From NCBI GenBank assembly GCA_002269645.1, contig NIVC01004695.1, positions 1-37,836 of the forward strand: 37,836 bases of DNA, read 5' to 3'. Shown here piece by piece: positions 1 through 37,836 of the stretch (its first letter is position 1; every line of letters begins with the position of its first letter). Below the pieces are notes generated by a model that worked only from the letters and a program-made list of their open reading frames with translations, was not told the DNA's origin and searched no databases. This DNA comes from Macrostomum lignano. Its lineage: Eukaryota. The position numbers and the translations under genes were made by a program.

Positions 1-62
1 GTTAGGTTTTAATTAAGGATTAATGCCTGCACTGCCCAAGACAAAACAATAAAATGGCTCAC

Positions 63-155
63 AAGTTTTGCCATCCTTCTTCTCCTTTTTGGCTCCCAAG
101 TACTGCATGAGCACAGGGTCGCTCCACTCGTCCAAACAAGAGTGGGTCCGCTTTC
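63..155 (-). CDS. Candidate internal coding exon of an unidentified gene running off the left edge (KRTHSCLDEWSDPVLMQYLGAKKEKKDGKT)
   Basis: Minus strand has acceptor ...cacttgttAG before 155 and donor GTGAGC after 63. The 93-nt exon is open in phase 1 to 1. A phase-compatible mini first exon (ATG GCC GAA C|GTGATT) lies at 670-661. No protein family recognised. Confidence 0.35.
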
Positions 156-829
156 CTAACAAGTGAACGCAAATTTTTTCATATACGAATCAATCTCTGT
201 ATCAAATTCTCAACAGCATTAAAATACTTCAATCATGGCAAACTATTAAGAACTTACCAGACGAACTTGACAGCTAATTAACAGGTAGGACATTTTTAAT
301 TTATGACTTTAAAAGTTGACAGGTGAAGTATCTGAAACAATTAGATATTTTTATAACTGAAAACTTGCGAACAATAATAATTTATAATTTTATAAAGTCA
401 GACGAAAATTAGAATTAAAAGTAAAAAATAATGCCAAAATTAGTTTACTCTTAATTAATTATTACAATTATAAATAAACAAAACTGTCAATAAACCTTTT
501 CTAAACCAAGCTAGTAGAATATATTGATTTATTAGTAGAGCACAACAAAGCTACCAGTATTAATCAACGAATCATTTCATGAAATTCTTGCAACAGCAAC
601 AAAATAATGACATTAGAAAATGGGATATCCGGGATGTTTTCAATGCAAACACGAAATCACGTTCGGCCATGATGGCCATCCCCGAAGACACTTGGGATTG
701 CTCGGGAGTCAGGAGATAGGCAGAATGATCCCAGCGCTGGTTGTGACATTGTATGCCGGGGTTCGTGATGATGGTTTAGAATTCGATTATTGGAAGTGAA
801 AAAATCAAAAGTTTGAAAATCAAGTCGAA

Positions 830-1183
830 TCAAGCGCCTCGCTCAGGTCCGGAGCCCACGGCTTTCAGATCCGATGGTCCCCTGGTAGCGAATCCTCCCA
901 GCTGCCATCGTAGACAGCCGCATGGAGTTGCCAAGCACGTGAGCAGCCAGAGCCACGTGACAGGCCGTGATACCGAGCCGCAGGTGGTCACCAATGGCCG
1001 GCTGGGGTCCAACCCGCTGGCTAAGAATTTCTTTCTAAGCTGATCCTCGGTGAGCATCCGGCCGCTCTCGAGTCGTACAGGCTGCGGAAGAACAGGTTGG
1101 CTGCGCCTAGCGGGTGGCCAGCGGGGAGGCCGGCTCGGGCTCCGGCTCCTCTCGCGGAATCGCTGGGAGCGGGCGTCCGCCAC
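830..1183 (-). CDS. MPST: MPST/rhodanese-type sulfurtransferase, exon 2 (C-terminal catalytic rhodanese domain), frameshifted as assembled
   Basis: Acceptor ccgCAG at 1184-1186. Allowing six 1-nt deletions the exon reads VADARSQRFR-EEPEPE-GLPAGHPLGAANLFFRSLYD-ESGRMLTEDQLRKKFLASGLDPSRPLVTTCGS(G)ITACHVALAAHVLGNS-AAVYDGSWE-FATRG, stop TGA at 830-832. The CGSG(I/V)T loop is the MPST-type active site (TST has CRKGVT). Confidence 0.85.
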   Translation of the reverse strand: MADARSQRFRERSRSPSRPPRWPPARRSQPVLPQPVRLESGRMLTEDQLRKKFLASGLDPSRPLVTTCGSVSRPVTWLWLLTCLATPCGCLRWQLGGFATRGPSDLKAVGSGPERGA

Positions 1184-1289
1184 CTGCGGAGTGGTGGGAC
1201 GGGTGGGAGATAAGGCTGCTGTGTCCGGCCTTGCTGGCTCTGGGTTTATCAATTTTTTCTCTTGTACATCTACTGACGGCCTACCCACT

Positions 1290-3412
1290 GTAGCTCGTGT
1301 CTATCTACCCCTTCTATCGTGTGTCTATCTACCTCTCTATCCCGTGCCTATCTACCCCTTCTATCGTGTGTCTATCTACCATCACTATCGTGTCTATCTA
1401 CCATCTCTATCCCGTGTATATCTACTCCTTCTATCGTGTGTTTATCTACCAACTCTATCCGTGTCTATCTACCATCTCTATCCCGTGTATATCTACTCCT
1501 TCTATCGTGTGTCTATCTACCATCTCTATCCCGTGTCTATCTACCCCTTCTATCGTGTGTCTATCTACCATCTCTATCCCGTGTCTATCTACCCCTTCTA
1601 TCGTGTGTCTATCTACATCTCTATCCGTGTCTATCTACCCCTTCTATCGTGTGTCTATCTACCATCTCTATCCCGTGTCTATCTACCATCTCTATCCCGT
1701 GTCTATCTACCCCTTCTATCGTGTGTCCATCTACCATCTCTACTCTATCTACCATCCTATCCCGTGTCTATCTACCATCTCTATCCGTGTTATCTACTCT
1801 TCTATCGTGTGTCTATCTACCATCTCTATCCCGTGTCTATCTACCATCTCTATCCGTGTCTATCTACCCCTTCTATCGTGTGTCTATCTACCATCTCTAT
1901 CCGTGTCTATCTACCATCTCTATCCCGTGTCTATCTACCCTTCTATCGTGTGTCCATCTACCATCTCTACTCTATCTACCATCCCTATCCGGTGTCTATC
2001 TACCATCTCTATCCCGTGTATATCTACTCCTTCTATCGTGTGTCTATCTACCATCTCTATCCCGTGTCTATCTACCCTTCTATCGTGTGTCTATCTACCA
2101 TCTCTATCCCGTGTCTATCTACCCTTCTATCGTGTGTCTATCTACCATCTCTATCCGTGTCTATCTACCCCTTCTATCGTGTGTCTATCTACCATCTCTA
2201 TCCCGTGTCTATCTACTCCTTCTATCGTGTGTCTATCTACCATCTCTATCCCGTGTCTATCTACCATCTCTATCCCGTGTCTATCTACCCTTCTATCGTG
2301 TGTCCATCTACCATCTCTACTCTATCTACCATCCCTATCCCGTGTCTATCTACCATCTCTATCCCGTGTATATCTACTCCTTCTATCGTGTGTCTATCTA
2401 CCATCTCTATCCCGTGTCTATCTACCATCTCTATCCCGTGTCTATCTACCCCTTCTATCGTGTGTCCATCTACCATCTCTACTCTATCTACCATCCCTAT
2501 CCCGTGTCTATCTACCATCTCTATCCCGTGTATATCTACTCCTTCTATCGTGTGTCTATCTACCATCTCTATCCCGTGTCTATCTACCATCTCTATCCCG
2601 TGTCTATCTACCCCTTCTATCGTGTGTCTATCTACCATCTCTATTCCGTGTCTATCTACCCCTTCTATCGTGTGTCTATCTACCATCCCTATCCCGTGTC
2701 TATCTACCATCTCTATCCCGTGTCTATCTACCCCTTCTATCGTGTGTCTATCTACCATCTCTATCCGTGTCTATCTACCATCTCTATCCCGTGTCTATCT
2801 ACCCCTTCTATCGTGTGTCTATCTACCATCTCTATTCCGTGTCTATCTACCCTTCTATCGTGTGTCTATCTACCATCCCTATCCCGTGTCTATCTACCAT
2901 CTCTATCCCGTGTATATCTACTCCTTCTATCGTGTGTCTATCTACCATCTCTATCCCGTGTCTATCTACCATCTCTATCCCGTGTCTATCTACCCTTCTA
3001 TCGTGTGTCTATCTACCATCTCTATTCCGTGTCTATCTACCCTTCTATCGTGTGTCCATCTACCATCTCTACTCTATCTACCATCCCTATCCGTGTCTAT
3101 CTACCATCTCTATCCCGTGTATATCTACTCCTTCTATCGTGTGTCTATCTACCATCTCTATCCCGTGTCTATCTACCCCTTCTATCGTGTGTCTATCTGC
3201 CATCTCTATCCCGTGTCTATCTACCCCTTCTATCGTGTGTCTGTCTACCATCTCTACTCTATCTACCATCCCTATCCCGTGTCTATCTACCATCTCTATC
3301 CCGTGTCTATCTACTCCTTTTATCGTGTGTCTATCTACTACTCTCTATCCCGTGCCTATCAACCATCTCTAGTCTATCTATCATCTCTATCCCGTGTCTA
3401 TCTACCATCTAA
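1290..3412. repeat. ~2.1-kb intronic minisatellite of 24-bp monomers (CTATCTACCATCTCTATCCCGTGT / CTATCTACCCCTTCTATCGTGTGT) with an 18-bp variant
   Basis: Read directly. It fills most of the 2377-bp MPST intron (1184-3560) and explains the long repetitive ORFs. Confidence 0.95.
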
Positions 3413-3560
3413 CCATTTTATCTCCTATCTAGCCTGCATATATCTAGCTAATCTAATACCAAATCTAATCTTTTGAGTCACACAGTTCGACTGTAGCATA
3501 TCTATCAGCACCGTGTACATCTCCCGTACCAATTTACGCCATGCACCTTATTTTCCTCAC

Positions 3561-4089
3561 CTGCACAGACGCAGACTGCAACGCCTTGCAAAACTCTTCA
3601 AAAGACCGATACAGAGCACTTTTCTTATCTTCGCTAGCTTGAAATTCAACCGACTGATAAACGGTTTTTAATGGGCCGCTGGTCACTCGCCGACCCTCGG
3701 CAACCCAGGCAGCCAGGCCTCCATCTAACACGCTGACAGCCTCGTGGCCAAACATGCGAAACATCCACCAGACCCTTGGCGCAAACATGCAATTATCGTA
3801 GACAATAACATGGCTATCATTGCCGATACCAGGCGTTTGCCAACGTACTCGGCAAACTGAGCAGAGCTGGGCAAAGTGTTTGAGAAGCCAGTTTCTCTGG
3901 CGCTGCATTCTGGCACGCTGAAATGTCTGGCACCGGGAATTCTTGGCGCCGCGGCGAATGAGGTTTCCACTGGGCCGGGTAGCCGCCGGCATCAAGTATT
4001 CGAATTTTGTTATTAGCGGCATTGGATAGTCTGCTGGCCAGCCATGAACTGCTGACCAGAGCTGGGGTGACCGCCTGTCTGGCTGCCAT
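3561..4089 (-). CDS. MPST: MPST/rhodanese-type sulfurtransferase, exon 1 (N-terminal rhodanese domain), two frameshifts as assembled
   Basis: ATG at 4089. Motifs ALVSSSWL..KIRILDA, RIPGARHF..TLPSSAQFAEYVGK and GIGNDSHVIVYD..APRVWWMFRMFGHEAVSVLDGGLAAW fall in three successive frames (shifts near 3972 and 3831). Donor CAG|GTGAGG at 3560 is phase 0 and joins SVQ to VADARS of exon 2. Confidence 0.85.
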
Positions 4090-4816
4090 GCAGTTATTAA
4101 CAGACTTTACTACTGAAGGTGATATATAATGAAGATAATTTTTTGCAAATATTTATTCAATAAAACATTAAACTATCACTGAGATATCTAGACTTATGGG
4201 GAATTGCTGAGATGGTAAGGATCATTTGGAAGTTGTTGGTAGGCAAAGCCAAAGTTAGATCACAGGACAGTTGGGGTTAAGGCATGAGTTAATGCATGCC
4301 TCACAAGTAGGGCACTGATTGCTGGTAGTAACAAGTAAAATTTAAATGCAGGTTATGAAACCCAATAATCCTATTAGATTCTTATAGTCAGTTTTGAATT
4401 TTAAGTTTATTATAAAACAATATAAATTAAAAACAAATTTGTTTTAAAATGGTAGTGTTAATAAGTAAGAGAGTTGATCCTTTGGAAAAAATTGCCTTGC
4501 TAATGATAATGACTATTATAGCAACAATAATATTATAGATACATATTTATGAAAATAGCTAACTAAAAGGAATTTGACCCTCTATAATTATGAAGATATT
4601 GTGATAAAAAGCCATAGTTTTGCCTATAGTTGTCTAAAGGAGCCCACTAGATATTGCCAATGGAAATTAAATTTATAGGCCTACTAAGTACTATTAAGAA
4701 AGTAGACAAATAAAGATTTAAATTGTTAGATTTCTTATATAACCAAAAATATTATCATTAAAAAAGGCAAGATAAAAGTTACATCTTTTTCACATAAATT
4801 TAGGGAATACACTGAA

Positions 4817-5348
4817 CCCATTGGAAAAGTTATGCACCTATATAGGCATAAAAGGTGAGCGAGATGCACAAAAAAGGCATATTAGTGGCCTATTTTATGC
4901 GTGTTGTGGAAATGTACCTGAGTGCACCTTTTATGCCTAAATTTCACCAATATTTTTGAAAAGAGGCATGAAAGGTGTACAATTGATGAAGTGGTTAGGC
5001 ATTAGGGGAATTCTCAATTTTGATTGGTTGAGGCAATAGGGGTAGTAAAGGTGTATAAGGGGCACTCGAGGTGCATAAAACATGAACAGTAGGCTCACAA
5101 GTGAGGCAAAGCAGGTGCATGGGAGGTGCAGTAGGGGCACAGAAAATGTATAAAAGATGAATTTGAAAGGTGGGTATATATATTTCTAATTAAACTATTT
5201 TTTTCAAAAAAGAATTAAGTCATAGCATAAATAGGTGCATACATATGCATTTCCAAAACACACACAAAATAGGCCAGTAAATATAAGTGCCTCTTGTGCA
5301 CCTTGCTCACCTTTTATGCCTATGCAGTTGCATAACTTTTTCAATGGG
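4817..5348. mobile_element. Old degenerate MITE-like element with ~130-bp imperfect inverted repeats (CCCATT...AATGGG termini)
   Basis: Left arm CCCATTGGAAAAGTTATGCACCTATATAGGCATAAAAGGTGAGC matches the reverse complement of the right arm ending GCTCACCTTTTATGCCTATGCAGTTGCATAACTTTTTCAATGGG, with many mismatches. No clean TSD. Confidence 0.55.
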
Positions 5349-6768
5349 AATTAGTAATAAAAATTGACTGAGAGTTACATACTCCTATATTGCAAGCATA
5401 GATTGAACATAAAAACCTATACAAATTGCTGCTATCCCTTTCCTGATTCTCTAATCTTGAGAATGCCTAGGACTAAAAAGATGATATGCAATACATATAC
5501 CAGTAGAATATATACCTAGACAGATTCACAGATACTTAGATAATCAGACTTAGATATATACAAGAACAGTTCACAGACCAATTCTAAGAAAGTAGAGAAT
5601 TAGATCTAGAACAGTTGGTGGTAGCTTTTAGGATATTTATAAACACAAAAGCAAAACCACTATTACAACTTGGTATTATAATTAGGCCTAGACTATTCTT
5701 TAAGTTTAAAGACAGGGGAACAGCACTATTACAACTTTGGTAGCATCAGTGCTCAGTGGGATTATTCTAGAAGGCAGAAGTAACCCAATATCATTATATA
5801 TTGCATATGAAGCCAAGGCCTATACTTTATTTATAAATAAAATTTATATAAATAAATGTATAAATATATAGACCTAATGTATAATGCAAGGTGAAATTAG
5901 CTACTATTCATATTTTAGTTAGCCTAGGCATGTTGAAACAAGCCAACTTCAATAAGTAAAAAAATCTGTATGTGTGCTAGTAGCTAATATGGGCATTATG
6001 GGGCTCTGCCTTTATACCCCCAAAAAGGGCCCCTTTGACCCCGCTCTCTTCTAACTTTGCCATAGACAATTCCAGTAGGCCATGAAACCTACTGAATACA
6101 TAGGAATAAATGGGATTTTACCATAGACAGTCTCAGTGGGTCTGCTAACTATAACACTAATATGGATAGGCTGCATCAGGCAGAAACAAGCTGATACTCC
6201 TTGGCGACATCGGCGTTAGCCATTATAGCTCATTTCTGCCCTCTGTGGCCCATCAATATTGGTATATTGTGAATTATTTAACACAGTAACCTAGAACTAG
6301 AAGATTGCCTAAGTAATAGTAACAAGTCTTAGATATTTGGCAATTTAATTAGGCCTAATTAGTTAGGCCTATTTTTTTGCATTTAAAAGTTTAATTCAAT
6401 TATAAGAATTTGATATTTTATCAGTTTGGCACTTGGCACCCTTGGTGCATCTTTCTTTGTTTTAGTGTGGCATTTGCTGGTTTCCTAGTTTCGTTCTTTT
6501 AGTAAACTTAGTCCTATCCTAGCCTCTTAAAGAGTCGAGACTATTGTTGGTTTCATATCAAGTTAGAATTTATGTCCAGATAGTATCCTCAATTGTGGAT
6601 AAACAAAATATTATTATTTAAAAACATGAACAAGCCCTATTCTTAGCCTAACCTAATCATCAGACAGAATAACTCTCATGCCTGCCTAGTGATTCATTTT
6701 CTTTTTCAGTTTTTATCTAAGAAAGTCTAATCGCGGAAATAAAAATTCTTAGAAACGCTTGATTCCAA

Positions 6769-7497
6769 GGGTGCGTTCGAGTGACTTAAAATGACTTAAA
6801 CTGTTATTTTAACGTCCTTAGTAAAACAAATGTTAAGCAGACTAAATGTAAAAATAATCTAGGTAAATGATAGTCAAATTACAATTAAGAATTAATTCAA
6901 TTTCTAAAACCGGTCTAAGATTAAAAAAACGTCGCCTATACTTCTTCCAACTCAACCTGAACGCCTAGGCACCGTTTTAACTTCGCTCGCAATTACCACA
7001 TTTAATCGTAATTGAATATTTTGTATTCTTCACCTTTGTTCTATCATTTGCTTTCACGTCATATTTCACGTCACGTCACGTCAGGACAGCAATATACAAT
7101 CTATAGACAATATGATTTGGTATACTTCGTATATAAGTTGACTGTGATATTAGTACTAAGCAATTATTCAAAGACTATAATGACGGGCAGCGAACTGAGC
7201 AAAAAGACGTGAAAGCAAATGATAGAACAAAGGTGAAGAATACAAAATATTCAATTACGATTAAATGTGGTAATTGCGAGCGAAGTTAAAACGGTGCCTA
7301 GGCGTTCAGGTTGAGTTGGAAGAAGTATAGGCGACGTTTTTTTAATCTTAGACCGGTTTTAGAAATTGAATTAATTCTTAATTGTAATTTGACTATCATT
7401 TACCTAGATTATTTTTACATTTAGTCTGCTTAACATTTGTTTTACTAAGGACGTTAAAATGGCAGTTTAAGTCATTTTAAGTCACTCGAACGCACCC
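6769..7497. mobile_element. 729-bp non-autonomous foldback/MITE with 292-bp TIRs and 3-bp TSD CAA (PIF/Harbinger-like)
   Basis: 6769-7060 is the reverse complement of 7206-7497 with only 2 mismatches seen. Spacer is 145 bp, termini are GGGTGCG...CGCACCC, and CAA lies at both 6766-6768 and 7498-7500. Confidence 0.9.
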
Positions 7498-7584
7498 CAA
7501 GTTTAAAATATACGTATATTGGAACACTAATACACACGTTAAATGAATTTCCTATTCCAGAGAATTTTTTCCCATATGCTAAAA

Positions 7585-7710
7585 ATGAGTTGTCTGTATG
7601 TGTGAGATAGATTTAGGAAAAAACGGCTTAACCGATTTTGTTAAAACTTGCACAATTCGATCAGAAGTTTTCCCGTGACGTACAAGCACCGGGGCTAATA
7701 AATTGCTAAA
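7585..7710 (+). mobile_element. Possible Helitron/Helentron-associated (HINE/DINE-like) non-autonomous fragment
   Basis: GTCTGTATGTGTG followed by AAAACGGCTTAACCGATTTTGTTAAAACTTGCAC resembles, from memory, the conserved core of HINE/Lep1-type elements. Termini not resolved. Confidence 0.25.
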
Positions 7711-8170
7711 TGTAAAATGGATTAAACATTAGAAAAAACATGCTTTTTGCTGAAGTCAAGCAGCTCTTTCGACTTACATGCATTGTAAGAATGCTAGAGA
7801 AAAAATGACTGGTTAAATTCTGATTCTGAAATAGATTGCATCACAATAGGCTTTTATCTATTCAGTCTGTGTACTGGCTGAATTTTTACACTGAATTAAA
7901 TTGCGTCACAGTAGTGAAAACGCAGCGTAAAAGCATACCTAAAGACCTGATTTATATAGCGGAACGATATTGTTAACTAACTGAGACTGATATTGACTGG
8001 CTGCGAAACTGATTATGTCCCATAACTGACTTGGTGTAAGTGTTAAATTATAAAGTGCTACACATTCATTTATAAATTCGATGAGAGCTAGCCTAGATGC
8101 GAACAGACTAGACTGCTATAATGCAGCGATCTGGGTTCGAATCTTAATTCGAACTAATTAAAAAGACCAG

Positions 8171-8374
8171 AATTATTGCACTTGATAAGCCGAGGATTAT
8201 TGCACTTGATAAACGGAGGATTATTGCACTTGATAAGCCAAGGATTATTGCACTTGATAAGCCATGCAAGGATTATTGCACTTGATAAGCCATGCAAGGA
8301 TTATTGCACTTGATAAGCCATGCAAGGATTATTGCACTTGATAAGCCATGCAAGGATTATTGCACTAGCTCAGA
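8171..8374. repeat. Tandem array of 24/28-bp units GGATTATTGCACTTGATAAGCC(ATGC)AA, ~7.5 copies
   Basis: Read directly. It continues in degenerate form at 8731-8990 beyond an inserted element. Confidence 0.9.
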
Positions 8375-8722
8375 CAGGGGCGTCGCCAACGAACATGTTC
8401 CCACTTGTAAAAAAGATCTGGGAGGGCATGCCAATGCTTTGTCCCCCCACCCCATATACCTTATGACCCGTTATGGAAATTAATAATTTTGCTGCAGGGC
8501 GACAAAACATAGCGCCGGTGGCGCTAAAATAAGTGCCCGGGCGCCAAAATGAGTGGGCCTGCGGCGCCAAAATGAGTGCTTGCGGCGGCGCTAAAATGAG
8601 CGCTGACAGCACCGATTCTGAAAATAATGTACATGTAGGAATTTAGCTATGTACGAGCGTACATGTACATGTATAATTGTTGGCTTTGTCCCGCCACCAT
8701 AAAATCCATGGCGATGCGCCTG
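8375..8722. mobile_element. 348-bp hAT-type non-autonomous element with 14-bp imperfect TIRs and 8-bp TSD
   Basis: Left TIR CAGGGGCGTCGCCA (8375) and right TIR TGGCGATGCGCCTG (8709-8722) match at 12/14. The perfect TSD AGCTCAGA lies at 8367-8374 and 8723-8730. Internal GCGC(C/T)AAAAT(G/A)AG motifs repeat at ~8520-8600. Confidence 0.85.
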
Positions 8723-8730
8723 AGCTCAGA

Positions 8731-8990
8731 TGAGGATTATATTAATATGTTAGCTGAAAAAAGGAATTATTAATATTGCGCTAGCTGAGACTTTGATGTA
8801 TTGCACAGCCTGAGAAAGCGTAGCTTAGAGAGGGATTATTGCACTAGCTGAGACCGATTTTTGCACTTGATGAGTTAAGGATTATTGCATTCGATAAGAA
8901 AATAATTATTGCACTACTAGCTGAGAAGAGGATTATTGTACAACCTGAGAAAGCGATTTGCATTAGCGGAGGAAATATTTGCACTAGCTA
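8731..8990. repeat. Degenerate continuation of the GGATTATTGCAC(TAGCTGAG) array
   Basis: Recurrent GGATTATTGCAC/ATTGCACTAGCTGAG motifs at irregular spacing. Confidence 0.7.
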
Positions 8991-9149
8991 CTTGCTGTGT
9001 GGTGTATGCTTTCTATTAAATCTGGGGGGGGGGTGCTTAATATTGTATTTGGAGTCGGGGGTGCTTTCTCTCGAGGGGGGGTGGGGGTATTTGTTATTTG
9101 ACAGAGAGGGGTACTAGCTGCATGTGTCTATATGTATGAGATTCTTTCT

Positions 9150-9320
9150 GTCCAGGGATGCTTGCCATCTGCAGGATTCTTGCTATCTGGTGGATGCTTG
9201 CTATCTGGGGGGATGCTTACTACCTGGGGGGATGCTTGCTATCTGCGGTTGCTTACTCTTGGAGGGTGGGGTGCTTGCTGTCTGGGGATGCTTGCTGTCT
9301 TGGGGATGTTTTCTATTTAC
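9150..9320. repeat. Degenerate 17-19-bp tandem array (GGGGATGCTTGCTATCT)
   Basis: About 9 imperfect units visible. Confidence 0.75.
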
Positions 9321-9974
9321 GGGGAAGTCTGCTATCTTTATGAAAGCTAATTTATTTTGTTGCTTTTTGGCTAAATAAAAAAGAGATTCATAGCAAAAAT
9401 CTTTGTCCGTGACAATTTTTAATTGAATAAGGTGATTTTTAAAACTGAAGAAGGAATTGGTTCTTAAGAAAATGTGCCTTTTAATTTTTTTCATGAATAA
9501 TTTTTGCTCCTTACTTTTTGGGCGCTCCGAAGGGGGACACTAGATTGCTAGTGCAAAACTGAAAGCGCAAATTTCTGTTAAAATCGAGCATTCCGTAATA
9601 AGGTCATGCCAGCTGACCAACCCCAGACCTCTGAAGGCTTCCGTGAATTAATTGCTGCAGACAATCACCGCAAAAGAACAAAGGGCCACGGACAGTGCCT
9701 ATATCATGTAAAAGGGCAGCTGCCGCCCCTCTGTGGCTCTACCCCCCCTCGTTTTGCTATGCATAGACAGGGGCGCCCACCAAGAGGCAGGGATGGGACA
9801 CCAAATATTCCCCCCCCTCGGCGGTCCTCGGCGGTTCGCGGTCCTACCCAACAATTAAATGTGGTCAGTGGTCACACTCCAAAGACTTATACGATTATAG
9901 CACACGTTTGGTATCAAGAGAGGTGTTTGGTATTGCTGGATATATATATACCTCTCTTGATGCATATGTATCGG

Positions 9975-12048
9975 CTTGACTTACTTGACTTACTTGGCTG
10001 TCCCAGAGGGACACAGCGGGAAGGCGCGAACACCCATTCTGCTAATCCCTGAATGGCCGACGCGTCGCTATAGATGAAGGGTTGGCGCCGCCCAGGGAGG
10101 TCCCCCAGTGTCGCAAGCAGCTATAGTGCTCTCTGGAAATGAGAGTTCAGCCCTGCGGGTGGCCCGAAGGCAGCGCATGAGCTGATTAAAGTTTTCGGGT
10201 TTGCACGCTTCAGTAATAGATGTGTGTGACCCGAGGTAAGTGAGTCTGGCTCGCGTAAAGGCGGGACAGATGCTGACGAAATGCTCAGCGGTTTCGTCAC
10301 CTGAGTTACAGAAGCTTCAGGTGGCGTTGGTGGCGTTGCCCTGCAGGTACTGGTGCCTAGAGAAGCAGCCGTGACCTGAGAGGGTCATGGTGGCAGCCCG
10401 GATGTCTCTGCGCGAGAGGCTCAAGAGGAGCTTCCGGAGCTGGTGAGAGGGCTGAGGGACAGCGCCTCTGGATTGCCTGCAGGTAGTGCAGTTCGCCCAA
10501 GTCGAGCGGTGCTGGGTCCTGATCCACGTTTTGATTCGCGAGTCAATGACACAGCCAGGAATCGGGACAAGGGGTTCGGGACCGAGAGAGGAGCCGGAGG
10601 CGCCAACTTTTGCAAGGGCGTCAGCCAACTCATTTCCTCGGATCCCCATATGCCCCGGAATCCGTTTAAGGGTGATTTTGTTGGTGGAGATCAACACGTT
10701 GAGGAGTTTGATACAGTCGAGGACTGTATCAGAATTGGTGCTGCAGCCACTGATGGCGTGCAAGGCAGCTTTGCTGTCCGAATGGAAAATGATGTTCTTA
10801 CCGGTAACGCCAGTGGCGAGGACCTCTGCGATGCGGGAGCTGATGGCGAGAACTTCATTTTGGAAGACACTGGAGTTGACCCCAGTGTACTGAGCGTGGG
10901 TTGCGATGACCCTTCCGTTCAGGAAGATTCCAACACCAAAGCCGGTGTTGGCTGACTGTTTAGAACCGTCGGTGTAGCAATGAAGCTCACCAGGGTTCCA
11001 GTGGTCATTGATGGTATCGCATGAGTCGATAGCTACAGAGTAGCGTTGTCTCAGGTTGAGCGTTGAGGCAATGCCATCGGTGAAGACGCGATTGGCCTGA
11101 CACTCGTTGAGAATGTTGAGGCACAGGTCGCTATGCGGGACGAGGTTCCGCTTAGCAGGTGCCCTCATGTAAAGGAATTTGACACCGGCATCGAGTAAAC
11201 GCCGCGTCGTTCTAGCCGCCTCACCCCTGACGAAGAGGTCGAGAGGCGGTAGATTAAGGAAGGCCCCCATGCCGGCAAAGGGCGTGGACCTGGTGGCGTT
11301 GCAGATAAGCCTACACGCTCTGCCCTGGATCGTGTTGAGCAAATCTGCATGACTTTTGACCTGGGTAGCGCTGACCCAGACAACCGAGGCGTACGTAATG
11401 GCAGGTCTAACTACGGAAGTGTAGATCCACCAAAGTCGCTTTGTGGATAGACCCCAAGAGGTGCCAAGTGCTCGTCGGAGCTGGGCCAGGATGGCTGAGG
11501 CACGCTTGGCATTTGCTTTCACGTGGAAGGACCAGTTGAGCCGGTGGTCAAGTATGACCCCGAGACATCTGGTCTGGTGCGCGAAGGCAATATCTCTGCC
11601 GTATAGCTGCAGAGGTCGTATGTTCCAGCGTATTCTGTGGGTGAACATATGGCAACAGTTTTGGGCTCAGATAGTTCCAGACCGTTGTCATTGGCCCAGG
11701 ATTCTGCTTTGCGGATAAAGCTCTGCATCAGATCCCTGAGCGTGCTGGGGGATGGCCCTGCCACAATGGCAGTGACGTCGTCAGCATACCCGACTTTAGG
11801 ACGGGATCAGGTCGGGAGTCGCCCAGAAGAGCGTCCATGACCAGGTTCCAGAGCGTCGGGGTGTGGACTCCGCCTTGGGGTCCGCCCTTACAGACTCTGG
11901 CGGAGGCAGTTTGCCCGAGAAGTTGGGCAGTGACCGTACGGTTAGAGATCATGTACATGATCCACCGTATGAGGGTAACGTGAGCTTTGCGGTTTTGAAA
12001 GGCCCTCGCCCTTCAAATATCTAGTTATAGCTATAGCTATAGCTATAG
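9975..12048 (-). mobile_element. 5'-truncated, inactivated non-LTR retrotransposon (I group, R1/Loa-like) with partial RT, RNase H and CCHC knuckle
   Basis: Minus-strand RT motifs: LDI-EG-AF (~12000-12024), GGPQGGVHTPTLWNLVMD and YADD (11777-11788). RNase H motifs: YTDGS, FQNEVLAI, HSDS, GHMGIRGNELAD. The knuckle [TGA]SFC-x8-H-x4-C follows 10317, with final TAG at 10068-10070. 3' tail is (CAAGTAAGT)2.5. TSD is TGCATATGTATCGG (9961-9974) / TGCATACATGTATCGG (12049-12064). Frameshifts near 11795 and 11650. Confidence 0.92.
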
Positions 12049-12953
12049 TGCATACATGTATCGGATATACTCGTACATGTATGCACGTAACCACACCCAA
12101 TATTGTAGATCACGTTACCCACATGCTTGTTCATAGGTTTCTGAATAGAAACTCGAGCCGCCTTTGAATTGAACTACATTGGCTGAATAATTGAACGCAC
12201 AGTATATAGCTAAGCGACTTAATTTCGCTGTTTATTAGTATACGCGAGCGGAAATTTATGTCAGGAGTTCAATTCTGTCCACGAGAATTGCCTGCCTGCG
12301 TAGGGGTGTCTTCGCTATATATTAACATGCAATATATAGTTTGCTTATTTCGGATCCCATTTTGAGCCCAGTTGCTCATGCATGTAGATTAGCTCGTATT
12401 GAGTCCGAAATAAGATACAGGGGGGGGGGGGCGCTGCATTGAGTCAAAGCAACTGCAAGGCCACGGGTTTTTTTCAGAGTGAGCATTCTCAGTCCACATG
12501 AGTTTGCATTAAATAATTCTGGCATGATATAGTGCTGTATTTACTCAGGGTGGTTATGAAATGCTTGAGCTTAATAATGTACCAATGTGAATTATAGTTG
12601 AGCAATTGAAAAGAAGGGATCGAAGTCATTTAATATGAGAATGTGAACTCCCGGTACAGCTGGTTAACTCTCGATCCGGGGTTGAGCTTACAGTTTTAAT
12701 CGCCTATAATATTTTTGCGTAACAGATCGCGCACCCAATAATTTCCTCCGATTATATAGAGCAGTGCAGGACAAGGCGGAGAAGAATTCAAAAAAGCTAT
12801 AGTTAGGGTGCCATAAAAAACCCAGAGCAAGATCCACAAGCTCCTAAACTGAACATTTCTCGCTTAAGACGCCACATACCAGGTATTTTACCGATCTACA
12901 CATCTATAAAACTAATTAGAAACTAAGTTTCCGGCGCAGTGTTTTCTTCACTA

Positions 12954-14486
12954 ATGGATGATACTAAGCAGCAACCGGAAACGGTGAAAAATGTCTGCAT
13001 GACGGAGACTTCTCGGCGAAAATGCCTTCTGCTAATGAGCGCCTGTTTAATTCTGATGATGGCTGGCCAGTGTGTCTCAGGCCCTATATTTGCCAATTTC
13101 ATAAAGTTCAGCTATGGACTAAACCAGAGACAACTGGACTTTAGCGTTGCTCTACTGTACCTGGGAACAGTGCTAATCTTTCTCAGCGGACTCTTTTACG
13201 ACCGTTTTGGTACGAGAGCTTCGGTCGTCTTCAGTGGCGTCCTCTCCACGCTGTCCATGACTTTTGTTGCCGTCGCAATGGCGTATCCAGAGCCGCTGCG
13301 CCAGAACTTATGGCTGCTGTTCATTCTGCTGTTCCTGTACGGTCACAGCTTCAACTACAGCTACGTGGCTGCGATTGGTTGCTGCATGAAAAGTTTCTCA
13401 TCGAGTCAACGTGTCTTTGTCATGACGCTGGCGGACAACTTCTTCAGTCTGGGTCCCCCAGTTGTGGCCTTCATCTACTACGTGGTCTTCGACAATATGC
13501 ACAGAAGTAACACCGACCAGAGACCTGTAGGCACCCGGATCGTGCTCCTAGTTTTAAATGCCACTATTCATGTGTTCGCTTTTATCTTTCTAACACCGTT
13601 CGATGATTCTTTGGATAAAGAAAAACCTAGCGAATCGAGCCCTATTCTAGACAAACAGCCACCGGAACAGGATCGACAGAAACTACAGGATGCATTCAAC
13701 TCTAACATGAACGAAACGCATACTGCGACGGCTGAGACGATCGACACTCGACCGCAGGACGGTTTCCTGACGCAGACACAATACTTTTTTACCGTGTGCT
13801 GCTCAGATCGCTTCATGCCTCTCATGCTGGGCGTTGCTCTGTCCATCGGAGCAAACCTGACAACCTTTCTAAACCTGACTAGCGTCACTCGAAGTTTGTC
13901 GCTGACTCAATACGACGTTTACTATTTTTGGTTTCCAACTCTGGTGGGCATAGCTTGGCGCTGTCTGATTGGGCTTCTTACTGACAGACACCTACCGAAG
14001 GCAAGTCATCGATCTGCTGTTTTGCTTGCCAGCGTGGTCTGCTTCGGCGCTCCTTCGACGCTGCTTCTTAGCGTCCCACTGCTTCCAGGCGTGTCAGCTT
14101 TTGGTATTACGATTACGGCCTACGTTTTTGATAGTATCAACAACGCCACCCTATTCACCATTCCACCCGTGATCATCTCTATGACTGAAAAGCCGCACCT
14201 GTTCGGACGGCTCTACTCTTCCTGTCTTCTTTTAGCTTCAACAACTGGCCTGCTTCTTATTCTGCAATTCGGCGCTCTGTACGACGCTCAAATTCGAACA
14301 ACTTCCGGTGATAAGACAGGCGGCGTCGCGTTCAATTCCACGGCCCCTGGGACTGCTGCTAGCATACCGGAGTGCTTTGGCTACGTCTGCTACATGTACG
14401 GAGGCGTGGCAAGCACTGTGTGCCAGCTTGTGTCCATCGTTTGCTTCTCCTACTATACAATTTCTTTGCGGCGGGCCAACTTGTGA
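12954..14486 (+). CDS. Intronless major facilitator superfamily transporter, nodulin-like/NFD4/Mch1-type, ~510 aa
   Basis: Uninterrupted ORF with first in-frame ATG at 12954. About 12 hydrophobic helices in two bundles flank a hydrophilic central loop. MFS motif-A-like GLFYDRFGTR and GLLTDRHLP; N-terminal FANFIKFSYGLNQRQL resembles nodulin-like MFS. Subfamily assigned from memory. Confidence 0.85.
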   Translation: MDDTKQQPETVKNVCMTETSRRKCLLLMSACLILMMAGQCVSGPIFANFIKFSYGLNQRQLDFSVALLYLGTVLIFLSGLFYDRFGTRASVVFSGVLSTLSMTFVAVAMAYPEPLRQNLWLLFILLFLYGHSFNYSYVAAIGCCMKSFSSSQRVFVMTLADNFFSLGPPVVAFIYYVVFDNMHRSNTDQRPVGTRIVLLVLNATIHVFAFIFLTPFDDSLDKEKPSESSPILDKQPPEQDRQKLQDAFNSNMNETHTATAETIDTRPQDGFLTQTQYFFTVCCSDRFMPLMLGVALSIGANLTTFLNLTSVTRSLSLTQYDVYYFWFPTLVGIAWRCLIGLLTDRHLPKASHRSAVLLASVVCFGAPSTLLLSVPLLPGVSAFGITITAYVFDSINNATLFTIPPVIISMTEKPHLFGRLYSSCLLLASTTGLLLILQFGALYDAQIRTTSGDKTGGVAFNSTAPGTAASIPECFGYVCYMYGGVASTVCQLVSIVCFSYYTISLRRANL

Positions 14487-17400
14487 ACTTGACGATGGAG
14501 GCCAGAACTCACAGATAGTATGTATGTATTTGAAGTGCGTAATATATATGGTATCTATTAATATTTTACCTCTGAATAAATGGATACTTGAAACAAGCAC
14601 TTCCTTTTAAAATTCTTCCAGAGATTAAAAACTACGAGCTGCCTCTCGGACTAATAATCAAAATAATTTTAATTTATAACTTATATAACTAGCTAAGTAT
14701 AACAGTCTTCCAATTAATAGTTACCATTTCCTTCAGTCCAAAGTAACGTTACGAGTAACGTTAGATCCTGGTTGGCATTTGGTTAGTTTTTTTCACGTTA
14801 GTAATACTGCTTGAAACTAAAGTTATTCAGACGGAAGGAATATTTCCTTTACTGATATAAAAAACGTAAATAAAATACTTTTCTATCTATTTTAAATAGT
14901 TTTAAAAAGCACGCTATCATTCAAAATGACATTTACGAGGTGTTTTATGGATTTCCAGCGAATTCTAAATATTTTGTCCTATTAAATACAAGCGTGCAAA
15001 TGGCCGAAATTTATTTTTTAACTGCATGCCACTGGCAGAGTAGCTGTATGTAAGTGATTTCATTGACTTCAGATCAGTAAAATATATAATTTCCTACGTC
15101 TAATCAATTTAATGAATGCATTTTTTTGCATTCTGAACCCATACGTTCTCACACAATCTAAATCTGCAAATACGTAACACTGGTGGCTGAAAACTTAAAG
15201 ATTGTACATGTAGTAAATTATAAATGAATTGAGTTCAAGATTCACAAACACTAGTACTTACTAAAGTAGTTTGCGTTGTTTTAAAATAAGACAAAAACAA
15301 CAATAATATTAATGAATTGTAAGATTATTATAAGATTAGTATATAAGATAAGATTATATAAGATTAATTTAAGATTAATAAATTGTAATTTCGTATTATT
15401 AAAGAAAAATGCGAATGTTCGTGTTTGCTTTCGTTTTCTTGGCTTTCCTCAAACGAGATGTACCTTACCTCGACTCTACGTTGTACGAGAAAGATATGTT
15501 TTCAAAGGAGGCTGTAGCCAAGCGCGTTGTTAAGTTGTCCAGCTTACATCAAAATTCTGTTTTGCTAGCACCACTAACGCAACAAAGTCTTCGGTGTGAG
15601 CGCAAAATCTGTTTGATTGATTTCGCGCGAACTTCCAATCGGCGAAGGACTGCAGGAAACAGCAAAGCATCGGCCCGTCGGGCGCCCGCTGACTGATAAT
15701 TCAGACCCACTGTCACCTGCCGATCCGGTCACCTTTTGCTGACGCTGTCGTTCTGAACTCAACAGAGGAAAAGGTCACATCTGCATAATCACATAAAGGC
15801 GTGCCAATCTTTCTGAGCAGCTGTCAATGGACAAGCGTGGAGCTGAGATTCTGGCGCCGAACAGACTTTGCGGATCCAATTTCTTCAGAGAGGTTCAGCA
15901 AGTTTCAGTGGGACCTGAGGCTAAGCCAGCGGCAAACTAAGCAGGCGGCGCAGTAGATACGCGAATGACAAGGAGGCTATTCAATTGAGCCGACATCTTG
16001 AGCAGAAACTCCGAGAGATTGACATCATTACCCTGGAGTTTTTCGAAGTTGCACAGATTTCGTTGCAAATTAAGAGAGACCCAGCAAGAGCTGCGAATCG
16101 TTGCGTACTGCACAGATGTTGGTAATAATGGAAGACCGACGGATGGATCCTTCTGAGACTGCATAGCAACCATTGGAATCGATGGCGGCGGATTCTTTTG
16201 CAGCATATACTACTGACGGCAGCATCCTGGACAAGACAGCTGAACATCTTGCCGGCCAAAGCAACATGACGGAACAGTTCTCCATTCCATGCGTTGCCTA
16301 ATGTGAAGCGCATGTGCTTTGGCAATGAGCCATACTGCCTGGATTGAAGCAAGCTATTTCGGAATTTCCCAGACCAGCATTACATCAACATAACTTAAAC
16401 TTAAAACTTCAACATTAGTCCAAAGGTGCATGCACTACTAGCACATGTTCTAGAGTTTCTTCAAGCAGAAATTGAGAAGCAAAACCATCGCCTGGAGAAC
16501 GGGAAGCAGCCTCGATATCGCGGCTTTGGCTTTTGGTCCGAAAAGGTTTTCATTCACCATAGGCTAAGAACTGAAATTACCCAGCAAATAGGTTTTCTGC
16601 TATCGATTTGGTTTAGCTCGTATTTCACAAACATCAAACTCAATAGTACCGGTCACGCATGCATTCACTCTGCTCTCTCTCTCTCTCTGTACAACAGACT
16701 GATTTTAGCGTATGGTCCTCTCTGTGCCATTTCTCTACTTTAGCCATGGCTTCCAGCTATGGCCTAAATTGCTTGCAGTTAAAACCAAGCAGATTTCCGT
16801 TGTCTATGGCTTTCTCTGTTCTGTCTGCGTGCCGCAAGATCTCTACCAACTGCCACGTCGTCAGTCCTGCCGAAGATCACGCACCAATTTGAATGAAAAA
16901 CCAAATACGCTTACTTGTACCGACGAGTTTCAGAAGCGTGTCCGACACGTTAAAAAACAAAAAATCTATAAAAATAGAAAGCTTCCAAAAATTTCTATTC
17001 ACGTTGAAATTAGAAGTCCCATTATTAGGCTGACGTACTCAATTTCCAGACAATCTGAAGAATGATAAAATTAGATTGAAAATAAGTCCTGATACAATTA
17101 TTCTAAATTAAGAGTTCATGCACGAGTGCCAAAGCAGTAAAACGCACTAACAACAACAACAACAGAGTACGCTGCCGGATCGCACAACGTCAGATGGCAA
17201 AGCTTGGGCGCGAACAAAGGCAAGAGTCCGTTCGACGTAGCGCCGTAGAACGCAGTCCTGCAACAGTAGGCCTTGCAGGGAGTCGTAGTACTCCAACTTA
17301 TAGTGTAGTTGAAGTTTGGAACTTTTTCTGGAACATTCTTGCTTCCAGAATTTTTCAATGGAAAAAGCTATAAGTCTAAAGCATTTGCAATCAAACTATT

Positions 17401-18068
17401 GCTAACTTTACACAAAATTTTATTAATGAATAACAATATCGATTTTTTAAACACTCAATCGATAGAATTCAAAGAGCCAGTGTGATACATGTTACTCACT
17501 TTGTCACGTTTATCTCAGACCCCAGCTGCAATATCGAGCTCAAATCTTCAAGATGAGCCAGCAAGAACGGTTGCATTGGGATTCCATAAAAAGGATGAGA
17601 CTCACGCTGAAAACCAGCAGAGAGCAATAAAAAGTGTTCTATACTGCAGCTGTCAATCAAGCATTCAGACTCTTAGCCCCTGGAATCATGCATGAATTTT
17701 TGAAGCATCCATTCCAAGGCTAACGCACTATTTGCCTTGTCTTTTAGTTGTCTTTCGGTTGTCTTTTGCCTTGTCTTTTGGCAACACGAAAGAAGATGAA
17801 GAGGGTAAAAAGTAAATTATATGAAAAGTGCAAATCAAACTTCAAAACCCAAGCGTCGCCCAGATAGACGATTCATAAATCTCGCACGTTATTAATGGTT
17901 TCATAAATCAGATCTATATTTGAGAACACTGCAAGAATATAAGCTAGTCTGCAAATAGCGGTATTGCATCAGCTAAGATTGCACTGCGAAGGGATAGCTA
18001 ATTTTTTGTCATAAATCTTCAATTCCTTTTGGTGAATTCGGAGGTAGCAACGACAGTACTTCACTAAA

Positions 18069-19228
18069 TTAGCACTGCTCCTCAGTGGAATTAAACTGTT
18101 TCAAACTAGGAATAACTGTGAAAGCATTAAACAAAGGCCCGTGCAGAACTAAACCCTTCTGTCTGTTCTTAGACGACTTTCTCTTCTGCTTATTGGTGCT
18201 GAAGTGCCGGAAATCGTGGACCGCAAATGTTTTCTGTGTGAGCCTTCTGTTTGCAAACCTGCGGTAAAGCAGACTATTGCAAAGTCGCCGCTGTTGGTTT
18301 TTTAAAGTCCTGTAGCGCCGAATACAGGTGTACCGGATGCGACGCTTCTGGCTCGTGTCGTAGTTCGGACTGAATTCGTCCGGCTTAAACAGGTGCACTG
18401 AGCAGTTGACCTGTTCGGCTGGGCACAGACCGAGCTGGGTGTAGTTCTCGTGCACCTGCTTCATCAGAATCGGACCCGTGATGTGAGTGGCTTCGAAGTT
18501 GGTCCTCATGCGGTTGGGACTCGGTGAGAGGTTGCGGATCTTGGCGAGCATCTTGCACACGTAGTAGTAATAAAACGGGTGCTTTGGAATGCCGAACATC
18601 ACGGCGTTCGACACCAGCGACTTCAAGTTGTACAGGAAGACGGCGTGCTCTTCCGGCTCCTGTGCGACCATGGCGCCTCTCATCGGATTGTCGAACAGTG
18701 CTCCATGCTCCTGACTGGGAGAGTGTCCATGTCCACGTACAGTCCTCCGAAGTGGTACAGCGCCAGTGCTCGGATGAAGTCTGACCGCTCCAACGGTGTC
18801 TGCAGCTCGCTCTCGAACTCTTCAAGCAGCTCCGGATAGTGAAGTCGCAAAAGGCACAGAGCGTCTGCATCTCGCCACAGGTAGAACGTAAAGTTCGAGT
18901 AGCTTTCGTACCACCGCTTCAGGTAGCGCTTGTAGTTGTTGAGCATGAACTCGCTCTTGGCGGTGAAGTGAATGATTCTGGGAATCTTCAGATTTGAGGA
19001 CAAGTCCTTGAACACCAGCCGGTTCTCGCATGGCAGAGCCGGAGCGCTGACGGGTGCTCGATCGCGCAGCTTGGGACCGCCGCTTGAGTTGGAGAGCGGC
19101 CGATGTGAAGGAAAAAGTACATCCGGGTTGAGCACAATTCTGGCTACCGACAGCAGAGTAACCCAGAGCATCAGGGACGCAGCCAGTCTGCGTTGAACGA
19201 TAAGGCAGGTTAGTCGTCTCGGTTTCAT
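18069..19228 (-). CDS. GT32 (DXD, SUR1/OCH1-like) type II membrane glycosyltransferase, copy 1, one frameshift at ~18698
   Basis: ATG at 19228, N-terminal anchor LAASLMLWVTLLSVARIVL. Motifs KIPRIIHFT, ERSDFIRALALYHFGGLYVDMD and ITGPILM. ORFs 18680..19243 and 18069..18683 join once one base is restored (ACAGTG versus ACAGGTG in copy 2). Confidence 0.88.
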
Positions 19229-21255
19229 TCCGTTAAGTGGCAAGCAGCGAGCATAGCTTGCATCTGACAGACATTTAACCTAAGCTAAACCAAGCTTAAC
19301 TAACACTGGCTTGAATTCCATTGGCTCTGGCGCACCATTCAGTGTAGTGCCTTTCAAGGGCTGAAACGCAACAACGTTAAATCAAATAATTTAAGGAAGT
19401 AAAACAGGCATTTACTGGCTTGAGAACTGCAGTTTGGCAGATAGTTTATTCATGAAGGCTTAATGCTACAATTCAACTTTTGTGAGAGTTCATCTTATTA
19501 GCCAAGTCAAAGATGAGTTTGCCTGACAAGTAATGATCTTGAAAAGTCGTTCACATTCTACGATAGTTGATCAGCCGTGCAGTAAATTATTTATAGGTTA
19601 CTGCGATAAACTGCTTGAGAATTCAACTCATTTTTATTGTTTATCCGCCTCGCCAGTTATGTACTTTTCTGGTTCACTGAGGAGACATGTTTCCAAGAAA
19701 ACTAGGTTTTTTTTCCTTTGCTTTGTTCCACTTCCTTTTTCTCAACTTTGCAATACTGAAAATTGGAAATTAAATATTTATTTTTCCATTGAGCAATAAG
19801 ATAAATATGAAGAGTTAAAAATAGATAATCAATGCTCAATGTCATAAAAGCTAAAAACCATTGTCTTGCAAATAAAATCAGAATATTGGAATCAAGCAGG
19901 AATTTCTAAAAAATACATGCATAATTTTAACAGTTTCTCCTTCGTCTGCAAAAATATAAAATTAGCTAAAAAATACAATTGGACTACTCAAATCTGAGGG
20001 AAAACTACGTTTCTGGGAATATTTTAGGAGGTAGGTTTCACCGAAAAAGCATTACGGATCAAGATAAGAGGTTTTTTATTTTTAATTCAGTACAAAAAAT
20101 GTTGGCTATCGCTTTTGATTGGAAACAGACTCATTGTTCATCTTTTGATGTCAATTGTCTTTATTATAGCTTTTCATTTAAAATTAGGATCCTATGTTAA
20201 TTTTATATGCTGCCTACAATCCTACATGTACTGCACCGTACATGTAGTCATTATCGATTTTATGATTTTTAGCTTAATGACGGTGTAAATATGTGTAACA
20301 GCTAATAATAAAAATAGATTCACAAAACTAATGAATCTTAATGTTGTGCCATTTTTAATGATTTTTAGGCATACAACATGCACTTAGGATATAATTTCGA
20401 ATGTAGTTTTTCGGTAAAAAAACGATTCCTAGAAATTTCTCAAGAAACATAGTTATTTCCTGTCCTTCTGCTTGAGTAGTCTTTGCCTTAATACCCTGCG
20501 GTTGACAGCTTTGGTACAAGCATGAGAATAGGTTCTACCGGATATATGCAGAATCCACGGATGATAGAGCAAGAAGAAATTTTCTACAGAGTCGATCCGT
20601 CTGCTGTAGGGTGTCCCACCGCTGCTCAGTATGACCTGCTGCCCAAATACTCGCTCAGCGAGTATGAGTTTACCCTCTCCTGTAGCAACTGAATAATTAA
20701 TGCCAGAATGTAGGCATCCTGCAGTATCTTGCATGCAGGGTAGCTAGGCAAGTGTAGAAAACCTTTGTGCTAGTGTTTAATCTGGGTAGAAATCACCTTT
20801 CTTATTATTTAGTGTACATGTAAATGGACTGAATTACAGTTCTTACTGCCAGTAAACCTGCGTTCATCATTGCCAATTTAGAGGTGAACTTTTGGCACCT
20901 GCTCAGTGCCACTGCATGCCAATTATCCAGTGCACAAGATGAACCAGATCAATGCATTTGTTCACCTTATAACGACTTGTTTACTAATCAAACATTGAGT
21001 TGGTAGAATGCTTTAAAAATTCTGGCTTTATTCTCCATATTACATTTTCAGCTTCAAGCACCTCCAGTTTGGATAACCTTTATACTGAAAAATTGCAAAC
21101 TTAAAGTACTACTATAAGTGCTACAAATGCAAGTAGTAGGAAACGTTTTATGGAGACATATTTTACTAAAGCGTAAGCCACAGTGGCAGAGGGGCGCAAC
21201 ACGCCCCCTCCCCTAGTAAGCTGACAAAATGATTTCACACCTCAGCACCTACTCT

Positions 21256-21751
21256 GGCGCCCCTTGGTGCTGGCGCCCCTTGGTGCTGGCGCCCCTTGGT
21301 GCTGGCGCCCCTTGGTGCTGGCGCCCCTTGGTGCTGGCGCCCCTTGGTGCTGGCGCCCCTTGGTGCTGGCGCCCCTTGGTGCTGGCGCCCCTTGGTGCTG
21401 GCGCCCCTTGGTGCTGGCGCCCCTTGGTGCTGGCGCCCCTTGGTGCTGGCGCCCCTTGGTGCTGGCGCCCCTTGGTGCTGGCGCCCCTTGGTGCTGGCGC
21501 CCCTTGGTGCTGGCGCCCCTTGGTGCTGGCGCCCCTTGGTGCTGGCGCCCCTTGGTGCTGGCGCCCCTTGGTGCTGGCGCCCCTTGGTGCTGGCGCCCCT
21601 TGGTGCTGGCGCCCCTTGGTGCTGGCGCCCCTTGGTGCTGGCGCCCCTTGGTGCTGGCGCCCCTTGGTGCTGGCGCCCCTTGGTGCTGGCGCCCCTTGGT
21701 GCTGGCGCCCCTTGGTGCTGGCGCCCCTTGGTGCTGGCGCCCCTTGGTGCT
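21256..21751. repeat. Perfect 16-bp tandem array (GGCGCCCCTTGGTGCT) x31
   Basis: 496 bp equals 31 units; no variant unit seen. Confidence 0.97.
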
Positions 21752-22130
21752 GGCTCAGATCTTCATCGAATTTTCATCGAGCTGGCGCTTCAAAAGCAGT
21801 TTGAGCAGCGTGAGGCATGAGCATTGCGGAATGGGCGACGCTCGCCTCCACGCTGCGTCTTCGGACCGCCATGCAGCTAAGAGGCATGAGCAATTTTCAA
21901 CTCGTTTATGTACTACAAGGGTCGACATGTATTCCTACAATATTCCATGCTGGACGAGTGTCTGTACGCTCCCAGGCTCTCCACTTCCACCTCGAAGTGT
22001 CCGTACGCCTCGGGGTCGCCACTCTCTCGCCTATCACACCCGGCAAGCTCTGGGCAGTCCGACCCCCGAACCCCCGATCACCCCGTCTGCGGCCCACACG
22101 GACGGAAGCAAAAAATACAACACTAGCACT
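21752..22130 (+). mobile_element. Degraded fragment of a second RNase H-containing non-LTR element (post-RT region to start of RNase H)
   Basis: Mosaic translation AQIFIEFSS..LQKQFEQ..ALR..GDARLHAASSDRHAA..EQFSTRL...PSAAHTDGSK parallels the RT-thumb-to-RNase H connector and the YTDGS motif of the element at 10-12 kb. Confidence 0.45.
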
Positions 22131-22821
22131 TGCAACTGCAAGTACTTTTACGTGTATGAAGGAGACATTTTCCAGACCTATAAATTCAGTTCTGAACGTG
22201 AAAACGATAGATTAAATTATATAGCTTGAATTCTGGGATAGACTCAGATATACAGACTCAGAAAGTCAGACCAGCATGACGGCTCACACACGTGTGCTTG
22301 CCTAATTGTCTGCGGAATTGTAAAGCCTCCTGCTAGGCTGTCAGGTGATCTCAAAAACAACTCTGAAAATGAGTTTTGCTCTGAGCATTTAGCCGGGTGT
22401 GTAGACGGGTGAAGGCGTTTCTCATTATCAATACAGTTTTTTCTATCTAAATTGGTATTAAAATAAATTGTCCAGCAAAATAGTGTCTCAATGAAAAAAG
22501 TTGAAGATAGGCAGAAAAGCACGTATCAAATAAGGAATCCAGTAAGACTGAAGATTTTGGACGATTGTCATTTTGTATTCGCTATCAATATAAAAAATGA
22601 GAAGATATCTGAAGCATGCATATGCAGTGAGGCAGTTTAGAGACATCCTGTTTGCAATTCACGACCGTTCCACTCGAAGACACCAGCCACAAGACACCAA
22701 TTAAACTATTGCATTCACAGAAAAGAAAATATAGTACTTCATTAGATTACAAATGTACTCATACTCAGAATTGCCTCTTCTAAGCAATGAACGAAAGATT
22801 AATTGAATCACAGTTAGGAAA

Positions 22822-23965
22822 TCAGCACTGATTCTGTGTAGAATCGTACCATTTTATCGGCGGAATGACCGTCAATATATTAAAGTAATCACTGACCAAC
22901 ACCTGGCTCTGATTCTTCTTCACATCTAAAGATTTTGGCTTTCGTCGGTACCCGCTTAAGTGCTGAAATTCGTGCACTGCGAGCGTCGGCAGACTGAGCC
23001 TTCTGTGAATAAACCGACGCTCTAATAGACTGTTACAGAGCCGTCTCTGTTCTCTATTGAGCAGCTTGAAGTACCGCACGCAGATGTTTTGGATGCGACG
23101 CTTCTGGATCGTGTCGTAGTTCGGACTGAATTCGTCCGGCTTAAACAGGTGCACTGAGCAGTTGACCTGTTCGGCTGGGCACAGACCGAGCTGGGTGTAG
23201 TTCTCGTGCACCTGCTTCATCAGAATCGGACCCGTGATGTGAGTGGCTTCGAAGTTGGTCCTCATGCGGTTGGGACTCGGTGAGAGGTTGCGGATCTTGG
23301 CGAGCATCTTGCACACGTAGTAGTAATAAAATGGGTGCTTCGGAATGCCGAACATCACGGCGTTCGACACCAGCGACTTCAAGTTGTACAGGAAGACGGC
23401 GTGCTCTTCCGGCTCCTGTGCGACCATGGCGCCTCTCATCGGATTGTCGAACAGGTGCTCCATGCTCCTGACTGGGAGAGTGTCCATGTCCACGTACAGT
23501 CCTCCGAAGTGGTACAGCGCCAGTGCTCGGATGAAGTCTGACCGCTCCAACGGTGTCTGCAGCTCGCTCTCGAACTCTTCAAGCAGCTCCGGATAGTGAA
23601 GTCGCAAAAGGCACAGAGCGTCTGCATCTCGCCACAGGTAGAACGTAAAGTTAGAGTAGCTTTCGTACCACCGCTTCAGGTAGCGCTTGTAGTTGTTGAG
23701 CATGAACTCGCTCTTGGCGGTGAAGTGAATGATTCTGGGAATCTTCAGATTTGAGGACAAGTCCTTGAACACCAGCCGGTTCTCGCATGGCAGAGCCGGA
23801 GCGCTGACGGGTGCTCGATCGCGCAGCTTGGACCGCCGCTTGAGTTGGAGAGCGGCCGGTGTGAAGGAAAAGTACATCCGGGTTGAGCACAATTCTGGCT
23901 ACCGACAGCAGAGTAAGCCAGAGAATGAGAGACGCAGTCAGTCGGTGTAAACTAAAGCGGGTCAT
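22822..23965 (-). CDS. GT32 (DXD) glycosyltransferase, copy 2, two frameshifts near 23831 and 23868
   Basis: Probable ATG at 23965 (MTRFSLHRLTASLILWLTLLSVARIVL). The catalytic region matches copy 1. GG and AAAA stand where copy 1 has GGG and AAAAA. Stop at 22822. Confidence 0.88.
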
Positions 23966-24612
23966 GAGTCTGATGTGTTGGATTTCAGTTGAAAACTCCA
24001 GCATCAGAGTGTATTTCAACAGGCATTTATCTGCCTGCTGAGATAATACAATATACCTGAAAAAACACGTGAATTTCATTGGCTGCTGATGCTTGCATGG
24101 CTTCATGACATCCCTGACGCCATATAGTGCCCAGTCATAAATAGATGCATAATAGTAATACAAAAGGACGCTGCACTGGCTATATCGTGCAATTTTCTAC
24201 GCTGCTTTTCGCCTCAAACTCTATTAGCGATATTGGAAGCTTGAATTATCATTGTACAAGCTATAAACTTTTCGATTTAGTAATTGCAAAATTCAGCAAG
24301 TCCATTCATGCGTATGTTTATCCGAGGTGCACTAACATGTTTTTCAAGAAAAAACTATCAAATGCATTCGAGGCTGTCAAAGCTCATAATGAAGTTGTGG
24401 TTCTTAGATCGCACATTCTGTCTGGAAAGATTGATACATAGCGTTTCAAATTTAGTCAACTGGGTTTCCGTCTTAGGTAAAAACTCCGACTTGAGGCAGA
24501 TTGTGGCTAATAATCGGCAGGAAAATGGCAGCTGATCGATGCAACTGAAGGTCAGGGGAGGGGGGTTTGCGAAGTTTGAAAACCACAAATTTTCTGCAAT
24601 GAAAATAATTAT

Positions 24613-24890
24613 TAATTGATTACACCTGCTCCAATGGGCAGATTTGCAACGGCGACAGCTCAGCCGCAGCTGCGTACGGCTGTTCAGTCCAAGGACTGGG
24701 GGGGGGGGGGGGCGCAGACACCCACAATTACCCCAGCTAATGCTGGCACCAATTTTACAGCTGGATGAACTGAAGCAATGCAGAGTAAAGTTTCTTGCTC
24801 AAGGACACAAATTGTTCCTGATTGGGTCGAGAATCGAACCCCCGACCTTTCAGTCGTGAGTCCGACGCTCTAAACACTAGGCTGCAACAC
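24613..24890 (-). mobile_element. tRNA-derived CORE-SINE, copy 1 (23-bp internal deletion in the tail)
   Basis: Reverse-complement homologue of 28700-28994, with B box GGTTCGATTCT, the CORE block and the terminal TAATCAATTA. Confidence 0.85.
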
Positions 24891-25639
24891 TTAGAGCAAT
24901 TCTTTTAGGCAATTAAGATTTTATGCAAGCTACTTGAAGTAACAACTGTAAAAAAGCTATGTGCTGCTAGTCAGAGTCTACTAATATAAATTTTTTTAGA
25001 ACTACAGCCTTTGAGTGCTAAATAATTTAAATGCATTCTGTTCATCTGCAATGAAGTTTAAGACGAGCGCGAGCATTGCTTTACATATATAATCGCGTAA
25101 AATTTAAAAATCCGCCCATTCCATCACAAAGTTTTGGCGATCGCTGAAATATTTATGAGTCAGCCGCTTGGATCTGTCTTGGCAGAGCTTGAACTGAAAA
25201 CAGTTTTTGTTAGGATGAAGTCGATATGCGATGCAGGATGTTGGACCTGAATTTAGGACAAGTTAAAGTATCCTGTCCTGTCCTGCCCAATTTGAGTTTC
25301 CCAGTTTCCACTAGACTCACAAGGCTGGGAAGTCTCTATAGACTTAGAGAAATACCCGGGCTTTCCGCGCATCCTAATTCAAACGCTGGGAGGCCTTGAC
25401 GGCAAGAAATGGACGACTATAGCAGCAAAATGAATCAGACCAACAACGCGCTGAGGACAACGGAAATCGTAGAAACTTTAACAGGTGAATTTCATGAAAA
25501 TCTGGTGATACCTCTGGTTGTACGCAAAGTTTTCTTAATTTGAATTCGCTAGCGACCATTCGCTTGCAGACGCCTCGCTGGCCTCGTCACGTTTGACGAG
25601 TCGCTCAATGCAGTCGATCTGGATGACAGGCCTCAGCAG

Positions 25640-28600
25640 ATGTCAACCGTCAGGCGCTCAAGTCGCCAGTCGGTCAGCCGGGCCGGTGTCCTGGAGAACC
25701 TTCGGCTTCAACTGAGCAGCAACTCTCGACAGTCGTCTGGGGATAATTTAGTCCAGGCCTACCTGCTTCAGCGGCAGGCCTCTCTGACGGCTTCCCTGTC
25801 GTCGTCCGCAGGCGGCGGTACGCTGCTGAGTGACAGCCTGCAGCGGGCGCGGCTTGGCTACCTGATTCAGGAGCGCCAGCTCTCCTGCTCTCTGCGACGG
25901 AGGCGATCTTCGGCTTACAGACGCGAGAACAGCCTGTCAGCGATGGTTGCCAGGCAGAAACCCGGCGACTCAATTCGGGAAGAGCTGGGCTGCGACAGCG
26001 AAGAATTGGAAGCAAAGAGGCAGCGAATGGTAATGCAGTTTGATACGAATTTTACCTGCTAAGCCTTTTATTTTTAATTTATTTTGGGGGGGGGGGTGGT
26101 CGTGCACGAAATTGACAGCCATGAAAGCCAACTACCCAAGGCACAGAGAGTGTACACGTCTGACGATCGACGCAGAATTGCCTTCAACGCTGATTGATTG
26201 TCACCAGTCAATTGTGAAGATGTCACCAAAAGGCGTTGCGCTAGGGTGTCTACAGCCCTCTTTTATTATTCGTCATAACTGGCCATTCGAAGGTATCTTT
26301 TGAATGCAGACATTTTCCATAGCCTACACCTCGTCATTTTGCATTTTTCAGAAGCAGCTGCGGCTTCAGTTGAACTTTTACTATCGTCTAGTGATTGCCG
26401 TGTTCAGGCTGTGCTGTCAACACCGTCTGACTTGGTGAGAAATCTATCTTGTTCATAATCGTGTCGATTTATACCATCTTCAAATTGAATTTTCTTGCTC
26501 TGTATGAAACAGAAAGTCAGACCGTAGCCCCGTGGTCTAGCGTAGATCTCTATATGCGTATTTGCCAGCGGCCCAGGCTCGATTCCAAGTGCAGTCACAT
26601 TAATTTGGAGCTGAATTGGAATATCGGCTTGGCTCTGCTCGTGCAATTAACGGCCTTGAGGGCCAACCCCCAAGGCACAGTGAAGTGTACATGCCTAACG
26701 ATAAATAAAGTTTGTGCCGCTGTACACTCCTGTGTGAGTGTGTGCCTGTTCGTATGACTGCGTACGTATCCGCCCGCTCGTGTGCCTGCTCAGGGTAGTC
26801 TTTATAAAAGAGCTGTCGCCAATCCCCTCGTTGCAGCCGCAGATTGGGCAACACGTTCCGCTCGCAGCAGCAGACCATAGACTTGAGCCGCAGCAGCAAC
26901 AGTAGCTTCGGCGGCGGTCGCTACTCGGTGTTCAACAAGGCCGAGTTCAAAGCCAACCGGCAGATGCGGCTGTCAGCTGAGACGCGAAGAGTTTTGGCCA
27001 AGTGTCCGGAGGAGCGCAGTGAGGAAGAGATTAACTATGTTAGTGACATCGGGCGGAGTTAATGCAAATCAAAAGTGCAGGATGTTTTTTGGCAAATCTA
27101 AAAAGCTTATTGCTATCGGGGGATGCTTTGCTCGGGGGAATAGCTGTGTCAAGTCTGGGAGGGAATTGCTAAGATGTCACGGCTTACTGGGGAATTGCTA
27201 AGATGTCAGGGCTTGCTGAGGAATTGCTGAGATGCCAAGGCTTGCTGGGGGAATTGCTGAGATGTCAAGACTTGCTGAGGAATTGCTGAGATCTCAAGGC
27301 TTGCTGGGGGAATTGCTGAGATGTCAAGAATTACTGGGGGAATTGCTGAGATTTCAAGGCTTGCTGGGGGAATTGCTGAGATGCCAAGGCTTGCTGGGGA
27401 GAATTGCTGAGATGTCAAGACTTGCTTAGGAATTGCTGAGATGTCAAGACTTGCTGAGGAATTGCTGAGATCTCAAGGCTTGCTGGGGGAATTGCTGAGA
27501 TGTCAAGAATTACTGGGGGAATTGCTGAGATTTCAAGGCTTGCTGGGGGAATTGCTGAGATGCCAAGGCTTGCTGGGGAGAATTGCTGAGATGTCAAGAC
27601 TTGCTGAGGAATTGCTGAGTTGTCAAGGCTTGCTGGGGAGAATTGCTGAGATGTCAAGACTTGCTGAGGAATTGCTGAGTTGTCAAGGCTTGCTGGGGGA
27701 ATTGCTGAGATGTCAAGGCTTGCTGCGGGGAATTGCTGAGATGTCAAGGCTTGCTGCGGGGAATTGCTGAGATGTCAAGGCTAACGGGGGAATTGCTCAG
27801 AAGTCAAGGCTTGCTCGGGGGAATTGCTGAGATGTCAAGGCTTGCTGGGGGAATTGCTGAGATATAAAGGCTGAAGTCAGGAGATACATGTAGTTTACTT
27901 AAAATTAATTCTTTTATTACATTCTTTTTGTTCTCTTCAACGGGGGGCGTATATTGCTACTCTAAAAGGCTTACAAATGAATTCAGCAAAATGAAAGGAC
28001 CTTTGGTGAGTTTGTATGTACTACTTCATTAAATAATAAATGTTACTTGAAGGCCCAAAGTTAAGAAAAACTTGTGTGAAAAATTCAATCAGCAAAAGTG
28101 CTAGCTTTTATGTCTGTAATAAAAATATGAGACCGTATAAACAGGAGGCAGTACTGGCTAAACCCCGACATTTTGTAAATCCGTGAACTGCTCATTTCCA
28201 GGCGGTGATTGCGCTCAGAGGCATTCAGCAGCTGGCTGACTATCCGGTGCGGATGCAGCGGAATCTAGCCCGAATGGGAGTGCTGGAAAGGTAAACTCGC
28301 GGTGGCTTGATTCCATTCGAACTTTTATTTAGCTTATTAGAAATTGATCGGCCGTTGACAGCTATGAATCTGGTCGAGTTATTGTGCGGCAGAATGACCC
28401 GGCTCACGCGTTCTACTTCATCACCTATGGTGTTGGTGAGTAAACTTTCTATGCAGATTGTAAAGAGATATTTTGTAAAAACGTTGGAGGGTCCAATTGG
28501 TGAGTTGCTTTTGTCCTGCGGAAGCGATATTTTGAGTGTTATTAGTATCACGGAAACTTTACTAGCAAGAATTTACACTACTTGACTTTTCTACACTGTA

Positions 28601-31600
28601 CTAAAGCCTCTACGGGCAACATTTTAGGTAGAAATTTAATTACCTTGCTCGTGGTCATTGTTGCTTGCAGTTGTTCATAGTTTGTTGGTTAGTACTCTAG
28701 GGGGCTGTAGCCTAGTAGTTAGAGCGTCGGACACACGACTTGAAGGTCGTGGGTTCGATTCCCCATTACACAGGAACAATTTGTGTCCTTGAGCAAGACA
28801 CTTAACTCTGCATTGCTTCAGTTCAACCAGCTGTAAAATGGGTGCCAGCATTAGCTGGGATAACTGAGGGTGTGTGTGGCGACCCCCCAGTCCTTGGACT
28901 GAACAGCCGTACGCAGCCTTCAGATGCGCCGCGCAATAGCTGCGGCTGATCTGTCGGTTGCACATCTGCCCATCAGGGCAGGTATAATCAATTAGCGGAA
29001 CAGCCGGAGGGAGAGAGCAAAGGCAACAATTGGAGAGCACGAGCAAAACATCTTACCGCCTTCTACAATAACATATAACATCTTACAATCCTGCAGTTCT
29101 GGTGTGCGTTCTGGACCAGTCAGCTGACACTGCTCACACCGTGGTTGAGTTGAACAAAGGCGACAGCTTCGGCGAGTTGGCGATTGTCAATCGGAGTCAG
29201 CGACAGAGCACGGTTGTCTGCAAGACCGACTGCGACTTTCTTGCCATCGATATTCCGGTAAGAGTTTAGTTTAGTCACACAGGGACAGATTGAAAATGCA
29301 AGCGGGATGAGTTTGTGCCGAAACACTCAGTATTTCATGTACAGAGTTATAAGCTGAGAAACATAATTATAGCCTAATTAAGTAACAACGAAAGAGACTA
29401 AAATCAGACCTAATTCCCTATGCACTTGTTAAATAATTTCAAGTCATCAGTCCGGGGTAGCAGAAGTGAGTGTTGTGGTTAGTTCCATAGTCGTTTGGGT
29501 TCCGCTGCAGAAAAGCCGTGTTGAACACTGCTTATTTTAAATAAACAAGGCGATAGAAGCCCTTAATTTCAGGGTTTACAGCGGCTCTGAATTTCTAATC
29601 TTCAAGCATGTACACTCTCTGTTCCTTTGGGGTTGGCCCTCATGGGTGTAAATTTTGTGCAAGACGACTCCCGACGAATTTTTCAGGCTTACGAAGCAAT
29701 TTTTATGCAAGGAGGGCAAAAAACCGTTACAGACCCGGATCACGAAGAATTTGTCAGGTAACGCTTTTGGAGACTTGATCTCTGCAGTGACTCTGGGGAA
29801 GCATTGAAGCATTGGAGTTAAAGTTTTATTATTGACTTTGCAGGAGTCTGGATTTCCTACGCGGCTGGCCGATTCAGCATCTGCAGAAGCAGCATGCCAA
29901 GTTCATGTTCTGCTACTTTAAGTAGGGCGTCGCAGTTTCTTTTTTAAGTTTGAGCCGTTTTCAGACAGGCTAGTCATCTTTAATCAACACAATCTGTTGC
30001 AGAAGATCCGTTGTAATGGTAAAGAACAGCCGTGCATCCCGATGGATCTACATTGTCAAGTCTGTGAGTGCATTGTGCTCTTTGCAACATTTACATATTA
30101 CTGTGGTTTTCCGGGTTTTCGTTTTGAAAAAGAAAGAATAATAAAAATAATAGATGTGACAATTTGGCTTAGAAACAGAAATGTTGCTCACATTTATCTG
30201 GAAATAATATGTATGTTTATCTCGGGCAGTAAAATTTATATTTAAACGATGTTTTTTACGATTGTTTATTCTACCGTTTATCGGCTGTTTATCGACTGTC
30301 AATCAACACGGGATGAGCCTTCAGATGCCTTCAGATGCGCCGCGCAATAGCTGCGGCTGAGCTGTCGGTTGCACAGCTGCCCATTAGAGCAGGCTGCGTT
30401 TATAGCTGGTTTTAATGCACCTTATTACGTTACTGAATCATCTAATTATTAACAGAATTTTGCCTTTTTTTCGCCGATATCAAGGGCAGCGCTCAAGTAC
30501 TGTTTGCTCTACAAAAGACGCAACCGCTAGTGGCCAACGCATCCGGTGAGCTGCTGCAAACCAGCCACCAGCGGCGCCTCATTGAAGAAGCCGCGCCATA
30601 TTTGTGGCAGTTCTACGACAGCACTGGGATGTTCCGACTGGCCAGGTCGGCACTGCCGGCCGGCGCTGAGAGCAGACAGCTACAGTTGGTTGACCGTCCA
30701 GACAGACCGCTGACGGTAGCTGCCGCGACTTTGACTTCGCAAAATGCTGCGAGTATCAGAGGCGCGAGAGCTCGCGGCTCTGCGGCTAAATCCGCCGGTA
30801 GAGTCAGGCTGAAGCAGCAGCGACCGTTGAGCGTTGAGACTAAGAGTCAAGCAATGGTGGGCGCTTGAACATTTGTGACTTAATCGAATTTGTTTTAGAA
30901 GAGTTTACACACAGATCAAATATTTAATAAACTATCTCATTTAAACACTTTCAGGCCAACTTTTTCTCCAAGGAGGAGTCTGGTGAGTGAGCTGGACGTT
31001 CATTTTCAAACTAACTGCGACTGACAGGTTTGAAGCAAGCTCGCGGTACATGGGTCCAACACCAACTCCAACGTTTTGCGACCTGCGATTTACATCGAAG
31101 AGGGCTTGATTTAACTTAATTTTAGCCATGATCCACAGAGAGTGTACATTATCTTCACTCTCTTACATGCCTTCCATGCTACATGTAAACTCGCCTGACA
31201 AAAATGTGTCTACCTTCATAACAGCGTTCATTATCATCGATACACTTTACTCTGATGCGTTTCCAGTTCAAGGCCAAGACGGTTCAACAACCGTTCGAAT
31301 GGGACGAAAGACGTTCTATGACGAATTGGACGACGGAGTGCTGGTGAGTGACGTCATCTAACCAACTCAGTGATTGTACTAAGAGAATCGGATAAATTCA
31401 ATTATTTTGGCTTTGATTTGAGAAACTTAACTTCCTGTGTCTGATTCATCTTGCATGACCACAATCATGTTTTCTGAGAACTCTTGAACCATTGAGCTCC
31501 TTAATTCAAAAGGGGATGCCTGCGTCGTGGATAAACAAGACAGCAATCTAGGTTAGAGAAGAATGAAACAATTATAGCATTTTTTAGGATTAAAAGTCAA

Positions 31601-32619
31601 ATAGTTATAACAAATTAATTGAAGACACCATTTTCACACAAAAAGTTAAAAAATATAGTTCGGCTTCAATTGTAGCACTTTCTAAGTTTTCTAGGAAAAC
31701 GATGCAATTTTAATTAAATAAAACACTTCAATTGTAGCACTTTCTAAGTTTTCTAGGAAAACGATGCAATTTTAATTAAATAAAACACTTCAATTGTAGC
31801 ACTTTCTAAGTTTTCTAGGAAAACGATGCAATTTTAATTAAATAAAACACTTCAATTGTAGCACTTTCTAAGTTTTCTAGGAAAACGATGCAATTTTAAT
31901 TAAATAAAACACTTCAATTGTAGCACTTTCTAAGTTTTCTAGGAAAACGATGCAATTTTAATTAAATAAAACACTTCAATTGTAGCACTTTCTAAGTTTT
32001 CTAGGAAAACGATGCAATTTTAATTAAATAAAACACTTCAATTGTAGCACTTTCTAAGTTTTCTAGGAAAACGATGCAATTTTAATTAAATAAAACACTT
32101 CAATTGTAGCACTTTCTAAGTTTTCTAGGAAAACGATGCAATTTTAATTAAATAAAACACTTCAATTGTAGAAAGCTGCGTACATACTCTTTCAGCAGCA
32201 GAAACCCGTGTTTACTAAGCCATTAACCATAAAAAGATACTTCCTCGCAGGAACTGCCGGCATCGGGTAGTCCTGAGTTCGTTCGCCTGTGCACCCTGAC
32301 CCGTGGTGGCGTCTTCGGTCTTCAGCACCTGTTCCAGCAGCCGACGGGCTCGTCGCAGCGCAACCAACAGCCGAGCCTGTGCGTGGTTAGCAACGGGGCG
32401 GAATGCCTACTGCTCGACCGGCAATTCTTCATCGAGCAGGCGCCCAGAAAGCTGCTGGACAGGCTGCGCAACCAGATCGATCAGTTTCCGAGTCGCGAGG
32501 AGCTGCAGCGCCGGCTGCAGTCAGCCATGGATTGGGAGGCCTACAAGCGGATGCTGGTCGAGGCGTTGATGGAGGAGAAGAAGCTCACTCGTCCGCTGAC
32601 AGGCGTTGATAGAAAGTGA
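25640..32619 (+). CDS. CNBD2: Cyclic nucleotide-binding domain protein (CNBD2-like), 13 coding exons, ~684 aa from the ATG at 25640 (true start may lie upstream)
   Basis: Hand-traced GT-AG exons with consistent phases: 25640-26029, 26352-26434, 26837-27038, 28202-28290, 28362-28435, 29097-29257, 29687-29757, 29844-29921, 30003-30063, 30485-30856, 30955-30982, 31267-31343, 32251-32619 (2055 nt). Translation gives PEERSEEEINY, YPVRMQRNLAR, YESGRVIVRQNDPAHAFYFITYG, LNKGDSFGELAIVNRSQRQSTVVC, WIYIVKSG and TLTRGGVFGL..VVSNGAEC..DWEAYK. Orthology is from memory, not a search. Confidence 0.85.
26520..26709 (+). mobile_element. Second, distinct tRNA-derived SINE-like element in CNBD intron 2
   Basis: A-box-like TAGCCCCGTGG (26525), B-box-like GGCTCGATTCC (~26576) and an ATAAATAAA end at ~26709. 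Single copy in the window. Confidence 0.4.
27134..27873. repeat. ~30-bp intronic minisatellite (GGGAATTGCTGAGATGTCAAGGCTTGCTGG), ~24 units with higher-order structure
   Basis: Read directly; units of 29-31 bp in CNBD intron 3. Confidence 0.95.
28700..28994 (+). mobile_element. Full-length tRNA-derived CORE-SINE, copy 2 (CNBD intron 5)
   Basis: A box TAGCCTAGTAG (28708) and B box GGTTCGATTCC (28752). CORE-like block TGTGTCCTTGAGCAAGACACTTAACTCTG..TTCAGTT..CTGTAAAATGGG (28782-28842) resembles the MIR core as I recall it. 3' hairpin CTGCCC-ATCA-GGGCAG (28966-28981). Confidence 0.88.
30316..30393 (+). mobile_element. 5'-truncated CORE-SINE copy 3 (3' tail only)
   Basis: AGCCTTCAGATGCGCCGCGCAATAGCTGCGGCTGA..GTCGGTTGCACA.CTGCCCAT matches 28916-28982. 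CCTTCAGATG is duplicated at the 5' junction. Confidence 0.85.
31664..32171. repeat. Perfect 62-bp tandem array, 8.2 copies, in the last CNBD intron
   Basis: Unit TTCAATTGTAGCACTTTCTAAGTTTTCTAGGAAAACGATGCAATTTTAATTAAATAAAACAC; 31665+8x62=32161, then a partial unit. Confidence 0.97.
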
Positions 32620-32808
32620 TTTTTAAAATCGGTTCTGGGCTGAACAAATTTTTCATACAGGAAGATTATGACTCAATTTGTTTACTTTGGATTTGAGTGG
32701 GTATTAATTTCAGTTCCTGATTAATGGAAATAAAATAAATCTAAAGTGTTCTGTCTGCTTAGTTATAAAATACAAGCGAAGCTTAATGATCCATTACAAC
32801 ACTGTGCT

Positions 32809-33463
32809 CTGAGACACTGAGACACTGAGACACTGAGACACTGAGACACTGAGATACTGAGACACTGAGACACTGAGACACTGAGACACTGTGACACTGA
32901 GACACTGAGATACTGAGACACTGAGACACTGAGACACTGAGACACTGTGACACTGAGACACTGAGATACTGAGACACTGAGACACTGAGACACTGAGACA
33001 CTGAGACACTGAGACAATGAGACACTGAGACACTGAGACACTGAGACACTGAGACACTGAGACACTGAGACACTGAGACATTGAGATACTGAGACACTGA
33101 GACACTGAGACACTGAGACACTGAGACAATGAGACACTGAGACACTGAGATACTGAGACACTGAGACACTGAGACAATGAGACACTGAGATACTGAGACA
33201 CTGCGACATTGAGACACTGAGACACTGAGACACTGAGACACTGAGACACTGAGACACTGAGACACTGAGACACTGAGACACTGAGATACTGAGACACTGA
33301 GACACTGAGACACTGAGACACTGAGACACTGAGATACTGAGACACTGAGATACTGAGATACTGAGGCACTGAGTTACTGAGATACTGAGACATTGAGACA
33401 CTGAGACACTGAGACACTGAGACACTGAGACACTGAGACACTGAGACTCTAAAACACTGAGAC
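32809..33463. repeat. 8-bp microsatellite (GAGACACT)n, ~80 copies with point variants
   Basis: Read directly; variants include GAGATACT, GTGACACT and GAGACAAT. Confidence 0.97.
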
Positions 33464-33949
33464 GCAAGTCTTTAACGTTTTTGGCTCCCAGACTCTCTCG
33501 AATGACGATAAAATGTTTCACGCTTTTGCCTGTGAGAGATTCCGTTTAAAGGGCACTTCAAACTGCCAATTTTTTGGAAATGAGAAACTCTATGAGTATC
33601 TAAAATGTTTCTGTCAATTATTTTATGTCATTAGGTATCAGTCATTGTGTTTGTGTCTCCCATGTTGGCGCAACCGTAACCTCTTCTGAAATATCCAAAA
33701 TATTGGAGATTTTGTTTTTGGTCATTCATCTATTTCGAAGTCTAGCAGATCCATTTTTCATGATAGTCAGAGTGGTTTCCGAACTGCCTTATAAAATTGC
33801 TTGATGGATTTTTTTCATTTTATGGAGCATTTTCAAGCACTCGTGGATTAGATAAATACGATAACCTATAACGAGCAGATAGGACACCTAAAAGCTTTAC
33901 AATTCGTCCCACTAAAAATCGTCAAAACCTTTAGCCGAGTGACTGGAAA

Positions 33950-34408
33950 ATGCGTTTGCTTTCAATGAATATTTGGTTTGCAAATTTCCTGCCACTGGCA
34001 TTCGGTAATTTGTGCCCCCAGCCTTACAGCCTCCGGGCTGGCAAGTGCGTCCATATTAATGAGTTAAACAGTCACACGTGGTGCAAAGCGAACGCTGAGT
34101 GCATCTCAATCGGAGGGGAGCTCATCAGCAACTACGGCACCCTGATCCTGCTTGGCAGCATGTCAATTTCGGTTCCCAATCATCTTTGGCTTGGAGTCAC
34201 CGACTTGCCTGACGAGAGAGACAGGAGCAGGTCTGGCTGGCATTTGATCAACAACAAAGGAGTTCTGCCGCTTAATGATACATTGTGGGGGACCGAGGAA
34301 CCTAATAATATTGACAAAAACCAGGACTGTTTAATCATGCAGCAAAATGCTCCGGGCAAGTTGGCTGATCTCCCCTGCTCGAACCTGCGCGGCTTCATGT
34401 GTGAATAA
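33950..34408 (+). CDS. Secreted C-type lectin domain protein (152 aa to the first stop)
   Basis: Signal-peptide-like N-terminus. CTLD cysteine pattern CPQ..KC..EC..GGEL..WLGVTD..W..EPNN..QDC..LADLPC..FMCE, with the EPN motif. Single exon. Confidence 0.88.
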   Translation: MRLLSMNIWFANFLPLAFGNLCPQPYSLRAGKCVHINELNSHTWCKANAECISIGGELISNYGTLILLGSMSISVPNHLWLGVTDLPDERDRSRSGWHLINNKGVLPLNDTLWGTEEPNNIDKNQDCLIMQQNAPGKLADLPCSNLRGFMCE

Positions 34409-34690
34409 GTCGCCGCGCTGCAGACTGCAAATTCGAGTCAAACCACTTGGAGACCAGCAGCTTTCAAGGCTCGGCACTTCAACCGCAACACTGAGTACTG
34501 CTATAGCGATCTGAAGAAGGTGAAAAATTCGGTCGCTTGCGTGGCCGCCTGCATGCGAGCGAGAACCTGCCGACATGCGCTGTACCACAGGAAGCTGCAC
34601 GACTGCCGCCTGCTGCTGTTCACGGATGCCCAAGTGGAGGAGAGCATCGAGACGAACCCAGACTGGGTGAAGTACAGCCTGCAGAACTAA
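34409..34690 (+). CDS. In-frame PAN/Apple-like domain continuation behind the lectin TAA (93 aa)
   Basis: Same frame as 33950 (741 nt in total). Contains CVAACMRARTCRHALYHRKLHDCRLL, the C-x3-C-x5-C-x11-C PAN core. Ends TAA at 34688-34690. Confidence 0.7.
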   Translation, partial: VAALQTANSSQTTWRPAAFKARHFNRNTEYCYSDLKKVKNSVACVAACMRARTCRHALYHRKLHDCRLLLFTDAQVEESIETNPDWVKYSLQN

Positions 34691-35429
34691 TGTTGAACAA
34701 CATTGACAACTCAAATGTGAACTTTATTTATTAATTCACTAATCTTTCCAGCAATTTTTAAAATCAAAATTACCTGTTCATATTTGCGAACTTTTTAGAC
34801 AGAAGTTAAACCTCAATAATAAATTATTCTATGTAAAAATAGCATATTTTGTTCATCTATCCGAAGTTTTCTTCTGAATTCTTTTTCAATATACTGTGGC
34901 GGACGAGTGCAAGCGCACCTGAGGACGGCCGTTTAGGTGCCCTCGCGCCCACCTCATCACGCCGCGTCTATGCTCCACCCACCCCGGAGATTAGGGGTGG
35001 GGGTTCGCCCAACCAGCCTGAGCTACGTGGGGGTTGGGGTTGACTGACTAACTAGCACGTTGGCCTATTTAACCTGATTGTGCGCACATGCTTGTAAGAA
35101 CTTTTTGCTCTCCGCAAATACAATTTCAAGTCTGCAAGCAGTAGCAACTGCCCGCTTCAATACGATATTACGAGACTGACAATCCAAGAGAACAAAAACA
35201 GCTAAAATTTCTTCAAATATTTACCTGCTTAGGTGAAAATTCTAAGGAAAACGGTTTAATAAAGTTTATGGATCAAGACGCACACATGGTTCAATATAAG
35301 TTTTGAAACTTGAAGTTTTCTAGTACGTCAAAGCATTAAGATGGTAGATTGTGTCTATGGTAAAACCATATGCATAAGCACATTTTCACATGTTTTAACG
35401 TGTATAAATAATATTAATATTAATAATAA

Positions 35430-35720
35430 TTTCATGATTACACCGGCCCTATTGGGCAGACGTGCAACCGACAGCTCAGCCGCAGCTATTGCGCGGCGCA
35501 TCTGAAGGCTGCGTACGGCTGTTCAGTCCAAGGACTGGAGGGAGGGCCGCCACACGCTACCCCAATTAACCCAGCTAATGCTGGCACGGCAACCCATTTT
35601 ACAGCTGGGTGAACTGAAGCAATGTTTATTTAAGTGTCTTGCTCAAAGACACAAATTGTTCCGAATTGGGTCGAGAATCGAACCCCCGACCTTTTCATGA
35701 GTCCAACACTCTAACTACTC
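35430..35720 (-). mobile_element. tRNA-derived CORE-SINE, copy 4
   Basis: Reverse-complement homologue of 28700-28994 with tail, CORE and B box; the 5' head is eroded. Confidence 0.85.
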
Positions 35721-36481
35721 ATTAATTTAAGTCATTAACTAATGCTGCCCTGGTTATAAAATTACCTGAAGAAATGCTGAGCTTAATGCATTCTTCAACT
35801 ATTGAGGGAAAAATTCAGAAAAATTAATAATCATATCTCAAAAATCCCCTGTAGACGGATAAATCAGAAATATGCATCGATCTTGCATCAAAGCGACAAA
35901 GGCTTACTGCATTACTAAAAGTAGCAAACTAAGATTTTTTGCTTAAAAAACTCTTTATGTGAGATAAAAATTCTCATTCCTGACGATTAGAGAGTCAAAG
36001 GGCCGCTGTGTGAGCGTGTGAGGTGCCTGCAACCCTCGTGATTTAAATATTATTGTTGCTATTACTTTTAAAAATCCACCCACTCCACTGGCTATTAGAA
36101 AATGAAAAGGTGTAAGAAGCAATTTTTATCCATAATTAAACACACACGATCACCTGCATCTCACTGTTTTTGCCAGCCCCGCCCACTCAAATAATCAGCT
36201 TCTTTGGGGACTCTTCGAGAAGTCTGGGGGTGGGTCATTTGAGCACGGCAGTTATCCCTACATTGCTCTTGGGCACTCATTAGCGCCATAAACACAGGCG
36301 GGCAGACACCCCCATCCAGCCTCTTTCACAACTGCTGCATCGTCAGCTCAGATGCGGGTGGCCTGCAAACTGGAAGCTGCTTGCGGGTGATGATTAAAGC
36401 TTCTGAGAAATTCATTTCGGGTAAATTGAAACTGAAGTCCTGACTTACTGTTTTATTTTCCTGAGCTGATAGGCTTTTTTA

Positions 36482-36638
36482 GATTGGAAGCAATGAGATA
36501 TTGATAAGCAATGAGATTGATAAGCAATGGGATATTGATAAGCAATCGGATTGATAAGCAATGGGATTGATAAGCAATAAGATTGATAAACAATGAGATT
36601 GATAAGCAATAAGATTGATAAGCAATGAGATTGATAAA
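36482..36638. repeat. 16/18-bp tandem array (GATTGATAAGCAATGA), ~9.5 copies
   Basis: Read directly. Confidence 0.9.
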
Positions 36639-37119
36639 TTATAAGTTTACAATCATTGAGATGTGAATTTTAAGGCGAAATTGAAAAGCCTTTGTCATCC
36701 TCTTATTCTCACACTCTGATGAGGCGCTGACTCTGATCCGAGCACAGGCACAGAGCAGACTCAGAGCGATAAGTGTAAGAAAATTGCATCAACAAAAGAG
36801 TCAGTCGTGACCACGCCTACCAAAGGCTCCATAAGAAGGCTTTCTAAAAGAAAATTATTTCGAGTGTGTCAAGCAAAATCGCTGCAGGGGTTGCGCCGCT
36901 CAGTTCCTGCTGCATTCACCTGTAACGCAAAACTTTATCCACACCTCAAAAATGTCACGGATTTTTTCTGCATTTTGTCTTTCCACGAATAATTAGCTGA
37001 GAACAATGCACGTCTCAAATTATTTAAGTCGATGACCTTTCTATATTTCTTTCATAAACACAGGTTCTATTAAATCAGAATAAACTGAACAAAAAATCGT
37101 TTTGAGTCTTAGTTAGATA

Positions 37120-37836
37120 CTGTGCTCAAATCCCCGCTCAAATCTCTGCTCAAATCTATGCTCAAATTCCTGCATAAATCCCTGCATAAATCCCTGCATA
37201 AATCCCTGCATAAATCCCTGCTCAAATATTTGCTCAATTTCTTGCTCAAATCCCTGCTCAAATCCCTGCTCAAATCCCTGCTCAAATATTTGCTCAAACT
37301 TCTGCTCAAATCCCTGCATAAATCCCTGCATAAATCCCTGCTCGAACTTTTGCTCAAATCCCTGCTCAAATCCCTGCTTAAATTCCTGCTCAAATCCCTG
37401 CTCAAATATTTGCTCAAACTTCTGCTCAAATCTCTGCTCAAATCCCTGCTCAAATCCCTGCTCAAATCCTTTCTCAAATTTCTGCTCAAATATTTGCTCA
37501 AACTTCTGCTCAAATCTCTGCTCAAATCCCTGCTCAAATCCCTGCTCTATTTGCTCATATTTGCTCAAACTTCTGCTCAAATCCCTGCATAAATCCCTGC
37601 ATAAATCCCTGCTCGAACTTTTGCTCAAATCCCTGCTCAAATCCCTGCTCAAATCCCTGCTCAAATATTTGCTCAAACTTCTGCTCAAACTTCTGCTCAA
37701 ATCCCTGCTCAAATCCCTGCTTAAATATTTGCTCAAACTTCTGCTCAAATCCCTGCATAAATCCCTGCATAAATCCCTGCATAAATCCCTGCTCGAACTT
37801 TTGCTCAAATCCCTGCTCAAATCCCTGCTCAAATCC
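37120..37836. repeat. 12-bp tandem array (GCTCAAATCCCT with GCATAAATCCCT, GCTCAAATATTT and GCTCAAACTTCT variants) running off the right edge
   Basis: Read directly; about 60 units. Confidence 0.95.

Follow-up and report, generated by a model that had tools for sequence, protein, structure and literature searches.

An in-frame TAA at the domain junction of a C-type lectin–PAN gene in Macrostomum lignano

The lectin–PAN gene and its surroundings

The window, i.e. the whole 37,836-nt stretch of DNA that was analyzed, carries on its plus strand a single-exon region (33950–34690) whose 246 codons form one frame, interrupted only by one internal stop. An in-frame TAG six codons 5′ of the ATG at 33950 (33932–33934, plus strand; found by direct reading and in the ORF list) bounds the ORF, so this ATG is the earliest start possible. 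The ‘cctttag’ stretch that holds the TAG could be a 3′ splice or trans-splice acceptor. In the translation, the start codon opens a hydrophobic N-terminal segment (MRLLSMNIWFANFLPLAFG, residues 1–19; 33950–34006) that is a probable signal peptide and aligns with the hydrophobic N-termini of full-length members of the CTLD+PAN family described below. It is followed by a long-form C-type lectin-like domain (CTLD; residues 22–152; 34013–34405), delineated with Pfam PF00059 and family alignments, and then by the premature in-frame TAA at codon 153 (34406–34408), for which sequence and translation give the local reading GFMCE-TAA-GTC, so that the base after the stop is G. The TAA is located two codons past the last CTLD cysteine (Cys151) and closes a lectin ORF of 152 codons (33950–34408). 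Beyond it, the same frame remains open for 93 codons (34409–34687). These codons comprise an inter-domain linker (codons 154–182; 34409–34495), placed by alignment with relatives, and a PAN/apple-type domain (codons 183–246; 34496–34687), placed with Pfam PF00024 and alignments. The frame ends at a second TAA, followed by T (34688–34690), which appears to be the ancestral terminal stop as it coincides with the C-terminus of family members, one of which (P0034) likewise finishes ...VVQN. An earlier note on this DNA had described a CTLD ending in FMCE-TAA at 34406–34408, followed by 93 open codons with a linker and an intact PAN-type core and no further lesion. All of its coordinates were confirmed, and the PAN assignment held, with a PF00024 match above the cut-off and the invariant residues retained. 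A pattern search placed the earliest plus-strand AATAAA 3′ of the gene at 34818–34823, 128 nt past the second stop, and found none in the interval separating the two stops; the motif presumably acts as a poly(A) signal, and its position is that expected for the long ORF. On the minus strand, an antisense ORF of 127 codons without stops (34331–34714) overlaps the PAN region and is the usual by-product of a high-GC3 coding sequence.

The lectin half matches Lectin_C (PF00059) over residues 41–152 with an E-value of 1.2e-9 and 39.3 bits (cut-off 22.6), covering profile positions 2–106 of 107. A profile of the CTLD+PAN family in turn matches solved CTLDs, among them mannose receptor C type 2 and DC-SIGN, from profile position 19 to ∼155 with E-values down to 3e-22. 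The cysteines of this half comprise the long-form N-terminal pair Cys22/Cys33, the canonical Cys51, Cys127, Cys143 and Cys151, and an extra Cys45 (34082–34084). In the alignments, the canonical cysteines, the Cys22/Cys33 pair and the LWLGVTD core occupy invariant or near-invariant family columns, and the cysteines would be expected to pair in the canonical manner. At the motif positions of the Ca2+/sugar site (EPN or QPD, and WND), which we take from established knowledge of CTLDs, the window protein has EPN at residues 116–118 and LAD in place of WND at residues 138–140; the Asn is missing in the relatives too. Because WND is replaced by LAD, carbohydrate binding by this lectin is uncertain.

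The downstream piece matches PAN_1 (PF00024) with an E-value of 2.8e-5 and 24.3 bits against a cut-off of 21.4, and precomputed PF00024 matches exist for two family members (P0153 and P0154). The window PAN domain contains Cys184, Cys197, Cys201, Cys207 and Cys219 together with the invariant residues T225, D226, W239 and K241; the four cysteines of the core are conserved across the family. An AlphaFold model of the two-domain protein has an overall pLDDT of 51, with confidence confined to residues ∼180–246, where the block-mean pLDDT is mostly 71–93 (62 in one block) and the order of secondary structure elements is E-E-H-E-E-H-E. When this confident C-terminal part was used in a Foldseek search, almost all of the top 39 matches were PAN/apple-type modules, although all were weak (E ≥ 0.03, none at E ≤ 0.001). 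In the family alignment, seven conserved cysteines belong to the lectin half and five to the PAN half, and Cys45 and Cys184 (34499–34501) have no canonical partners inside their own domains. The odd number of cysteines in each half makes an inter-domain disulfide between Cys45 and Cys184 plausible, and the 7+5 pattern suggests a disulfide-linked two-domain unit.

Several other features were noted in the window. An intact single-exon gene for an MFS (nodulin-like) transporter is located at 12939–14486 on the plus strand, and its best match is the M. lignano protein A0A1I8GQV2 (51% identity). On the minus strand, an ORF with a rhodanese-like domain (3534–4022; Pfam E = 7.6e-7) may represent an exon of a sulfurtransferase gene that a 24-bp satellite interrupts, and a retroelement fragment with an RNase H domain occupies 10317–11648; the latter is matched by residues 384–458 of P0004, an M. 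lignano gene model in which a globin-like part, a CTLD–PAN part and a retroelement are fused into a chimera. Also on the minus strand are tandem duplicates of a DXD-motif glycosyltransferase (Pfam PF04488; 18069–19243 and 22822–24163), in which a PF12919 match spans only 27 residues around the DXD motif. The duplicates share 98.5% identity along 855 bp, with 13 differences; three of these are single-base differences in homopolymer length that break the frame of both copies and reflect either residual long-read errors or two young pseudogenes. Homogeneous tandem arrays with 100% matches and no indels are found at 21254–21754 (16 bp × 31) and 31664–32171 (62 bp × 8.2). Mini- and microsatellite arrays at 1296–3410 (24 bp × 91), 27161–27872 (60 bp × 12), 32809–33463 (8 bp × 82) and 37123–37836 (12 bp × 60) yield long spurious ORFs in several frames, and the 8-bp array stops 0.5 kb 5′ of the lectin gene. 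No paralogues of the lectin–PAN gene were found inside the window.

A family of CTLD–linker–PAN proteins

An exhaustive phmmer search of 1.84 billion representatives, in which the stop position of the query was replaced by X, returned 424 matches, and many of these are proteins of 238–276 amino acids that cover query positions ∼20–245 in one stretch through the stop. A word-indexed homologue search with the fused query gave no match at E ≤ 0.001, but this index is lossy, as an alignment-seeded search missed several of its own input sequences. The members share a common plan. A signal peptide is followed by a CxxP(F/Y)...GxC pair and a CTLD that has a WIGLTD core and an EPN region and closes with C(Q/E) (alignments A1 and A2), and then by a variable linker of ∼30 residues and a PAN core of the form C-x3-C-x5-7-C-x11-C with TDA...W.KF. 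The earlier statement that CTLD–PAN fusions exist is thus borne out by a family of ∼240-aa secreted proteins whose frame is open across the junction. Since homologues match both halves unbroken and have a sense codon at the junction, the presence of CTLD and PAN in one polypeptide is the ancestral architecture and the TAA a derived state.

The nearest relative (P0001) is the M. lignano UniRef entry A0A1I8JSG6, which is 54% identical to the window protein and in which the match is formed by the last ∼190 residues of a gene model that is chimeric and 738 aa long. The second nearest (P0002) is encoded by L001, an environmental contig (ENA ERZ27315224, k141_2599464), and is 53% identical. The window gene is of a flatworm type, with its nearest annotated relatives in M. 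lignano. Together with the best match of the window MFS gene, also in M. lignano, this places the window among flatworms and speaks against an insect or mosquito origin, which composition and repeats had suggested at first. At the position of codon 153, both nearest relatives have Phe (...ACE-F-V...; TTC in L001), and more distant members have Pro, Arg, Thr or Met. No relative with a stop at this position was found among the 1.84 billion representatives, in which the closest matches are ∼53% identical. Upstream in L001, an in-frame TGA lies just 5′ of a signal-peptide-like segment (positions 100–140) and the ORF contains no in-frame ATG, so its start may be on another exon or trans-spliced, or the contig may be frameshifted.

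Two further members have disrupted reading frames. L003, a distant member encoded by an environmental scaffold (ENA ERZ23499590, scaffold_26481), was inspected because its product is short and is therefore not independent evidence; it has a TAA-G in the linker at 649–651, eight codons past the last lectin cysteine, and a 1-nt deletion in the PAN core at about position 800, with an intact lectin ORF. This pattern looks like decay of the PAN part after truncation and not like readthrough. In L005, a Tara Oceans metagenome contig (ENA ERZ976238), the frame changes just before the last lectin cysteine, and the PAN-side sequence runs on in another frame to the contig end. A scan of JGI metagenomes with the family alignment returned one generic CTLD locus without a PAN domain, and a literature search found no paper on a ∼240-aa CTLD+PAN family. 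The family, which ranges from Macrostomum-type flatworms to organisms represented in environmental assemblies, marine metagenomes among them, is coherent and apparently undescribed so far.

Coding signal downstream of the premature stop

The 279 nt downstream of the TAA at 34406–34408 have the properties of coding sequence. The segment remains open in just 2.7% of mononucleotide shuffles, and its other two forward frames contain three and two stops. GC contents at codon positions 1/2/3 are 0.53/0.45/0.74 downstream of the stop and 0.47/0.41/0.62 in the lectin part; in the same comparison the flanks of the gene are flat at ∼0.37–0.43. The open downstream frame is not due to chance. The linker is colinear with the linkers of relatives, the conserved Trp167 included, and is 31–33% identical to those of the nearest relatives. 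In the PAN domain, identity to the two nearest relatives is 60–63%, compared with 52–56% in the CTLD.

Relative to L001, the PAN domain has a dN of 0.28 and a dN/dS of 0.29, and the CTLD a dN of 0.45 and a dN/dS of 0.14, with dS saturated (synonymous divergence between the window gene and its nearest relative is about 1 or more). Distances of the window PAN domain to outgroups are no larger than those of the relatives’ PAN domains, which indicates that there has been no lineage-specific acceleration. All family-invariant residues are present in the window PAN domain, including cysteines that the nearest relatives have lost. No second lesions (extra stops or indels) and no raised dN were found over the 279 nt. 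These comparisons point to long-term purifying selection on the downstream region.

In a simulation in which the 279 nt drifted neutrally, with indels set at one tenth of the substitution rate, the joint probability that neither a new stop nor an indel had arisen was 0.15 at a divergence of 5% and 0.02 at 10%. The absence of second lesions fits only a very recent event, with a neutral divergence since the stop arose of below ∼0.08 (5% level). Either the premature stop is very young or the downstream region is still translated.

Origin of the premature stop

We consider that the premature TAA is probably a recent nonsense allele or an incipient pseudogene. The gene is one copy of a flatworm-type family of single-exon genes for ∼240-aa secreted CTLD–linker–PAN proteins, in which a sense codon at position 153 (Phe in the two nearest relatives) would have changed to TAA. 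Translation would then stop two residues past the last lectin cysteine, giving a lectin-only precursor of 152 residues, and the 279 nt that encode the linker and PAN domain would become 3′ UTR. With neither a second lesion nor an excess of amino-acid changes downstream, the change would have to be very recent, and the copy either a segregating nonsense allele or an incipient pseudogene; as the best matches are just ∼53% identical and an orthologue was not found, this absence of decay is the only bound on the age of the stop. The copy has one disabling change, the TAA at codon 153 where homologues are open, and the signs of relaxed constraint expected of a pseudogene are absent downstream of it. 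Disabled copies elsewhere in the family (L003 and L005) support a nonsense mutation; against it speaks the position of the stop exactly at the domain junction, where a random hit is not most likely to fall (the linker holds about 12% of codons). We infer a genuine TAA, efficient termination at it and secretion of the truncated protein. With a real stop, the 3′ UTR would grow from ∼130 to ∼410 nt (first AATAAA at 34818), and exon-junction-dependent NMD would not apply because the gene has a single exon. Truncation would also leave Cys45 unpaired, given the putative inter-domain disulfide. The earlier note had proposed a nonsense allele that leaves a stand-alone lectin. The recent nonsense mutation stands as the favoured reading, whereas a clean stand-alone product may be doubtful in view of the odd 7+5 cysteines.

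An assembly or base-call error, behind which the true codon would be a sense codon (e.g. Tyr, Leu or Phe) in a normal 246-residue two-domain protein, is possible, although we think it rather unlikely. The rest of the gene is intact and constrained, as expected in the absence of any lesion. Single-base differences in homopolymer length are typical of residual long-read consensus errors, and three differences of this kind break the frame between the two glycosyltransferase copies of the window. The lesion in the lectin–PAN gene, however, is a substitution and not a homopolymer indel, and the two homogeneous tandem arrays, about 1 kb in total, are identical between copies without indels, which argues for a low random consensus error. 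A weak point against an error is that eight single-residue ‘sense’ versions of the 246-aa product have no exact match among 15 billion proteins; exact look-ups of the 152-aa product and of the window MFS product in the protein collection gave no match either.

Programmed readthrough, in which most product would be a lectin-only isoform and a regulated fraction would insert a near-cognate amino acid at the UAA to give lectin–PAN, is improbable. It would account for the intact downstream ORF, its coding composition and its long-term constraint, and the stop occupies a variable linker position at which relatives have F, P, R, T or M. L003 has a linker TAA-G as well, but it was chosen for its short product and its frameshifted PAN part indicates that the downstream region is decaying there. 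Eukaryotic termination is most efficient at UAA with a purine after it, and the context in the window is UAA-G and not UGA, a 3′ C or the UGA-CUAG type. Furthermore, the stop is missing from the nearest relatives (∼53% identical, with no close orthologue among the matches), and the 120 nt 3′ of the stop fold no better than shuffles (MFE z = 0.11). An Rfam scan of the window returned no match, and a literature search found no case of readthrough in flatworms. In its boldest form, a functional leaky stop would yield two secreted proteins, the lectin by itself and a lectin joined to PAN by a disulfide, and linker stops would recur in the family (the window and L003). This form is highly improbable; if true, it would be the first case in a flatworm of readthrough at the level of domains, in a UAA-G context that is regarded as tight.

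Removal of the stop from the mRNA, whether through a short intron or through A-to-I editing of its two adenosines (UAA to UGG), is extremely improbable. Short introns are common in flatworms, and besides the 23- and 25-nt GT..AG pairs that had been listed previously, the sequence contains frame-preserving pairs of 39, 54, 57 and 60 nt (donors 34399 and 34401; acceptors 34437, 34452, 34457 and 34460), so the pairs in the earlier note exist but its list was incomplete. Its conclusion that splicing is unlikely to bypass the stop nevertheless holds for all candidates: because there is no GT or GC between the Cys151 codon (34400–34402) and the TAA, each GT/GC-AG candidate that spans the stop, the frame-preserving ones included, deletes or replaces the invariant Cys151. 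Such an intron would also drop linker residues that are colinear with relatives, its acceptors lack pyrimidine tracts, the ‘intron’ is G+C-rich with coding periodicity, and the genomic contigs of relatives are colinear here without an intron. Editing would have to act twice on the same codon, and the local sequence is not predicted to fold stably. Nuclear reassignment of TAA was rejected, as two other ORFs run for 866 codons in total without an in-frame stop and the gene’s own terminal TAA falls at the family C-terminus; independent translation of the PAN part was rejected as well, as no in-frame ATG precedes the PAN core.

The order of the earlier note, with a nonsense allele ahead of a base-call error and of readthrough, was thus kept on the basis of the sense codon in relatives and the constraint downstream. 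Two of the checks it had proposed have now been made: alignment of relatives at the stop codon gave Phe in the two nearest and a stop in none, and dN/dS downstream of the stop (0.29 for PAN against L001) gave no sign of neutral decay. In summary, the locus represents a damaged or mis-called member of the CTLD+PAN family, with no new mechanism involved. It is routine for one copy of a multi-copy, lineage-specific family to carry a single nonsense codon, and the locus would gain mechanistic interest only through a demonstration of readthrough. In annotation, it should carry a flag as a possible pseudogene or a site of low quality. A real stop would mean that domain loss by nonsense mutation is seen here at its first step, and L003 may show a later stage of it.

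When the window copy is compared with A0A1I8JSG6 and L001, the long-form CTLD, the linker of ∼30 residues, the PAN domain and the matching C-terminus are common to all three, and the matched coding region of L001 likewise has no intron. The two relatives differ from the window copy in having Phe at codon 153 and in the loss of one or two PAN cysteines, which are retained in the window copy and in distant members. No synteny was found between the window and the M. lignano gene models, which are chimeric. Members of the wider family (P0024, P0032, P0034, P0153 and P0154; ∼240 aa; from ENA, Logan and JGI environmental and run assemblies) share the cysteine and motif plan of the window protein; unlike the window copy, all have a frame that is open across the junction, and they are only 24–31% identical to it. 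The window PAN domain may share with solved PAN/apple modules a helix packed against a five-stranded sheet and a two-disulfide core, the top (weak) fold matches of its predicted model being the HGF N domain, the plasminogen N-terminal domain and SML-2 of Sarcocystis muris. It differs from these modules in its low identity (14–21%, Foldseek E of 0.03 or weaker) and in the fifth conserved cysteine, Cys184, which has no intra-domain partner.

Readthrough extensions in insects are usually a disordered tail and not an ancestral folded domain. Across insect species, readthrough stops are conserved with few exceptions; most are TGA with C on the 3′ side, RNA structure often follows them, and readthrough is preferentially lost at TAA (10.1101/051557). 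The window stop, in contrast, is TAA-G, has no counterpart in relatives and is not followed by such a structure. What the window gene has in common with the readthrough genes of Drosophila and Anopheles is an in-frame stop that is followed by a second ORF with protein-coding signatures.
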